Assembly: GCA_015064355.1 (NCBI GenBank)
Contig: SVSJ01000007.1
Location: 7,435 to 71,434, forward strand
Origin: Oscillospiraceae bacterium
Lineage (GTDB): Bacteria; Bacillota; Clostridia; Oscillospirales; CAG-272
DNA: 64,000 nucleotides
Reading direction: 5' to 3'
Shown: in pieces, positions 1 to 64,000 of the stretch
Numbering within the stretch: position 1 is the first letter of the stretch
Layout: each line of letters starts with the position of its first letter
Notes under the pieces: model-generated
The model's database searches: none
What the model was told of the DNA's origin: nothing
The model's input: only the letters and a program-made list of their open reading frames with translations
Program-made: the position numbers and the translations under genes

Positions 1-242
1 CTCGACACCGCAACAGGCAAGCCTGCCGATGCAAGAACCGCAAACATATTGTATATGTCGTATGCTGAATAGAAATTACTCATATCCACGCTTTCCATAT
101 TAGCAATGGGTATGGTAAAGAGAAGTCCCGCTATTTTTACAAAAGCGGTTGAAATTGTCAGGATAAACGCTCCCTCAAGGAAGGAGGACTTTGTGTTTGT
201 ATTTTTCAGAACAAAACCTTCTTTTCGAGTAAATTTTTGCAT
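1..242 (-). CDS. MOP-superfamily flippase (SpoVB / polysaccharide-biosynthesis-protein-like); N-terminal fragment running off the left edge
   Basis: Absent from the ORF track because there is no stop in the window. The reverse complement of 242..1 reads MQKFTRKEGFVLKNTNTKSSFLEGAFILTISTAFVKIAGLLFTIPIANMESVDMSNFYSAYDIYNMFAVLASAGLPVAVS. This is the typical TM1-loop-TM2 N-terminus of SpoVB/MurJ-like flippases. Confidence 0.6.
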   Translation of the reverse strand, partial: MQKFTRKEGFVLKNTNTKSSFLEGAFILTISTAFVKIAGLLFTIPIANMESVDMSNFYSAYDIYNMFAVLASAGLPVAVS

Positions 243-249
243 TATATCA

Positions 250-278
250 ATTTTAGCACATAGACCGCGCAAAGTCAA
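250..278 (-). promoter_or_regulatory. Putative sigma-A promoter for the flippase gene; the transcript may be leaderless
   Basis: Minus strand reads TTGACT (278..273), a 17-nt spacer, then TAAAAT (255..250). Only 7 nt separate the -10 from the ATG at 242, and there is no Shine-Dalgarno sequence. Confidence 0.4.
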
Positions 279-303
279 GTTAGAGATGAGTCAACTTATA
301 ATC

Positions 304-3039
304 TCAAATGATCTCTACCCTGCTCTCGCCGCCCTGCTTTGTAACGACGATTTTGCGCTCGATCTTCTCCCTGAGTGCCCCAACATGGGAGATGATTCCC
401 ACAGACCGTCCGCCCGATTGGGATTCGAGTACTGTAAGGGCCGTTTCAAGGGAGGTATCGTCAAGAGAACCGAAGCCCTCGTCTATGAACATCGCGTCGA
501 TCTTTACACCACCTGATTCTGCTTCTGTTTCGTCGGACAAAGCGAGCGCCAGAGCCAAGGATGCGGCAAACGACTCACCGCCCGACAAGGTGCAGACATT
601 TCGCGTGCTTCCGTTCCAGTGATCCACAATGTCAAGCTCAAGGCCGGATTTACCGCGACCGTCGGTGGAATTCTTCCGTCTCCTGAGCTCATATCGACCG
701 TCAGTCATCTGCATAAGTCGGAGATTTGCCCGACGGATGATCTGCTCAAACAACCTGATCTGCCAAAATGTCTCAAGCATAATTTTATCTTTTCCCTTAA
801 CCGTACCGTTTGCAGTATCGGAAATTGCGGCAAGGTGGCTGAGTTTGATTTCTGTTTGTGCGAGACCGGAGAGGGTATCTCTGAGCATTTTTGCAGCGGT
901 GCGGTTTCTCTCTGTACGCGAGGTGGCACTAATCATCCGCCCCTGAATCTCCCGCTGCATTGCCTCAAGTCGCCCTGAAAGCTCTGCGTATTCCTCGCAC
1001 TTGTCAGCTATACTGTTATTAAGCTGCGTTTTTATGGTTTCAAGGGCAGCGCGGGCAGATTCACGTTCAATTTTAGCCTGTTCTGCAAGCTTTTTGATCC
1101 GGTTCCATTCTGATTCAAGGCGGTCAGCCCCGGCGCAAAGCTTGGAAATTTCCAAGTCAAGCTCTGTCTTTGACGCAAACGGCAGTCTTTTTCTTATGGA
1201 GTCGTATCTTTCTTGCTTTTCTGTAGCAGAGGCATTTTGCGCCGCAAGCTGAGTGTTCAGCTTTTCAATATCTGCCTTTTCACGCTCATTGAGGGCGTTA
1301 ATTCTGTCAAGATGCTCCGTTGCTTCTCTAAGACTATTTGCGATCTCCGGTTTCTTTGACAGGCTGAATTCAAGATCACCTATAAGTTTTTTTAGTAAAT
1401 CCACTTCCCTGCGGGTTGATGCCAAAGCATCGGCTATGTCCTCACCGTCAGAGAGGAACATATCAATGGCTGATTTCAGTTCTGACGCAGTATTGCGTTT
1501 GAGACTCACGTCAATTGCCGCCTGCTCCGCTTCACCGGATATTCTGTCGTTTTCTGCTGAAAGCTCCTCGATCTCCTCCGGTGTTATCCCGGAATCGTCG
1601 ATTTGAGCGGGAGTGGGATGAACCACAGATCCGCAAACTGGACACGGCTCACCCGCGACAAGCTTTGCGGACAGCACCCCTGCGATACCGTCAAGATACG
1701 CTCTGGTTTTTCTCGAGTACAGTTCCCGCATTTCCGTCATTTTCTGAACCGCTTTTGCATATTTACTTTCTGCTGATTTAAGCTCAACTATGGTGCTCTG
1801 ATATTTTTCTATAACAGTAAGCCTATGGTTTTCCTCTGCAAATTTGCCTTTTGCATCAGCAAGCTGAGCTTCTTTCTCGGTCATTTCGTCAGCCTTTGAG
1901 AGCAGTTCTTTGATAAGGGCGGATTTCTCCTCGGCCTCTGCCCGTATAAGCTCCAGTCTGGCAACCTTCTTATGAAGCTGGTCTTTTGTCACATCCCGGC
2001 GGGAGCAAGCCTCGGTCAGCTCTGCAAAAATTAGCTCAAACTCATCGTAATCTCTTGAAGTATTGCGATATTCCGCTGCCTTTTCCCGCATTGACGCTAT
2101 CTGCGCACCGAAAACGCGGGATTTTGCTTCCTTTTCTGTGATTGCGGCAAGCTCATCTTCCGCTTTTTCAAGGATCACTTCGGCTTCTTTTTTGCGAGAC
2201 TCATTATTTCTGTCCGATTCCGCCCGGCTGAGAAGAACACGACTTTCCTTGAGCTTTCTCTCAACCTCTTCTCCCTCACGGACTATTCTGTTTATTATTT
2301 CCCGCTCCGTCTTGTCGGATTCGTCAAGGGAAGCTGAAAGGTTATCATAATTCACGTATGGAACCTCTGACAGAAGAGCCGCCAGCTCCTCGTCGTCGGT
2401 TTCGATCATTTCCGCATATCCACGTGCAGTCTGGCGCACAAGCTCTGCGTTTCCAAGCTCTGCTCTGTATTCCTCCTTTGCCCGTTCCGCAAATGTAGCG
2501 AACAACTCAGTCTTGAATATACTGCGGAGGATCTCCATTCTCTTTTCCGTCTTCGTTATAAGAAGATCGCGGAACTCCCCTTGGGCTATCATAACCGTGC
2601 GGCGAAATCTGTCTCGGTCAAGGCCGATTATTTCGCAAACAGCTCCTGTTACGTCACGGTGTTTGTTCACCCGACGTCCGTCTGGGTAGTCAAGCCACGC
2701 TTCAGTTGATTTTTCCTCGCACAGCACACCTTTTTTCAGTTTTTCCTTGCCCCATTCACGGTACACGGTGTAGGTCTTGCCGTCATTTTCAAAGATCAGC
2801 TTAACATAGGTCATGTCCTCAGGCTTTGCGTACTTGCTTCGCAGCATAGAGGATTCGCGAGTGTTTCCGCTGGGTTCACCGTATAAGGCATAGGTGATAG
2901 CATCGAAAAGCATAGTCTTTCCCGAGCCTGTGTCCCCGCAGATCAAGTATAGCCCGCCTTTTGTCAGCGAAGTCAGGTCAAGATCGGTGGTTTTGGAGTA
3001 AGGCCCGAATGCCTGCATTGTCAAATGTAACGGTCTCAT
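304..3039 (-). CDS. sbcC: SbcC / Rad50-family ATPase subunit of the SbcCD nuclease
   Basis: N-terminal Walker A GDTGSGKT, long coiled-coil middle, CxxC zinc hook (GEPCPVCGS), C-terminal signature LSGGE and Walker B FIDEGFGSLD. Its start overlaps the sbcD stop by 4 nt. Confidence 0.9.
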   Translation of the reverse strand: MRPLHLTMQAFGPYSKTTDLDLTSLTKGGLYLICGDTGSGKTMLFDAITYALYGEPSGNTRESSMLRSKYAKPEDMTYVKLIFENDGKTYTVYREWGKEKLKKGVLCEEKSTEAWLDYPDGRRVNKHRDVTGAVCEIIGLDRDRFRRTVMIAQGEFRDLLITKTEKRMEILRSIFKTELFATFAERAKEEYRAELGNAELVRQTARGYAEMIETDDEELAALLSEVPYVNYDNLSASLDESDKTEREIINRIVREGEEVERKLKESRVLLSRAESDRNNESRKKEAEVILEKAEDELAAITEKEAKSRVFGAQIASMREKAAEYRNTSRDYDEFELIFAELTEACSRRDVTKDQLHKKVARLELIRAEAEEKSALIKELLSKADEMTEKEAQLADAKGKFAEENHRLTVIEKYQSTIVELKSAESKYAKAVQKMTEMRELYSRKTRAYLDGIAGVLSAKLVAGEPCPVCGSVVHPTPAQIDDSGITPEEIEELSAENDRISGEAEQAAIDVSLKRNTASELKSAIDMFLSDGEDIADALASTRREVDLLKKLIGDLEFSLSKKPEIANSLREATEHLDRINALNEREKADIEKLNTQLAAQNASATEKQERYDSIRKRLPFASKTELDLEISKLCAGADRLESEWNRIKKLAEQAKIERESARAALETIKTQLNNSIADKCEEYAELSGRLEAMQREIQGRMISATSRTERNRTAAKMLRDTLSGLAQTEIKLSHLAAISDTANGTVKGKDKIMLETFWQIRLFEQIIRRANLRLMQMTDGRYELRRRKNSTDGRGKSGLELDIVDHWNGSTRNVCTLSGGESFAASLALALALSDETEAESGGVKIDAMFIDEGFGSLDDTSLETALTVLESQSGGRSVGIISHVGALREKIERKIVVTKQGGESRVEII

Positions 3040-4175
3040 CTGCCTACCTCACCCATTATTTCTTTCATAATTCTCTTTACTATATTCATTTCCGCCTCAC
3101 CGGCAGGCGCGTTGTTTTGTATTTCATATAGCTCTGAAAAAACGTCTTCCGGGGTGAGTGCCTCCATTTCATACCGAGAAAGGCTGTCCACAGATTTGTA
3201 TTCACGGGTTCTGGCGTTGTCGTAAGTGAGCCTAAGCATATTCGGATACGCCACTCGGAGCTTCTGCACTACATCCGGAATGTCCTCGTTGTCTGTGAGG
3301 ATAATTCTGACGTAGTCGAGGCTGTCCCCAGAATTTCTGCATTCCAGGGACATTACATAGTCATATTCTCCCTTTATCTCCCGCATCTCGTGAATCTGGT
3401 GAAGGGGAACGCGGTGAAGTGTCACCTTGCCCTTTTCGCCTATCTCCAAGATCTCAACGGATTTTGTGTCATTCACCTCTGAAAAAGAGCACTTCAAAGG
3501 TGAGCCGCTGTATCTTACCGTGTCATTTCCCACGTGGTGAGGTGAGTGAAGATGGCCGACAGCCGTATAATCAAATGGCGCAAACACCCTGTAGTCAACC
3601 GCCATTATTCCGCCCACGTTATCTTCCCTCGTCGCCCTTGGGTCTGCCACAAACTGATGGGTCACAAGAACGTTTCGCTCGCTTTGGTCAATGTTCATCC
3701 GGCTGATAACAAACTTCACGGCATCGGTGTATGTTTCACCGCAAAACTCCGGATACAGGGCACAGACGGTTGATGGTCTCAGAAAAGGCAAGAGCCAGAT
3801 GTTGACCCGCCCGAATTCGTCCTCAAAAGTAGCAGGCTCGATATTCCCGTCGTACACAGGAGAGAAATGAACCCCCATTTTCCCCAGCAGAGATGCCATA
3901 TATGCAACCCTCTCCGGCGAATCGTGATTTCCGGATACAGCAAACACTGCGATTCCGAGATCGGCAAGTTCCGTAACGAATTTATCAAAAATCGCAACTG
4001 AATCCGCGCCCGGATTGCTTCTGTCGTATATGTCTCCGGCTACAATAACACCGTCGCACTTTTCGGTTTTCGCTATGTATATTATTTCACAGAGGAGATG
4101 TTCTATATCATCATTCATCGGTCTCTCGCAAAGGCGAAGCCCAAGATGCAGGTCAGAGGTGTGAAGCAGCTTCAT
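3036..4175 (-). CDS. sbcD: SbcD / Mre11-family nuclease subunit
   Basis: Calcineurin-like phosphoesterase motifs are present: MKLLHTSDLHLG, GDIYD, GNHD, GHLH. I prefer the ATG at 4175 (GGAG 6 nt upstream) over the TTG at 4187 used in the ORF track. Confidence 0.9.
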   Translation of the reverse strand: MKLLHTSDLHLGLRLCERPMNDDIEHLLCEIIYIAKTEKCDGVIVAGDIYDRSNPGADSVAIFDKFVTELADLGIAVFAVSGNHDSPERVAYMASLLGKMGVHFSPVYDGNIEPATFEDEFGRVNIWLLPFLRPSTVCALYPEFCGETYTDAVKFVISRMNIDQSERNVLVTHQFVADPRATREDNVGGIMAVDYRVFAPFDYTAVGHLHSPHHVGNDTVRYSGSPLKCSFSEVNDTKSVEILEIGEKGKVTLHRVPLHQIHEMREIKGEYDYVMSLECRNSGDSLDYVRIILTDNEDIPDVVQKLRVAYPNMLRLTYDNARTREYKSVDSLSRYEMEALTPEDVFSELYEIQNNAPAGEAEMNIVKRIMKEIMGEVGR

Positions 4176-4309
4176 AAATTTCTCCAATCATTGACATTCT
4201 ACAAATATTAGTATATACTGTATCTTGAAAAATTCAAGTTCAATAAGTAAACTTTGATAGAAAATCTGATTTTTGAGAAAAAAGTCTGGCTCTATAGGAG
4301 GATTAAGGC

Positions 4310-5368
4310 ATGAAAAAACTTTGTCTCATTGGTTGCGGCGGAATCGGCAGTCACCATCTTGACGAGCTTCTCCGTTTGGAGGATCTGGTAGAGGTAGTGG
4401 GAGTGTGCGATTTTGACGAAGAAAGGGCGCAGAAGCTGGCAAAGCGCGCAAGCTCCGCAAAGGCTTACACCGACTACTTAAAAATGCTCGACGAAGCTTC
4501 CCCCGACATGGTATTCATTTGCGTTCCTCCATACTGCCATGGTGATATAGAGCTTGAAGTTATCCGTCGCGGCATCCATTTCTTTGTGGAAAAGCCGGTC
4601 GCCCTCGACATTGATCTTGCTCGTCAGATTCGCGATGCCGCAGAGGAAAAAGGGCTGATCACTTCGGTGGGATTCCAGTGCCGATATTCAAATACTGTTG
4701 CTCCCGCCCTTGAATTCTGTAATTCCAAGGAGATCATTTGCGTAGACTGCACACGCATCGGTCACGTTCCCGGCGCATTCTGGTGGAGAGACCGGGAGCT
4801 TTCCGGCGGGCAGCTTGTTGAGCAGACAATTCATCAGCTTGATATTATCAGATACCTTATGGGAGAGCCTGAAGAGGTATTCACATACAACACACGAGGC
4901 TTTGTGAAGGGTGTAACAGATTACGATACTGATGACTGCTCTGTAACGGTAGTAAAATTCAAAAACGGTGCTCTTGGAACAATCACCTCCGGCTGCTACT
5001 CCAAAGACGGTAAGTGCTTTGATTCAAAGATCGTCTTTTCAGCAGCAGATTCCCGTGCGGAGCTTAAAATCACCGAAAAGCTGACTGTATTTGCTGAAAT
5101 AGCTGATGACAAAAGATCACTGAAGGAGCTGGCAACTGCAATTGACAGCGGCATTTGCAAGCAGATCAACGAAACAACTCTCGAATACCCCGCTGATGCT
5201 GAAAACGAAAGCTTCCTCTGCGTCAAGGCGTTTATTGAGGCTGTGGCCGGCAGTGACAAGAGTATGATCCGCTCCGATTACCGAGACGCCACACGGTCTC
5301 TCGCTTTCTCCCTGGCTTGCAACGAATCAATGAAAACAGGGCAGCCTGTCAAGGTTGTTACCGAATAA
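4310..5368 (+). CDS. Gfo/Idh/MocA-family NAD(P)-dependent oxidoreductase
   Basis: N-terminal Rossmann motif LIGCGGIGSHH, an EKP motif (FVEKPVA) and a C-terminal alpha/beta domain. RBS is AGGAGG. Confidence 0.8.
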   Translation: MKKLCLIGCGGIGSHHLDELLRLEDLVEVVGVCDFDEERAQKLAKRASSAKAYTDYLKMLDEASPDMVFICVPPYCHGDIELEVIRRGIHFFVEKPVALDIDLARQIRDAAEEKGLITSVGFQCRYSNTVAPALEFCNSKEIICVDCTRIGHVPGAFWWRDRELSGGQLVEQTIHQLDIIRYLMGEPEEVFTYNTRGFVKGVTDYDTDDCSVTVVKFKNGALGTITSGCYSKDGKCFDSKIVFSAADSRAELKITEKLTVFAEIADDKRSLKELATAIDSGICKQINETTLEYPADAENESFLCVKAFIEAVAGSDKSMIRSDYRDATRSLAFSLACNESMKTGQPVKVVTE

Positions 5369-5412
5369 ACAAAAAACGGTAGATCTCTCTACCGTTTATT
5401 TTTTGTCTTATT

Positions 5413-7170
5413 TTACACAGTTGCGTTTCTTATAACGTATTTATCTGCGAACTCCTTGTATTTTTCCTTGTAATATTCACTGTCGGACTTCATTACGCGG
5501 AGAGATTCATGGAGATTGAGATTGTGTTCGGCTGCATCAATTACACCGCCTGCGATATTGGAGCAGTGGTCAGATGTGCGTTCAAGGCTTGTAATGATGT
5601 CATTCCAAACGAAGCCTGTTTCTATGCTGCATTCGCTCTTCTGGAGACGGATGATATGGCTTGTACGGAGAACATCCTTCAGTTTGTCGATAACCTGCTC
5701 GAGAGGTTCAACGGCAGATGCAACCTGTGTGTCCTCATTAATAAATGCATCAAGTGTGAGATCAAGAATCTCTCTTACAGCAAGGCAAAGGACGTCGATC
5801 TCGTGAGATGCCGCGGGAGATAGTGTGAGGCTCTTGTCCTTCATTTCCTCAGCAGACTCAACAATGTTTACAGCATGGTCGGAAATACGCTCAAAGTCAC
5901 CGATTATCTTAAGGAGCTTGGTAGATTCTGTACTGTCGTGCTCGCTGATCTGGTGTGTGCTGAGCTTAACAAGATATGTGCCTATAACGTCCTCGAAGTG
6001 GTCAGTCTTGTCTTCGGCCTCACGAACTGATGCTGCAACTTCCTCTGAATACTGCTTGAGACAAAGGAGGCTGTCCTTCATTGCACCGATTGCAACCTTT
6101 GCCATATCCTGTGCTACGATGTTGCAGCGTTCAAGAGCAACGGAGGGGGTAACAAGGAGACGCTCGTCAAGTTCGACTTTCTTTTCGGGAGCCTTTCCTT
6201 CGGGCACGAGCTTATATGCGAGCTTTTCAAGGAGACCGGACATAGGCAGGAGAAGGAGAGTACAAAGTATGTTAAATATGGTGTGAGCAGTTGCTATTCC
6301 ACCCATTGTAGCTGCCTGTCCAAACAGAGCCGGCGAGAGAATTGCGTCCACTGTCCAGAATGCTGCAAGCCATACTGCCGTGCCGATCACGTTGAATGAG
6401 AGGTGAACAATTGCGGCTCTCTTTGCATTCTTATTTGTACCGAAGGATGAGAGGATCGCCGTGATACAAGTACCGATATTCTGACCCATAATGATCGGGA
6501 TAGCCGCACCGTATGATACAGCACCGGTCTTTGCAAGAGCCTGAAGAATACCAACGGAAGCAGAGCTGGACTGGAGCAATGCAGTAAGAAGTGCACCAAC
6601 AATTACGCCGAACAGGGGATTTTCAAACATAACAAATAACTGTTGGAATGCGGGGATATCCTTAAGTCCAGACACAGCATTTGTCATTATGTCCATACCA
6701 AACATAAGAGTTGCAAATCCGAGAAGGATTGTTCCCGTGTCCTTCTTTTTCGTTGACTTGCAGAACATATAGAACACTATACCAATAAGCGCAAGGACCG
6801 GAGTGAAGGACATAGGCTTCAGCAATTTCAGGAAAATGCTATCTCCGCTTACTCCGCCCAGAGAAAGGATCCACGCAGTAACAGTTGTACCTACGTTTGC
6901 TCCCATGATAACATTAATTGCTTGGCGCAGAGTCATAAGGCTCGAGTTTACAAAGCCTACGACCATAACCGTAGTTGCTGATGAGCTTTGTATGATCGCG
7001 GTTACACCAAAACCTGTAATGAAGCCCATAAATCTATTTGTAGTGAGCTTGCCGAGAAGTGACTGGAGACTGCTTCCCGCCCGTCTTTCAAGTGCCTGAC
7101 CCATGATGTTCATGCCAAAGAGGAACAAACAAAGGCCGCCGATTAGTGTGAGTGCGTCAAAAATTGTCAT
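5413..7170 (-). CDS. Na/Pi-cotransporter family protein with a PhoU-like C-terminal domain
   Basis: Duplicated QSSSA(T/S) motifs lie in a polytopic N-terminal half (AIIQSSSATTVM, LLQSSSASVGIL). The soluble helical C-terminal half carries repeated ERISDH / ERTSDH PhoU-type motifs. Confidence 0.85.
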   Translation of the reverse strand: MTIFDALTLIGGLCLFLFGMNIMGQALERRAGSSLQSLLGKLTTNRFMGFITGFGVTAIIQSSSATTVMVVGFVNSSLMTLRQAINVIMGANVGTTVTAWILSLGGVSGDSIFLKLLKPMSFTPVLALIGIVFYMFCKSTKKKDTGTILLGFATLMFGMDIMTNAVSGLKDIPAFQQLFVMFENPLFGVIVGALLTALLQSSSASVGILQALAKTGAVSYGAAIPIIMGQNIGTCITAILSSFGTNKNAKRAAIVHLSFNVIGTAVWLAAFWTVDAILSPALFGQAATMGGIATAHTIFNILCTLLLLPMSGLLEKLAYKLVPEGKAPEKKVELDERLLVTPSVALERCNIVAQDMAKVAIGAMKDSLLCLKQYSEEVAASVREAEDKTDHFEDVIGTYLVKLSTHQISEHDSTESTKLLKIIGDFERISDHAVNIVESAEEMKDKSLTLSPAASHEIDVLCLAVREILDLTLDAFINEDTQVASAVEPLEQVIDKLKDVLRTSHIIRLQKSECSIETGFVWNDIITSLERTSDHCSNIAGGVIDAAEHNLNLHESLRVMKSDSEYYKEKYKEFADKYVIRNATV

Positions 7171-7393
7171 GTTTTTTACCTTTCTTGATTTTTCTTTTTT
7201 CTTTCTTCTTTATTTCTACTCTACAAACTTCCGAGGGCTTTGGAAAATTATTCCCAACCTCCCTCATTTTACATTATACTAACAAAAACCCGCAAATTGG
7301 TTAACAAAAACACCAAATTTTGTTAAAATAAAATTAACAATAAGACTACAAATATTATAATCTTAAATATTTGATTAAAAAGGCTCAATTCCC

Positions 7394-7422
7394 TTGACAA
7401 AACTGATGATATATATTATAAT
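7394..7422 (+). promoter_or_regulatory. Sigma-A promoter upstream of the CNNM/CorC gene
   Basis: TTGACA (7394-7399), exact 17-nt spacer, TATAAT (7417-7422). This leaves a leader of about 190 nt. Confidence 0.6.
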
Positions 7423-7618
7423 AGTAAATTGAACGCATATAAACACACGTTGAAGATGTGCGGCGCAGAGCTTTTGTTCTGTGAAAAACAAAGTGCTCTT
7501 CCCTGCAGCATTTCCCTGCCTGTTACACTAAAAGTTTCAGCCAAATCTGCCGCCGGAAGTCACTGCCTATAAAACGGCTTGGTGTGTCTTCAATACATAG
7601 AAAGAGGTAAATTTTACT

Positions 7619-8974
7619 TTGGATCCTGATTCTGCAGCGATATTGTTACTTGTACAGGTAATTCTCATTGCGCTTAACGCTGTTTTTGCAAGCGCAGAGA
7701 TCGCTATTCTCTCGGTTAATGAAACCAAACTGGCTAAGCTGGCTTCGGAAGGCAACAAGCGTGCTAAACGACTGCTCAAGCTTACTGAACAGCCCGCAAG
7801 ATTCCTGGCTACCATTCAGGTTGCTATTACTCTTGCAGGATTTCTCGGAAGTGCCTTTGCCGCCGACCATTTTTCTGAGCCCATCGTTGATTGGCTTGTT
7901 GGCCTTGGCGTAAAGATTCCCGAAGCAACTCTCGACACGATCGCAGTTATTTTCATCACGCTGGTTCTCTCCTACTTTACCCTTGTTTTCGGTGAGTTGG
8001 TACCCAAGCGTGTTGCAATGAAAAAAACCGAAAAGTTGGCCCTTGCGCTGTCCGGACTTATCTGCTTTATGTCCTCTCTCTTTAAGCCCGTGGTATGGTT
8101 CCTTACCATTTCCAACAATGCTGTCCTTCGACTTATGGGCATCGACCCCAACGAAGCGGACGAGCAGGCAAGTGAAGAAGAGATCATTCTGATGGTTGAC
8201 GCAAGTGCTGAAAGCGGCACCATAGACCACGAAGAAAAAGAACTTATCCAGAACGTATTTGAGTTTGACGACTTAACAGCAGGCGAAATCGCTACACACC
8301 GTACTGACGTTGATCTACTTTGGCTTGAAGAGTCAATGGAAGAATGGGCTGAGACCATTCACAAGTCACGTCACACTCTGTACCCTGTTTGCGAGGATTC
8401 TGCCGACAACGTAATCGGTATTCTCAACGCCAAGGATTATTTCCGACTTGACGATAAGAACCGCGAAAACGTTATGACAGAGGCTGTCAGACCCGCATAT
8501 TTCGTTCCTGAAAACATAAAAGCCGATGTTCTCTTCAGAAATATGAAGAAGAGCGGTAACACCCTCGCTGTTGTTCTTGACGAATACGGCGGAATGGTTG
8601 GTATCGTAACAACTAACGACCTTGTTGAATGTATCGTTGGTGACCTTGGCGAAGATGAAGCCGATAACACAGGCGATGAACCCAAGATGAAGAAAACCGG
8701 CGAGGACACTTGGTCGATAACCGGAAACATCGAGCTTGACGACATCGAAAAAGAGATCGGAATCGAGCTTGAGCGCGGCGAATTCGACACCTTCACAGGT
8801 CTTGTGTTCGGCACACTGGGCATTATTCCCGACGACGGTGACCAGGACATTAATCTGGACACAACTCATCTTAAGATCCACGTAAGCAAGGTTGAGGATC
8901 ATCAAATCTCCGAAGCTTCCATTCAAGTTATCATTCCCGAAGAGGAAGAAAACGAGGAAGAGGACGACAAATAA
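7619..8974 (+). CDS. CNNM (DUF21)-CBS-CorC_HlyC 'hemolysin family' protein, a putative Mg2+/Co2+ efflux type
   Basis: Four N-terminal TM helices with SAEIAILSVN, a CBS pair, a C-terminal CorC/HlyC transporter-associated domain and an acidic tail. The start codon is TTG. Confidence 0.85.
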   Translation: MDPDSAAILLLVQVILIALNAVFASAEIAILSVNETKLAKLASEGNKRAKRLLKLTEQPARFLATIQVAITLAGFLGSAFAADHFSEPIVDWLVGLGVKIPEATLDTIAVIFITLVLSYFTLVFGELVPKRVAMKKTEKLALALSGLICFMSSLFKPVVWFLTISNNAVLRLMGIDPNEADEQASEEEIILMVDASAESGTIDHEEKELIQNVFEFDDLTAGEIATHRTDVDLLWLEESMEEWAETIHKSRHTLYPVCEDSADNVIGILNAKDYFRLDDKNRENVMTEAVRPAYFVPENIKADVLFRNMKKSGNTLAVVLDEYGGMVGIVTTNDLVECIVGDLGEDEADNTGDEPKMKKTGEDTWSITGNIELDDIEKEIGIELERGEFDTFTGLVFGTLGIIPDDGDQDINLDTTHLKIHVSKVEDHQISEASIQVIIPEEEENEEEDDK

Positions 8975-8981
8975 ACATAAT

Positions 8982-9014
8982 AAGCAGCAGGACTACGGTC
9001 AGGCTGCTTTTTTG
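8982..9014 (+). terminator. Rho-independent terminator
   Basis: Stem AGCAGC/GCTGCT followed by a T-run. Confidence 0.55.
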
Positions 9015-9101
9015 TTGCATTTTTTCACCGAAAATTCTTGCCCTATCCTTGTCTTTATGGTATAATGCAGTTATCAATTAAACGAACCTGTGAGGTACAT
9101 T

Positions 9102-9998
9102 ATGATCAATACAGATTTTGCAAAATCGAAAGGATACGATATAGAAAAGCTGGCTCTGGGCATCGGCTTGCCGGAGGATTACTTTGATGCGGTTGCTCCT
9201 GTTTGCGAGACTATTCTCCGTGACTACGGTGAGGACTTCGCTGCTATTCAGGCTGATATGAAAAACCCCGCACTCTACGATGCTCTCACCGAAAAGGTTG
9301 GCGTTTATGCGGATCTCTGCTGGATGGCAGTTTATATGCTTCTGGCAGTCGACGCTCGCAAGGTTTATGATACAAAGGGTCACTCCGAGCGGATCTACTA
9401 TGATTCAATGCGCGAGATCACCATTTGGTCGAAGGTTTGTATGAAGGACTGGAACCACATTGGTATTCACAACCAGCTCGACTGGATATCCCGTTTCTTT
9501 ACAAACGATCTTGTGCGTCTCGGCAGACTTGAGTTTGAGATCATCCCCCAGCATCAGAGCGTCCTTTGGGAAAAGCACGGCGTAGTGTCAAAGGGTGGCG
9601 ACCCAGTTATCAATATTCATATTCCCGAGGACGGCGGACTTAAGAACGATCTGGTTCAGGATTCCCTCAAACAGGCATACCGCTACTTCGGCTGCACCGG
9701 CAAAGCTGTATTCATCTGTAGCACATGGCTCCTTTGGCCAGGCAACCGTGAATATATGCATGAGAGTTCGAATATCCTACGCTTTATGGACAATTTCGAT
9801 ATAATCCAGCGTGAGGATCAGCAGAATCACCGTGACTTGTGGCGAGTGTTCGGCAAGCGTGAGACTTACGTTCCTGCAGAATTGCCCCGCGATACAGAGC
9901 TTCAGAGAAGATTTTCAGATTATCTTGCGACACACGATATGGTGTCCGGCCGCGGTCTTGGCATATTCGCTCACGATGGTGAGAATTTGTATAACTAA
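9102..9998 (+). CDS. Uncharacterised protein, possibly of the NAT_N / GNAT-like_C acyltransferase-like family
   Basis: The ORF has a good RBS (GAGG 6 nt before the ATG at 9102) and an extended -10 TGgTATAAT upstream. The family assignment is from memory of similar Clostridial 'acyltransferase domain-containing' proteins and has not been verified. Confidence 0.4.
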   Translation: MINTDFAKSKGYDIEKLALGIGLPEDYFDAVAPVCETILRDYGEDFAAIQADMKNPALYDALTEKVGVYADLCWMAVYMLLAVDARKVYDTKGHSERIYYDSMREITIWSKVCMKDWNHIGIHNQLDWISRFFTNDLVRLGRLEFEIIPQHQSVLWEKHGVVSKGGDPVINIHIPEDGGLKNDLVQDSLKQAYRYFGCTGKAVFICSTWLLWPGNREYMHESSNILRFMDNFDIIQREDQQNHRDLWRVFGKRETYVPAELPRDTELQRRFSDYLATHDMVSGRGLGIFAHDGENLYN

Positions 9999-10010
9999 CG
10001 GAGAATTAAT

Positions 10011-10970
10011 ATGAAAATAGTTGTAACTGACGGTTTTGCGGTAAATCCGGGAGATCTTTCCTGGGATTACCTTAAGAAATACGGCGAAGTGACGGTATAC
10101 GATAATATGTCCGATGAGGAAGCACCTGATGCTATCGGTGACGCTGACTGCGTTTTCACAAATCGTGTGAAGATCGGCGAGGCAGTTCTCGCAAAATGCC
10201 CCAACTTCAAGTTTGTTTCCGCTATGGGAACGGGATACGATATGATCGACGTTACAAAATGCCGCGCTCGCGGAGTTGAGATCTGCAACGTGCCCGGTTA
10301 TTCCACCGCTTCCGTGGCGCAGACCGCATTTTCCTTGCTCCTTGCCAACGCATTTGATCTTGAGGGATACAGAAATATGGTTCGCGACGGCAACTGGACA
10401 GGCGTTCCCGGATTCAGATACCAGGAAAGCCGCTTCGTTGAGCTTGCGGGCAAAACTGTGGGAGTGTACGGCTGCGGTGCCATCGGTATGAAGTTTGCAA
10501 AGATCTGCCAGGCGTTTGATATGAAGGTTCTGGCCACACGCCGCAGTAAAACAAGTGGTACAGTTGACGGAATCGAATTCTGCGAGGCTGACAGGCTCCT
10601 TTCCGAGTCCGATTATATTTCATTCCACTGCCCTCTCACAGACGAGACCCGCGGTATGGTCAACCGTGATATGATCGCAAAAATGAAGGACGGTGCGGTG
10701 ATCGTGAACACCTCTCGCGGTGCAGTGCTGAACGAAGCAGACGTGGCAGAGGCGCTGTGTTCCGGTAAGCTTTCGGGCGCTGGACTTGACGTTCTGGCAA
10801 AAGAACCCGCAGACCCCTCCAATCCCCTCCTCTCTTCCCCCAATACTGTAATTACTCCTCATTGTGCGTGGACATCTGTTGAAGCGAGACTGCGCCTCAT
10901 GAGTATTATGGAAGAAAACCTTGCGTCATTCATTAACACCGGCAAAGGAATCAACAGAGTCGGTGTATAA
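10011..10970 (+). CDS. D-isomer-specific 2-hydroxyacid dehydrogenase (glycerate / hydroxypyruvate reductase-like)
   Basis: NAD-binding motif GVYGCGAIG, the catalytic-region signature FHCPLTDETRGM, and a typical C-terminal PH...S tail. Confidence 0.85.
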   Translation: MKIVVTDGFAVNPGDLSWDYLKKYGEVTVYDNMSDEEAPDAIGDADCVFTNRVKIGEAVLAKCPNFKFVSAMGTGYDMIDVTKCRARGVEICNVPGYSTASVAQTAFSLLLANAFDLEGYRNMVRDGNWTGVPGFRYQESRFVELAGKTVGVYGCGAIGMKFAKICQAFDMKVLATRRSKTSGTVDGIEFCEADRLLSESDYISFHCPLTDETRGMVNRDMIAKMKDGAVIVNTSRGAVLNEADVAEALCSGKLSGAGLDVLAKEPADPSNPLLSSPNTVITPHCAWTSVEARLRLMSIMEENLASFINTGKGINRVGV

Positions 10971-11005
10971 ACCGAGCAAAGCATATTGCCAACAAAGGAG
11001 TACGT

Positions 11006-12655
11006 ATGAGTATTCGCACCATATGCAACCCTATGAACCTGCCGTATCAGTATCGCTGGTTCATCAATGCCCGAGAAGGAGCAGATCCTTTTATCGTAAT
11101 TTTCAAAGATAAGTATTACCTGTTCTTCTCAAGCGCAGGTGGGTATTTCGTATCCGACGATCTGGCAGAGTGGAAGCATATTCAAATGGATATGGAAAAA
11201 TACCCTATTTTTTGTAATTACGCTCCCGGCGCGTGCGTTATTGAGGACAAACTCTATGTCGTTTTCTTCGGTGCTGAGATCATCTGCTCTGACAATCCGT
11301 TAGACCCCGACTCTTGGGAAACAGTGAACTTTCCCCATAAATGGGCTGACCCTGCCATGCTTTATGACGGCGGATACGTTTATATGTACGCCGGTTGCAG
11401 TCCGGATGCTCCCCTTGAAGTTTGGAAACTTGACCCCAAGGATAATATGAATATAGTAGAGGGTCCCATAACCATTCTCCACCAAGACAAGATAAACCAC
11501 GGATTTGAGCGTAAGGGACAGAACAACGAACTTATAAATACCGACACGTGGCTCGAGGGAGCTTGGGTACATAAACACAACGGAAAGTATTATCTGACAT
11601 ACGCCGTCCCGGGTACTGAATACTGGACGTACTGCGACGGATGCTGCGTCGCGGATGATCCTATGGGTCCGTTTACATTCTGTGACAACAGTCCCGTTGC
11701 TTTCAAATCCACCGGATTTGTCAGAGGTGCCGGTCACGGATGTATGTTTGAAGACAAGACCGGCAGATGGTGGCGTGTCGCTACAACCTCGGTGAACGTG
11801 AATCACGGTCTTGAGCGCAGAATCGCGCTCTTCCCTGTCAAGCACGCCGAAGACGGCAGGCTATACACAAACACCTTCCGAGGGGACTATCCTACTCTCT
11901 ACCCCGGTGATAATCCAACTCCATTTGAAACCCCCGATGTAGGTTGGGAGCACCTTTCTTACGGAAAGACTGCAACAGCATCTTCCACTCTCGATAAGAA
12001 TTACTCACCCGATAGGATTTACGACGAAAACAACTCTACGTTGTGGAGCGCAAAAACAGCTGACGCAGGCGAGTGGATACAGCTAGATCTCGAAAAGATC
12101 TACACCGCACGCGCGGTTCAGATAAACCTTGGAGATCTGGATATTGAACCGGCTCAAGGCGGAGGACACGGCGCGTCAAAGTATATCGTTGAATACTCAA
12201 CCGACGGAGAAAGCTATAGTGTTTTGGTTGACAGAAGCCGTAACGAATACGAAGTACTCCACGACTATATTCAGCTTGACAAGCCTACAAATATGCGGTA
12301 TATCAAAGTGACCAACTGCGGTCCTGCACCGGCAGGCGGCAAGTTCGCTATAAGTGCGATCCGTGTGTTCGGTGATCCTGACGGAAACCCTCCCGAAAAA
12401 TCCCCCGAGTTTACTGCAGTAAGGTGCAGTGATCCCTGCAAAATGTACGTTGCTTGGGATAAGGTCGACGGCGCGCAGGGATACTACGTCAGACTTGGCG
12501 TTGATCCGGGCGAAATGCACATTCACTACACCGTTTACGGCGAGTGCGATCTAAATATCGGCTGTCTTAACGCAGGTGTGAAGTATTACCTGACCGTTGA
12601 TTCCTTTAACGAAGCGGGAATAGTAAAGGGCACGAAGATAATAGAAATTGAATAA
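11006..12655 (+). CDS. Glycoside hydrolase family 43-like enzyme with a C-terminal F5/8 type C (discoidin/CBM32-like) module and an Fn3-like module
   Basis: N-terminal five-bladed-propeller-type sequence (NPMNLPYQY..., DPFI, WAPG-like blocks). Discoidin-like block NNSTLWSAKTADAGEWIQLDL...RYIKV. No signal peptide. Confidence 0.7.
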   Translation: MSIRTICNPMNLPYQYRWFINAREGADPFIVIFKDKYYLFFSSAGGYFVSDDLAEWKHIQMDMEKYPIFCNYAPGACVIEDKLYVVFFGAEIICSDNPLDPDSWETVNFPHKWADPAMLYDGGYVYMYAGCSPDAPLEVWKLDPKDNMNIVEGPITILHQDKINHGFERKGQNNELINTDTWLEGAWVHKHNGKYYLTYAVPGTEYWTYCDGCCVADDPMGPFTFCDNSPVAFKSTGFVRGAGHGCMFEDKTGRWWRVATTSVNVNHGLERRIALFPVKHAEDGRLYTNTFRGDYPTLYPGDNPTPFETPDVGWEHLSYGKTATASSTLDKNYSPDRIYDENNSTLWSAKTADAGEWIQLDLEKIYTARAVQINLGDLDIEPAQGGGHGASKYIVEYSTDGESYSVLVDRSRNEYEVLHDYIQLDKPTNMRYIKVTNCGPAPAGGKFAISAIRVFGDPDGNPPEKSPEFTAVRCSDPCKMYVAWDKVDGAQGYYVRLGVDPGEMHIHYTVYGECDLNIGCLNAGVKYYLTVDSFNEAGIVKGTKIIEIE

Positions 12656-12680
12656 TAATAGAAATTGAATAATAATATAA

Positions 12681-12716
12681 AAAGTGTGCTAAACAGCGCA
12701 CTTTTTTTATTTTTTC
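12681..12716 (+). terminator. Rho-independent terminator after the GH43 gene
   Basis: Stem AGTGTGCT/AGCGCACT (one G-T pair) followed by TTTTTTTATTTTTT. Confidence 0.65.
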
Positions 12717-12727
12717 TGAAAAAACCA

Positions 12728-12775
12728 TTGACAGCGTAACAATGTTATGCTATTATACTATCGTAACAATGTTAC
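12728..12775 (+). promoter_or_regulatory. Sigma-A promoter with two copies of a palindromic operator, GTAACA-A-TGTTA(C/T)
   Basis: TTGACA (12728-12733), 17 nt, TATTAT (12751-12756). Palindrome 1 (12736-12748) lies inside the spacer. Palindrome 2 (12763-12775) lies at about +1. Confidence 0.6.
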
Positions 12776-12800
12776 AATACACATTGAAAGGAGTGATCTT

Positions 12801-13322
12801 GTGGAGGAACTTATCTCCAAGAAAGAATTGCTTGAAAAATACGGCATATCATACGGTGCTTTGTACCGCTGGAAGCGAATGGGGCTGATACCCGAGGAAT
12901 GGTTTGAGAAAAAGTCAGCCGTCACAGGTCAGGAAACCTTCTTCCCTCGCGCCGCAATTACAGAACGTATCGAGACGATACTTGCGCTTAAAGACGAAAT
13001 GTCACTTGAGAAAATTGCTGAAAAGCTCAAAGGAAATGAACCCAAGGGCAGCAATCTGCTCAAGATCGTGTGGGATGGCGGCACGACCCAGATCCCCCTT
13101 GACAAGGTTCACTCCATTGCAGTTATCGTTGACGAGGGAAATGTCATAGTTGATCTCACCTCCGTTCTTGGGAAAACCGCAGTTATCGACACCGATTCAA
13201 TCAAAGAGCAGGTAAATGAGGCTATGGAAAAGGCTGCCGCAGGAATGAACGATGTAGAAGTAACTCTAAAGCAAATGACCCAAGACTTTGATAAACAAAT
13301 TGAAGAAGCAAAAAAGTCATAA
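12801..13322 (+). CDS. YhbD-like DUF4004 protein with a MerR-type helix-turn-helix
   Basis: N-terminus reads ELISKKELLEKYGISYGALYRWKRMGLIPEEWF, a MerR-like HTH. I prefer the GTG start at 12801 with AAAGGAG 7 nt upstream. The ORF-track ATG at 12747 lies inside the promoter. Confidence 0.65.
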   Translation: MEELISKKELLEKYGISYGALYRWKRMGLIPEEWFEKKSAVTGQETFFPRAAITERIETILALKDEMSLEKIAEKLKGNEPKGSNLLKIVWDGGTTQIPLDKVHSIAVIVDEGNVIVDLTSVLGKTAVIDTDSIKEQVNEAMEKAAAGMNDVEVTLKQMTQDFDKQIEEAKKS

Positions 13323-13355
13323 ATGATCTTATTAATAAGAAAGGAAATAATTAAT

Positions 13356-14042
13356 ATGGATTTCACAAATTATCCCAATACATCTATCTCCGGTGCAGGA
13401 TCAATTGGCGGTGGCACATTTAACGAAGTTAGCTGCAGCGGAGCCGCAAAAGTTAACGGAAATATTATTTGTGCAAAATTCTCCGCCTCCGGTGCTGCTA
13501 CGGTTGACGGTAATATTGAATGTCATGGAAAGATCTCGGTTTCCGGTGCGTTCAAAGTTACAGGAAACGTAAAAGGAGACCTTTTCAAAGCCTCAGGCGC
13601 TGCGACTGTAAATAAAAACGTGAGTGCAAAAGAAATTAAGCTTTCCGGTGCAACCCACATATTTGGGGACTGCGAGGGGGAGAACGTAGAGATTTCCGGT
13701 GCTGGTGATATTGACGGTCTTCTCAATGCGGAAAACATAATAATCACCCTTGAAGCAAACGGCACGGGTATCAACAAAATAGGACAGATTGGTGGCGGCA
13801 CGGTAATTATTCGCTCACGCAATCACCACACGTCTCGTTTCTTTGGAATTTTCACAAAGGGTCTAATGCTTAAGACTTCGCTTATTGAAGCTGACCGAGT
13901 TGAGCTTGACAACACCAAGGCAGAAACGGTACGCACTATTGACGCTGTGATCGGTGACGGTTGCGAGATCGGTGTGCTTGAATACAGCGGTGAAGTTGAG
14001 ATAAGCGAAAACGCAAAAGTCGGAAAGACAGTTAAGATATAA
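13356..14042 (+). CDS. Bactofilin-like polymer-forming cytoskeletal protein (YhbE/YhbF = BacE/BacF-like)
   Basis: Repetitive beta-helix pattern SGAG.I.G..., SGAA.V.GNI, ASGAATV.GN., LSGAT.IFGD. The in-frame ATG at 13356 has AAGGAA upstream. Confidence 0.65.
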   Translation: MDFTNYPNTSISGAGSIGGGTFNEVSCSGAAKVNGNIICAKFSASGAATVDGNIECHGKISVSGAFKVTGNVKGDLFKASGAATVNKNVSAKEIKLSGATHIFGDCEGENVEISGAGDIDGLLNAENIIITLEANGTGINKIGQIGGGTVIIRSRNHHTSRFFGIFTKGLMLKTSLIEADRVELDNTKAETVRTIDAVIGDGCEIGVLEYSGEVEISENAKVGKTVKI

Positions 14043-14058
14043 ATACATTACAAATAAC

Positions 14059-14095
14059 AGAACCTTGGGACTTATTCCAAGGTTCTTTTGTTTTT
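14059..14095. terminator. Bidirectional rho-independent terminator
   Basis: Perfect 10-bp stem AGAACCTTGG/CCAAGGTTCT, flanked by an A-rich run on one side and a T-run on the other. It sits between convergent genes. Confidence 0.75.
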
Positions 14096-15719
14096 ATAAG
14101 CTGTTTATATAGTCCTCAAGCTCGCTTTTGATTACTGCCACCTGGGGACCGTATACCACCTGTACGCCGTCGGCTTTTTTGATAACTCCTGCGGCGCCGC
14201 TTGCCTTAAGCTTGCCCTCGTCTACAAGGGAGCCGTCCTTTACCGTAACACGAAGACGGGTTGCACAGCAGTCGAGATTCTGGATGTTATCTTTCCCGCC
14301 AAGCCCATCAAGTATAAGCTTTGATGTTTCCGTGGAATTGCTTTTTTTGCTGTTCTTGCCCCCCTTTTTCGCGTTGTAATCTGCGCGGGTATAAAGCTTT
14401 GTTTCTCCGCCGTCCTCTTCCCTTCCGGGCGTCATATAGTTGAATCGACGGATCATAAATCTGAAGAGGAAGAAGTACACGGCAAAATAGAATACACCGA
14501 CTATGGGGATCATTATCCAGTTGGTCTTGGCATTTCCTTGAAGGACGCCAAATAAGGTCAGGTCAATGATACCACCTGAGAAGGTCATACCAACGCCTAC
14601 GTTGAAAATATGCATTAACATATACGCAGCTCCCGCCAGGATGGAGTGGATCACGTACAGTACAGGAGCAACAAAAAGGAAGGTAAACTCAAGTGGTTCA
14701 GTAATACCTGTAAGCATTGCGGTTAGTGCTGCCGACAAAAGCAACCCGCCTGCCACCTTCTTTTTTGTGTCCTTGGCGCAAGTATACATAGCCAGAGCAG
14801 CACCCGGCAAGCCGAAGATCATAAGGGGGAACTTACCGCTCATAAAGCGAGTTGCTGAAACGGAGAACACCTCCGTTGCGGGAGAGGCAAGCTCCGCAAA
14901 GAAAATATTTTGCGCGCCGTAGATCATCGTGCCGTCAATCAGTGCAGATCCTCCCACACCGGTCTGCCAGAATGGAAGATAGAACACGTGGTGTAAGCCG
15001 AATGGAATGAGAATTCGCTCCGTGAAGCCGTAGATAAGTGTACCCGCATACCCGGACTTCAACACAAGGTTGCCGATGGCGTAGATTCCCTCTTGGATAA
15101 ATGGCCACACGAAGAACATTAGAACGCCCACTATAATGTACGCCACCGTAGAAATAATTGGAACGAACCGCGTACCGCCGAAGAAGGATATCACGTTTGG
15201 CAGGCGTATTTTATAGAATCGGTTGTTGAGCCACGCCACCCCAAGTCCTACAATAATACCGCCGAACACGCCCATCTGCAATGATTCGATGCCCACCACG
15301 TTTGCAACAGCACCTTCGTGGAGCTCACCAGACTCCAACATACCGTTCAAAATCAAAAGTGAGTTTATAGTTTTGTGCATTACCAAAAATGCGATTGCAG
15401 CAGACAGGGTTGCAGTTCCCTTTTCGTTTTCCGCCATTCCAAGAGCCACACCCATTGCGAAAATGATCGGGAGGTTATCGAAAATTACCGTACCCACGGA
15501 GGCGAGTAGGCTGAACACGGAGTTTAGTGCTGTGCCGGGGCCCAATATCCCCATAAGATTGTATTCCTCAAGGGTCGTCACATTGGTGAATGACGTGCCC
15601 ACACCGAGGAGAAGCCCCGCTATGGGAAGCAATGCGATCGGCAACATAAAGGCGCGACCAACTCTTTGAAGTACGCCAAATGCCCCGGACCGTTTTCTGG
15701 TTTTTACTGCTTCTGACAT
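14094..15719 (-). CDS. PTS glucose/N-acetylglucosamine-family EIIC-EIIB component
   Basis: Polytopic EIIC domain with a GITE motif (LTGITEPLEFTFLF). C-terminal EIIB carries the phospho-cysteine motif NLDCCATRLRV. No EIIA domain. Confidence 0.85.
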   Translation of the reverse strand: MSEAVKTRKRSGAFGVLQRVGRAFMLPIALLPIAGLLLGVGTSFTNVTTLEEYNLMGILGPGTALNSVFSLLASVGTVIFDNLPIIFAMGVALGMAENEKGTATLSAAIAFLVMHKTINSLLILNGMLESGELHEGAVANVVGIESLQMGVFGGIIVGLGVAWLNNRFYKIRLPNVISFFGGTRFVPIISTVAYIIVGVLMFFVWPFIQEGIYAIGNLVLKSGYAGTLIYGFTERILIPFGLHHVFYLPFWQTGVGGSALIDGTMIYGAQNIFFAELASPATEVFSVSATRFMSGKFPLMIFGLPGAALAMYTCAKDTKKKVAGGLLLSAALTAMLTGITEPLEFTFLFVAPVLYVIHSILAGAAYMLMHIFNVGVGMTFSGGIIDLTLFGVLQGNAKTNWIMIPIVGVFYFAVYFFLFRFMIRRFNYMTPGREEDGGETKLYTRADYNAKKGGKNSKKSNSTETSKLILDGLGGKDNIQNLDCCATRLRVTVKDGSLVDEGKLKASGAAGVIKKADGVQVVYGPQVAVIKSELEDYINSL

Positions 15720-15825
15720 TATTTATTCCTTTCGCTTTTATTCGGATTTGATTCTATATTATTTTTCCTCTGCAAGTAAACATTATTCAGTTTTCAGATT
15801 ATTTTCTAATATCGGCGCAGATATG

Positions 15826-15854
15826 TTGACTTCCCAGGAAAAATATGTTAAAAT
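15826..15854 (+). promoter_or_regulatory. Sigma-A promoter for yitT-like gene
   Basis: TTGACT (15826-15831), 17 nt, TAAAAT (15849-15854). Confidence 0.55.
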
Positions 15855-15884
15855 ACTAACGTATTAGGCATTAGCCTCGATCCA

Positions 15885-15920
15885 CGCTTGTTAGGGAAAA
15901 CCCACAGGCGTTTTATTTTT
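15885..15920 (+). terminator. Terminator-like hairpin plus T-run inside the yitT leader; possible attenuator
   Basis: CGCTTGTTAGGG (15885-15896) pairs with CCCACAGGCG (15901-15910) with a 2-nt bulge, then TTTTATTTTT. There is no co-directional upstream gene to terminate. Confidence 0.45.
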
Positions 15921-15940
15921 ATATAAGGAGTTGTGGCACT

Positions 15941-16813
15941 ATGAAAAAACCAAAAAACACTTCTTACCTGATGAAAAACATCTTCCTTGTTCTCCTTGGC
16001 AATATAATTTATGCGACAACGGTGAAGCTTTTCCTTCTGCCTGCCAATCTTATGTCAAGCGGCACAACGGGTATCGCTCTTGTCATCAACCATCTGACCG
16101 ACTTTTCTATCCCGTTGTTTATTGCGCTGTTTAATATCGCGGCGCTGGTCGTGGGGCTTATCTTCCTCGGGAAGAAGTTTTTTATGACTACTATCCTATC
16201 TTCCCTTTTGTACCCCGCTTTCCTTGAAGTATTAAACAAAATACTGCCCGAGGATATATTCATCACCGACAAAACCATTTTGAACGTGCTGTTCTCCGGT
16301 ATCGGCCTTGGACTTGCTCTGGGGCTTGTTATCAGATCCGGCGCATCAACCGGTGGTATGGACATTCCCGTTCTGATCCTTAACAAGTATTTCAAGCTTC
16401 CAATTTCAATAGTTCTCTACGTTTTCGATTTCTGTATTATCCTTTGCCAGATTTTCTACCACACGGCGGAGGATCTGCTGTACGGCGTGCTTTTGCTTCT
16501 TCTCACCTCCATTGTGCTTGACAAGACCCTCCTTTGGGGTGACACGAAAACCGAAGTGAAGATCATAAGCAACAAGTCGGAGGAGATCAAGGGAGAGATA
16601 CTCTCCGAGGTTGACCGCGGCGTTACCCTGCTCTACGGCGAGGGCGGTTACTCCGGCAAGGAAAGCCAGATCGTACTCACCGTGGTATCAAACCGCGAGC
16701 TTGTAAAAATTGAAAAGCTGGTGCGTAATATTGATCCCGACTGCTTTATGATAGTCAGCTCCGTCCGCGAGGTCTGGGGCAAGGGCTTTTCAATCGAAAA
16801 GACTTATAAATAA
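15941..16813 (+). CDS. YitT-family membrane protein (DUF2179 C-terminal domain)
   Basis: N-terminal polytopic region with LPANLMSSGTTGIAL. C-terminal soluble DUF2179-like block GVTLLYGEGGYSGKE...VSNRE. RBS is AAGGAG. Confidence 0.8.
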   Translation: MKKPKNTSYLMKNIFLVLLGNIIYATTVKLFLLPANLMSSGTTGIALVINHLTDFSIPLFIALFNIAALVVGLIFLGKKFFMTTILSSLLYPAFLEVLNKILPEDIFITDKTILNVLFSGIGLGLALGLVIRSGASTGGMDIPVLILNKYFKLPISIVLYVFDFCIILCQIFYHTAEDLLYGVLLLLLTSIVLDKTLLWGDTKTEVKIISNKSEEIKGEILSEVDRGVTLLYGEGGYSGKESQIVLTVVSNRELVKIEKLVRNIDPDCFMIVSSVREVWGKGFSIEKTYK

Positions 16814-16847
16814 GAAAGAACCCACAGGTCAACTGTGGGTTTGTTTT

Positions 16848-18197
16848 TTACTTGATTATATTATTTATCATGTCGTAAATAGTTTCGGGGGGTATTCCCT
16901 CGGTTCTGATTTCAATTACAACGTCGCCAACCAGTACGCTGAAATTGATTCGGTATCCCGAGTCCTCTCCATCGTCAATCCAATATGCTCTGCGGTAAAT
17001 CACGTCAAGGTTTACTTCTTCAGCAAGGAACACAGGATTATCAACGATTTCCCGCAGCTCATCCGGAACAGATTCCGCACGCGGTATCGGATAGAGAGAA
17101 AGATCGTAATTCACTAAGTCATCAGCTGATGTGCGACGGGATTCGGTATATTCATCTGCATAGCTTATCTTCCACCTGATGTCATCATATCCTCGTGACC
17201 ACAGTCCCGACAGATAGTTGCTGTTCTCGTCTTTGTAGTGTTTTATGCTCTCCACCCAGAAGCCGTCGGGGATATATTCCGGCAGATATTCGCCATATGT
17301 CTCGTCTGTTTTTGCTTCTTCCAGTGAAGAATACTTTGCAAGTGTAGGTATTTCTTCATAGAGTCTGGTTGAAACATTGTATGCTTGACCCTCGTTGTTT
17401 ATCCGTCTCGCACCGTATGAATCGCACATCACAAAATATCCGTATTCATTTTGGGCGAGGAACAAGAGATATGTTTCACCTTCCACAAGATCAGCACTTG
17501 TCAATGATGACGAATAGGTAACCACAAAATTCTGCTGTTCTTCCTTAGTCATACTCAGCCAGCCGTATTTCTCCAGACGCTCTGACGGAACCTTAGATAC
17601 GATATGCGCTACGGTCACCATACCCCCGTAGTATGAAATCGTTAGCGGTTCTTCCGTTTCGATCTCGCCTTTTTTGATCTCGTTTATATTCACTCTGCCA
17701 TCACTGATGAACTGCATATTTTCAGTAACTTCCGTGCCGTCTGTTCCAAGGAATTCTCCTATCACTACAAGATCAGCATTTTCAAAAAGTCCTTCGGTAG
17801 TGATTGGTATACATATATCCTGCATTGCACCGGAGCTGTTCGGAATGTGTATAACAGTCGCATCCCCCGGAATCTCCACCGGAATTTCCGAAATATCGTG
17901 TCCGGGTGTTGTATCAAGAATATGTGATGCCTCCGGCTGCTCTGTCACAAAAATGGGCGGATCGGTTTCTGTAATTATTCCCGTGTTATCAGTTTCTGAT
18001 GTGTTATCCGGCGATATATAATTCGGCTCTTCCATTTGCATAGCAACTTGCCATCCACCTACACCAATCACCAAAGTAAGGCACACACACATCACGGCAA
18101 GTGATATGCTTTTTTTCATCATTGACTGTTTCTCTCTATGTCTGTCTCTGCGTTCAAGTACGCTTTTCGCCATTTCATCATAGCTTTTCATAATCAA
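16848..18197 (-). CDS. Single-pass membrane protein, putative anti-sigma factor / extracytoplasmic sensor
   Basis: Short cytoplasmic N-terminus, one TM helix (ISLAVMCVCLTLVIGVGGW) and a large C-terminal domain with no motif I recognise. It overlaps the stop of the upstream ECF sigma gene by 20 nt. Confidence 0.45.
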   Translation of the reverse strand: MIMKSYDEMAKSVLERRDRHREKQSMMKKSISLAVMCVCLTLVIGVGGWQVAMQMEEPNYISPDNTSETDNTGIITETDPPIFVTEQPEASHILDTTPGHDISEIPVEIPGDATVIHIPNSSGAMQDICIPITTEGLFENADLVVIGEFLGTDGTEVTENMQFISDGRVNINEIKKGEIETEEPLTISYYGGMVTVAHIVSKVPSERLEKYGWLSMTKEEQQNFVVTYSSSLTSADLVEGETYLLFLAQNEYGYFVMCDSYGARRINNEGQAYNVSTRLYEEIPTLAKYSSLEEAKTDETYGEYLPEYIPDGFWVESIKHYKDENSNYLSGLWSRGYDDIRWKISYADEYTESRRTSADDLVNYDLSLYPIPRAESVPDELREIVDNPVFLAEEVNLDVIYRRAYWIDDGEDSGYRINFSVLVGDVVIEIRTEGIPPETIYDMINNIIK

Positions 18198-18735
18198 AGC
18201 CCTCCTTCAATAGTTCTTTTTTTAACGTATTCTTTGCTCGGTAAAGGAGATTTTCTATCTGACGCTTGCTCTTTCTCATTACCCGGGCCGCTTCATCATT
18301 GGTCATATCCTCAAAATACACCATATACAGCACCGAGAAATAATCCTTGTTCAAATTTCTCATTGCTCGGTGAAGAGCTATCTTATCCTCTGATTTGATA
18401 TATTCTTCCTCAAGTGAGTGTTCGTCGCTCACAAGGTCAGCGTAATCCAGAATTGACCCGTCAGCTGTTTTCGCTGCTTTTTTCAGATAATTAAGAGCTA
18501 TGTTTCTGCCAATGGTATAAAGCCAGGTTTTGAAGGTAAACCTTGCCACGTACGCGGGTCTTTTCACTGCAAGCTTGAAAAAGGTATCCTCTGCCAAGTC
18601 CTCTGCAATGTGGATATTCTTTACATAGCCGTTCAGATAGAAGATCAGCCCGTCTTTGTAGTCTCGTATTATCTCAACAAGTCCGTTGTCATCACCTTTG
18701 AGAAAACGGTGGTAGCTACTTGCACCGTTATCCAT
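18178..18735 (-). CDS. ECF-type sigma-70 family RNA polymerase sigma factor
   Basis: Region 2 (ED.FFK...P....F.TWLYTIGRN.ALNYLKK) and region 4 (FSVLYMVYFEDMTNDEAARVMRKSKRQIENLLYRAK). I prefer the ATG at 18735 with AAGGAG 8 nt upstream. Confidence 0.8.
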   Translation of the reverse strand: MDNGASSYHRFLKGDDNGLVEIIRDYKDGLIFYLNGYVKNIHIAEDLAEDTFFKLAVKRPAYVARFTFKTWLYTIGRNIALNYLKKAAKTADGSILDYADLVSDEHSLEEEYIKSEDKIALHRAMRNLNKDYFSVLYMVYFEDMTNDEAARVMRKSKRQIENLLYRAKNTLKKELLKEGFDYEKL

Positions 18736-18909
18736 TGACATCACTCCTTTCCACCGGGTCAATCTCTTGCCCTTCACTTATTTAACAATTGAGGGAGCAG
18801 TTTCTCTCACTCATTATACCATATTTCCCACTGCATTTTTTATGAGGTCTTGCAATAATATGAAATTTGTGGTAATATTATAGAAAGATAATTCGGAAGA
18901 GGTGATACT

Positions 18910-19395
18910 ATGCCCCAGGACAAGCAAAGCAAAAAGATAATAGCAGTCAACCGCAAGGCGCGTCACGACTATTTTGTTGAGGACACCTATGAGGCGGGGA
19001 TCGAGCTTTTTGGCACAGAGGTCAAGAGCCTGCGTCTGGGTCAGGTCAACCTGAAGGACTCCTTCTGCCGGGTTATTGACGGTGAGCTTTTTGCCATCGG
19101 TGTGCATATCTCACCTTACGAAAAGGGCAATATCTTCAACCGTGATCCCATGCGTCACAAAAAGCTTTTGATGCACAAGAGGGAGATTTTGAAGCTGCAG
19201 CAGTACATCACCCGCGACAGCTACACTCTCGTGCCCCTTTCCCTTTATTTTTCCGGCTCCAACGTAAAGATGGAGGTTGGCCTCTGCAAGGGTAAAAAGC
19301 TGTGGGACAAGAGAGAATCCGATGCCAAGGCTCAGGCAGGTCGCGAGATCGAGCGAGTAACAAAATCAAGAAGCCACAGGGATTATGAGGATTAA
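18910..19395 (+). CDS. smpB: SsrA-binding protein SmpB
   Basis: IAVNRKARHDYFVEDTYEAGIELFGTEVKSLR and the rest align with the SmpB family. The gene sits immediately upstream of tmRNA. Confidence 0.95.
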   Translation: MPQDKQSKKIIAVNRKARHDYFVEDTYEAGIELFGTEVKSLRLGQVNLKDSFCRVIDGELFAIGVHISPYEKGNIFNRDPMRHKKLLMHKREILKLQQYITRDSYTLVPLSLYFSGSNVKMEVGLCKGKKLWDKRESDAKAQAGREIERVTKSRSHRDYED

Positions 19396-19441
19396 CTAAT
19401 TATCTCAAAACCAAAAAATAATGAAAATATGCCCTACCCCA

Positions 19442-19470
19442 TTGAAATTTTCTTCCGGGTAGGGTATAAT
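19442..19470 (+). promoter_or_regulatory. Sigma-A promoter for ssrA
   Basis: TTGAAA (19442-19447), 17 nt, TATAAT (19465-19470). Confidence 0.6.
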
Positions 19471-19498
19471 ATATAAGCATCGAGAAATCGATCCGAAT

Positions 19499-19879
19499 GG
19501 GGACGTAAAGGTTTCGACGGGGATTTTGAAGTGCGATAAGCGGGTAGAGTTTGGGGAAACTCTTAAATAAGCCCTAACTTAAAATTAAACGCTAACGATA
19601 ATTTAGCTTACGCTGCCTAAGTGCAGCTGTCCGTTCGGAGATTGCCACGACTCCGAATTGTCCCTCTAATCGGGAGTGAGCCCCTATTTGGCCACGGCAT
19701 CATCGTAGTGGCGTCCGTGAACGGTAAGTTTGCTTTTGTAACCGTCACGCATTAAAAAGCTACCTGAGCGAGTTGCCTGTCCGCCGGCGGCTCGTCAGGG
19801 AATCTTCATAGACGGACTGCACCCGGAGAAAGTTGCGTGGATAGGTTTTCGGACGCGAGTTCGACTCTCGCCGTCTCCA
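19499..19879 (+). ncRNA. ssrA: tmRNA (SsrA)
   Basis: 5' GGGGACGTAAAGGTTTCGACGGGG. The 3' tRNA-like end is GGACGCGAGTTCGACTCTCGCCGTCTCCA, and its acceptor arm is complementary to the 5' end. CCA is not encoded. The tag ORF GCT AAC GAT AAT TTA GCT TAC GCT GCC TAA (19591-19620) encodes ANDNLAYAA. Confidence 0.9.
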
Positions 19880-19987
19880 TAATTTGCGCCAACAAGTTGG
19901 CTAAATAAGAGATAAAAGATAATAGATAAGATTTTTCTATTGTTCATTATCTCTTGTTTTTGTTTACAGCAAACACGAGGTAACATT

Positions 19988-20443
19988 ATGAACTACAACA
20001 TTATAAGTTTATCTGACCGGCCGGAGATGAAAGACGAAATGGCTCTCTGGTTTCACAAAAAATGGGGTATTCCCCTCTCTGCGTACCTTGAAAGCATGGA
20101 CGAATGTCTCCGTGGCGACGGGCGTGTGCCCCAGTGGTATGTTGCAGTTGAAGGTGAGCGGATAATCGGCGGCGCCGGAGTTATCGAAAACGATTTCCAC
20201 GATCGTCCTGATCTCACCCCCAACGTTTGCGCGGTTTACGTTGAGGAGGACAAGCGAGGGCTTGGAATTGCCGGAGAGATACTCAATCACATCTGCCGCG
20301 ATATGAAGAACCGCGGAATAGACACCTTGTATCTTCTCACAGATCACACATCTTTTTACGAAAGATACAGCTGGGAATTTTTCTGTCCGGCCCAAGGTGA
20401 CGGAGAGGACGAGCCCTCCAGAATGTATATTCACAGAGAATAA
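19988..20443 (+). CDS. GNAT-family N-acetyltransferase
   Basis: Acetyl-CoA binding-type block VYVEEDKRGLGIAGEILNHI. ATG at 19988 with GAGG 7 nt upstream. Confidence 0.7.
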   Translation: MNYNIISLSDRPEMKDEMALWFHKKWGIPLSAYLESMDECLRGDGRVPQWYVAVEGERIIGGAGVIENDFHDRPDLTPNVCAVYVEEDKRGLGIAGEILNHICRDMKNRGIDTLYLLTDHTSFYERYSWEFFCPAQGDGEDEPSRMYIHRE

Positions 20444-20447
20444 AAAT

Positions 20448-20480
20448 AAAGCCCGTCTTCAATTGAAGATAGGCTTTTTA
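20448..20480. terminator. Bidirectional terminator between convergent genes
   Basis: Sequence AAAGCCCGTCTTCAATTGAAGATAGGCTTTTT, with the TCTTC/GAAGA stem and GCC/GGC extensions. Confidence 0.65.
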
Positions 20481-20486
20481 TTTATA

Positions 20487-21068
20487 TTACTGTTCGCGGA
20501 ACACGATCTCACCGGTCTCTGCGTTCATTGAATCAACGATAGCCACAGACTCAAGGTGGTAGCCAAGGTTGCGGATGCTTCTTCCGCCAAACTGGAATCC
20601 CTTTTCAATAGCGATGCCAAGACCTTCGACCGTTGCGCCGGCGGATTCGGTAATGGAGATAAGCCCCTGGAGGGCGCATCCGTTTGCAAGGAAGTCGTCG
20701 ATGATCAGCACGTGATCGTCAGGGCTTAAATACTTCTTGGAAACGATAACCTGGTTCTTGTTTTTGTGGGTAAAGGATTCAACCTCTGCAACGTACATAT
20801 CTCCGTCGATATTCACGCTTTTTGATTTCTTCGCGAACACCAGCGGCACGCCGAATGCTCTGGCAACAGAACAAGCGATTGCAATGCCTGACGCCTCAAT
20901 GGTCAGAACCTTGTTGATGTTCTTACCTGCAAAGCGACGCTTGAATTCGTCTCCAAGCTGATCCATAAGAGAAATGTCCATCTGGTGATTGAGGAAACTG
21001 TCCACCTTCAGCACGTTACCGGGCTTTACCACTCCGTCTTTAACGATTCTTTCTTCCAAAAAGTTCAT
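20487..21068 (-). CDS. xpt: Xanthine phosphoribosyltransferase
   Basis: Colinear with B. subtilis Xpt as I recall it ([22 protein letters not shown] loop [11 protein letters not shown]). Confidence 0.9.
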
Positions 21069-21240
21069 GTCGCATCTCCTAAGCTATAATTTGTCTAATT
21101 ATAGCATAAATTTTCGATTTTGTCAGTATGTTTTCAAAAAAACAACAGACGATTTTATTTTTTCTCTCCGCTATTGCTTTTCCCGGTGGATTATGATACC
21201 ATTATTATATAAATAATCAGACATACAGAGGATTTGCTAT

Positions 21241-22791
21241 ATGAAGATCGAAATCAAGCACAAATATCTGGTTTTCCCGGTCAACACATTCTGTCCCCAG
21301 ATCCAGCACCGCTTCTTCTACGAAGGTGATCTGTTTTGCAGACTGAACATCAAAATCGACAAGGAGAATCCCAGCTTTACTGCCTATGTTGATATGTCGG
21401 CGTATCTGGGTAAGGTTATCGACCTTGAGCTGCCCGAGGGAGCCGAAACTGTATTCGAGCAAGCCGATACAATGGATCTTCCGAACCTTTACAAGGAAGA
21501 TTACAGACCCGCCGTCCACTTCACCACCAAAAACGGCTGGACAAACGACCCCAACGGTCTTATATATCTGAACGGCGAGTACCATATGTTCTTCCAGCAC
21601 AATCCCTGCGAGGCTAAATGGAACAATATGAGCTGGGGACACGCAGTCAGCCGCGACCTTATTCACTGGAACGAGCTTGACGTTGCAATGTGGCCGGACA
21701 AGTACGGTGAGATGTTCTCCGGTTGTGCGTTTATTGACGAGCACAATCTCACAGGCTTGCAGGAGGGAGACGAGCCCCCAGTTCTTCTCTACTACACCGC
21801 CACAAATCCAATAATTCAGCGTCTTGCATACTCCACCGACGGCTTGAAGACTATCAAAAAGCACGACAAGCCCATGGTTCCCCTTATTACAGACGGCAAC
21901 CGTGACCCTGCCGTTGTTTACTGCGAGGATATTGGCTGCTACATTATGGCGCTGTATCTTGAGCAGGATATATTCGGGATCCTCACATCAAGCGATCTTA
22001 TGAACTGGGAGCTGCTCCAGAGGTTCCACTTCCCCGGTGACTATGAATGCCCGGATATTTTCACTATGTACACCAAGGAAGGCGAGCGCAAGTGGGTTAT
22101 CATGGGCGCCCGCAACAGATATATGGTGGGCGAGATGACAAAAGAAGGATTTGTTCCATCACAGGAAGCTATGTCTCTCGGCTATTCCGGCACAAACTAC
22201 GCAGGCCATTCATTCTACAACATGCCAGGAGACAGAAGAGTAAGAATCGACTGGGACAGATGGAACATTCCAACCCTCAAGCTCAACGGTCAGATGAGTG
22301 TTCCAAACGAGCTGACCCTTGAAAAGCACGGGGATATATACTACCTTTGCTCTAATCCTATAGCAGAGTTTGAGTCCCTTTACGACTCCACCAGAGTTTT
22401 CGCTAACATAAAACTCACAAAGGATTCGGGCTACGAAATCGCCGCAAAGCCCGGTGCGTATCTTATGAAGATGAGCTGCGAGCCTACTGACGCGATTATC
22501 GAAATGAACGTGTTTGGCTCTGTGTTCACCTTTGATTTCAAGGAAAACGTGGTGAAATTCGCTGGAGAAAGAACCATACCCATGACAGTGCTATCTGACA
22601 AGCTTGATCTCACCCTGATAGTTGACCGATTCAGCGCAGAGCTTTATCTGGACGGAGGCAAGGCTATCACCGGTATCGTTGATCCTGCTGTGTCTATCAA
22701 TTATGATCTCTCAAAGATCATCCTCTCCGCAGACAGCGACGCGGTGATTGATAAGCTCCGGATCACTTCACTCAAGTCCATTTGGGAATAA
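21241..22791 (+). CDS. Glycoside hydrolase family 32 (beta-fructofuranosidase / sucrose-6-phosphate hydrolase-like)
   Basis: GH32 catalytic motifs are present: WTNDPNG (nucleophile), RDP (GNRDPAV), EC (DYECPD). No signal peptide. Confidence 0.85.
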   Translation: MKIEIKHKYLVFPVNTFCPQIQHRFFYEGDLFCRLNIKIDKENPSFTAYVDMSAYLGKVIDLELPEGAETVFEQADTMDLPNLYKEDYRPAVHFTTKNGWTNDPNGLIYLNGEYHMFFQHNPCEAKWNNMSWGHAVSRDLIHWNELDVAMWPDKYGEMFSGCAFIDEHNLTGLQEGDEPPVLLYYTATNPIIQRLAYSTDGLKTIKKHDKPMVPLITDGNRDPAVVYCEDIGCYIMALYLEQDIFGILTSSDLMNWELLQRFHFPGDYECPDIFTMYTKEGERKWVIMGARNRYMVGEMTKEGFVPSQEAMSLGYSGTNYAGHSFYNMPGDRRVRIDWDRWNIPTLKLNGQMSVPNELTLEKHGDIYYLCSNPIAEFESLYDSTRVFANIKLTKDSGYEIAAKPGAYLMKMSCEPTDAIIEMNVFGSVFTFDFKENVVKFAGERTIPMTVLSDKLDLTLIVDRFSAELYLDGGKAITGIVDPAVSINYDLSKIILSADSDAVIDKLRITSLKSIWE

Positions 22792-22801
22792 TAGAATAGT
22801 C

Positions 22802-22840
22802 AAAGCCCATCCTCAAATCGAAGATGGGCTTTGTTATGTT
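22802..22840. terminator. Bidirectional terminator
   Basis: Stem AAAGCCCATC/GATGGGCTTT between convergent genes. Confidence 0.7.
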
Positions 22841-22861
22841 TGCGAAGCGGTTGCCCCGCGG

Positions 22862-24160
22862 TTATAGCTTGCGGATTGAGTATAGCCGGTTCATTACCGT
22901 CCACAGCGCCGGGAAGTATCGCATTATGTTCCACACCCCTGCCCCGTCAAGGCCGTACTCGGACACAAGTCGCAGCATTGCCTCTGAGCTTCGCGCATTA
23001 CCAAACCACACGATATGCTCCACCGCATCATCGTAGGTAACGGGACGATCATAGTATGTGAATAATGGCGACTCAGCCGCCTCATCGTATTCGATGGAAG
23101 CACAACGGTTAAGTGCAAGCTGTACTGCCTCTACATTCCCAAGGGAATCTGCTTTTGACTCACCGCGCACGTAAGGCAACGCCCAGTCATACCCGTAGTT
23201 GGGGATTCCAACGAATATCTTTTCCCTGGGGATCTCCGTGATGGCGTAATCAATGACCCGGCGCACCTCATTGATAGGTGACACAGGTAGTGGCGGACCA
23301 TAGGTGTATCCCCACTCGTAGGTCATAAGCAGTACCTTGTCTGCCGCAGCTCCCAGTCCGCCGTAATCGTGACCGCCGTACAAAAGCCCCGGTTGATCTG
23401 CCCGATATTTTGGCGCAAGGGAGACAAACACCGGGTATTCTTCCCCAAGCGCCGCCGATAACTGTTCAACAAACTCCGGATATGCGACGGAATATTCTGC
23501 AGGGATATACTCAAAATCCACGTCAACCCCGCCGTAGCCTTTTGCGGTTACCGTCTGAACCACGCTGTTTATGACAGATGTTGCCAGCGCTTCATTTGCC
23601 AGCACCTCCGCTGCAAGCTTTGAGGAAAACGTGCCTCGCTCCGTAAGAGACGTCAACACAAGGAGTGGCACAGTACCATACTCCCGCGCCAAGGCTATAA
23701 CCTCCGTGTCGTCAGCCGCCGGTGGCAAAAGAGTGCCATCGTCACGAATTCCGTATGAGAACACGGACAGGTAGGTGAGATAAGGGAGAGTTCGGCGAAG
23801 AACATCACGGTCAATGTAAGGATATGCGTATCCGTTTGAGGATATTTCCCCAAGAGGCGGTGTCTCGTAGGCGATATTCAGAACCTGCCCGGGGTAAATG
23901 TTAGGCAAGCCACCAAGTATCGGATTGTTGCGGTAAATATCAATGAGTGACACCCCGTACTGCTCACGTATTCTCTCAAGGGTATCTCCGCCCCGCACCG
24001 TGTGTGTGATCGTGGGATACAGTATGATCAGATCCTGTCCCACCACCAGCCGCCCGGGATTTTCAAGGATATTATCCGTAATTAGCCGTGTGGGCGGAAT
24101 TCCATATTCGCGGGCTATGGAGTACACGGTATCCCCCCGTCTTACTGTATGTATAGTCAT
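22862..24160 (-). CDS. 2x LysM + GH18 domain protein (SleL/YaaH-like spore peptidoglycan hydrolase)
   Basis: Two LysM repeats (HTVRRGDTVYSIAREYGI, HTVRGGDTLERIREQYGV) and a GH18 block GYGGVDVDFEY. I prefer the ATG at 24160 (MTIHTV...). Confidence 0.75.
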   Translation of the reverse strand: MTIHTVRRGDTVYSIAREYGIPPTRLITDNILENPGRLVVGQDLIILYPTITHTVRGGDTLERIREQYGVSLIDIYRNNPILGGLPNIYPGQVLNIAYETPPLGEISSNGYAYPYIDRDVLRRTLPYLTYLSVFSYGIRDDGTLLPPAADDTEVIALAREYGTVPLLVLTSLTERGTFSSKLAAEVLANEALATSVINSVVQTVTAKGYGGVDVDFEYIPAEYSVAYPEFVEQLSAALGEEYPVFVSLAPKYRADQPGLLYGGHDYGGLGAAADKVLLMTYEWGYTYGPPLPVSPINEVRRVIDYAITEIPREKIFVGIPNYGYDWALPYVRGESKADSLGNVEAVQLALNRCASIEYDEAAESPLFTYYDRPVTYDDAVEHIVWFGNARSSEAMLRLVSEYGLDGAGVWNIMRYFPALWTVMNRLYSIRKL

Positions 24161-24229
24161 AAAAAACCAACCTTTCGCTATATATGATCCGTCTATGATC
24201 ATTATATGCTTCGGGTTGGTTTTTGATTA

Positions 24230-25537
24230 TTATTTCAAGAAAATTTCCAGCACGGGGATTTCTGCATTTGTGGGTTTCTTCACGGGAAGTGAGATCTCCA
24301 CTATATTACGCTCTGGCAGCTCGGTGTAGAATATCTCCGATGCATCGTTAAGAAGCTGGATATACTCAACGTGTTCGCAAACCTCGCCGCGAAGGTATAT
24401 CTTGCCGAAATTCCAGTTATAGATGTGCAGATAAAGCCTCTTTGTTTCAGGATTGTAGGTGTATCGGCAGTCCTTCGGGCACTCGAATTCAAGTGGTGCC
24501 TGGGTGCAACCGTAGATGGATCGGGAGTGACGCTTCATCCATTTGCCTATTCCCTTGAGCCTGTCCACAGCACGCTCGTCCATCTCTCCTCTACCGGTAG
24601 GACCAACATTCAAAAGCAGATTTCCACCCATTGATACGCTGTCGATAAGGAGCTTCAATAGCTGATCAACACTTTTCCAAGTCTCCTCGTCCCTTGCGTA
24701 GCCCCAGGCGCCGGAGAAGGTGTGGCAGGCCTCCCATACAACCGGTGTACCGTTTACCCTGTACCATTCAGTTGGCATAGTCTGCTCGGGGGTCTTAACG
24801 TCCTGGTCTATACCGAGGCGATCATCAATGATGATCTTCGGATTGATCCTGCGGATCTTTCTGATAAGCTCCTCGCTTTTCCATATCTCCTTTCCCTTTC
24901 CCTCGTAGTGGTAATAGGGGGGAATGGGAAAGTCATAAGGCTCGACGGAGAAGTCAAACCACATCACGTCAACAGGATCGTACTTTTTGAGGAGTTCCTC
25001 TGTTTGTGCGTGTAGATACTCGATGTACTTGTTAATATCGCGATCCTTTTCACCTGCCCAGTATTCCTCGTTATCGTACATTGGGTGATTCTGGTCGATG
25101 GTGTAGTGAGGATGGTGCCAGTCGAGAAGCGAGTGATACAGGCCTGTGCGGAGTCCGCGTTTCTTGAAAGCCTCAACCATCGGCGTCAGCACGTCCTTAC
25201 CGTATGGGGTGTTAGTTACCTTGTAGTCGGTGTAAGCGGAGTCCCAAAGACAGAAACCGTCATGATGCTTTGTTGTTATCACAAAGTATTTCATTCCCGC
25301 TTCTGCCGCCAAGGATGCCCAAAGATCAGGGTCATACAGGTCGGGATCGAAATGTTTGAAATACTTTCTATCGTAAATGTCTGTTGGGATCTTCTCCATT
25401 CTCTTCACCCATTCGCCGCGTGACGGAAGGGCGTATATTCCCCAATGGATAAACATACCGAAACGGTCGTGAGTAAACCAGGAGGTATCTCCGGGAGTGA
25501 GAGCTGGGGTAGTCAAAGTTAAATCTTCAAGCTTCAT
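24230..25537 (-). CDS. Alpha-L-fucosidase (GH29)
   Basis: WFTHDRFGMFIHWGIYALP, KHHDGFCLW and a C-terminal beta-sandwich. No signal peptide. Confidence 0.85.
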   Translation of the reverse strand: MKLEDLTLTTPALTPGDTSWFTHDRFGMFIHWGIYALPSRGEWVKRMEKIPTDIYDRKYFKHFDPDLYDPDLWASLAAEAGMKYFVITTKHHDGFCLWDSAYTDYKVTNTPYGKDVLTPMVEAFKKRGLRTGLYHSLLDWHHPHYTIDQNHPMYDNEEYWAGEKDRDINKYIEYLHAQTEELLKKYDPVDVMWFDFSVEPYDFPIPPYYHYEGKGKEIWKSEELIRKIRRINPKIIIDDRLGIDQDVKTPEQTMPTEWYRVNGTPVVWEACHTFSGAWGYARDEETWKSVDQLLKLLIDSVSMGGNLLLNVGPTGRGEMDERAVDRLKGIGKWMKRHSRSIYGCTQAPLEFECPKDCRYTYNPETKRLYLHIYNWNFGKIYLRGEVCEHVEYIQLLNDASEIFYTELPERNIVEISLPVKKPTNAEIPVLEIFLK

Positions 25538-25676
25538 TTGTGCCTCCGATCGTGTGTTTATACAGTTAGGATATCACAAAACACGAGAAAAATCAATCTG
25601 TGGGCAAATATTCCGCATTTTTTCGGTAAATAATACCTCTGATGGAGCATTCCAAATCTAAAAAAGAGGTGAAATT

Positions 25677-26939
25677 ATGAACTGCAAAAACAATATTGAA
25701 ACTGTGCGCGCGCGGGAGATTTTGGATTCAAGGGGAAACCCCACAGTTGAAGCTATGGTTGTCCTTGAGGACGGATCTTGCGGAATTGCCGCAGCGCCGT
25801 CCGGTGCATCAACGGGCAAATACGAGGCTCACGAGCTCCGCGACGGAGACAAGAAACGCTACAACGGAAAAGGGGTACTTCAGGCGGTAGAAAACGTCAA
25901 CAGCACCATATGCGACGAGCTTCGCGGAGTTCGCTGCGACGTTGGCACAGTTGACTGCCGAATGATCCGCCTTGATGACACGGAAAACAAGAAGCGTCTT
26001 GGCGCAAATGCAATCCTCGCGGTATCTATGGCTGCGGCTCGTGCGGCTGCAACATACTACAAGATGCCCCTGTACCGTTATCTCGGTGGGGTTTCCGGCA
26101 ATACTCTTCCGATCCCTCTGATGAACATCTTAAACGGCGGCGCTCACGCGGCAAACAGCCTGGATATCCAGGAGTTTATGATCATGCCCACAAAATTCGG
26201 CACGTTTTCCGAGGCACTTCGGGCAGGTGCTGAGATCTGCCACAAGCTCGGGGAAATTCTGAAGAAAGACGGGCACATTACCACGGTAGGCGACGAGGGC
26301 GGCTTTGCACCCAATCTTGCCACCTCCGACGAAGCTCTTGACTATATTCTATGTTCAATCGAAGAAGCAGGCTACACCACAGACCAGGTGCAGATCGCAC
26401 TGGACGTGGCGTCAAGTGAATGGGCAAATGGTAGCACCTATTCGCTTCCCAAGTGCGGCAAAGAATATTCAACAGCCGAATTGATCGGGGAGCTTGACCG
26501 AATGACAAAGAAGTATCCCATCGTTTCAATTGAAGACGGACTCGGAGAAGACGACGATGAGGGCTGGGCGGAGATGACAAAAAGAATCGGTGACCGATGC
26601 ATGCTCGTGGGAGACGATTACTTTGTGACAAATCCGAAGAAGCTGAAAAACGGCATCGACAACCACCGCGCAAACGCCATCCTTGTAAAACCAAATCAGA
26701 TAGGCACCCTTACCGAGACCATGGAAGTAGTGAATCTTGCCCGTGCTCACGGTTATCGAACAATTCTCTCCCATCGCTCCGGTGAGACCGTCGACACTAC
26801 CATTGCGGACATTGCAGTAGCTCTGAATGCGGGATATATCAAAACCGGTGCACCTGTCCGTGCCGAAAGAAGCGCGAAATACAACCGTCTGCTACGAATC
26901 GAAAGCGAGCTTGGGGGTGGGGGAAGGTACGGCGGTTAA
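25677..26939 (+). CDS. eno: Enolase (phosphopyruvate hydratase)
   Basis: AREILDSRGNPTVE, SHRSGETVDTTIADIAVA and IKTGAPVRAERSAKYNRLLRIE. Confidence 0.95.
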   Translation: MNCKNNIETVRAREILDSRGNPTVEAMVVLEDGSCGIAAAPSGASTGKYEAHELRDGDKKRYNGKGVLQAVENVNSTICDELRGVRCDVGTVDCRMIRLDDTENKKRLGANAILAVSMAAARAAATYYKMPLYRYLGGVSGNTLPIPLMNILNGGAHAANSLDIQEFMIMPTKFGTFSEALRAGAEICHKLGEILKKDGHITTVGDEGGFAPNLATSDEALDYILCSIEEAGYTTDQVQIALDVASSEWANGSTYSLPKCGKEYSTAELIGELDRMTKKYPIVSIEDGLGEDDDEGWAEMTKRIGDRCMLVGDDYFVTNPKKLKNGIDNHRANAILVKPNQIGTLTETMEVVNLARAHGYRTILSHRSGETVDTTIADIAVALNAGYIKTGAPVRAERSAKYNRLLRIESELGGGGRYGG

Positions 26940-26987
26940 TACTACCCAGGCAAATTTGAACAAAGCGTGAATTAATCAATCTTTCTA

Positions 26988-27016
26988 TTGCATTTCAGTC
27001 CTGTGTATGATATAAT
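26988..27016 (+). promoter_or_regulatory. Sigma-A promoter (extended -10) for SRP RNA
   Basis: TTGCAT (26988-26993), 17 nt, TGaTATAAT (27008-27016). Confidence 0.5.
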
Positions 27017-27041
27017 AATTTAGTATTTGGCAAGCAAAAAT

Positions 27042-27340
27042 AGCTCGTGAATCAAGGCCATACCAGCCGGGGGAGCAGCGGGTCCCTGTACTCGAAGTCC
27101 GCTACAGCGAGGGTGGAATCCCGATTTGAGGGCGTTTATTGCGTAGTCTGTACCATACGGAATGTGTTGACAAATGGGTCTTGCGCGATTAGCGGCTGTG
27201 AACCATGTCAGGTGGGGAACCAAGCAGCATTAAGCAGTTTAGCTGATGCGCCGCAGGGTAGCCTGTTTCGAGCAGGAAACTATGGTGTCGTGCGTAATGA
27301 CCGTTCGATCTTTGGGTGTATGGTCTTGATTTGCGAGCTA
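27042..27340 (+). ncRNA. ffs: Signal recognition particle RNA, long Bacillus/Clostridium type with an Alu domain
   Basis: Domain IV signature GTCAGGTGGGGAACCAAGCAGC at 27207-27228. The 5' end AGCTCGTGAATCAAGG pairs with the 3' end TCTTGATTTGCGAGCT and is followed by TTTTTT. The gene order ffs-dnaX-ybaB-recR is classical. The ends are approximate. Confidence 0.8.
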
Positions 27341-27414
27341 TTTTTTACGCCATATCATTTCGGAACATCGTAGGCAACGCCCCCTACGGAAATAGGAACA
27401 GGAGGAAGCGCAAT

Positions 27415-29025
27415 ATGCATCAAGCATTGTATCGCAAATACAGGCCCCGCGCATTTGACGATGTTTGCGGAGAGGATCACATTACCTCGGTACTGAAATA
27501 CGAGGCTCGTGAGTCGCGCTTTTCTCACGCCTACCTCTTCTGCGGTCCTCGCGGCACAGGTAAAACTACTTGCGCGAAGATCCTTGCAAAAGCAGTAAAC
27601 TGTCTCTCACCCGTTGACGGAAATCCCTGCGGCAAGTGCTTTGCATGCGAGTCAATTGACAACGGCCACGCGACCGACGTTCTGGAAATGGACGCAGCCT
27701 CCAACAACGGCGTTGACTACATCAGAGATATTCGCGACGAGGTCAACTACGTTCCGTCTTCTCTGAAAAAGAGAGTGTATATCATCGACGAGGTTCATAT
27801 GCTCTCCACCAGTGCGTTCAACGCGCTTCTTAAGACTTTGGAAGAGCCGCCGGAGCACGTGGTTTTCATTCTGGCAACCACAGAATTCCACAAGCTTCCC
27901 GCAACTATCGTTTCAAGATGCCAAAGATTCGATTTCCGCCGCATCAAAGCCGATGTTATTGCGGATAGACTCTTATATATTGCAGAAAAAGAGGGACTCA
28001 CCCTCCACGAGGACGCTGCAAAGATCATTGCAAAGCAGTCTCAGGGCGGTATGCGCGACGCTATCAGCCTGTTCGAGCTTTGCTCCGCCGGTGGACACGA
28101 CGTTACAGCAGATCACGTTTCCGATGTGCTTGGTCTTACGGGAATCGAGATCCTTTATAAATCCGCTGTTGCAGTAGCGCGAAATGATGCATCATCAATT
28201 TTTAAGATAATCAAAACCGTGGACTCATCATCAAAGGACATATCGGTTTACTGGTCAGAGCTTATCGGATTCTGGCGTGATATGCTGGTGTTCAAGTATC
28301 TGCCGGAAGGTGAGAGAACCAATTATCTCGATCTCACCGAGCCTGAAATGCGACTTCTTGCCGACGGTGCCAGAAGATTCACACCCGAGGTATTGACATA
28401 CCACTTTGAGCTTCTTGACGAGGCACTTCGTGAAATGACGCGGCTTCCGCAGTCCAAGAGACTTCTTGCTGAGCTCACTCTTATAAAAATGAGTGACTCG
28501 TCTCTTGAGACCTCCACCTCTGCCCTGCTCTCAAGGATTTCAGCTCTTGAAGAAAAAGTGAGCCTTTTGGAGTCTACGCCGAGAATCACAAACCGTAATG
28601 TTGATAATACCATCTCACACAAAAATAACAACGCAATATCTGATGATGTTGCTCAAAATAACACGGAAACCAAGCTGACCATCGAGGACGTCGATCCCTA
28701 CGAAAGCACCTCGCAGCATGAGCCCGAGAAATCATTGCAACCCATAGATCTTTCCGACGTTGCGGAGCGGATCTCCGAGAAGAACCCGTCAGTTTCCGGA
28801 TTCCTCATCGAATGTGACTGCCAGTCCGACGACGCAGGAGAGTACATCCGCATCACCACCGCAAACGCATTTGCAAAAATGATGCTCACAACTGATGCCG
28901 CAATGCAGTCCATGCAGTCCGCATTCAGAATGTGCGGTATCACAAAGCCCGGTGCTGTAATCGAGGTTGTTGTGGGGGCGGTAACAAAGAAAAAGCCCGC
29001 TATTGACGAGCTTGAAGAGTTTTAA
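27415..29025 (+). CDS. dnaX: DNA polymerase III subunit gamma/tau
   Basis: MHQALYRKYRPRAFDDV, Walker A GPRGTGKTT, zinc module C..C..C..C, DEVHML and SRCQRF. I prefer the ATG at 27415 (AGGAGGA upstream) because the ORF-track start at 27316 overlaps the SRP RNA. Confidence 0.9.
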   Translation: MHQALYRKYRPRAFDDVCGEDHITSVLKYEARESRFSHAYLFCGPRGTGKTTCAKILAKAVNCLSPVDGNPCGKCFACESIDNGHATDVLEMDAASNNGVDYIRDIRDEVNYVPSSLKKRVYIIDEVHMLSTSAFNALLKTLEEPPEHVVFILATTEFHKLPATIVSRCQRFDFRRIKADVIADRLLYIAEKEGLTLHEDAAKIIAKQSQGGMRDAISLFELCSAGGHDVTADHVSDVLGLTGIEILYKSAVAVARNDASSIFKIIKTVDSSSKDISVYWSELIGFWRDMLVFKYLPEGERTNYLDLTEPEMRLLADGARRFTPEVLTYHFELLDEALREMTRLPQSKRLLAELTLIKMSDSSLETSTSALLSRISALEEKVSLLESTPRITNRNVDNTISHKNNNAISDDVAQNNTETKLTIEDVDPYESTSQHEPEKSLQPIDLSDVAERISEKNPSVSGFLIECDCQSDDAGEYIRITTANAFAKMMLTTDAAMQSMQSAFRMCGITKPGAVIEVVVGAVTKKKPAIDELEEF

Positions 29026-29107
29026 CAATTTTTTTGTGGGACGTCGAGGACGCAGTCCCCTACAAATAATATTTTGATATATTTAATTTACACGAGGTAC
29101 ATAAATC

Positions 29108-29461
29108 ATGAAAGCAAAACTTCCCAAGGGTGTTGGCGGCGGTCCCTCCAACATGCAGAGCATGCTCAAGCAGGCACAGAAAATGCAGGAGGATATGAAC
29201 AACCTCCGCGACGAGCTTGATGAACGCGAATATGAAGTAAAGGCCGGCGGCGGTGTTGTTACCGTTAAGATCAACGGTAAGCTTGAGATCCTTTCCATTG
29301 ACATCGACCCCGAGATCGTTGACCCCGATGATATCGAGACCCTCTCCGATATTCTCACAGCAGGCGTTAACGAGGCTATAAAGAAGGTTAACGACACAAA
29401 CAACGAAGAAATGGGCAAGATCACCGGCAGCCTTAACCTTGGCATGCCCGGACTTTTCTAA
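29108..29461 (+). CDS. ybaB: YbaB/EbfC-family nucleoid-associated protein
   Basis: MQSMLKQAQKMQEDM...GGGVVTVKINGK...I.ID and the conserved position between dnaX and recR. Confidence 0.9.
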   Translation: MKAKLPKGVGGGPSNMQSMLKQAQKMQEDMNNLRDELDEREYEVKAGGGVVTVKINGKLEILSIDIDPEIVDPDDIETLSDILTAGVNEAIKKVNDTNNEEMGKITGSLNLGMPGLF

Positions 29462-29464
29462 GCC

Positions 29465-30073
29465 ATGGCAGAAAATATTGAGCCCCTTGAGAGGCTGACC
29501 GATATGTTCCGCAAGCTGGACGGCGTTGGTAAGAAATCTGCCGCCCGTTACGCTTTCTGCGTGCTGAATTTCACAGAAGCAGAAGCATACGATTTCGCCC
29601 AGGCGATCATTGCGGCAAAGACCGAGATCAAAAAATGCTCCGTTTGCTGCAACATTACCACCCACGAGACCTGCGATATTTGCGGATCCGACACACGAGA
29701 TCACTCTACCGTTTGCGTAGTTGAAGACCCACGCGCCGTTCTTGCTATAGAGAAGACCAGACAGTTTGCCGGTGTTTACCACGTGCTTCACGGGACTATT
29801 TCCCCCATGCGCGGTGTAACCCCCGACAGGCTGACCATTAAGGAGCTTCTTGCCCGAATCGGCAACGAAGAACACCCGGTTTCCGAGCTTATCCTTGCAA
29901 CCAACCCTACTGTAGAGGGTGAAGCTACCGCTATGTATATTGCAAAGCTGGTATCTCCACTTGGAGTTAAGGTAACTCGAATCGCAAACGGCGTTCCCGT
30001 AGGCGGTGACCTTGAATACGCTGACGAGGTAACTCTTCGCCGCGCAATGGAAGGCAGATACTCCATTCTTTAA
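29465..30073 (+). CDS. recR: Recombination protein RecR
   Basis: HhH N-terminus, C4 zinc finger (CSVCCN...CDICG), Toprim block VCVVEDP and LATNPTVEGEATAMYI. Confidence 0.95.
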   Translation: MAENIEPLERLTDMFRKLDGVGKKSAARYAFCVLNFTEAEAYDFAQAIIAAKTEIKKCSVCCNITTHETCDICGSDTRDHSTVCVVEDPRAVLAIEKTRQFAGVYHVLHGTISPMRGVTPDRLTIKELLARIGNEEHPVSELILATNPTVEGEATAMYIAKLVSPLGVKVTRIANGVPVGGDLEYADEVTLRRAMEGRYSIL

Positions 30074-30080
30074 GAAAACT

Positions 30081-30118
30081 TCTCCCCACGTCAGAGAACA
30101 CGGGGAGATTTTTGTTTT
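30081..30118 (+). terminator. Rho-independent terminator after recR
   Basis: Stem TCTCCCC/GGGGAGA followed by TTTTTGTTTT. Confidence 0.6.
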
Positions 30119-30122
30119 GCTG

Positions 30123-30151
30123 TAGACTTGGGGCTGAATTTGTGGTATAAT
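30123..30151 (+). promoter_or_regulatory. Extended -10 promoter for the small-ORF / GTPase-NYN operon
   Basis: TAGACT (30123-30128), 17-nt spacer whose 3' end carries the extended -10 TGg (30143-30145), then TATAAT (30146-30151). Confidence 0.5.
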
Positions 30152-30183
30152 ATTTTATTATATCAAATCAGGAGGACAGCGAT

Positions 30184-30573
30184 ATGAGTCTGAACGTCAA
30201 TTCCCCAGCATACTACTCTAATGTTCATGGAATCGATAACGATATTTACCGATTACAGCAGTTGATCACGAAGAACATAGACGTACGGAATTATACTGAC
30301 GTGATCGATGCAATCGGAATTGTTCCGGTGATAGCTCCGGAGCACATTATGGGCGAAATGAAGAAATTTCATATAAAGGCTCGTTTTGCAAGTATTTGGC
30401 TCCGAATTGATTACGAAAAGTATTTGACTTCAGACTTGGAAGAAAAAAAGCAGCTGATATTACAAAACATATTTGATTCGCTCTACGTTGTGAGAAAACG
30501 TTTGGGACGTAAATTCGACTATGAGCGAATAGTAAACGATATTAAGAAGTTAGTAAACGAAGGAACGATATGA
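30184..30573 (+). CDS. Hypothetical 129-aa protein with no recognised motif
   Basis: Good RBS (AGGAGG 30170-30175). The stop overlaps the next start (ATGA at 30570). My hand count over 360 nt gives about 39% G+C, against about 53% in a sampled 60-nt stretch of the neighbouring gene. Confidence 0.6.
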   Translation: MSLNVNSPAYYSNVHGIDNDIYRLQQLITKNIDVRNYTDVIDAIGIVPVIAPEHIMGEMKKFHIKARFASIWLRIDYEKYLTSDLEEKKQLILQNIFDSLYVVRKRLGRKFDYERIVNDIKKLVNEGTI

Positions 30574-33161
30574 AAAATCTGGTAATCGGGATCCTCGCTC
30601 ACGTTGACGCGGGCAAGACTACTTTGTCTGAAGCCCTACTTTACACCACCGGAAAAATAAAAAAAGCCGGACGTGTGGATCATCGCAATACTTATCTTGA
30701 TACACACGAGCTTGAACGTGACCGTGGGATAACAATTTTCTCCAAGCAGGCGATCTTTGAAACGCCGAACATAAAGGTCACTCTGCTGGACACTCCCGGT
30801 CACGTGGATTTTTCAGCGGAGGCGGAGCGCACCCTATCCGTACTTGATTACGCTATCCTTGTGATCAGCGGTTCTGAGGGCGTGCAGGCTCACACGGAGA
30901 CATTATGGAATCTCCTGGAACGTTACAATGTTCCGACTTTTATTTTCATCACGAAAATGGACTCCTCCTCTTTTGACCGTGAGTTTTTGATGAGGGATCT
31001 TTATTCTCACATTTCCTCGTCATGCGTTGATTTCAGCACAGAAGAGAATCTCCCCGAGCGGATCGCAATGGTTGACGAGGAGCTTCTCGACAGATACATG
31101 GAGTCGGGTGTGGTAAATGACGAGGACGTCGCCCGCCTTACAGCAGAGCGCAAGCTGTTTCCCTGCTTCTTCGGCAGCGGGCTGAAAATGGACGGCATTG
31201 ATTCCCTTATCAGGGCCCTCGAAAAATACACAACCGCAAAAGAATACCCCGATGAATTCGCAGCCCGTGTTTACAAGATCGGTCACGATACCACAGGGGG
31301 CAGAATCACTTATCTGAAGATCACAGGGGGAAAGCTGACGCAGCGGCAGACCCTCAAATACACATCTGCGGAATCCGATGAACCTATTGAAGAAAAGATC
31401 ACCGGAATCAGGCTGTACTCCGGAGCAAAATTCGACACTGCCGATTCTTGTGCTGCCGGTCAGGTTTGCGCCGTAACAGGGCTATCTGCCACCTACGCAG
31501 GTCAAGGCCTCGGTGCTGAAACAGGCACATCACAGCCATATCTCGAGCCGGTTCTCAATTATCGGATCGTACTACCGGCCGGGGCCGATCCCCGTGTGCT
31601 GATGCCAAAGTTCAAGCTGCTGGAGGAAGAAGAGCCTCTGCTCCACATCGTATGGAATGAGCGCTTTGGCGAGATTCACGCACAGCTTATGGGGCAGGTA
31701 CAGTGCGAAATACTGGTGAGCCTAATAAAAGACCGTCTTGGAATTGACGTAGCCTTTGGTGACGGACGGATAATGTACAAGGAAACTGTTTCAGCCGCAG
31801 GTGAAGGGGTAGGACATTTCGAGCCGCTCCGCCACTACTCGGAGGTTCATCTGCTTATCGAGCCAATCCCCGCAGGTTCCGGCGTGGTATTCGATACGGT
31901 AGCTGACGAGAACCATTTTGAGCGAAACTGGCAGCGACTTGTTATGTTCTTCCTTGAGAATAAGCAGCACCTGGGCACTCTCACCGGCTCTCCTCTCACC
32001 GATGCCAAGATCACCCTTACAAGCGGCCGTGCACATCTCAAGCACACCGTCGGAGGCGACTTCCGCGAGGCAACCTACCGTGCGGTACGTCAAGGCCTGA
32101 TGATGCTGAAACAGCGTGGCAAGTGCGTTCTTCTTGAGCCTTATTACGCCTTCACCCTTGAAGTTCCGGGAGAATGTGTTGGTCGCGCTATTTCGGATAT
32201 TATAGCACGTCACGGCACATATGACGAACACGAGTCTACGCCGGGCATCTCGCTTTTGAAGGGACGCGCTCCTGTTGCCACAATATCAGATTACGCAAAG
32301 GACGTTGCCTCTTACACCCACGGCAGAGGCAGATTCTCGTGTCGTGTCGACGGTTATTCCCAATGCCACAATGCCGATGAGGTGATCGCGTCCTTCGCAT
32401 ACGAGCCGGAGGCGGACCTTGACAACACCCCGGACTCCGTATTCTGCTCCCACGGCGCGGGATTTGTTGTTCCTTGGTGGCAGGTGCCGGAATACATGCA
32501 CCTTGAAGCCTTGGACATCCACGAAAACTATGATCCTACGTTAATTCCACCGGCGCCGGAGGTTATTCGCCAAAACATCAATATTGACGAAAAAGAGCTT
32601 GAAGCAATTATGGAGCGTGAATTTGGTCCGATCAAGCGGAGAGTTTACGGAAAGCCAAAAGAGCAGGCGCATCTCCCTGACGTTAAAGCTCCAAAATATA
32701 AGAAATCCCTTTACGTCATCGACGGATACAACGTGCTCTTTGCCAGAGATGAGCTTGAGGCGGTTGCACAGGTTGATCTTGAGACAGCGCGACGGGATCT
32801 TTGCGATATTCTTGCCAACTACCACGGATTCACCAAGCGTGATATTGTCGTGGTGTTTGACGCATACAACGTTAAGGGCGCTGTGGAAAGAAAGTTCGAC
32901 TACAACGGCGTAAACGTGGTATACACCAAGGAAGACGAGCTTGGCGACACGTATATCGAAAAGTTCGTTGACAAGATCGGCCGGGACTACAACGTGCGTG
33001 TTGTTACCTCCGACGGACTTATACAGCTTCAGGCGTTCCGCACGGGCGTACTTCGTATGTCAGCTCGGGAATTCTGGGCAGAGATCACCGCTGTGGACGA
33101 CGAGATAAACGAAATACTGAAAGAACTGAAGAGAAATCCCAAAAGACCGCAGAAGCCGTAA
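30570..33161 (+). CDS. Tet(M)/EF-G-like translational GTPase fused to a C-terminal YacP/Rae1-type NYN ribonuclease domain
   Basis: GTPase motifs G1 AHVDAGKT, G2 RGITI, G3 DTPGH and G4 TKMD. The protein is colinear with ribosomal-protection proteins through about aa 640. From aa ~711 (nt ~32700) it carries LYVIDGYN, VVVFDAYN, GDTYIEKF and VRVVTSDGLIQLQ...RMSAREF, the NYN_YacP signature. Confidence 0.8.
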   Translation: MKNLVIGILAHVDAGKTTLSEALLYTTGKIKKAGRVDHRNTYLDTHELERDRGITIFSKQAIFETPNIKVTLLDTPGHVDFSAEAERTLSVLDYAILVISGSEGVQAHTETLWNLLERYNVPTFIFITKMDSSSFDREFLMRDLYSHISSSCVDFSTEENLPERIAMVDEELLDRYMESGVVNDEDVARLTAERKLFPCFFGSGLKMDGIDSLIRALEKYTTAKEYPDEFAARVYKIGHDTTGGRITYLKITGGKLTQRQTLKYTSAESDEPIEEKITGIRLYSGAKFDTADSCAAGQVCAVTGLSATYAGQGLGAETGTSQPYLEPVLNYRIVLPAGADPRVLMPKFKLLEEEEPLLHIVWNERFGEIHAQLMGQVQCEILVSLIKDRLGIDVAFGDGRIMYKETVSAAGEGVGHFEPLRHYSEVHLLIEPIPAGSGVVFDTVADENHFERNWQRLVMFFLENKQHLGTLTGSPLTDAKITLTSGRAHLKHTVGGDFREATYRAVRQGLMMLKQRGKCVLLEPYYAFTLEVPGECVGRAISDIIARHGTYDEHESTPGISLLKGRAPVATISDYAKDVASYTHGRGRFSCRVDGYSQCHNADEVIASFAYEPEADLDNTPDSVFCSHGAGFVVPWWQVPEYMHLEALDIHENYDPTLIPPAPEVIRQNINIDEKELEAIMEREFGPIKRRVYGKPKEQAHLPDVKAPKYKKSLYVIDGYNVLFARDELEAVAQVDLETARRDLCDILANYHGFTKRDIVVVFDAYNVKGAVERKFDYNGVNVVYTKEDELGDTYIEKFVDKIGRDYNVRVVTSDGLIQLQAFRTGVLRMSAREFWAEITAVDDEINEILKELKRNPKRPQKP

Positions 33162-33180
33162 GGCTAAACTGCGGTTTTTC
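33147..33180 (+). terminator. Rho-independent terminator overlapping the 3' end of the GTPase-NYN gene
   Basis: Stem CCGCAG/CTGCGG with an inner AGCC/GGCT pairing, then TTTTT. Confidence 0.55.
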
Positions 33181-33275
33181 TTCAGGAAAAATTGTGCAAA
33201 CCGATTGACTTTTCCATCTCGTGGTGTTAGAATTACTATGTATGATATTTTTGTCTCTTACGAAAGGAAAACATT

Positions 33276-34514
33276 ATGAAAAAGAGATATGCATTCGTAG
33301 GTTCTTCCCTCCGCGCTCTGTGGATGTATGGAAAGCCCATGGCTGAAGAACTCACTGACGTTACGGAAATGTGCGGTGTTTACGACATTAACCCCGGCCG
33401 TGCGAGAGAATTTGTAAAGCGCGTTGGTGTCGACATGCCCGTTTACGAAGATTTTGAAAAAATGATCGCTGAAGTTAAGCCGGACTACGTTATCGTAACA
33501 ACAGTTGATGCTTACCACAGCGATTACATAATCCGTGCTCTCGAGCTTGGCTGTAACGTTATCACGGAAAAGCCTATGACAACAGACGAAAACAAGTGCA
33601 ACGCTATCCTTGAAGCAAAGGAGAAATACGGCAAGGAAGTTATCGTAACATTCAACTACCGTTTTGCCCCCTTCAAAACTAAGATAAAGCAGATCATTGA
33701 TTCCGGTGAGATAGGAGACATTTACAGCGTACATTTCGAATGGCTCCTTGACAGAGTTATGGATCTCGGCGCACACGGTGCCAGCTATTTCAGACGCTGG
33801 AACGCTCGTATGGCAAAGAGTGGCGGTCTTCTCGTACATAAGTCTACTCACCACTTTGACCTTGTTAACTGGTGGATCAACCAGAAGCCCGCAAAGGTTT
33901 CAGCTTTTGCTAAGCTGAATCTTTACGGCGCGAAGAACGCCAAATTCCCGAACACCACTCGTTGCTGTGAATGTCCTTACGCAAGCGAATGTGAGTTCTA
34001 CTACGAGATGACACCCCAAGAGCTTGCCTACTACAAGGCAAACGAGCAGTACGACGGTTACTGGAAGGACAACTGCGTATACGCTGAAGATATCGACATT
34101 TACGATACAATGTGCGTTAACGTTGAGTATGACGGCGGCGCTATTATGTCCTATTCTCTCAACGCAACCACAGCTTACGAAGGCTGGAGAATCGTTATCA
34201 ACGGCTCAAAGGGCCGACTTGAAGCTACTGAATACGAAAGCGGCTTCCAGTCCAAGGTAAACGAGGACGTTATTAAGGTGTTCGACCTCAAAAACAACTG
34301 CACCGAATATCACGTTGCTCGCGGCGGCGGCGGACATGGCGGTGGAGACCAGAGACTCCGCAATATGATCTTCCGTGATAACGTACCCGATCCTATGGGA
34401 CACAAGGCCGGAACAATGGACGGTGCTTACTCCATTCTCGTTGGTGTTGCTGCTAACAAGTCCATTAAAGAAGGAAAGATCATCGCAATCGACGATCTCC
34501 TTGACAGAAAATAA
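33276..34514 (+). CDS. Gfo/Idh/MocA-family oxidoreductase
   Basis: N-terminal Rossmann fold, TEKPM motif and a long C-terminal dimerisation domain. Confidence 0.8.
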   Translation: MKKRYAFVGSSLRALWMYGKPMAEELTDVTEMCGVYDINPGRAREFVKRVGVDMPVYEDFEKMIAEVKPDYVIVTTVDAYHSDYIIRALELGCNVITEKPMTTDENKCNAILEAKEKYGKEVIVTFNYRFAPFKTKIKQIIDSGEIGDIYSVHFEWLLDRVMDLGAHGASYFRRWNARMAKSGGLLVHKSTHHFDLVNWWINQKPAKVSAFAKLNLYGAKNAKFPNTTRCCECPYASECEFYYEMTPQELAYYKANEQYDGYWKDNCVYAEDIDIYDTMCVNVEYDGGAIMSYSLNATTAYEGWRIVINGSKGRLEATEYESGFQSKVNEDVIKVFDLKNNCTEYHVARGGGGHGGGDQRLRNMIFRDNVPDPMGHKAGTMDGAYSILVGVAANKSIKEGKIIAIDDLLDRK

Positions 34515-34562
34515 AATGACAAAAGCCTCCCATATCCACGGGAGGTTTTTTCGGAGGTAAAT

Positions 34563-35213
34563 ATGAAACGAATCATTCACTGGGCGCTGGGCGTCCTCGG
34601 TATGCTTCTCTCGATTTCCCTGGCTGTAACCCTGACCTTGAACGCACGCTGGTTGTATGTGAGTGTTATGGAACGGGAGCATCTCCCCGAATACACCGGA
34701 TACTCAAGTGAGGAGATCCTCGCAAACTACGACGCTGTTATCGAATACAACTCAATTCTCGGCCCTGAGAAGCTCGAGTTTCCTACTCTGCCTATGTCGG
34801 AGGGCGGCAGGATACACTTTGAAGAAGTAAAGGTGATATTTGTTGCCCTGCAAATTATCGGAGTAATCTCGTTTGTTGTTCTTGGCGTTTTCGCAATACT
34901 AGCTATAAAGAAAAAGGACAGCGATGCCCTCTCTGTTTTGCGTAACACGGGTATTCTCGCGGTTGCGATTCCATCTGCCATCGGAGTCGGTGTAGCGCTC
35001 AACTGGGATCGTGCCTTTGTTATCTTCCACAAGATATTCTTTGCAAACGACCTTTGGCTGTTCGACCCAAGAACCGACCCTGTGATCAGAATTCTCCCCG
35101 ACACATATTTCCTCGCCTGCACGGTTATGATCATATCTCTCGTGATCATCTCAAGTATTTTGTGCCTTGCGTTATACTTTGCTATTAGAATAAAGATTTG
35201 CAAAAGAACATAA
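34563..35213 (+). CDS. TIGR01906-like integral membrane protein
   Basis: N-terminal TM helix, an extracytoplasmic segment with LNYDAVIEYN-type sequence, then 3 further TM helices. The family call is from memory. Confidence 0.55.
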   Translation: MKRIIHWALGVLGMLLSISLAVTLTLNARWLYVSVMEREHLPEYTGYSSEEILANYDAVIEYNSILGPEKLEFPTLPMSEGGRIHFEEVKVIFVALQIIGVISFVVLGVFAILAIKKKDSDALSVLRNTGILAVAIPSAIGVGVALNWDRAFVIFHKIFFANDLWLFDPRTDPVIRILPDTYFLACTVMIISLVIISSILCLALYFAIRIKICKRT

Positions 35214-35301
35214 TTAGTACTTCCCAAATGCTTGAAAATGTTGTATAATGGCTGTACCGGCAAACTACAAAATTAATTTTTGTGAACAAGGAGTATGACC
35301 C

Positions 35302-36666
35302 ATGAAAAAGTTCTTGACCCTCGCACTCCTCTTGATTTCCGTAGCCATCCTTGCGGTCAGCGTAAATGCAGCAGTCGGCACCGTGGTTTACGGCTACAAA
35401 ACCGACACCGCTCCCAACCTCGAAGAGATCGACGAATCCTGGGGCGAGCCGTGTATCTACGTGGACAAAAATTCCCCTAACACCGAGCTACACAAGTACT
35501 GGACGGAGGAAATTGACACCTGCTACTACACAACTCCGGGAACCGGCGCAGCGGGCAGGACCACTATTCAACCCGAGCCAAGTGACTTCTGGATGTATGT
35601 TCTCTATGATCGCAAGAATTTGTATATCGGCATCAAATCTCCCGATACAGAGCCATCAGGCGGTCCCGAAGCGCACCGTGGTGATGGTGCACGCATCTGG
35701 CTTCAACCTCTTGATTCAATGGTCGATCCTTATTCAGGGTACGGCGTTGGTGAGCTTACGGAATATGAGCCAGAATATCAGCTCCTTGAGACCTACTACC
35801 ACTACTACTGGAACATGTCGAAAGATATGAGTGAGGTTGACAGGCTTTATGCATCAAAAAATGTTGATATTGCAAATATATCATTTAAAGACGGATATAT
35901 GCACGCGATCATTGAGATTCCTCTGTCATTCTACGGTTTAGCCAAGGAAAAGAATCTCAACGGTTTCGAGTTCGGTACTGCAATTATGCGTTGCAGTTCC
36001 AGGAGTCCTTCTGACGAGGGTTACGCAGGCTGGCTGTCCTGGGGTGCCACCTTACCGGAATACACTCCCCTGCCCACCAGTGTTAATACCATTATTTTGG
36101 TAGACCCCGATGCAGAGCTTCCTGCAGATCAGACCACGCCTATTGAAACCGAAGCTCCTGTAACCGAAGCTCCTGCGACCGAAGCTCCTGTAACCGAAGC
36201 TCCTGCGACCGAAGCTCCTGCAACCGAAGCTCCTGCTACTGAGACTCCTGCGACCGAGACTCCTGCGACCGAGACTCCTGCGACCGAAACTCTTGCAACC
36301 GAGACTCCTGCGACTGAGGCTCCTGCGACCGAGGCTCCTGCGACCGAGACTCCTGCGACTGAGACTCCTGAAACCGAAGCTCCTGTGACTGAAGCTCCTG
36401 CGACCGAAGCTCCTGCAACCGAGGCTCCTGCAACCGAAACTCCTGCGACCGAGACTCCTGAAACCGAGACTCCTGAAACCGAGACTCCTGCGACCGAAGC
36501 TCCTGTGACTGAAGCTCCTGCGACCGAGACTCCTGCAACCGAAGCTCCTGTAGCGAGCAACACCGCAAATAAGCCTAATACAGCTCTCAACGTTGGTATA
36601 ATCGTTGCGGTTATAGTAGTGGGACTTGGCATTGTGGCACTTATTAAGAACAAGAAAAAGAAATAA
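35302..36666 (+). CDS. Surface protein: signal peptide, CBM9/DOMON-like N-terminal domain, 27x TE(A/T)P(A/V/E) stalk, C-terminal TM anchor
   Basis: Signal peptide MKKFLTLALLLISVAILAVSVNA, a pentapeptide repeat array, and a C-terminal segment LNVGIIVAVIVVGLGIVALIKNKKKK. Confidence 0.75.
   Translation: MKKFLTLALLLISVAILAVSVNAAVGTVVYGYKTDTAPNLEEIDESWGEPCIYVDKNSPNTELHKYWTEEIDTCYYTTPGTGAAGRTTIQPEPSDFWMYVLYDRKNLYIGIKSPDTEPSGGPEAHRGDGARIWLQPLDSMVDPYSGYGVGELTEYEPEYQLLETYYHYYWNMSKDMSEVDRLYASKNVDIANISFKDGYMHAIIEIPLSFYGLAKEKNLNGFEFGTAIMRCSSRSPSDEGYAGWLSWGATLPEYTPLPTSVNTIILVDPDAELPADQTTPIETEAPVTEAPATEAPVTEAPATEAPATEAPATETPATETPATETPATETLATETPATEAPATEAPATETPATETPETEAPVTEAPATEAPATEAPATETPATETPETETPETETPATEAPVTEAPATETPATEAPVASNTANKPNTALNVGIIVAVIVVGLGIVALIKNKKKK
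36148..36552 (+). repeat. 27 tandem copies of a 15-bp unit (ACC GAR RCT CCT GNR)
   Basis: Counted directly in the sequence. Units differ only at a few wobble or second positions and are in frame within the CDS. Confidence 0.95.
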
Positions 36667-36671
36667 ACTCA

Positions 36672-36698
36672 AAAAGAGGCTACCGCCGCCTCTTTTTT
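36672..36698 (+). terminator. Rho-independent terminator
   Basis: Stem AAGAGGC/GCCTCTT followed by TTTTTT. Confidence 0.7.
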
Positions 36699-36758
36699 AT
36701 TGCATCGGGCGATGTATCTTATTCCACGGATAAGTCAGAAAAGCTTAACTATTTTTTA

Positions 36759-36787
36759 TTGACAATATTTGTATGTGTTGATATAAT
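36759..36787 (+). promoter_or_regulatory. Sigma-A promoter
   Basis: TTGACA, 17 nt, TATAAT; exact consensus. Confidence 0.6.
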
Positions 36788-36821
36788 TATTTCGTAAGGT
36801 TATAATTAGCTGGAGGAATAT

Positions 36822-38147
36822 ATGAAAAATAACAAATTTCTGTTCCGTATATTCTTTTTGATACTGTTCTCTTTTGCCGCTAACTCTTATCTTGGTGCAG
36901 TTAAGTATCCCGTAGTTCTGTATTCTGCTATCGCTGCAATTTTAATCTCCAACATTTTCATCGGATTTACTGACACATCAATCCTAAAAACAAGAATGAA
37001 GTTCTGCAATCACGGTGCAGAGTGTCTTTTGATCTTTTGTATGTCGATCGTTATATCGGCAACATATCATCTGGTAACGTTTCTCTTAATTCCGTGGGAT
37101 CTCGAGCAATTTATCTGGAGCGTTGTAACCACAGTTATTGCTCACGCGATCCTTTTCTGGAACGGCATTATCTGCGTTTATCTCACTGCAGCTCATTTGG
37201 GTATAAAGCAGCGTATTATCGGAATCATCTGCGGTCCCATTCCCATCGCTCATCTGTTTGCCCTTCGCAGTATTATGAAAACTGTTTATTCAGAACTAAA
37301 ATTTGAGGCAAAAAATGACGATCGCGACAGAGAACGGTTAAATGATCAGATCTGCAAGACGAAATATCCTATTGTTCTAGTTCACGGCGTATTTTTCAGA
37401 GATTCCAAATATATCAATTATTGGGGCAGAATTCCCGAATCATTGAAACTCAACGGTGCAGAGATCTTCTACGGCAATCACCAGTCTGCCCTTTCTGTCG
37501 CCGACAGTGCCGCGGAGCTGGTGGAGCATATCAAAAAGATACTCCAGAAAACCGGCGCTGAAAAAGTCAATGTGATCGGTCATTCAAAAGGCGGACTTGA
37601 CACCAGATACGCGATACATAATCTTGGTGCGGATAAGTATATCGCCTCCCTCACAACGGTCAATTCTCCTCACAGAGGATGCGAATTTGCCGACTATCTC
37701 CTTGACAAGATCCCCGTGGATATTCAGAAAAAGGTGGCAGGAGCTTACAATATTATGGCGCGTCATCTCGGTGACACAACCCCGGACTTTATGGCAGCAG
37801 TACAGGATCTCCGCGCAAGCGTTTGCACCGAATTTGACAAGAATACACCAAAGCCTGAGGGCATCCTTTGCCAGAGCATCGGGTCGATTCAGAAAAACTC
37901 CACAAGCGGTCGATTCCCATTAAATCTGTCATATCTTATGGTCAATAATTTCGGTGGTGAAAACGACGGACTTGTAACCGCAGATTCCTTTGAATGGGGT
38001 GACAAATATACCCTGCTCAGACCAATCGGAGACCGAGGTATATCACATATGGACGTTATTGATCTTGCCAGAGAGGACATCCCGGAATTTGACGTAAGAG
38101 AGTTTTACGTGGAGCTCGTGGCAGATCTCAAAAACAAAGGACTGTAA
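36822..38147 (+). CDS. Polytopic membrane domain fused to an alpha/beta-hydrolase (lipase/esterase) domain
   Basis: About 150 aa with 4-5 predicted TM helices. The hydrolase part then carries PIVLVHGVFF (oxyanion-hole type) and the nucleophile elbow GHSKGG. Confidence 0.65.
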   Translation: MKNNKFLFRIFFLILFSFAANSYLGAVKYPVVLYSAIAAILISNIFIGFTDTSILKTRMKFCNHGAECLLIFCMSIVISATYHLVTFLLIPWDLEQFIWSVVTTVIAHAILFWNGIICVYLTAAHLGIKQRIIGIICGPIPIAHLFALRSIMKTVYSELKFEAKNDDRDRERLNDQICKTKYPIVLVHGVFFRDSKYINYWGRIPESLKLNGAEIFYGNHQSALSVADSAAELVEHIKKILQKTGAEKVNVIGHSKGGLDTRYAIHNLGADKYIASLTTVNSPHRGCEFADYLLDKIPVDIQKKVAGAYNIMARHLGDTTPDFMAAVQDLRASVCTEFDKNTPKPEGILCQSIGSIQKNSTSGRFPLNLSYLMVNNFGGENDGLVTADSFEWGDKYTLLRPIGDRGISHMDVIDLAREDIPEFDVREFYVELVADLKNKGL

Positions 38148-38150
38148 TTA

Positions 38151-38185
38151 AAAAACCGGCACATCAGCAGATTTGTCGGTTTTTT
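38151..38185 (+). terminator. Rho-independent terminator
   Basis: Stem AACCGGCA/TGTCGGTT (one G-T pair) followed by TTTTTT. Confidence 0.6.
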
Positions 38186-38208
38186 CCATTCCTGTTTTGA
38201 GTTTTGTG

Positions 38209-38237
38209 TTGAAAACTTTTCATTGATATGGTACAAT
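38209..38237 (+). promoter_or_regulatory. Sigma-A promoter (extended -10)
   Basis: TTGAAA, 17-nt spacer ending in the extended -10 TGg, then TACAAT. Confidence 0.55.
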
Positions 38238-38268
38238 ATATTTATTAACAATATCGCGAGGTAATGCT

Positions 38269-39465
38269 ATGCAATCTTTAAGATATTTATATAGAATAGG
38301 CAGAGGCCCGTCATCTTCCCACACAATGGGTCCTTTGGCGGCGGCGGTAGCCTTTCTCAAGGAAAATCCGGCAGCGGAAAGCTACAAGGCTATTCTTTAC
38401 GGTTCCCTTGCAAAGACAGGACCCGGGCACATGACAGACCGGGTACTTGAGGAAGCATTTGCCGGCAGAAAGTTTGAAATCGTTTACGATTACGACACCC
38501 CAACAGATTACCACCCCAACACCATGGATCTTTTCGCTTACTCCGGTGAAGCTGAAGTAAAAAAGAGATACTACAGCATAGGCGGCGGTGAGATCATTGC
38601 AGAGGGTGAAGCCCCCCACGAGCACAGCCAAGTTTATCCTCTCAACTCCTTTACTGAAATCTCAGAGTATTGTCGCAGTCACGATATTCGCATCTGGCAG
38701 TACGTTGAAGAGTGCGAAGGTGAGGAGATATGGGATTACCTTCTCGAAGTGTGGAAGGTAATGCAGAACGCTATCAAGGAAGGCCTTGAGGCACAGGGCA
38801 TTCTCCACGGCGGAATCGGAACACAGCGCAAAGCACGTTACCTTTTCAGACAAAAGCACATCGACGAAAGTGCTGAAACCAAGATGAATAGACTTATCTG
38901 TGCCTATGCTTACGCGGTAAGCGAGCAGAACGCATCCGGCGGTCTTATTGTTACAGCACCCACCTGCGGTGCTTGCGGCGTTGTTCCTGCGACTATGAAA
39001 TTCCTTCAGCCCAAGCGTAACTTCACCGACGAGCAGATCATTCATGCCCTTGCGGTTGGTGGTGTTATCGGCAATCTGATTAAGACTAATGCATCAATCA
39101 GCGGTGCAGAATGCGGTTGTCAGGCGGAAATCGGCACAGCTTGTGCAATGGCAGCAGCAGCGGCAGCGGAGCTTTACGAGCTTGATCTTGATCAGATCGA
39201 ATACGCGGCAGAGATGTCCATTGAGCACCATCTCGGGCTCACATGCGACCCGATCCTCGGACTGGTTCAGATCCCCTGCATCGAGCGAAATGCAATTGCT
39301 GCAATGCGCGCTTTGAACGCAGTCAACCTTGCGGATTTTCTGGCAGACTCACGAATGATATCCTTTGATATGATCGTTAATACAATGTACGAAACCGGCA
39401 AGGACCTTAAAGTAATCTACCGCGAAACATCCGAGGGCGGACTTGCCAAGAACTTCAACAAATAA
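38269..39465 (+). CDS. sdaA: L-serine ammonia-lyase (iron-sulfur dependent), single-chain form
   Basis: N-terminal IGRGPSSSHTMGP. Cysteine ligand region APTCGACGV and SGAECGCQAEIG. Confidence 0.8.
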   Translation: MQSLRYLYRIGRGPSSSHTMGPLAAAVAFLKENPAAESYKAILYGSLAKTGPGHMTDRVLEEAFAGRKFEIVYDYDTPTDYHPNTMDLFAYSGEAEVKKRYYSIGGGEIIAEGEAPHEHSQVYPLNSFTEISEYCRSHDIRIWQYVEECEGEEIWDYLLEVWKVMQNAIKEGLEAQGILHGGIGTQRKARYLFRQKHIDESAETKMNRLICAYAYAVSEQNASGGLIVTAPTCGACGVVPATMKFLQPKRNFTDEQIIHALAVGGVIGNLIKTNASISGAECGCQAEIGTACAMAAAAAAELYELDLDQIEYAAEMSIEHHLGLTCDPILGLVQIPCIERNAIAAMRALNAVNLADFLADSRMISFDMIVNTMYETGKDLKVIYRETSEGGLAKNFNK

Positions 39466-39551
39466 CGAATAAATATTCCCACTACCCTTGAAATCCACGT
39501 TATTTCTATGGTATAATGTGTCAAATTATTTTCTCTATGGAGGAGCTTTAA

Positions 39552-41912
39552 ATGAGCATAAAGACAAAAGCCACTTCCGGTGCTGACGAGAAAACCCCGT
39601 CATTGCCTCAATACTTCTCTTGGGTAAACAATACCAACGAAGGCTCTACGGAAGAACAAACTATAACTAACCTTGAGTATTTCAAATGGCTTCACGACAA
39701 GTACGGTATGAAGCTTAAAATATACGCGTGGGATGCAGGTAACCTTGATGGCGGCGGTTACTATGACAACCCATACGAATCAGAAAAGCTTAAGAAGCAG
39801 TATCCCCGCGGATACAAGCCCTGCGTGGATAAGGCGGCTGAATTCGGTTGTCGTCTCGGCGTTTGGGGCGGTGCTGACGGATATGGCGATACCCCCGAAG
39901 AAGAACAGAAGAGACACGATCTCCTCGTTCATCTCTGCCGCGACTTCGGTTTCCTCCAGTTCAAGTTTGACGCTGTTTGCGGATGGCCCCGCGAGTCATC
40001 GCATCCACTTTGGAAAAAGACAATGGACGAGTGTCGTAAGTACGTTCCCGATCTTATCGTTCTCAACCACCGTCTCTGGCTTGGAGAGGCTGAGATCGCT
40101 GCTACCACTTTCCTTCTTGAAGGTGTTGAAACTTACATCGACGTTCACACCTACAACACTGTCTCCGGACCTCATCACCGCATGACCCCTCTCACACGTC
40201 CCCTTTCCCCCGGAATGCAGAGACTTGCTGAGGACCACGGTGTTTGTATCTCCTCTTACGTGGACTTCTTCGAGGACGATCTCATCATCCAAGCATTCAG
40301 CCGTTGCCTTATTCTCGCTCCCGAGATTTATGCTAACCCCTGGCTCCTTCGTGATGACGAGCACGCTCGCCTTGCGAAGATCTACAATGTTCACGCAAAA
40401 TATGCGGATATCCTCGTAGACGGTATGCCTCTTTCCGAAGAAGAATTCGGAAAGAACGCCGTTTCCAGAGGTGACGATGATACACGCCTTATTACTTTCA
40501 CAAACGCCTCCTGGAACCCGAAGACCGTTACTATCACCATCGGTGAAGAAATCGCTCTCAGAAACTGCGAAGGTAAAGAATATATCGTTAAGGCTATTCA
40601 CCCCTACGAAGAATACATCGCTACCGCTAAGGAAGGGGACAAGGTTTCCATTGAGATCGAGCCTGCCCGCGCTGCTCTTATTCTCGTTCAGGAAAAGACC
40701 AGATTCGAGAAGGAAGACTTCGTTCTTACAGGATGTAAGTACGAAACTGTTTACGGCCCCGGTGCTGAAGCTGACAAGGTTCGCATTTTCAAGGCTGACG
40801 GTGCCATCGGCTCAATCGGTAAGAGATCCGTTGATTACGCCGCAATCGTTGGCGACAACACCATCGCCCGCCCTGTATCTCTCGGCATCCTCAAGAATTC
40901 TCCCATTCCCGCAAATATCGAACAGCTTTATGAAGCAACCTGCTTCTCCGCAGACTGCGACTCCCTTGAAGCACAGTCTCTTAAGCGTTCCGGCGAAACA
41001 AATATTCCTCAGGTCAAGGCTGCACGCGATGCGTTCTTTAACCAGGAAGCATATACTCAGCGCGGCACAGAGGCAAGAGCAATGTTCGATGGCAAGCCTG
41101 ACACATTCTTTGATGCTGAATCTGTTTATATGCAGACAAGAATTGAGGGTGGTTGCCTGAGAGTTGACTTCGGCAAGGAATACGATATCAGTCGTATCGA
41201 AATCGAAGCATTTGCAGTTAACGAGCCTTGGCACCAGGTACATGAAGCTCACTTCGAGGCTGCTGCCCGCGTTTCAACAGATCTTGCAAATTGGCAAACT
41301 GCTCCTCTCGCAGGTGTTGAAACAACCGCCGACCAGTGGACTCTCCCCGTTGTTTTGAGTGGCGTTCACACTATGGACTACTGCGAAGGCAAGAAGCGCA
41401 CCGCAACATACACCGTAAATGCGACTGCACGTTACTTCAGCCTCCCCTGCCCCATGGATCGCATTTTCTCCTTTACTGCATATGATGCAAACGGAAACAA
41501 GATAGATCTGACAACTGCTCACGCAAACAACCTCCTTGCTCCGTTCAATAAGCTTGAGTTTATCTCTGCACGTTCTCTCACTACAAAGCTTCCCGAAGAA
41601 TATGCTGACGGCGCATATCTCGCTATAGGTACTGACGGTATCCATGGTGGAGAAGGTGTATACTGCGCTATCGAATTCGACGGCAAGGTTGTCGGTGCAA
41701 TCGATCGTGCTTGCTGCTTCCCTGTAAACAACTGGGAATACAAGACAGCAACTCCCGACAGCGGTCTTACTTATTACTTCGCTCTTACTCCCGAAATGAA
41801 GGGTAAGGAAGTCAAGCTTCATGCATTCTATAGAAACGACTGCCAGGTTGTAACTCGTGCTTGGGTGTGTGACAATAATAACAAGAAGCCTATCGCAACC
41901 CTTTCAATATAA
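39552..41912 (+). CDS. Uncharacterised 786-aa cytoplasmic protein, putative glycoside-hydrolase-like with a discoidin-like module
   Basis: No signal peptide. The N-terminal ~300 aa have alternating beta/alpha character (YFSWVNNTNEG..., KIYAWDAG, GVWGGADGYG, FKFDAV). The central block FDGKPDTFFDA...LRVDFGKEYDISRIEIEAF resembles an F5/8 type C module. I cannot assign a family. Confidence 0.4.
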   Translation: MSIKTKATSGADEKTPSLPQYFSWVNNTNEGSTEEQTITNLEYFKWLHDKYGMKLKIYAWDAGNLDGGGYYDNPYESEKLKKQYPRGYKPCVDKAAEFGCRLGVWGGADGYGDTPEEEQKRHDLLVHLCRDFGFLQFKFDAVCGWPRESSHPLWKKTMDECRKYVPDLIVLNHRLWLGEAEIAATTFLLEGVETYIDVHTYNTVSGPHHRMTPLTRPLSPGMQRLAEDHGVCISSYVDFFEDDLIIQAFSRCLILAPEIYANPWLLRDDEHARLAKIYNVHAKYADILVDGMPLSEEEFGKNAVSRGDDDTRLITFTNASWNPKTVTITIGEEIALRNCEGKEYIVKAIHPYEEYIATAKEGDKVSIEIEPARAALILVQEKTRFEKEDFVLTGCKYETVYGPGAEADKVRIFKADGAIGSIGKRSVDYAAIVGDNTIARPVSLGILKNSPIPANIEQLYEATCFSADCDSLEAQSLKRSGETNIPQVKAARDAFFNQEAYTQRGTEARAMFDGKPDTFFDAESVYMQTRIEGGCLRVDFGKEYDISRIEIEAFAVNEPWHQVHEAHFEAAARVSTDLANWQTAPLAGVETTADQWTLPVVLSGVHTMDYCEGKKRTATYTVNATARYFSLPCPMDRIFSFTAYDANGNKIDLTTAHANNLLAPFNKLEFISARSLTTKLPEEYADGAYLAIGTDGIHGGEGVYCAIEFDGKVVGAIDRACCFPVNNWEYKTATPDSGLTYYFALTPEMKGKEVKLHAFYRNDCQVVTRAWVCDNNNKKPIATLSI

Positions 41913-41920
41913 TACTCACT

Positions 41921-41959
41921 TATACGGGTAGGCAAGAGTCTACCCGTATAGTTTTATTT
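41921..41959 (+). terminator. Rho-independent terminator
   Basis: Perfect 11-bp stem TATACGGGTAG/CTACCCGTATA followed by GTTTTATTT. Confidence 0.75.
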
Positions 41960-41988
41960 GAACGTTTATTCGAGAAATGGAGGTTATT

Positions 41989-43785
41989 ATGGATCTCGGA
42001 TTTAAAATATATTTCAGTGATAAAACCGTGTATGTTCCTGAGTCAAGTCTTAACGGAAAAACTGAGGGAAATGTTACCGTTTATAATACAGCGGTAGATC
42101 ACGCAAATATAGAATGGATATTTGAAAAAGTAGACAAAGGTGTTATCGTAACACTTTCCGCCAAAAGCGAATCCCCTCTTGACATAGTACGCATTGACAG
42201 CCTGGTGTTTGATATGACACCCGGATCTGTAACTGACAGAATACCCTTTTTCGGCACAACCACAAATCACACCGAAACCAGATATCCGTCTGAGTTGGCA
42301 GAAAACAAGTCTTATGCCAATAATGCAACCGGATTATTCCCCGACCTTGCTTCTGCGGGTATGGCTATGGCATTCATCGTTCCTTTCAAAAATATGATAG
42401 CCACCGGTACTGTAAGAGTTGGAAACACCCTATCGTACTTTGCAAAAACCCTATTCACCGAAGACTATCAGGTATCAAATGCGATCACTACAGAACGTCT
42501 CTTTTTCTCTGAAAATATAACGATAGATGAGCTTTATGATGTTTACCGCAGTTATATTCCGAAGAGTTCTTTTCCAATGCCCAAGCTTACCGGCTGGAAC
42601 ACTTGGGATGCATATATGGATAAGGTAACCCCTGATGACATATTTAAGAACCTCGACTTTTTCAAAAACTCAAATCTCAAAAAGTATCTGAATTATATAA
42701 TCATAGATGACGGTTGGCAGCACGACTGGGGTGACTGGTGGGAAAACGATAAGTTTGCCTGCGGTCTCGACTACGTGGCAAACAAAATCAAAGAGGCCGG
42801 ATTTACCCCCGGAATTTGGATGGCACCGCTCAGAATGAAAAAAACCGCAGATATGCTCGCCGGTCATATGCACTGGTTCCATAAGGATGACAGCTTTGAA
42901 GAAGGCGTAATGCTCTTCAGTGATATGTATTGTATAGACCCTACTGTCCCTGAAGCAAGACAATACATCCTTGACACCTATAAAAAACTATACGACTACG
43001 GATACAGAGTATTTAAAATAGACTTTTTGGACAGTGTTCTGATTGCTAAAAAGTTTTACGATCCCACAGCCACTCCTTTCTCTGTTCTGAGAGATCTGAT
43101 GATCGACATTCGCAAGGAAACAGGAGATGACGTAATTATTCTCGGTTGCTCTCTTCCCGTTCAGTGCGATGCAGACGCTGCACAGTCTATGCGTATAGGA
43201 GTTGACATTCATATACACTTCTTCCACGTTGCCTGGGTTGCTGAAACCCTGGCCTGGACCTGGATGTTCAACAACCGCGTTACCAGAATCGACCCCGATT
43301 TCCTTGTTGTTCGCGGAGACGAAACCTCAAACGATGACTGGCCGGAACATGACAAGTACGTTCTGCCGCAAAGACGTAGCAAAGGTACTGAAGACCCCTC
43401 CAACTGGCGTTGGTCCAATGGGGACAGATTCAATGAAATCGAAGCTGAGACCTGGGCGAATTTTGTTGCTGTCAGCGGCGGTAACATGATTCTCTCGGAT
43501 TTGATGTTTAATCTGAACGAAAAAGGACTTGCACTCATTGAGAATGCATTTGAAATCGCTCAAGACGAATGCAGACCAATATATCTCCACGATGATATCA
43601 GAATTCCCTCTGTGTGGAAATCAGACAAGGTAATGCTGATCGTTAACTGGGAAGATGTTCCATCAACCAAAACGGTAAGCGGCGTAACTGGAAATGCAAC
43701 TTCAAAAAAGCCGTTTAAGCTTTGTGGAGATAATGCTGTCGTATCACTTCTGCCTCACGAAAGCATTATAATTGAACTTAATTAA
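41989..43785 (+). CDS. Clan GH-D alpha-galactosidase-like glycoside hydrolase (GH36/GH27-like)
   Basis: TGWNTWDAY, IIIDDGWQ, GIWMAPL and FKIDFLD are typical melibiase-type (beta/alpha)8 motifs. ATG at 41989 with GGAGG 5 nt upstream. Confidence 0.65.
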   Translation: MDLGFKIYFSDKTVYVPESSLNGKTEGNVTVYNTAVDHANIEWIFEKVDKGVIVTLSAKSESPLDIVRIDSLVFDMTPGSVTDRIPFFGTTTNHTETRYPSELAENKSYANNATGLFPDLASAGMAMAFIVPFKNMIATGTVRVGNTLSYFAKTLFTEDYQVSNAITTERLFFSENITIDELYDVYRSYIPKSSFPMPKLTGWNTWDAYMDKVTPDDIFKNLDFFKNSNLKKYLNYIIIDDGWQHDWGDWWENDKFACGLDYVANKIKEAGFTPGIWMAPLRMKKTADMLAGHMHWFHKDDSFEEGVMLFSDMYCIDPTVPEARQYILDTYKKLYDYGYRVFKIDFLDSVLIAKKFYDPTATPFSVLRDLMIDIRKETGDDVIILGCSLPVQCDADAAQSMRIGVDIHIHFFHVAWVAETLAWTWMFNNRVTRIDPDFLVVRGDETSNDDWPEHDKYVLPQRRSKGTEDPSNWRWSNGDRFNEIEAETWANFVAVSGGNMILSDLMFNLNEKGLALIENAFEIAQDECRPIYLHDDIRIPSVWKSDKVMLIVNWEDVPSTKTVSGVTGNATSKKPFKLCGDNAVVSLLPHESIIIELN

Positions 43786-43791
43786 TATCAT

Positions 43792-43818
43792 AAAAAGGAC
43801 GCTTCGGTGTCCTTTTTT
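43792..43818 (+). terminator. Rho-independent terminator
   Basis: Stem AAGGACGC/GTGTCCTT followed by TTTT. Confidence 0.65.
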
Positions 43819-43841
43819 GACGGGAGAATTCATATAAATAA

Positions 43842-43870
43842 TTGACATTTTGCTGCAGCGGTGCTATAAT
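43842..43870 (+). promoter_or_regulatory. Sigma-A promoter
   Basis: TTGACA, 17 nt, TATAAT; exact consensus. Confidence 0.6.
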
Positions 43871-43906
43871 TACGTTTGTTCGAGCCCTACGTTCTGGGAG
43901 GTATTT

Positions 43907-45151
43907 ATGGAAAACATTATCACCAAACGCGCAAAAAACATAACTCTTATGTGCACGCTGGTTTATTTTGCAAGCTATCTGACACGAATAAATTTCGCCG
44001 TTATGATGGTTAAGATCTGCGCTGATATGAATGCGCTGAAAACTGAGCTTGCGGTAGTTGTAACAGGTCTGACTATCGTTTACGGAGTCGGCCAGGTCAT
44101 AAGCGGTGTTATCGGCGATAAGATAAAGCCCCAATATATGCTTACATCAGGTCTTTCTCTGGCCGCAGCCTGCAATATTGCAATGTTTTTCTGCAGTACC
44201 ATTCCCGCAATGACCGTGGTTTGGTGTATAAACGGATTTGCGCAGTCAATGCTTTGGCCTCCTATCGTGCGTATTATGTCAACATACCTTGCTGACCACG
44301 AATACAGCTACGCCGCTGTGCGCGTGTCATGGGGATCATCAATTGCAACGATCCTCCTTTACACCTGCTGTCCTCTCCTTCTTAAGGTTATGGATTGGAA
44401 AACCATTATGCTCCTCTGCGCGGCCGTGTGTGTTGCTATTATGATCGCTTGGACTCTCCTTAATCCAAAGTTCCTCATTTCTGCCAACGCTTCCACAAAG
44501 AGCAACGAGCAAAATGGGGACCTGCAAGCAACTGTTCCTGTGCCAAAGTTTGTATACCTGCCTATTGCACTGATCATGCTCGGCATTATCCTCCAGGGTA
44601 CTCTCCGCGACGGCGTTACAAACTGGATGCCCTCTTATCTCTGCGAAACATTTGGTCTTCCCGAGGAAGAATCCATTATCTCCACCGTAATTCAGGCTGT
44701 GTTCAGCATTCTCAGCTTCTGGTGCTTCGACTTTTTACACCGCAAGGTTTTCAAAAACGAGGTTATGTGCGCGTCTGTCATATTCGGTGGCTCTGCACTT
44801 TGTTCCGCGGCCCTGTATTTTGCAAATATTCTTTCTGCCTCTGCGGCTGTTTCCCTTGTACTTATGGCAGTCATCATCGCTTGTATGCACGGTGTAAACC
44901 TGATGCTCATCTCCGTTGTGCCCAAGAGATTCCTCCGAAGCGGCAAGGTTGCAACCTACTCAGGAATTCTCAACGCATGCACATATATCGGCGCATCCGT
45001 TGCAACATACGGCTTTGCAGCAATCGCAGAAAACTATGGCTGGAATATGACAATCCTCACCTGGATAATCATCTCGGCCGCAGGTATTGCAGTTTGCCTG
45101 GCCGCAGCGCCTCTTTGGAAGAAATTCCGCAAGGAATACGCGGATAAATAA
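43907..45151 (+). CDS. MFS transporter
   Basis: 12 predicted TM helices with 6+6 organisation. ATG at 43907 with GGGAGG upstream. The ORF-track start at 43850 overlaps the promoter. Confidence 0.8.
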   Translation: MENIITKRAKNITLMCTLVYFASYLTRINFAVMMVKICADMNALKTELAVVVTGLTIVYGVGQVISGVIGDKIKPQYMLTSGLSLAAACNIAMFFCSTIPAMTVVWCINGFAQSMLWPPIVRIMSTYLADHEYSYAAVRVSWGSSIATILLYTCCPLLLKVMDWKTIMLLCAAVCVAIMIAWTLLNPKFLISANASTKSNEQNGDLQATVPVPKFVYLPIALIMLGIILQGTLRDGVTNWMPSYLCETFGLPEEESIISTVIQAVFSILSFWCFDFLHRKVFKNEVMCASVIFGGSALCSAALYFANILSASAAVSLVLMAVIIACMHGVNLMLISVVPKRFLRSGKVATYSGILNACTYIGASVATYGFAAIAENYGWNMTILTWIIISAAGIAVCLAAAPLWKKFRKEYADK

Positions 45152-45160
45152 AATATAATT

Positions 45161-45188
45161 GGACGGGTCTTTGGGCTCGTCCTTTTTC
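45161..45188 (+). terminator. Rho-independent terminator
   Basis: Stem GGACGGG/CTCGTCC followed by TTTTT. Confidence 0.6.
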
Positions 45189-45219
45189 ATTCTTACTCCT
45201 CTAAACACACATATAATAA

Positions 45220-45248
45220 TTGACATACGAAATTTTTGATGATATAAT
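45220..45248 (+). promoter_or_regulatory. Sigma-A promoter
   Basis: TTGACA, 17 nt, TATAAT; exact consensus. Confidence 0.6.
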
Positions 45249-45281
45249 TATTATGAAGTAATGTAAACTTTGGAGAATGAT

Positions 45282-48269
45282 ATGAAAACTCGTTTGTCGC
45301 GGAAATTCTGGTGTGCTCTGATAATATTCGGACTTATGGGACAGATTGCCTGGGTTGTGGAGAATATGTACCTCAACGTGTTCATATACAAGATGTTCTC
45401 GGCGTCTGCAGGCGACATTTCAGCCATGGTTGCGGCAAGTGCTGTTGCTGCTACAGTTACGACTGTTCTCATCGGTGCACTGTCTGACAGAATAGGAAAG
45501 CGTAAGATTTTCATTTGTGGCGGATATATTTTGTGGGGCGTTTCAATTTTCGCATTTGCCCTTCTTCGCACAGATGTGGTCGGAGCAATGTTCCCTGCTG
45601 CAGTATCCGCATCTGCTGTTTGCGTTACACTCACCATAGTTCTCGACTGTCTCATGACATTCTTCGGTTCAAGCGCAAACGATGCTGCGTTCAACGCCTG
45701 GCTCACCGACAGCACCGACAATTCCAATCGCGGTGCGGCCGAAGGTATCAACGCAATGATGCCGCTGGTTGCAATTCTCGCCGTGTTTGGCGGATTTATG
45801 GGCTTCGACCTTAACGAAAGTAGCTCCTGGGTGACAATTTTCACCATCATCGGTGTATGCACTCTTGCTGTGGGTGTGATCGGATTTTTCGTTATTGAAG
45901 ACAAAGCAGCTGCCCCCTCGGAAACGGGATATTTCAAAAACGTGATCTATGGTTTCCGCCCGAAGACCGTTTCCGAAAACAAAGAGTTTTACTTCTTCCT
46001 GCTTCTGTTTATCATTTTTAATATCGCCATTCAGATATTCATGCCCTACCTCATTATTTACTACGAAGTATCTCTCGGTATGGCAAACTACGTTTTCGTA
46101 ATGGCACCCGCTATTATTTTGGCCTCTGTAGTCACCGCTTTCTGGGGCAGATTCTATGACAAAAAAGGCTTTGGCAAATCGGCCTTCTGGGCTCTTCTTT
46201 GGCTCGCTGTGGGATTTATTGTTCTGTTCCTTTTCCGCCAGACTGTCCCTGTGTTCGTGGGTTCTCTCCTTATGATGTGCGGATACCTGTCCGGTATGGC
46301 AGTATTTGGTGCAAAGATCCGCGATCTGACACCCGCAGGTAAAGCAGGTATGTTACAGGGAGTCCGTATCTTCTCACAAGTTCTCATTCCCGGTGTGGTT
46401 GGACCGTTTATCGGCAAAACCGTACTGAAGAATGCCGAGGTTATCATCAACAACGACGGCACAGAATCCTTTGTGCCAAGCGCGGATATTTTCTCCGCAG
46501 CTCTTGTTCCCGTTATTATTCTGGCTGTGCTTCTCATTATCCGACACGTGACAAAAAAGCCTCGAACCTGCACTCTTATGACTGACTTTGCAGGTGATAC
46601 AGACTGGACTGAATATCCACGTCCGCAGCTGAAGCGCGATTCCTACGTTTCACTCTGCGGCGAATGGGAGCTTTCCGTCAAGAAAAAAGGTGATGAAAAA
46701 GCAGTTGGCAAGATAAATGTACCCTATCCCCCCGAATCTGCTCTTTCCGGAATCGAGCGAACACTTAAAGAAGGCGAACGCTGGATATATCGTAAGAATT
46801 TCACCTTGGCAGATGGATTTAACAAAGGGAAAATCCTTCTTCACTTCGGCGCGGTGGATCAGATTGCAATTGTTACAGTAAACGGCACACTACTTTCTGC
46901 ACATGAGGGTGGTTATCTCCCATTTACCCTTGATATAACCGAGCAGATCACAAATGGCGAAAATGAAATCCAGGTTGAGGTTTTCGATAACCTCTACCGC
47001 GAACTTGCATACGGCAAACAGCGCCGTAACAGAGGCGGTATGTGGTACACCCCCACAAGCGGTATCTGGCAGGCTGTTTGGCTCGAATCAGTCCCCGAGG
47101 ATTACATTTCATCCCTACGTCTCACGCCCACTATTGACAGCATTACCATTGACACAGTCGGCGGATGCGCAGAAAAAACTGTGGTTATAAAGACTCCCGC
47201 AGGTGAAATTGAAAAGACCTATACAGGCAATCAAATAACAATAGAAATACCCTCTCCCGTCAACTGGACTCCCGAAAATCCTTACTTATATGAATTTACT
47301 CTCACATCGGGGGAAGACAAGATCGAATCCTACTTTGCCCTCCGCACAGTGGGAATTGAGACAGCAGACGGTCAGGCTTACATAGCACTCAACAGCAAGC
47401 CCTACTTCTTCCACGGACTCCTTGACCAGGGATACTATAGCGACGGTATTTACACCCCCGCCTCCCCTGTCGGCTTCATTTATGACATAACAAAAATGAA
47501 GGAATGCGGATTCAACACCCTGCGTAAGCATATTAAGATAGAGCCTGACTTGTTCTATTATTACTGCGACCGTCTAGGCATGATCGTGCTTCAGGATATG
47601 GTCAACTCGGGCAAGTACAGCTTCCTTGTTGACACAGCCCTTCCTACCGTTGGTATAAAAAAAGGAATCACCCACTCCGCATCCCCTTATCGCCGGGAAA
47701 GCTTTGAAGCTGACTCCCGCGCTACCGTGGATCTTCTTTACAACCATCCCTCCGTTTGCTACTACACCATATTCAACGAGGGCTGGGGACAATACGATGC
47801 CGACAGGATCTACGGTGAGCTGAAAGCTTACGATCCCACGAGGACCTGGGACGCAACATCCGGATGGTTCAACGAAAAGGAAAGCGACGTCACAAGCGAG
47901 CACGTGTATTTCAAAAAGCTCGATCTTAAGCCGCGTTCAGACAGACCCCTTGTTCTGTCCGAGTTTGGCGGGTACTCCTGCAAGATAGCAGACCACTCAT
48001 TCAACCTCGACAAAACCTATGGGTACAAGTTCTTCACAGAGCAGCCGGAATTCGAGAAAGCCCTCTACGCCCTCTATCGCGATGAGGTGATCCCAATGAT
48101 CGACCGTGGTCTTTGCGCATCTATCCTCACCCAAGTCAGCGACGTTGAGGACGAAACAAACGGACTTCTCACCTATGACAGAGCCATTCTGAAGGTTGAC
48201 ACCGCCAAAATGGCGACGGTTTCAGGTGAAGTAATAAACGCATTCAATAAAAAAACTAATACAAAATAA
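45282..48269 (+). CDS. Fusion protein: MFS/GPH-like 12-TM transporter (aa ~1-430) plus a glycoside hydrolase family 2 domain (aa ~440-995)
   Basis: I count 12 hydrophobic segments in the N-terminal part. The C-terminal part carries GH2 features: YPRPQLKRDSYVSLCGEWEL (sugar-binding domain), the acid/base motif NHPSVCYYTIFNEGWGQ and the nucleophile motif LVLSEFGGY. It is a single uninterrupted ORF. ATG at 45282 with GGAG upstream. Confidence 0.8.
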   Translation: MKTRLSRKFWCALIIFGLMGQIAWVVENMYLNVFIYKMFSASAGDISAMVAASAVAATVTTVLIGALSDRIGKRKIFICGGYILWGVSIFAFALLRTDVVGAMFPAAVSASAVCVTLTIVLDCLMTFFGSSANDAAFNAWLTDSTDNSNRGAAEGINAMMPLVAILAVFGGFMGFDLNESSSWVTIFTIIGVCTLAVGVIGFFVIEDKAAAPSETGYFKNVIYGFRPKTVSENKEFYFFLLLFIIFNIAIQIFMPYLIIYYEVSLGMANYVFVMAPAIILASVVTAFWGRFYDKKGFGKSAFWALLWLAVGFIVLFLFRQTVPVFVGSLLMMCGYLSGMAVFGAKIRDLTPAGKAGMLQGVRIFSQVLIPGVVGPFIGKTVLKNAEVIINNDGTESFVPSADIFSAALVPVIILAVLLIIRHVTKKPRTCTLMTDFAGDTDWTEYPRPQLKRDSYVSLCGEWELSVKKKGDEKAVGKINVPYPPESALSGIERTLKEGERWIYRKNFTLADGFNKGKILLHFGAVDQIAIVTVNGTLLSAHEGGYLPFTLDITEQITNGENEIQVEVFDNLYRELAYGKQRRNRGGMWYTPTSGIWQAVWLESVPEDYISSLRLTPTIDSITIDTVGGCAEKTVVIKTPAGEIEKTYTGNQITIEIPSPVNWTPENPYLYEFTLTSGEDKIESYFALRTVGIETADGQAYIALNSKPYFFHGLLDQGYYSDGIYTPASPVGFIYDITKMKECGFNTLRKHIKIEPDLFYYYCDRLGMIVLQDMVNSGKYSFLVDTALPTVGIKKGITHSASPYRRESFEADSRATVDLLYNHPSVCYYTIFNEGWGQYDADRIYGELKAYDPTRTWDATSGWFNEKESDVTSEHVYFKKLDLKPRSDRPLVLSEFGGYSCKIADHSFNLDKTYGYKFFTEQPEFEKALYALYRDEVIPMIDRGLCASILTQVSDVEDETNGLLTYDRAILKVDTAKMATVSGEVINAFNKKTNTK

Positions 48270-48286
48270 TAAAAAGGAGACAAACC

Positions 48287-49576
48287 ATGGGACTTATCAA
48301 AACAGCTATTAACACAATCAAAGGCACCCTTGCTGATCAGTGGAAGGAGTTTTTCTATTGTGAAGCTCTTGACAACGATACTCTGGTAGTTCGCGGCACA
48401 AAGCAGGCAGGCGGTAAAAAAGGAAACGACAATATCATATCCTCCGGCTCCGGTATTGCTGTAGCAGACGGTCAGTGTATGATCATCGTAGATCAGGGAA
48501 AGGTTGTTGAATTCTGCGCAGAGCCCGGTGAATACACATTTGACTCCTCCTCAGAACCCAGCATTTTCTCCGGTGAGCTTGGTGAAGCTATCGGAACAAC
48601 TCTCAAGACTATGTGGACCAGATTCACATATGGCGGCGATACCGGTAAGGATCAAAGAGTATACTATTTCAATCTCAAGGAGCTTATCGACAACAAGTTC
48701 GGTACCCCCACTCCCATTCCCTTCCGCGTTGTTGACAAGAATATCGGTCTCGACATCGACGTTTCTGTTCGTTGCTCCGGTATTTATTCCTTCAAAATCA
48801 CAAACCCCATTCTGTTCTACACAAACGTGTGCGGAAACGTTACCAGAGAATACACCAAGGACGAGCTTGAAGCACAGCTTAAGGCAGAATTCATCTCCGC
48901 CCTCCAGCCTGCATTTGGCAAGCTTTCTTCCATCGGTCTCCGCCCCAGCGAGCTTCCTGCTCACGCACTTGAGCTGGCAGATGCAATGAACGAGGCTCTT
49001 TCCAAGAAGTGGAGCGACCTCCGCGGTCTGTCCGTTGTTTCCGTTGCCCTCAACCCCATTACCCTTCCCGAAGAAGATGCAGAGCTCATCAAGAACGCAC
49101 AGCGCGCTGCAATTATGCGTGATCCTACAATGGCTGCGGCAACGCTCGTTGAAGCTCAGTCTGACGCAATGAGAGCTGCGGCAAGCAATCAGGGCGGCGC
49201 TATGAACGGCTTTATTGGTATGAACATGGCTGCAAACGCGGGTGGAATGAATGCAGGCGATCTTTTCGCTATGGGTCAGAAGCAGAACGCAGCAAAGGCT
49301 GAAACCGCTCCCGCTGATTCTTGGAAATGTGCTTGTGGAGCAGTTTGCACAGGCAAGTTCTGCGCAGAATGTGGTGCAAAGAAGCCTGAAGACGGCTGGA
49401 CCTGCTCCTGCGGAAATGTAAACAAGGGCAAGTTCTGCTCTGAATGCGGCGCAAAGAAGCCCGAAGATGCGCCTCTCTACCGTTGTGACAAATGCGGCTG
49501 GGAACCTGAAGATCCTAAGAATCCCCCGAAGTTCTGTCCCGAATGTGGCGACTGTTTCGACGAAAATGACAGATAA
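48287..49576 (+). CDS. SPFH-domain protein with three C-terminal zinc ribbons (YdjI / COG4260-like)
   Basis: N-terminus GLIKTAINTIKGTLADQWKEFF and an SPFH-like core. The C-terminus has W.C.CG....GKFC.ECGAKKPED twice, plus CDKCG...CPECG. The gap to the upstream gene is only 17 nt, with an AAAGGAG RBS. Confidence 0.75.
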   Translation: MGLIKTAINTIKGTLADQWKEFFYCEALDNDTLVVRGTKQAGGKKGNDNIISSGSGIAVADGQCMIIVDQGKVVEFCAEPGEYTFDSSSEPSIFSGELGEAIGTTLKTMWTRFTYGGDTGKDQRVYYFNLKELIDNKFGTPTPIPFRVVDKNIGLDIDVSVRCSGIYSFKITNPILFYTNVCGNVTREYTKDELEAQLKAEFISALQPAFGKLSSIGLRPSELPAHALELADAMNEALSKKWSDLRGLSVVSVALNPITLPEEDAELIKNAQRAAIMRDPTMAAATLVEAQSDAMRAAASNQGGAMNGFIGMNMAANAGGMNAGDLFAMGQKQNAAKAETAPADSWKCACGAVCTGKFCAECGAKKPEDGWTCSCGNVNKGKFCSECGAKKPEDAPLYRCDKCGWEPEDPKNPPKFCPECGDCFDENDR

Positions 49577-49617
49577 CACAAAATAAATCCAAAATCTATA
49601 CGATTGGAGGTTAATCT

Positions 49618-50715
49618 GTGGCTGAACTACTTGAATACAAATGCCCATGTTGCGGCGGCGCCATCGGGTTTGACAGCAGATCGCAAAACCTAAAATGCCC
49701 CTACTGTGACACGGAATTTGACATTGATACTCTGAAACACTACGACGAGGATCTTATTACCTCCACCCCCACCGAAGAGGACACAGAGTGGGAATCCAGC
49801 GACAACCAGTGGTCTGACGAGGAACAGGACGGTTTCCGGGTGTACTCCTGCGATTCTTGCGGCGGTGAGATCGTTGCGGAAGAAACTACCTCGGCAACAT
49901 CCTGCCCGTACTGCGGAAATCCCGTTGTAATGAAGGAGCAACTGTCCGGTGTTCTCAAGCCCGACTACGTTATCCCCTTTAAGCTTGACAAAAAAGCGGC
50001 AAAGGCAGGGCTGCTCAAGCACCTTTCCGGCAAGCCCCTGCTACCGAAGATCTTTAAAGACGAAAACCACATCGACGAGATCAAGGGTATGTACGTTCCC
50101 TTCTGGCTGTTCGATGCTGATGCAGACGCAAATATCCGATACAAAGCAACCCGTGTCCGCAGCTGGAGTGATACCAACTACATTTACACGGAAACACAGT
50201 ATTATTCCGTAGTACGCGGAGGGGATATCGGTTTTGAGCGTGTTCCCGTTGACGGATCATCGAAAATGCCAGACGATCTTATGCAGTCTATTGAGCCTTA
50301 TGATTTTTCCGAGGCGGTTGATTTTAAAACAGCTTATCTCGCGGGATTTCTTGCAGATAAATATGACATTACCGCCGACGAAAGCGCAAAGCAGGCAAAC
50401 GCACGAATGAAAAGAAGCACAGAGATAAAATTCGCTGACACAGTTTACGGATACGCCTCTGTTGTTCCCGAAAGCAGTAATGTGAAAATACATAACGGTC
50501 AGGCAAAGTATGCGCTGTACCCTGTGTGGATCCTTAACACCACCTGGAAAGACAAGAAATACATCTTCGCAATGAATGGGCAGACCGGCAAGTTCGTCGG
50601 CGACCTCCCCATTGACAAGAAGGCGGCATTTCTGTGGTTCCTCGGTCTGACTCCGGTTTGCTCTATTGCAGCTTACGCAGTCTCCCTGCTTCTCAGATTT
50701 TTGGGATTCATTTAA
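49618..50715 (+). CDS. Double zinc-ribbon protein with a C-terminal TM anchor (YdjG-like)
   Basis: CPCCG...CPYCD and CDSCGG...CPYCGN at the N-terminus. C-terminal hydrophobic segment FLWFLGLTPVCSIAAYAVSLLLRFLGFI. GTG start with GGAGG upstream. Confidence 0.6.
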   Translation: MAELLEYKCPCCGGAIGFDSRSQNLKCPYCDTEFDIDTLKHYDEDLITSTPTEEDTEWESSDNQWSDEEQDGFRVYSCDSCGGEIVAEETTSATSCPYCGNPVVMKEQLSGVLKPDYVIPFKLDKKAAKAGLLKHLSGKPLLPKIFKDENHIDEIKGMYVPFWLFDADADANIRYKATRVRSWSDTNYIYTETQYYSVVRGGDIGFERVPVDGSSKMPDDLMQSIEPYDFSEAVDFKTAYLAGFLADKYDITADESAKQANARMKRSTEIKFADTVYGYASVVPESSNVKIHNGQAKYALYPVWILNTTWKDKKYIFAMNGQTGKFVGDLPIDKKAAFLWFLGLTPVCSIAAYAVSLLLRFLGFI

Positions 50716-50728
50716 GGAGGTCGTGAAG

Positions 50729-51562
50729 ATGAAAAAACGTATTATTTCTGTATTGATCGCGCTAATCCTCCTTGCTTTGCTTACGGTGGTCGTAAGTGCT
50801 GACGAATACAACGATCCAGAACTGCTTGTTGACAAGGCTCATATTCTCACGGACAGCGAAGAAGCTGATCTTATTGCGCAGCTTAATGAGATCAGTGAGC
50901 GGCATAAAACTAATATTGCTGTTGTAACTATGCCCTACACAATGAACGAAAACGGCGTATTTATGGGCATGACTCCCGAAGCTTGTGCCAATCTGTTTTT
51001 CAGAGAACGTGGCTACGGCTATGGTAATTCAGACGACGGTGTTCTGTTCCTTGTCATTATGGATACTCGCGATTGGTATATCACGTCTCACGGCTATGGG
51101 GCTTATGCAATTACCGAGGCGGGATACGACCGCCTGGAGAATGAGATCATTCCCTATCTCTCCTCCGGCGAATATGCACAGGCGTTCTCACTTTACGGAG
51201 AGATCTGCGACGATCTTATAAGCCGGGCGAGAAATGGTGAACCTTACGGATACGATCCGGATTTCGACTACAACGCTCCTGCAAACAGCCCCACAACTGC
51301 AAGTTGGATCGGTGTGTGCGTATTTGTAGGCGTGATCATCTCGGCGATTTCCGTTGGCGTTATGGCGTCTAAAAACAAGAGTGTGCGCATCAAGGCGGAG
51401 GCAAACAGCTATATCCGCCAGGGCAGTATGCATGTGACAACCAGCCGCGATATGTTCCTCTACCGCAATGTAAGCAAGATTCGCAAGTCCAATAACAACA
51501 GCTCAAGCGGCGGCAGATCCGGTGGCAGATCAGTGTCAAGCGGCCGCGGCGGCAAGTTTTAA
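50729..51562 (+). CDS. TPM-domain membrane protein (YdjH-like)
   Basis: Signal/anchor MKKRIISVLIALILLALLTVVV. TPM-type block LVDKAHILTDSEEADLIAQLNEISERHKTNIAVVT. A second TM helix and a Gly/Ser/Arg-rich tail follow. ATG at 50729 with AAGGAGG upstream. Confidence 0.7.
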   Translation: MKKRIISVLIALILLALLTVVVSADEYNDPELLVDKAHILTDSEEADLIAQLNEISERHKTNIAVVTMPYTMNENGVFMGMTPEACANLFFRERGYGYGNSDDGVLFLVIMDTRDWYITSHGYGAYAITEAGYDRLENEIIPYLSSGEYAQAFSLYGEICDDLISRARNGEPYGYDPDFDYNAPANSPTTASWIGVCVFVGVIISAISVGVMASKNKSVRIKAEANSYIRQGSMHVTTSRDMFLYRNVSKIRKSNNNSSSGGRSGGRSVSSGRGGKF

Positions 51563-51568
51563 GCAAAA

Positions 51569-51599
51569 CAAAAGAGTAGCAATTCGCTACTCTTTTTTG
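51569..51599. terminator. Bidirectional terminator
   Basis: Perfect 10-bp stem AAAGAGTAGC/GCTACTCTTT flanked by an A-run and a T-run. Confidence 0.75.
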
Positions 51600-51606
51600 T
51601 TATGTT

Positions 51607-52737
51607 TTATTTGTTCAGCTTTTCGAGAAATTCAGCAAAGTCTGCCATGGTTTTGGGCACGTCAATTCTCTGGGGGCAAATGTCAGCGCAGGCTCCGCAG
51701 CCGATACACGCCGATGGCTTCTTGTCATCGGGAATTGCAGCAATCTTCTGTCTTGCACCCCAGCCGGGCGAGAACAGCATCTCGTTATAAATAGCGATCA
51801 GCTTTGGAATATCAAGTCCAACGGGGCAAACCTCGCAGCAGTAACGGCAAGCAGTACAAGGAACTGTGCCAAGCATTTCCTTGCCAATGTTAAGGAGAAG
51901 CTCCCATTCCTCGTCGGTGAGCTCTGCTTTGTCGGAAAAGGTATTGAGATTATCAGCAAGCTGCTCGGGTGTTGTCATTCCGCTTAAGATCATCGTAACG
52001 TTAGGCAGCTTCATTAGCCAGCGGAACGCCCAAGATGCAGTAGAATATTCTGGATGAACCGCTTTAAGCTTTGCCTCGTGTTCTTCCGGCAGTTCTGCAA
52101 GTCTACCGCCGCGGACAGGCTCCATTACCCAAACGGGGATTCCACGCTCTGTGAGCATATCATACTTCTCACGGGCGCTCTGGAGCTCCCAGTCAACGAA
52201 ATTCATCTGCACTTGGCAGAACTCCATAACGTCGCCGTATTTCTCCAGGAACTTGCGGAGAGCGCCTACAGACGCGTGTGTGGAGAAACCAAGGTGGCGG
52301 ATCCTTCCCAGCTCCTTTTGTTCGAGGAAATACTTGATTATTCCCCTCTCCTCGTCGAAGTACAGCTCGAGGTTATCGTCGGAAACGTTGTGAAGGAGGT
52401 AGAAATCGAAGTAATCAACACCGCATTTGTTAAGCTGCTCGTCAAGAACCTCGGAGGGATGTCGGTCTCTCACCTGACCCATATTTCCGGGGTACTTTGT
52501 TGCGAGATAGAAGCTGTCACGGGGATAATTCTTCAAAATCTTGCCGATCACTACCTCGGACTGATATTTGTGGTACATATAGGCGGTGTCAAAATAGTTC
52601 ACACCGTTTTTGATGGCTTCGTCAACAAGCTTTGCGGTAAGCTCCTCGTTTACAGTTTCGTCCTCGAATACAGGGAAACGCATGCAGCCATATCCCAAGG
52701 CGGAGAGCTTTTTACCTTTGAAATCGTTATATTTCAT
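51607..52737 (-). CDS. Aldo/keto reductase with a C-terminal 2x[4Fe-4S]-type ferredoxin domain
   Basis: AKR N-terminus (LSALGYGCMRF, NYFDTAYMY). C-terminal motifs CTACRYCCEVCP and CIGCGACADICP. I prefer the ATG at 52737 (GAGGTG upstream). Confidence 0.8.
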   Translation of the reverse strand: MKYNDFKGKKLSALGYGCMRFPVFEDETVNEELTAKLVDEAIKNGVNYFDTAYMYHKYQSEVVIGKILKNYPRDSFYLATKYPGNMGQVRDRHPSEVLDEQLNKCGVDYFDFYLLHNVSDDNLELYFDEERGIIKYFLEQKELGRIRHLGFSTHASVGALRKFLEKYGDVMEFCQVQMNFVDWELQSAREKYDMLTERGIPVWVMEPVRGGRLAELPEEHEAKLKAVHPEYSTASWAFRWLMKLPNVTMILSGMTTPEQLADNLNTFSDKAELTDEEWELLLNIGKEMLGTVPCTACRYCCEVCPVGLDIPKLIAIYNEMLFSPGWGARQKIAAIPDDKKPSACIGCGACADICPQRIDVPKTMADFAEFLEKLNK

Positions 52738-52752
52738 ATTACACCTCAAAAA

Positions 52753-53787
52753 TTAAACTTTAATTTTGCCGGAGAGAATATCTTTGTAATCTGCCAGGTT
52801 AAGTTTGAGAAGCTCGGGGGTATCAAGACCGTAGGGACATTTTGCTTTGCACTGACCGCACTCCAGGCAGTTTTCAATGTTGAGCATCTTTGCCTGATAT
52901 TCCTCGGTCAGCCACATTGCGGACGGGCTGCGGCGGATCATCTGTGACATACGGGCACAGTTGTTGATCTCAATATCAACGGGGCACGGCATGCAGTATC
53001 CACAGCCGCGACAGAAGTTGCCGATAAGCTCACGTCTGTCCTTGTCGATCAGCGCTTTCAGTTCCTCGTCCATTTCGGGAGGGTTGGTGTTGTAACTGAT
53101 GAACTCGTCAAGCTCACATTCCCTCTGTACGCCCCATATTGGGAGAACGTTATCGAACATCTCCATCCAAGCATATGCCGCCTTTGAGTTGGTTATAAGA
53201 CCGCCGGACAAGCCCTTCATTGCTATGTATCCCACGTCGTGCTCTTTGCAGAGGCGAACAAGCTCTATTTCGTGATCCGTTGCCAGATAGCAGAATGGGA
53301 ACTGCAAGGTTTCGTACAGCCCCGACTCAACCGCTTCCTTTGCCACGTTCAGGCGATGGTTGGTAATTCCTATGTGGCGGATCTTGCCCTGTGCTTTTGC
53401 TTCGAGCATTGCCTCGTACAGTCCTGTTCCATCGCCGGGCTTAGGGCAAAAAGCAAGATTATGGAACTGGTAGATGTCAACATAATCAGTCTTCATATTT
53501 GAAAGGCTGGTTTCAAGGTCACGCCAGAAGCCCTCTACTGTAGTAGCGCCGGTTTTGGTAGCAATAGTGATATGTTCCCGCTCTTCCTTGCTGAATGCGA
53601 GTCCGATCTTATGCTCGCTGTCGGAATAATACCGCGCGGTGTCAAAGAATGTGAAGCCTGCGTCGTATGCCTTTCTGAGGAGCATTACTGCGTATTCGTC
53701 GCTTACCCTTTGAATAGGCAGGGCTCCAAAGGCGTTTTTCGGGGAGATTATGCCGGTTTTGCCAAGTCTGACTGTGCTCATAGCCAC
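52753..53787 (-). CDS. Aldo/keto reductase with a C-terminal Fe-S cluster domain
   Basis: AKR motifs (TFFDTARYY, HRL). C-terminal motifs CRGCGYCMPCP and CLECGQCKAKCP. Confidence 0.8.
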   Translation of the reverse strand: MAMSTVRLGKTGIISPKNAFGALPIQRVSDEYAVMLLRKAYDAGFTFFDTARYYSDSEHKIGLAFSKEEREHITIATKTGATTVEGFWRDLETSLSNMKTDYVDIYQFHNLAFCPKPGDGTGLYEAMLEAKAQGKIRHIGITNHRLNVAKEAVESGLYETLQFPFCYLATDHEIELVRLCKEHDVGYIAMKGLSGGLITNSKAAYAWMEMFDNVLPIWGVQRECELDEFISYNTNPPEMDEELKALIDKDRRELIGNFCRGCGYCMPCPVDIEINNCARMSQMIRRSPSAMWLTEEYQAKMLNIENCLECGQCKAKCPYGLDTPELLKLNLADYKDILSGKIKV

Positions 53788-53990
53788 GTCTCCTTAAATT
53801 TGTCTTAGTTACTACCATTGTAACATATTTTCAGGGAAAATGAAATAGTTTTTTGAAATCTTCTGCATCTTCCCTGCTCCTCTTCACATATACAAATTTT
53901 TATGGTAAAATTATTTCAGAGTGTAATATTTTTGGAAAAAAGCAGTCTTATACTGTTGAAAGGCCTTTACAATTAATTTGAGGTGAATAT

Positions 53991-55166
53991 ATGAAATCAA
54001 CTTTATTATTTGAAGCCATTGGCGGTGCTAAAGAAAAGTATCTTTCGGCAAGTGAAAAAGTGCGCAAGCCCTTTTCACGATATGCCGGTTGGGTAGCTTG
54101 CGCAGCTTGTTTTTCCATTGCGGTGATATGTCTTACTCTATTCCGCCCTCAGTCTCCCGGAGAGATCATTGACCCCACGCCAACAATAAGCGAAAGCCTG
54201 CAAAAGATAAATCTTCCCTCAGAGTTCAACGTTAACGGCATGGGATACGAGGGATACTCCGCATATGACATTAGCGAGATCACAGGCAGCTCACCATTGG
54301 CTCCCGAGAATGTCCCCGAAACTATGCCCGCGTTCAAAAACAAGTCATACAATCCCTATATGACTGCCTACGGGCTTACCGAGCGTGAGTTGCTTGCAGT
54401 TGTTTACGATGTACTGGATTTCTTCGATATTAAAATATACGATAACGACTTCACGGGAATCAAAAAGCATCTGTTTACTGATTCAAACGGCGACCCCAGA
54501 GGCTTCCTTATTCCCGACGATACTGTAACGAGAATTGAGCTCACTGTGAAGTTTGGCAAAATTGAAGTTACAGCAAATGGTACTGTCACCATTTGGTTTG
54601 ACAAGGCGCCAATCATCCCGGAAGAATATGATATAAACGTTAATCCCGAGGAGACCCTTTTGTACTGTGCTGAAATGTTCGCAGGCCTTCTCAGATATGA
54701 AAAGCCCGTCGTTCTGGGCGACAAAACAGTATATGACGGTGCAGGAGACCCCACCGAGCAGCTTATTAACAAAACTTATGAATACGCAAATTTCTATTTC
54801 GACTCGGATGGCAACTTGTCCACAGTTCGTATTTTTAACGATCTTTTGGTTGCAGAAAAGCTTGGCGACTATCCTACCATCACACGCGAAGAAGCGCAGG
54901 CTCTGCTCCTTGAGGGAATCTACTATTCCAACTATATTGAAACAGAGTTCCCCGGCGAAGAATATATCGCTCACGTTACCGTCGCATATCGCGGCTCCAA
55001 TCTTGATAAAACCTGGCTGCCTTATTACAAGTTCTATGTTGAATTACCGGATAAGGTAAGAGACGACGGAAAAAAGACCTATGCAACCTACTACGTACCC
55101 GCTATTGATCAGGAATATCTCGAGAGCTATCCCACGGCCGACATTAAGTTTGAAGAATTATCCTAA
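53991..55166 (+). CDS. Single-pass membrane protein, putative anti-sigma / sensor partner of the downstream sigma factor
   Basis: Short N-terminus, one TM helix (WVACAACFSIAVICLTLF) and a large C-terminal domain with no recognised motifs. It lies 11 nt upstream of an ECF-type sigma gene. Confidence 0.4.
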   Translation: MKSTLLFEAIGGAKEKYLSASEKVRKPFSRYAGWVACAACFSIAVICLTLFRPQSPGEIIDPTPTISESLQKINLPSEFNVNGMGYEGYSAYDISEITGSSPLAPENVPETMPAFKNKSYNPYMTAYGLTERELLAVVYDVLDFFDIKIYDNDFTGIKKHLFTDSNGDPRGFLIPDDTVTRIELTVKFGKIEVTANGTVTIWFDKAPIIPEEYDINVNPEETLLYCAEMFAGLLRYEKPVVLGDKTVYDGAGDPTEQLINKTYEYANFYFDSDGNLSTVRIFNDLLVAEKLGDYPTITREEAQALLLEGIYYSNYIETEFPGEEYIAHVTVAYRGSNLDKTWLPYYKFYVELPDKVRDDGKKTYATYYVPAIDQEYLESYPTADIKFEELS

Positions 55167-55177
55167 AGGAGAGCATT

Positions 55178-55738
55178 ATGAAGGATGACGCAATCATTGA
55201 TCTTTACTTTCAGCGTGATGAGAATGCAATACTCGAATCAGACATAAAGTATGGCGGGTATTGTCGTGCTATTGCCGGGAACATACTCCGGAGCCGTGAG
55301 GATACAGAAGAATGTATTAATGACACTTGGTTTAAGGCGTGGAATGCTATGCCACCCACCCGTCCAGACGTACTAAAGCTGTTCTTTGCAAAAATTACGC
55401 GAAATCTATCCTTTGACAAATACAAAAAGATGAACGCGCAAAAACGAGGCAGGGGCGAAATTGATATTGCCCTGTCGGAGCTTGAGGAATGTATTGCCGC
55501 TCATTCGAATGTTGAGAATGAGGTTAATGCGAAAGAGCTTGAAAATTCAATAAACAGATTTCTTGATATTCTGCCGGAAAGAGAGAGGAACATTTTTCTC
55601 AGGCGATATTTCTACGTAGAGAAATCCGGCGCGATCGCCCAGCGATATAATCTCGCACCAAGCCATGTGTCGGTGATCCTCGCAAGAACTCGCGAAAAAC
55701 TGAAAAAGCACTTAACTGACGAGGGGTATTTTGAGTAA
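55178..55738 (+). CDS. ECF-like sigma-70 family sigma factor
   Basis: Region 2 (EECINDTWFKAWNAMP...LFFAKITRNLSFDKYKK) and region 4 (ERERNIFLRRYFYVEKSGAIAQRYNLAPSHVSVILARTREKLK). Confidence 0.8.
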   Translation: MKDDAIIDLYFQRDENAILESDIKYGGYCRAIAGNILRSREDTEECINDTWFKAWNAMPPTRPDVLKLFFAKITRNLSFDKYKKMNAQKRGRGEIDIALSELEECIAAHSNVENEVNAKELENSINRFLDILPERERNIFLRRYFYVEKSGAIAQRYNLAPSHVSVILARTREKLKKHLTDEGYFE

Positions 55739-55756
55739 TCGTCATCTTACATAAAC

Positions 55757-55796
55757 AAAAAAGAGCAAGGTTTTTAGCCCTGCTCTTTCTTTTTTG
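55757..55796. terminator. Bidirectional terminator
   Basis: Stem AAGAGCAAGG/CCCTGCTCTT (one mismatch) flanked by an A-run and a T-run. Confidence 0.65.
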
Positions 55797-55797
55797 A

Positions 55798-56334
55798 TTA
55801 ATAGTTTTCTGCGTGAACTTCGAAGTATGCCTTGGGGTGATTGCAAGTGGGGCAAATTTCGGGAGCCTTTGTGCCAACCATAATGTGACCGCAGTTACGG
55901 CATTCCCAAACCTTAACCTCGCTCTTTTCAAATACCTGTGCGGTTTCAACGTTCTTGAGAAGTGCGCGGTAGCGTTCCTCGTGGTGCTTTTCAACAGCAG
56001 CTACAAGGCGGAACTTTGCAGCCAGTTCTGTGAATCCTTCTTCTTCAGCGTCACGAGCAAAGCCTTCGTACATATCGGTCCACTCGTAGTTTTCGCCGTC
56101 AGCAGCAGCGCCAAGGTTCTGTGCTGTGTCGCCAATGCCGTTCAGTTCCTTGAACCACAGCTTTGCGTGTTCCTTTTCGTTTTCAGCAGTCTTAAGGAAC
56201 AGAGCGGAAATCTGCTCGTATCCTTCCTTCTTTGCAACGGACGCAAAATAGGTGTACTTGTTTCTCGCTTCGGATTCACCGGAGAATGCTGCCATAAGGT
56301 TCTTTTCTGTTTTTGTGCCGGAATACTTACTCAT
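55798..56334 (-). CDS. rbr: Rubrerythrin
   Basis: Diiron ferritin-like EXXH motifs ([19 protein letters not shown]) and a C-terminal rubredoxin CRNCGH...CPTCNHP. Confidence 0.9.
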
Positions 56335-56358
56335 AAGTGTATCTCCTTTATTAAAAAA

Positions 56359-57012
56359 TTATTTTTCACTTTTCATTAGTATTTTCTGAATAGTGCTTTC
56401 AAGTTGTGATTGGGTAAGAGCGCCAACGTGTCCGGTGTAGAGACTACCGTCAGCATTGATGATCAAGGTTGAGGGGAAGGCGTACACGCCGTAGGTGTAA
56501 ACTCCGTCAAGCTCTGTATCGCAGTACACGGGGAATGTGTATCCGTTGTCAGCCACAAACTCCTTGACCTTTTCTACTGTGTCGCGGTCGCCGTCAGTTG
56601 CATTGACCATAACAAATGCCACCTGATCTCCATATTTTTCGTACATATTCTGGAAGTAGGGCATCTCGTTTTTGCACGGTCCGCACCAGGTTGCCCAGAA
56701 GTTAACAATAATAGGCTTCCCTGCAAACTCCGAAAGTTTTACCGGGTTTCCGGAGAGGTCATACATTGTAAAATCAGGGATCTGAAGCTCTGCCGGCTGA
56801 GTTGTTTCCGGTGGTTCGGTAACGCCGGGGACGTCGGTGGCCGCATCTGTTTCGACGGGTGCCTCGGTTTCTGGAGCTTCGGTTTCAAAAGTTGTGTCAA
56901 GTGCTTCGCCAAATGGGTCGAAATCCTCTGACAAGTTGTTATACAGGATCACAGCACCCACGGTCAGTATCACAAGCACAACTAAAACTATAATTAGCTT
57001 TAAATTTTTCAC
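56359..57012 (-). CDS. TlpA/ResA-like membrane-anchored thiol-disulfide oxidoreductase
   Basis: N-terminal anchor, a Glu/Thr/Pro-rich linker (ETEAPETEAPVETD) and a thioredoxin fold with WATWCGPC. Confidence 0.85.
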   Translation of the reverse strand: MKNLKLIIVLVVLVILTVGAVILYNNLSEDFDPFGEALDTTFETEAPETEAPVETDAATDVPGVTEPPETTQPAELQIPDFTMYDLSGNPVKLSEFAGKPIIVNFWATWCGPCKNEMPYFQNMYEKYGDQVAFVMVNATDGDRDTVEKVKEFVADNGYTFPVYCDTELDGVYTYGVYAFPSTLIINADGSLYTGHVGALTQSQLESTIQKILMKSEK

Positions 57013-57021
57013 GTTTTATCC

Positions 57022-57675
57022 TCACTCAAAGAGAGCTATAAATTTATGCATAAGTCCAAATGCCATCATAAGACCAACAACTATAAGGAATATGCCGCAT
57101 ACAATATTGATTACTCTGTGGTGTTTTTTCACTACAGCAAAGGCTTTTTGAAGCTGATCTATGAGAAGCGCCGACAAAATGAAGGGTATTCCAAGTCCTA
57201 AGGAATACACGAGGAGAAGAAGCATTCCTTCAAGTGATTTTCCCGCGGATGTAGCCTGTGACAATGCCGCACCAAGAAAAGCTCCAACGCAGGGGGTGTG
57301 ACTGATCGAGTATACAACGCCGAAAAGGAATGCGGAAAATACACCTTTAACCTTAACACCGCTGTTTATTCCTTTGAGGAATGGGAGATGGATGACTTCC
57401 ATATAAGAGAGACCGAAAATTATTACTATCACGCCGCAGATAATGTTCAGCACGGTTTCATATCTTACAAGTAACGAACCGAGGGTGCCTGCAAAAAGTC
57501 CAAGCAGAGTAAATACCGTTGTAAAGCCTAAAACAAAGCTTATAGCACGGACAAAGGTCTTGTACTTTTTATCGGCTCCTGCCGCGAAATATGATATGTA
57601 TATTGGTAGCATCGGTAACATGCAGGGGGATATAAACGAGATAAATCCCTCGAGGAACGTAAGAAAATACTGCAT
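57022..57675 (-). CDS. ccdA: Cytochrome c biogenesis protein CcdA (DsbD-family thiol-disulfide transporter)
   Basis: FLEGFISFISPCMLPMLP and a second Cys in SHTPCVGAF. Six TM helices. Confidence 0.85.
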   Translation of the reverse strand: MQYFLTFLEGFISFISPCMLPMLPIYISYFAAGADKKYKTFVRAISFVLGFTTVFTLLGLFAGTLGSLLVRYETVLNIICGVIVIIFGLSYMEVIHLPFLKGINSGVKVKGVFSAFLFGVVYSISHTPCVGAFLGAALSQATSAGKSLEGMLLLLVYSLGLGIPFILSALLIDQLQKAFAVVKKHHRVINIVCGIFLIVVGLMMAFGLMHKFIALFE

Positions 57676-57764
57676 TTTTGCCTCCAGTTATATCTTTTAG
57701 TTTGTCTTATTATCTTTTTTATTATACCATAAATAAATGAAAATGGTATGTATTTTTGTTGAAT

Positions 57765-60173
57765 TTATTTCGCCAGTTCACCGTATATCTGCTCAGCATA
57801 TCTGACGGTTTCCATGGCATCGCGGGCATATTTGTCAGCCCCTATCATATCAGCGTACTCTTTTGTGAGTACAGCGCCTCCGACAACGATCTTACACCAG
57901 GGAGCGTGTCGGCGAAGTTCTGCTATTGTCTCCTCCATTGCTGGAACGGTGGTTGTCATAAGAGCAGACAAGCCCACTAAAGGTGCGCAAAGCCTTACAA
58001 CTTCTTCCACCACAGCCTCTGGTGACACGTCACGGCCAAGGTCAACTACTCGGAATCCGTAATTTTCGAGAATCAGCTTGACAATATTCTTGCCGATGTC
58101 GTGAATGTCGCCCTTAACTGTCGCTATAACGAAGTAGCATTTGTCAGCGGATGCTCCGCTCATATTGGCTTTTATCTGTTCAAATGCCGATTTTGCCGCT
58201 TCTGCGCTCATTAAAAGCTGCGGCAAGTAGACGGTTTTGTTTTCAAATCCAACACCAACCAGATTAAGCGCCGGAATAATCTCCTCCTGCACTATAGTAA
58301 GGGGGTCAAGAGTCTTGATAAGCTCTTTGCAGATTTGCGCCGCCTGATCTCCAAGACCTTTTACGATAGCTTTCTGCAGCTCGGATTTGTACTGCTCCTC
58401 TGTTGCACCGCTGTTTCCGCCCGGAATAATACCGGCAGCTGCAGCAGGCATATTTTGCACAAACTCAATGTATTCTGCGCAGTTTGCGTCAAGCCCCAGA
58501 AGTGCAGAGTAGGAGTAATATGCCTTCATCATTTCAATGGAATAGGGGTTCATGATCGCCGCGGAAAGCCCGTTTTCCATTGCAAGCAGAAAGAACGCGC
58601 CGTTGAGCACATCTCTTTGCGGTAGACCAAAGGAAACATTTGACACGCCAAGGCTGGTATGGCATCCGAGCTCTTCCTTTATTGTTCGCACAGCGCGGAG
58701 GGTCTCACGAGCTGCATTACCGTCAGCACTGACTGTAAGTGTAAGGGGGTCGAAGATTATATCCTTCTTGCTGATTCCGTATTTCTCAGCTTCAGCAAGT
58801 ATCTTTTTAGCAATTGCTACTCTTCCCTCTGCTGTTTCAGGGATACCGCTCTCGTCAAGGGTCAGCGCAACGATCACACCGCCGTACTTCTTCGCAAGGG
58901 GGAATATTTCATCCATACTCTCTTTTTTGCCGTTTACAGAGTTGATCATCGCCTTGCCGTTGTATCGGCGAAGTGCCTTTTCCATTGCGACGGTGCTCGA
59001 CGTGTCGATCTGCAGGGGCAGGTCAATTATTGCTTGAAGACCGTAAACAGCTTCCGTCAGCATCTTTATTTCATCTATCTCGGGAAGGCCCACATTAACA
59101 TCAAGGATCTCTACACCGCAGTCCTGCTGGTTGATTCCCTCGCGGAGAATATAGTCCATGTCTCCAGCACGAAGAGCCTCTTTGAAGCGTTTTTTACCAG
59201 TCGGATTGATACGCTCACCTATAAGAACAGGCTTTTTGCCAAATTCTACAGCGTGGGTATATGACGAGATCATTGTAGTATTCTTCTCTGTAGTCGTAGC
59301 CGGGATAATACCGCGGGATTTCTCGGCCAATGCTTTGATATATTCGGGAGTTGTACCACAACAGCCACCTGCAATTCTGACACCACGCTCGAGAAGTGCG
59401 GAAATGTCCTCCGCAAACTCATCCGGCAGTACGTCATACACAGTTTTTCCACCAACAGACTTCGGCAGTCCTGCGTTAGGTTTCAGTAGCACAGGCACCG
59501 ATGCATATTCAAGGTACTCTTCGACTACTTTAGTCAGAGCCTTTGGTCCAAAGGAGCAGTTAGCACCAATAGCATCCGCGCCCATTCCCTCAAGAAGGGC
59601 CACCATAGCAGCAGGCGTTGCGCCTGTCATAAGCTTTCCGTCCTCGCTGTATGCGTTGGAGACGAAAACGGGCAGGTCGCAATTCTCCTTTGCAGCCAAA
59701 AGAGCCGCCTTTGTTTCGTAGCTGTCGTTCATTGTTTCGATGTAGATAAGATCCGCACCGTACTTTACACCCAATTTTACTGTTTCGGCAAAAAGTGCAA
59801 CTGCATCCTCGAAATCCAGGTCCCCATAGGGCTTCAGCATACGTCCGCTGGGGCCAATATCAAGGGCAATCCATTTTTCCTGTGTGCCACAGCTTTCCTC
59901 TGCGGCACGACGGGCGTTTGTCATAGCAGAGCTGATGATCTCTTCGAGTTCTTCCGAGGAAAATTTCAGCAGATTTGCCCCAAAGGTGTTTGAGCAAACA
60001 ATATTACTTCCTGCATCATAATAGGCGCGGTGGATCCCAACGATCACATCCGGGTGAATGATATTCCACCTCTCCGGATATTCGCCGGGAAGAAGGCCTC
60101 TCTCCTGTAAAAGAGTCCCCATTCCGCCGTCCAAATACAGTATGTTATTTTTCAAGTATTCGGTAATTCTCAT
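57765..60173 (-). CDS. metH: Cobalamin-dependent methionine synthase (Hcy-, pterin- and B12-binding modules) lacking the reactivation domain
   Basis: Homocysteine S-methyltransferase N-terminus (LDGGMGT, GGCCGTTP), a pterin-binding domain, and a B12-binding motif GDIHDIGKNIV...GLSALMTTT. Confidence 0.9.
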   Translation of the reverse strand: MRITEYLKNNILYLDGGMGTLLQERGLLPGEYPERWNIIHPDVIVGIHRAYYDAGSNIVCSNTFGANLLKFSSEELEEIISSAMTNARRAAEESCGTQEKWIALDIGPSGRMLKPYGDLDFEDAVALFAETVKLGVKYGADLIYIETMNDSYETKAALLAAKENCDLPVFVSNAYSEDGKLMTGATPAAMVALLEGMGADAIGANCSFGPKALTKVVEEYLEYASVPVLLKPNAGLPKSVGGKTVYDVLPDEFAEDISALLERGVRIAGGCCGTTPEYIKALAEKSRGIIPATTTEKNTTMISSYTHAVEFGKKPVLIGERINPTGKKRFKEALRAGDMDYILREGINQQDCGVEILDVNVGLPEIDEIKMLTEAVYGLQAIIDLPLQIDTSSTVAMEKALRRYNGKAMINSVNGKKESMDEIFPLAKKYGGVIVALTLDESGIPETAEGRVAIAKKILAEAEKYGISKKDIIFDPLTLTVSADGNAARETLRAVRTIKEELGCHTSLGVSNVSFGLPQRDVLNGAFFLLAMENGLSAAIMNPYSIEMMKAYYSYSALLGLDANCAEYIEFVQNMPAAAAGIIPGGNSGATEEQYKSELQKAIVKGLGDQAAQICKELIKTLDPLTIVQEEIIPALNLVGVGFENKTVYLPQLLMSAEAAKSAFEQIKANMSGASADKCYFVIATVKGDIHDIGKNIVKLILENYGFRVVDLGRDVSPEAVVEEVVRLCAPLVGLSALMTTTVPAMEETIAELRRHAPWCKIVVGGAVLTKEYADMIGADKYARDAMETVRYAEQIYGELAK

Positions 60174-60844
60174 TTGTTTCTCCTAAGCAGGCAGTCTGTT
60201 TTGCCGCAAAGCTCACAGGTGTCTACTTCTGTTTCGTCGGGCGCACCGTTTTTGATTCCAATGATCGCCGTTACAGATTTGCTTGGTGACATAAGCATAC
60301 TTTCGTTTAAAGTCAGCCCGATCTGTCTGGAGCAATCGAGCACACGGAAAATGTCCTCTTGTACCTCGATTCTCAAGTCGCCGTATCCCGGGCTGAATCG
60401 CCTGGTTATGCTTCGTCCGCATTTCACAAGCTCATTTTGCAAAAAACAGCAAAACTCGTCGCACAGGCTTTCAATTCGTTCAGCACCTATTGCCTGAAGC
60501 ATCAGCGCTTTTGAGGGAGATGCGGTGCCGTATTTTGCTATAAGTCTGTCGAGTCCAATTCCCACAGTGGCGGCAAACAATACTGCCCGATCACAGCAAT
60601 CAAGGCACACCGCAAGAGCGGCAGACTCAAACTTTGCAAAGCCAAAGTCCATAGCATCGCCGTCGCGGGTCAAATCAAAGTAGCTCCAGCATACTCTGTA
60701 CGTCAGCTCACCTTCAGCTTCAGCCATTACGTCCCTCAAAAGGTCTGTCATTTCGTCTGTTTTTTCTCGAACACCGGCATATCGCAGGATCTCGTCCTCG
60801 TCAATTGGCGGTGCGGTATATGTTTTTGTGTATATCATATTCAA
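60170..60844 (-). CDS. Stand-alone methionine synthase activation (AdoMet-binding) domain-like protein
   Basis: 224-aa ORF translationally coupled on both sides (4-nt overlaps) between metF and metH. It contains RFSPGYGD, which fits the MetH activation-domain family as I recall it. Confidence 0.65.
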   Translation of the reverse strand: MNMIYTKTYTAPPIDEDEILRYAGVREKTDEMTDLLRDVMAEAEGELTYRVCWSYFDLTRDGDAMDFGFAKFESAALAVCLDCCDRAVLFAATVGIGLDRLIAKYGTASPSKALMLQAIGAERIESLCDEFCCFLQNELVKCGRSITRRFSPGYGDLRIEVQEDIFRVLDCSRQIGLTLNESMLMSPSKSVTAIIGIKNGAPDETEVDTCELCGKTDCLLRRNK

Positions 60845-61716
60845 CCGATAATATCGGACAAATTCTCTTGGATCTTTGCCGCAACGTCAGGCTTGTTCAT
60901 TGAGTAAACGTGTACATTGGTGATCCCGTTGGCATAAAGGTCGATGATCTGGTCTGTTGCGTAAGCAATTCCCGCCTGCTTCATCGCCGCAGGAGATGTG
61001 CCGAACTTGTCAACAAGGCTCTTGAATCGCTGTGGCATAAATGAACCTGACAGCTTGATGGCACGCTCAACCTGATTTCCGTTTGTTATAGGCATAATAC
61101 CGGGGATAATGGGCACGGTGATACCTGCCTCGCGGATCTTATAAAGGAAGTTGTAAAGCAAGTTGTTATCAAAAAACATTTGCGTTGTGAGGAATGAGCA
61201 ACCTGCGTCAACCTTTTCCTTGAGATACTTTATGTCTTCACGCTGATTTGCGCTTTCGGGGTGGATCTCGGGATAACACGCTCCGCCAATGCAGAAATCC
61301 GCGCCGCTTTCCTTGATGTCGCGGATAAGGTCAACCGCGTGCTTATAGTACCACCCGCTTCTGTCGCTTGCTTCAAGCTCAGGAGTGAGATCGCCGCGCA
61401 ACGCCATTACATTTTCGATGCCGGCTGCTTTCATGTCACCTATGCGCTCTAACACAGTTTCTCTTGTTGAAGACACACAGGTGAGGTGAGCAAGTGTCGG
61501 AACACCATACTGCTCCTTAATATTTCTGGCGATATCAAGAGTGTATTTGCTCGTGCCGCCCCCTGCTCCGTAAGTAACGCTCATAAACGAAGGGCGCAGC
61601 TTGGCAATTTCCTCCGTGGCAGTTTTTACGCTGTCGAAGGCCGTGTCAGTCTTTGGCGGAAACACTTCGAAGGAAATTGATAGTTTATTTTGATTAAATA
61701 TTTCCGAAAGCTTCAT
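60841..61716 (-). CDS. metF: 5,10-methylenetetrahydrofolate reductase
   Basis: SFEVFPPKT, SVTYGAGG, HLTC and LRGD motifs. Confidence 0.9.
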   Translation of the reverse strand: MKLSEIFNQNKLSISFEVFPPKTDTAFDSVKTATEEIAKLRPSFMSVTYGAGGGTSKYTLDIARNIKEQYGVPTLAHLTCVSSTRETVLERIGDMKAAGIENVMALRGDLTPELEASDRSGWYYKHAVDLIRDIKESGADFCIGGACYPEIHPESANQREDIKYLKEKVDAGCSFLTTQMFFDNNLLYNFLYKIREAGITVPIIPGIMPITNGNQVERAIKLSGSFMPQRFKSLVDKFGTSPAAMKQAGIAYATDQIIDLYANGITNVHVYSMNKPDVAAKIQENLSDIIG

Positions 61717-61758
61717 AGGAAATTCCTCAATTGGTTGAATGAAAATTTATTCAAATTA

Positions 61759-61787
61759 ATTATACTCCAATACCGTAGACAAATCAA
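61759..61787 (-). promoter_or_regulatory. Sigma-A promoter of the metF-metH operon
   Basis: Minus strand reads TTGATT (61787-61782), 17 nt, TATAAT (61764-61759). The leader is only about 40 nt. Confidence 0.55.
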
Positions 61788-61794
61788 GAGTTTT

Positions 61795-61837
61795 AAAAAA
61801 ATAAGAAAAAGAGCGGCTCGGGAGTTCCCAAACCGCT
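61795..61837 (-). terminator. Rho-independent terminator after the cvpA-like gene
   Basis: Minus strand AGCGGTTTGGG-AACT-CCCGAGCCGCT (with G-U pairs) followed by CTTTTTCTTATTTTTT. Confidence 0.65.
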
Positions 61838-61843
61838 GTTGAG

Positions 61844-62569
61844 TTATTTTGCTGTGAACCCCTCGATCAAGCTCTGAAGCGATAAATTATGGAAGAAATT
61901 GTAGATCTGTGATGATTCCGTAAGCTCCACTAATACTGAATTGTACTCGCCGAGAATGCTGTACTGTGTCACAAGACCCACGGCAAGGCAGATGATCCAC
62001 GTCCATACGGCTGCGCTGAAAAGGCCAACAAGGAAACCAAAGAAACGGCCAACGCCTTTGAATGCAGGATCCTTCAAAAGCAGCATTACAAGTGCCTTAA
62101 ACAAGAGCATCAGCAAGAGAGCTGCCACAAATACGATAACGCAACCTGCGGCAATAGCCAAACCATTGGCAATTGGAGTGGATATCTTATCAACAAATTC
62201 CGCGATAGCCTCTTCACTTATGATTTCAGATTTCTCAATGGAGCCTAAAATAGCTTCGATGCTGGTACCTGCCTTTTCGAGAAGTGATGTGAGAGATTCT
62301 GGCAATTTATCAACGAGGTCGCCGACTGTAAGACTTCCAACAGTCTCTCCAACAATGCTGTCAACAACATTTCCAACGAAATCTGACACTTTTTCGTAGA
62401 TCACCTCTGTGGCAAAAAGCTGTCCGACAACAGGGCCGAAAACTATAGCCGCGCCAAACGACACAATAGTAACCAGCAGATTTAATACCGTTTTAAAGCC
62501 CTTGAAGGTGTTAACAATAATTATTAATAGAATTATGGCTGCTAAAATAGCATCAAGCAACAAATTCAT
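61844..62569 (-). CDS. cvpA: CvpA-family membrane protein
   Basis: MNLLLDAILAAIILLIIIVNTFKGF is a typical CvpA N-terminus; four TM helices. ATG at 62569 with GGAG 5 nt upstream. Confidence 0.65.
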   Translation of the reverse strand: MNLLLDAILAAIILLIIIVNTFKGFKTVLNLLVTIVSFGAAIVFGPVVGQLFATEVIYEKVSDFVGNVVDSIVGETVGSLTVGDLVDKLPESLTSLLEKAGTSIEAILGSIEKSEIISEEAIAEFVDKISTPIANGLAIAAGCVIVFVAALLLMLLFKALVMLLLKDPAFKGVGRFFGFLVGLFSAAVWTWIICLAVGLVTQYSILGEYNSVLVELTESSQIYNFFHNLSLQSLIEGFTAK

Positions 62570-62710
62570 AATATCTCCTGTGGAAGTCCGCAGTTCTGCA
62601 GAACATATTAATGCTGAATTATTATACCATTTCTTCAGTTCATTGTCAATAAGGGGTATGGTTGGTGAAAAAAGCAAACTCCCCGATTGCTCGAGGAGTT
62701 GAATACACTA

Positions 62711-64000
62711 TTATTTGATTATATAACCGAGATTTTCACCGATTGCATTTTTGGTAGTGAACCAAACAAGCTCATCTTTTGCCTCTTCTTCATCGATAAT
62801 ATAGCCAATTCTCCAAAGATCATCACCAAGATACTCTTGATAAACTGCCTCATATGTTCCGGTTCTTGTTCCGGGGGTACTGTCGAATACATAACCGTCG
62901 CAGTTTGAATTTATTGAAATTTCTCCATCATCTTCGACAGTAAAACCATATAAGTTGAACGAGTGAAGGAAGGATTCAGCGTCGCTGTTTTCCTTGCCTG
63001 TGAGCTTAACCGTAAGAACGATCATCTTTTTAGTTAAATAATCGGTTTCGCCAAAGCTACTGAAACTGTTAATTCCGTCGCCGCGGATATATTCGGTTCT
63101 CGCGTACGGAACAAACTTTCCACTCTCATCGATAAATTTTTCGATAAATCTGTAGTTAAAGAAATTGCCCTTGTCAAGTCCCGCAACAGCATCTCTTATT
63201 TCTTTTGATACGACGGTGATTTCAGTGGTTTCAGTATCAAAGTAGCCTTTATGCTTGGCTGTATCTCCGACTGAATACATATCCGCGTAATATATGGGGT
63301 TAGGCTCACTGTAGTGGACTTTTGGAATATTTGCACCACCGCCCTTTGGCTCATTGGAGATTGGCAGAGCTTCCGATGTTTCGTTTGTAAAGCTTACAGT
63401 AATTTTCTCGGCAATATTTTTCAGCTCGTCCACGCTGACTCCGTAACTAACGTATGCTTTTATGACAAGCTTTTCTTCCTCAAAAAGAAGGTACAGCATT
63501 TTGTTATAGAAATCAGCATCGCTTCCAAATATGATGTATCCCTTGCTCGAATCTGTGCTAAACTCTTCAGTGTATTTCGCACCACCAAGCAAGTCCTCAA
63601 AGCTATCTCGAAGCAGGTCATGACCGATAAACGTAATGGATTTTGTGAACTCCTCGTTCCTGTATTTATAAGGTGTCGCAAGATCCACATACATGTCTTC
63701 GGGCATATAGCCGAAGTTTAGCTTTACACTAACCTCACCTTCTTCTGCTCGCCAGGCGAGTGCAGGTCTATCGGTGCTTTCCACGGGGCGATCAGTCTCA
63801 TTGCCTCCGATAGATGCTTTTATCTCAACCTCATAACCTTTTTGTTCCGCTCTGAATTCAATAAAGTGAGATACTGCAAAAACACCGACTGACAGGACAA
63901 ATATTGCCACGGCCGCAACGAGCAGTTTTGCTGCAATCATAGGTCTTGACACTCTATGATTAGACAAGATTCTTTCCTCTTTTTCCAGTGCAGCCAGGAG
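62711..64000 (-). CDS. Single-pass membrane protein with a large extracytoplasmic domain, probably extending beyond the right edge (anti-sigma-like)
   Basis: The ORF track starts at TTG 63967, but the frame stays open to position 64000 (LLAALEKEERI...). The TM helix is LLVAAVAIFVLSVGVFAV. No recognised catalytic motifs. Confidence 0.45.
   Translation of the reverse strand, partial: LLAALEKEERILSNHRVSRPMIAAKLLVAAVAIFVLSVGVFAVSHFIEFRAEQKGYEVEIKASIGGNETDRPVESTDRPALAWRAEEGEVSVKLNFGYMPEDMYVDLATPYKYRNEEFTKSITFIGHDLLRDSFEDLLGGAKYTEEFSTDSSKGYIIFGSDADFYNKMLYLLFEEEKLVIKAYVSYGVSVDELKNIAEKITVSFTNETSEALPISNEPKGGGANIPKVHYSEPNPIYYADMYSVGDTAKHKGYFDTETTEITVVSKEIRDAVAGLDKGNFFNYRFIEKFIDESGKFVPYARTEYIRGDGINSFSSFGETDYLTKKMIVLTVKLTGKENSDAESFLHSFNLYGFTVEDDGEISINSNCDGYVFDSTPGTRTGTYEAVYQEYLGDDLWRIGYIIDEEEAKDELVWFTTKNAIGENLGYIIK

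Follow-up and report, generated by a model that had tools for sequence, protein, structure and literature searches.

The closest experimentally studied relative of the nuclease described here is Rae1 (YacP) of Bacillus subtilis, the sole member of the NYN_YacP family to have been examined in the laboratory. [quoted passage not shown] Its cut is now reported to lie outside the A site, some 12 nt upstream, and the authors of the Rae1 work have withdrawn the premise of an A-site RNase. Because the binding of Rae1 to the ribosome is transient (PMC13622287), a structure of the ribosome-bound enzyme is lacking.

Nucleases of this type are also found joined to translational GTPases, and the fusion architecture is already known. 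It has been published as "Tet proteins with a YacP-like NYN domain" (Atkinson 2015, BMC Genomics, Additional file 8) and as "TetM-NYN_YacP fusion proteins" (Matelska et al. 2017, NAR), both of which noted the fusion without functional testing, and our literature search found no functional study of either the fusion or the unfused members of its subfamily. A reading of the present locus made from sequence alone had stated that no characterized example was known; this holds for function, but the architecture itself has been in print since 2015 and 2017.

Architecture of the fused gene

Within the window, the whole 64-kb stretch of DNA that was analyzed, one unbroken frame encodes an 863-aa protein that combines an EF-G/Tet-like GTPase with a predicted YacP/Rae1-type nuclease. 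The gene and its upstream region comprise the following features.

30081..30118, plus strand: terminator-like hairpin plus T-run after recR, stem 30081-30108 (sequence conserved in loci L004 and L005)
30123..30151, plus strand: promoter-like site TAGACT-17-TATAAT with extended -10 TG (consensus match only)
30184..30573, plus strand: Imm44-like ORF, 129 aa, its stop overlapping the fusion start as ATGA (Pfam Imm44 at 28.7 bits; gathering score 25)
30570..33161, plus strand: whole fused gene, 863 aa plus stop
30570..31244, plus strand: G domain, aa 1-225, with G1-G4, catalytic His78 and a short, Tet-like G' insert (Pfam, Tet(O) alignment)
31245..31763, plus strand: domains II and III, aa 226-398 (Pfam, predicted structure)
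31764..32114, plus strand: domain IV, aa 399-515 (conservation, alignment)
32115..32357, plus strand: domain V, aa 516-596 (Pfam EFG_C at 520-601)
32358..32507, plus strand: C-terminal GTPase module, aa 597-646, family-specific, with conserved Cys and His (conservation in 79 sequences)
32508..32705, plus strand: tether, aa 647-712, a conserved helix between two unconserved spacers (pLDDT, conservation)
32706..33134, plus strand: predicted YacP/Rae1-type NYN endoribonuclease domain, aa 713-855 (Pfam, PDB alignment)

The in-frame fusion proposed by the sequence-only reading is confirmed by the uninterrupted ORF and by Pfam matches in both halves: GTP_EFTU at residues 4-221 (E 3e-50), EF-G_D2 at 230-312, EFG_III at 326-397, EFG_IV at 400-511, EFG_C at 520-601, and NYN_YacP (PF05991) at 716-856, the last with 141 bits against a gathering score of 24.6 (E 5e-41). 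The full predicted model of the protein matches ribosome-bound EF-G structures. All of the motifs listed in that reading were recovered, both in the GTPase (AHVDAGKT at 10-17, RGITI at 52-56, DTPGH at 74-78, TKMD at 128-131) and in the nuclease (LYVIDGYN, VVVFDAYN, GDTYIEKF, VVTSDGLIQLQ and RMSAREF), and the colinearity it described with Tet proteins extends as one stretch over residues 1-597 of the alignment with Tet(O).

Conservation was assessed in 79 representatives that are 37-53% identical to the window protein. D13, G15, K16, T55, D74-G77, K129 and D131 are present in all 79 sequences and H78 in 78; G4 reads TKMD here versus the canonical NKxD, and Asn is the majority residue in the family (68 of 79). 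Alignment of the NYN domain to B. subtilis YacP/Rae1 (PDB 5MQ8/5MQ9; E 1e-18) pairs Rae1 D7, D53, D81 and D104 (5MQ8 numbering, counted from the alignment) with D718, D764, D793 and D815 of the fusion. These four aspartates, correctly read as intact in the earlier account, are kept in 79 of 79 sequences. Both catalytic centers look intact, and both are under purifying selection.

Domain IV is the most conserved domain of the protein, with a conservation of 0.66 (G domain, 0.58; NYN domain, 0.61). Its tip loops, GVGHFEPLRHY (413-423) and GRAHLKHTVGGDFR (486-499), are family-specific and conserved at 0.83-0.85. In Tet proteins the domain IV tip loops have a role in contacting and dislodging tetracycline (Atkinson 2015 and references therein). 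The Tet(O) loop III sequence YYSPVS aligns with AHLKHT in the fusion, where HxKHT is family-invariant.

The two halves are joined by a segment that had been taken for a linker of about 70 aa. It does connect them, but it is more than a linker: a conserved module of about 50 aa (597-646) comes first, and then a tether of about 65 aa with a conserved helix in it. The module follows the pattern CHN...DSVFCSHGAG..VPW..V..YMH, with S623, F625 and G629 in all 79 sequences and C599 (70), C626 (73), H628 (62), W636 (75) and H644 (75) in most of them. It has no match in Pfam at E<=0.1 or among PDB sequences at E<=10. Its pLDDT is 80-91 in the full model and 31-48 when the C-terminal third is modeled alone (overall pLDDT 61). 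In the tether, the helix ELEAIMEREFGP at about 676-687 lies between spacers with conservation of 0.15-0.21, and residues 684-709 are predicted to be disordered (pLDDT <50). The distance from H644 to D718 in the 79 sequences runs from 64 aa, the shortest, to 196 aa, with a median of 84. Matches of 200-240 aa in the representative search were considered as natural split or stand-alone forms; most start at an internal Met643 ("YMH") and resemble truncated or miscalled fragments.

Distribution, gene context and unfused relatives

The fusion is old and widespread. A survey of the domain architecture, which the sequence-only reading had recommended, returned 253 clusters at 50% identity (E<=1e-30) and at least 584 matching stretches in species-representative genomes. 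It is common both among gut Clostridia that are themselves abundant, such as Faecalibacterium, Ruminococcus, Blautia and Agathobacter, and among tractable species such as C. thermocellum, C. cellulolyticum and D. hafniense. At 73 of 80 species-representative loci the fused ORF is intact and at least 780 aa long; six of the others run past the contig end, and the seventh (L021) starts no more than 66 nt from one.

The gene is single copy at each locus and sits in ordinary chromosomal contexts. Among the 80 loci we found no conserved neighbor and no rRNA-processing gene beside the fusion. A second NYN domain is absent from the window and from the 10 kb on either side of the fusion at the 80 loci, but this search lacks statistical power, as only about 0.6 chance sightings would be expected. 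Apparent carriage on mobile elements did not hold up: the PLSDB matches are large chromosome-like records; a "Bacteriophage sp." record (MT835563.1) carries ProRS, shows no phage hallmark in 10 ORFs scanned with Pfam, and looks bacterial; and the IMG/VR matches are genes truncated where predicted viral regions end.

Upstream, the terminator-like hairpin separates a dnaX-ybaB-recR unit from the fusion gene. The sequence TGTGGTATAAT is conserved at the same place in L004 and L005, directly ahead of the fusion gene, and in these close relatives the promoter-like site at 30123..30151 is the fusion gene's own candidate promoter. The Imm44-like ORF has a GC content of 38% versus 52%, is absent from L004 and L005, and gave no tblastn match across the other loci compared. 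It is a window-specific, low-GC insertion of about 400 bp in the 5' leader of the fusion gene and no conserved partner of that gene. Rfam yields just tmRNA and SRP RNA in the window, with no leader RNA ahead of the fusion gene. Both smpB and tmRNA are encoded within the window.

The GTPase also occurs without the nuclease. In Bifidobacterium, a protein annotated as [quoted passage not shown] (for example P0282, CP071591.1) is 48% identical to the fusion over the GTPase and module (698 bits), and the alignment stops exactly at fusion residue 646. In the unfused proteins the module is the C-terminal end. The two groups have identical domain IV tip motifs and an identical module, whereas the Bifidobacterium protein, from a different phylum, has neither tether nor NYN domain, and its domains III and IV/V contain low-complexity inserts. 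The nuclease-free form is a core Bifidobacterium protein. This sister family shows the GTPase to be a functional unit by itself.

We define the subfamily by two domain IV loops, GHFEPLRHY and G(R/K)AHxKHTxGGDFR, together with CHN...DSVFCxHGAG...W...MH after domain V; the window protein has both the HxKHT tip and the C-terminal module. Judged by these signatures, the GTPase plus module is a distinct Tet/EF-G-like subfamily with invariant domain IV tip loops, fused in its Clostridial branch and standing alone in Bifidobacterium. The fusion points to an uncharacterized subfamily of translational GTPases with fused and unfused forms.

Proposed function and alternatives

The sequence-only reading suggested an RNase targeted to the ribosome under GTPase control, and quality control or decay of stalled messages is the most plausible form of that idea. 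The most likely reading, to which we give about an even chance, is that the fusion is a chromosomal, housekeeping-type translation factor of gut Clostridia that engages ribosomes when they stall and cleaves the message, leaving them to rescue by tmRNA. In its GTP form, the GTPase half would dock in the factor-binding site of a stalled or collided ribosome, where domain IV would probe the A site or decoding center. Docking would keep the tethered nuclease at high local concentration near the mRNA and outside the A site. It would probably act on the mRNA entry side or on the part of the message that lies between two collided ribosomes. The NYN domain would then cut the message at the docked ribosome, GTP hydrolysis would release the factor, and the ribosome on the truncated message would become a substrate for tmRNA-SmpB. 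In effect, the protein may be a Rae1 that no longer depends on transient ribosome binding, its access being hard-wired to a GTPase sensor.

Delivery of the nuclease to the A site, as first suggested, does not survive. Its premise is outdated now that the Rae1 cut has been relocated, and ribosome structures of TetM, TetO and EF-G suggest a further obstacle: because domain IV of EF-G/Tet-type factors fills the A site, the nuclease tethered to the same molecule can hardly share that site with it.

More tentatively, the fusion could represent the first case in bacteria of a nuclease being delivered by a translational GTPase: the Tet-like half would sense stalled or collided ribosomes in a GTP-gated manner, and the NYN domain would cut outside the A site, committing the ribosome to rescue by tmRNA. 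The unfused Bifidobacterium relatives would then be unrecognized rescue or surveillance GTPases, possibly acting with a separate nuclease.

An improbable alternative is a factor for rRNA or tRNA processing or for ribosome decommissioning, which would dock on immature or damaged ribosomes and use its NYN domain to cut rRNA instead of mRNA. EF-G-family GTPases such as Ria1/EFL1, LepA and BipA act in ribosome assembly, and the conservation of the domain IV tip fits rRNA recognition equally well. An rRNA RNase activity was proposed for Tet-NYN proteins by Atkinson (2015). An older argument from gene neighborhoods also assigns NYN_YacP to rRNA/tRNA processing, as about 300 Firmicutes genomes have a stand-alone NYN_YacP gene grouped with mrnC and rlmB (PMC5499597). 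However, the Rae1 precedent is of translation-dependent mRNA cleavage (PMC12407103, PMC13622287), and the 80 fusion loci lack rRNA-processing neighbors.

We consider it unlikely that the protein is an antibiotic-response or ribosomal protection factor, which would either displace tetracycline or a different drug from the A site, the RNase providing a second mode of action, or specifically rescue drug-stalled ribosomes. Many records of the family are named as TetM/TetW/TetO/TetS family members, a novel resistance mechanism was suggested by Atkinson (2015), and B. subtilis Rae1 has been connected with chloramphenicol and erythromycin responses. The tet_protect model (NF012153) is the top-scoring NCBIfam model for the fusion protein, but at 399.9 bits against a cut-off of 775, and four further family members score 359-405 bits. 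Thus, by NCBI's test the fusion protein is not a tetracycline resistance protein. The "ribosomal protection protein" label applied to it from sequence overstates its membership, as the Tet loop motif is also absent, replaced by the invariant HxKHT. Nor is it elongation factor G by the corresponding model (TIGR00484, 254 bits against a cut-off of 659), and the EF-G alignment is interrupted at G', which is about 55 residues shorter in the fusion. The gene is chromosomal and vertically distributed, not plasmid- or phage-borne, and the unfused form belongs to the core of Bifidobacterium. Tetracycline resistance in Bifidobacterium is attributed to tet(W). Thousands of genome records label members of this subfamily as tetracycline resistance proteins, which leads to inflated resistome counts in gut metagenomes.

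Very unlikely is a translation-targeting toxin or abortive-infection effector, an option from the earlier account that finds no support; in this reading, the Imm44-like protein encoded upstream would neutralize it. Toxins often contain NYN/PIN nuclease domains, and the Imm44-like ORF marginally passes its gathering score and overlaps the fusion start codon. Yet that ORF is specific to the window, the 80 loci show no conserved partner of the kind expected of a toxin-immunity, toxin-antitoxin or anti-phage system, PADLOC returned nothing beyond a weak, generic GTPase match to LeoA (19 bits), the supposed phage record looks bacterial, and many gut Clostridia carry the fusion intact as one chromosomal copy. 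Finally, we found nothing in favor of an assembly or frameshift error having merged two adjacent genes, a negligible prospect already refuted by full-length, PF05991-containing fusions in each of the best 120 homologues, by fusions in isolate genomes published in 2015, by the intact species representatives, and by sequence conservation across the junction (module, helix and NYN start).

Relation to known systems

The published fusions from R. albus, E. rectale, E. eligens, B. proteoclasticus, C. cellulolyticum, C. thermocellum, C. phytofermentans, C. lentocellum and D. hafniense carry GHFEPLRHY, GRAHxKHTEGGDFR and CHN...SVFCxHGAG blocks and, in the nuclease, VDGYN, VFDAY, ETAD and ATSD. The window protein resembles them in architecture, length and motifs, and is another member with no difference in kind.

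With Tet(M) and Tet(O) (3J9Y, 4V6V), the fusion shares the EF-G-like five-domain layout, G1-G4 and the short G' insert, and is colinear through residue 597. It scores half of the family cut-off, differs in the loop III motif and the C-terminal extension, is encoded by a chromosomal rather than a mobile gene, and adds a module and a nuclease.

With B. subtilis Rae1, it shares the NYN_YacP fold (34% identity over 140 residues), the four aligned acidic residues and the long C-terminal helix. Rae1 is a single domain of about 170 aa, encoded in an mrnC-rlmB-rae1-sigH locus, that binds the ribosome transiently, whereas the NYN domain of the 863-aa fusion is tethered to a 646-aa GTPase and encoded in unrelated contexts, with recR and a GFO_IDH_MocA oxidoreductase as neighbors here and variable genes elsewhere. 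B. subtilis Rae1 works without such a GTPase, and coupling to one is thus not required for Rae1 function generally. A survey of Rae1 that applied an HMM without a size filter counted the fusions as Rae1 (PMC13622287). If fusion-bearing genomes also retain a stand-alone rae1, the fusion would be a specialized paralogue and not the Rae1 of its lineage.

This natural fusion of Rae1 with an EF-G/Tet-like GTPase provides evolutionary evidence that Rae1-type nucleases act from the factor-binding side of the ribosome. Such a protein could be trapped for cryo-EM with a non-hydrolyzable GTP analogue or a His78 mutant, and could help to show how bacteria cut messages on stalled ribosomes.

A further comparison is with SmrB of E. 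coli and with Cue2/NONU-1 of eukaryotes, mRNA endonucleases that sense ribosome collisions. These nucleases are recruited through the disome interface or ubiquitin, with no translational GTPase, and their folds are unrelated to that of the fusion (SMR versus NYN); the likeness is one of functional analogy only. What the fusion would share with them is the proposed logic, in which stalled or collided ribosomes attract an endonuclease and its cut in the mRNA leads on to ribosome rescue.

Domains and conservation of the fusion protein

The window encodes, as the sequence-only reading had proposed, a Tet/EF-G-like GTPase joined in one ORF to a YacP/Rae1-type NYN nuclease domain, and Pfam recognizes both halves.

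Window 30570..33161, + strand: fusion gene, a single uninterrupted 863-aa ORF
Residues 4-221: GTP_EFTU (Pfam, E 3e-50)
EF-G domain 2, EFG_III, EFG_IV and EFG_C (Pfam), with EFG_C at residues 520-601
Residues 716-856: NYN_YacP (Pfam, 141 bits against a gathering score of 24.6)

All of the motifs quoted in that reading were found at their positions, and its proposed Tet-type colinearity is borne out by Tet(O), which aligns with residues 1-597 as one unbroken stretch. EF-G scores the same as Tet(O), with an alignment that is split because its G' insert is longer. An AlphaFold2 model of the fusion (mean pLDDT 81) is matched by ribosome-bound EF-G structures over ~690 columns. The sequence of the B. 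subtilis YacP/Rae1 crystal structures (5MQ8/5MQ9) aligns to the NYN part with 34% identity (E 1e-18), so that D7, D53, D81 and D104 of Rae1 correspond to D718, D764, D793 and D815.

The fusion architecture is not a discovery, as it is already in the literature. Atkinson (2015) described Tet proteins with a YacP-like NYN domain, with fusion sequences in Additional file 8 from R. albus, E. eligens, E. rectale, B. proteoclasticus, C. cellulolyticum, C. lentocellum, C. phytofermentans, C. thermocellum, and D. hafniense. In Matelska et al. (2017) such proteins appear as "TetM-NYN_YacP fusion proteins," with a role that the authors termed unclear. Our full-text literature searches found no functional study. 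The earlier remark that no characterized example was known still holds, although the architecture was published in 2015 and 2017. To this the present analysis adds that the GTPase forms a separate subfamily, with domain IV tips and a C-terminal module of its own and an unfused sister group in Bifidobacterium; it also adds a minimum tether length, the absence of any conserved partner, and the failed tests of membership among the ribosomal protection proteins.

Judged from an alignment of 79 representatives of the family, with only 37-53% identity to the window protein, purifying selection acts on both predicted activities. In the GTPase, D13, G15, K16, T55, D74-G77, K129, and D131 are present in all 79, and the catalytic His78 in 78. 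The NYN residues D718, Y720, N721, D764, Y766, T786, D793, and D815 are likewise present in 79/79, in keeping with the earlier statement that the acidic residues appear intact. Domain IV is the best-conserved domain (0.66, against 0.58 for the G domain and 0.61 for the NYN domain), and its tip loops, GVGHFEPLRHY and GRAHLKHT-GGDFR, score highest of all (0.83-0.85).

The segment between the two halves, previously taken for a linker of ~70 aa, is not a plain linker: it comprises a conserved module, unconserved spacers, and a conserved helix (ELEAIMEREFGP). The module (residues 597-646, ~50 aa) carries the motif CHN...DSVFCxHGAG..VPW..V..YMH, in which Cys and His residues are conserved, and Pfam and PDB sequence searches gave no match to it. 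It probably packs against the GTPase body, because it is modeled confidently only in the full-length protein (pLDDT 80-91, versus 31-48 without the GTPase body). The tether from H644 to D718 spans 64-196 residues in the 79 representatives (median 84, minimum 64), and residues 684-709 are predicted to be disordered. In many family members, the chain also runs on past the NYN domain for ~15-30 residues, in a conserved "NYLF..L......E.IRLGK"-like tail that the window protein does not have.

Proposed action at the ribosome

EF-G/Tet-type factors bind the factor-binding site of the ribosome in their GTP form and place domain IV in the 30S A site. The GTPase half of the fusion may sense one particular state of the ribosome and anchor the protein there, and the key step, to judge from the extreme conservation of the domain IV tips, would be to read the decoding center. 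Because domain IV would itself fill the A site, the nuclease of the same molecule could hardly be there at the same time; the obligatorily long, flexible tether suggests instead that it acts tens of ångströms away. The cut might then fall on entry-side mRNA, or in the stretch that separates two collided ribosomes, with release of the factor timed by GTP hydrolysis, and tmRNA-SmpB would handle the cut message. Trans-translation, which Rae1 feeds in B. subtilis, is encoded in this organism, since smpB and the tmRNA gene lie ~11 kb upstream of the fusion.

Window 18910-19395: smpB
Window 19499-19882: tmRNA gene, tag peptide ANDNLAYAA

Recent work on Rae1 makes the fusion timely. Cleavage of mRNA by Rae1 is translation-dependent (PMC12407103, PMC13622287), and after collisions the enzyme makes substrates for trans-translation while associating only transiently with the ribosome (PMC13622287). 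The cut made by Rae1 is now reportedly placed ~12 nt upstream of the A site. This, together with the expected occupancy of the A site by domain IV, makes the earlier premise of an A-site RNase outdated, whereas the idea that the GTPase takes the nuclease to the ribosome survives as the best reading. We infer every step of this sensor-anchor and tethered-nuclease mechanism, and we give the whole an even chance of being correct.

A role in rRNA or tRNA processing, or in ribosome decommissioning, is a distinctly less probable alternative. A drug-response or protection factor is less probable again. The name [quoted passage not shown] is frequent in databases for these proteins, but fused and unfused members score 359-405 bits against the NCBIfam model tet_protect (NF012153), for which the NCBI cut-off is 775, and the name is thus unjustified by NCBI's own threshold.

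Genomic context and distribution

Around the fusion, genes follow the order eno, (SRP RNA), dnaX, ybaB, recR, the fusion, and a GFO_IDH_MocA oxidoreductase, both in the window and in its closest relatives. The SRP RNA ahead of dnaX-ybaB-recR is an arrangement shared with B. subtilis; ORFs called at 27020-27373 overlie this RNA region and are spurious. A terminator-like hairpin follows recR, and then a conserved extended -10 promoter-like site, which in the relatives directly precedes the fusion gene.

Window 27058-27323: SRP RNA, large bacterial type, directly upstream of dnaX-ybaB-recR
Window 30184-30573: Imm44-like ORF, 129 aa, with a marginal Pfam match to Imm44 (polymorphic-toxin immunity) and a strong AGGAGG ribosome-binding site

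The Imm44-like ORF lies in a segment of ~400 bp (roughly 30165-30555; GC 38% versus 52% in the flanking genes) inserted between the promoter-like site of the fusion and its ribosome-binding site; the ORF's stop codon and the fusion's start codon overlap (ATGA). The possibility, raised earlier, of a toxin or abortive-infection effector, here with this ORF as its immunity protein, is very unlikely: the ORF is missing from L004 and L005, the loci of the closest relatives, none of the loci compared contains a relative of it, and clustering of the neighbors of 80 loci yielded no conserved partner (best cluster 15/80, at scattered positions). Gene context is quite different in more distant carriers. 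No second NYN domain occurs in the 64-kb window or in the 10 kb on either side of the fusion in the 80 loci; with only ~0.6 chance sightings expected there, this negative has no power to tell a replacement of stand-alone rae1 from a specialized paralog. PADLOC gave only a weak generic GTPase match.

Two other window genes drew attention. A 999-aa ORF at 45270-48269 has an MFS transporter domain at residues 33-379 and glycoside hydrolase family 2 domains at 504-865; it is either an unusual fusion of transporter and glycosidase or a merge caused by a frameshift or by assembly. The 454-aa protein at 35302-36666, which has an N-terminal signal-like segment, a long series of E(T/A)PAT-type repeats, and a membrane anchor at its C terminus, resembles a cell-surface protein, and its repeats give rise to long ORFs on the opposite strand that are spurious.

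The fusion is common across genomes. The best 120 database relatives (848-894 aa, 62-100% identity) all carry PF05991. A search with residues 600-863 against 1.84 billion 50%-identity representatives returned 253 clusters at E<=1e-30, which consist almost entirely of full-length fusions and of fragments with a linker match as well, and a scan of one genome per species found no fewer than 584 matching stretches. The 80 best are from Oscillospiraceae, Lachnospiraceae, Ruminococcus, Faecalibacterium, Blautia, Butyrivibrio, Intestinimonas, Flavonifractor, Eubacterium xylanophilum, and others. In 73 of them the ORF is intact and at least 780 aa long (median 878); of the remaining seven, six are cut off by a contig end, and L021 begins at most 66 nt from one. 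With 120 full-length relatives and 73 intact loci, an assembly artefact deserves practically no weight.

A Clostridial-type fusion on a 6.7-kb contig labeled Alloprevotella sp. (L072, CAVEPP010000094.1), in a Bacteroidota bin, is probably bin contamination and not a fusion outside Firmicutes. In plasmid and phage collections, the fusion occurs only in chromosome-like or misfiled bacterial records. One "UNVERIFIED: Bacteriophage sp." record (L088, GenBank MT835563.1) has a full-length fusion at 5397-8024 and a prolyl-tRNA synthetase, with no phage hallmark by Pfam among the ten ORFs scanned, and is most likely a misfiled contig of bacterial origin.

An unfused sister group and comparison with Tet proteins

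Some loci in a scan of viral contigs match the module only. The ORFs there, of 726 and 754 aa, share the domain IV loops and the module of the fusion and end a few residues past the module. In Bifidobacterium, the unfused family is core, with proteins of 675-850 aa that lack PF05991, and one cluster has 7,079 member sequences.

L090 1-2265, L092 1-2181, L096 10001-12205 and L097 10001-12406: unfused Bifidobacterium sister genes, with domain IV tips and module, without tether or NYN domain

The neighborhoods of the unfused loci contain no NYN gene. These very abundant proteins are often annotated as tetracycline resistance proteins. In B. pullorum, the unfused gene adjoins a type II CRISPR-Cas9 locus, probably by coincidence.

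By sequence comparison, the GTPase half belongs to a subfamily of its own, members of which also occur without the nuclease. P0282, an unfused GTPase from a complete Bifidobacterium genome (CP071591.1), aligns with the window protein over the whole GTPase and module (48% identity, 698 bits, versus ~238 bits for Tet(O)), and the alignment stops exactly at residue 646. The Bifidobacterium GTPase shares the domain IV tip motifs and the module with the fusion but lacks the tether and NYN domain. Membership among the ribosomal protection proteins, as first suggested, fails on domain IV as it does on the tet_protect score: where Tet(O) has the loop "YYSPVS," the fusion family has its own HxKHT.
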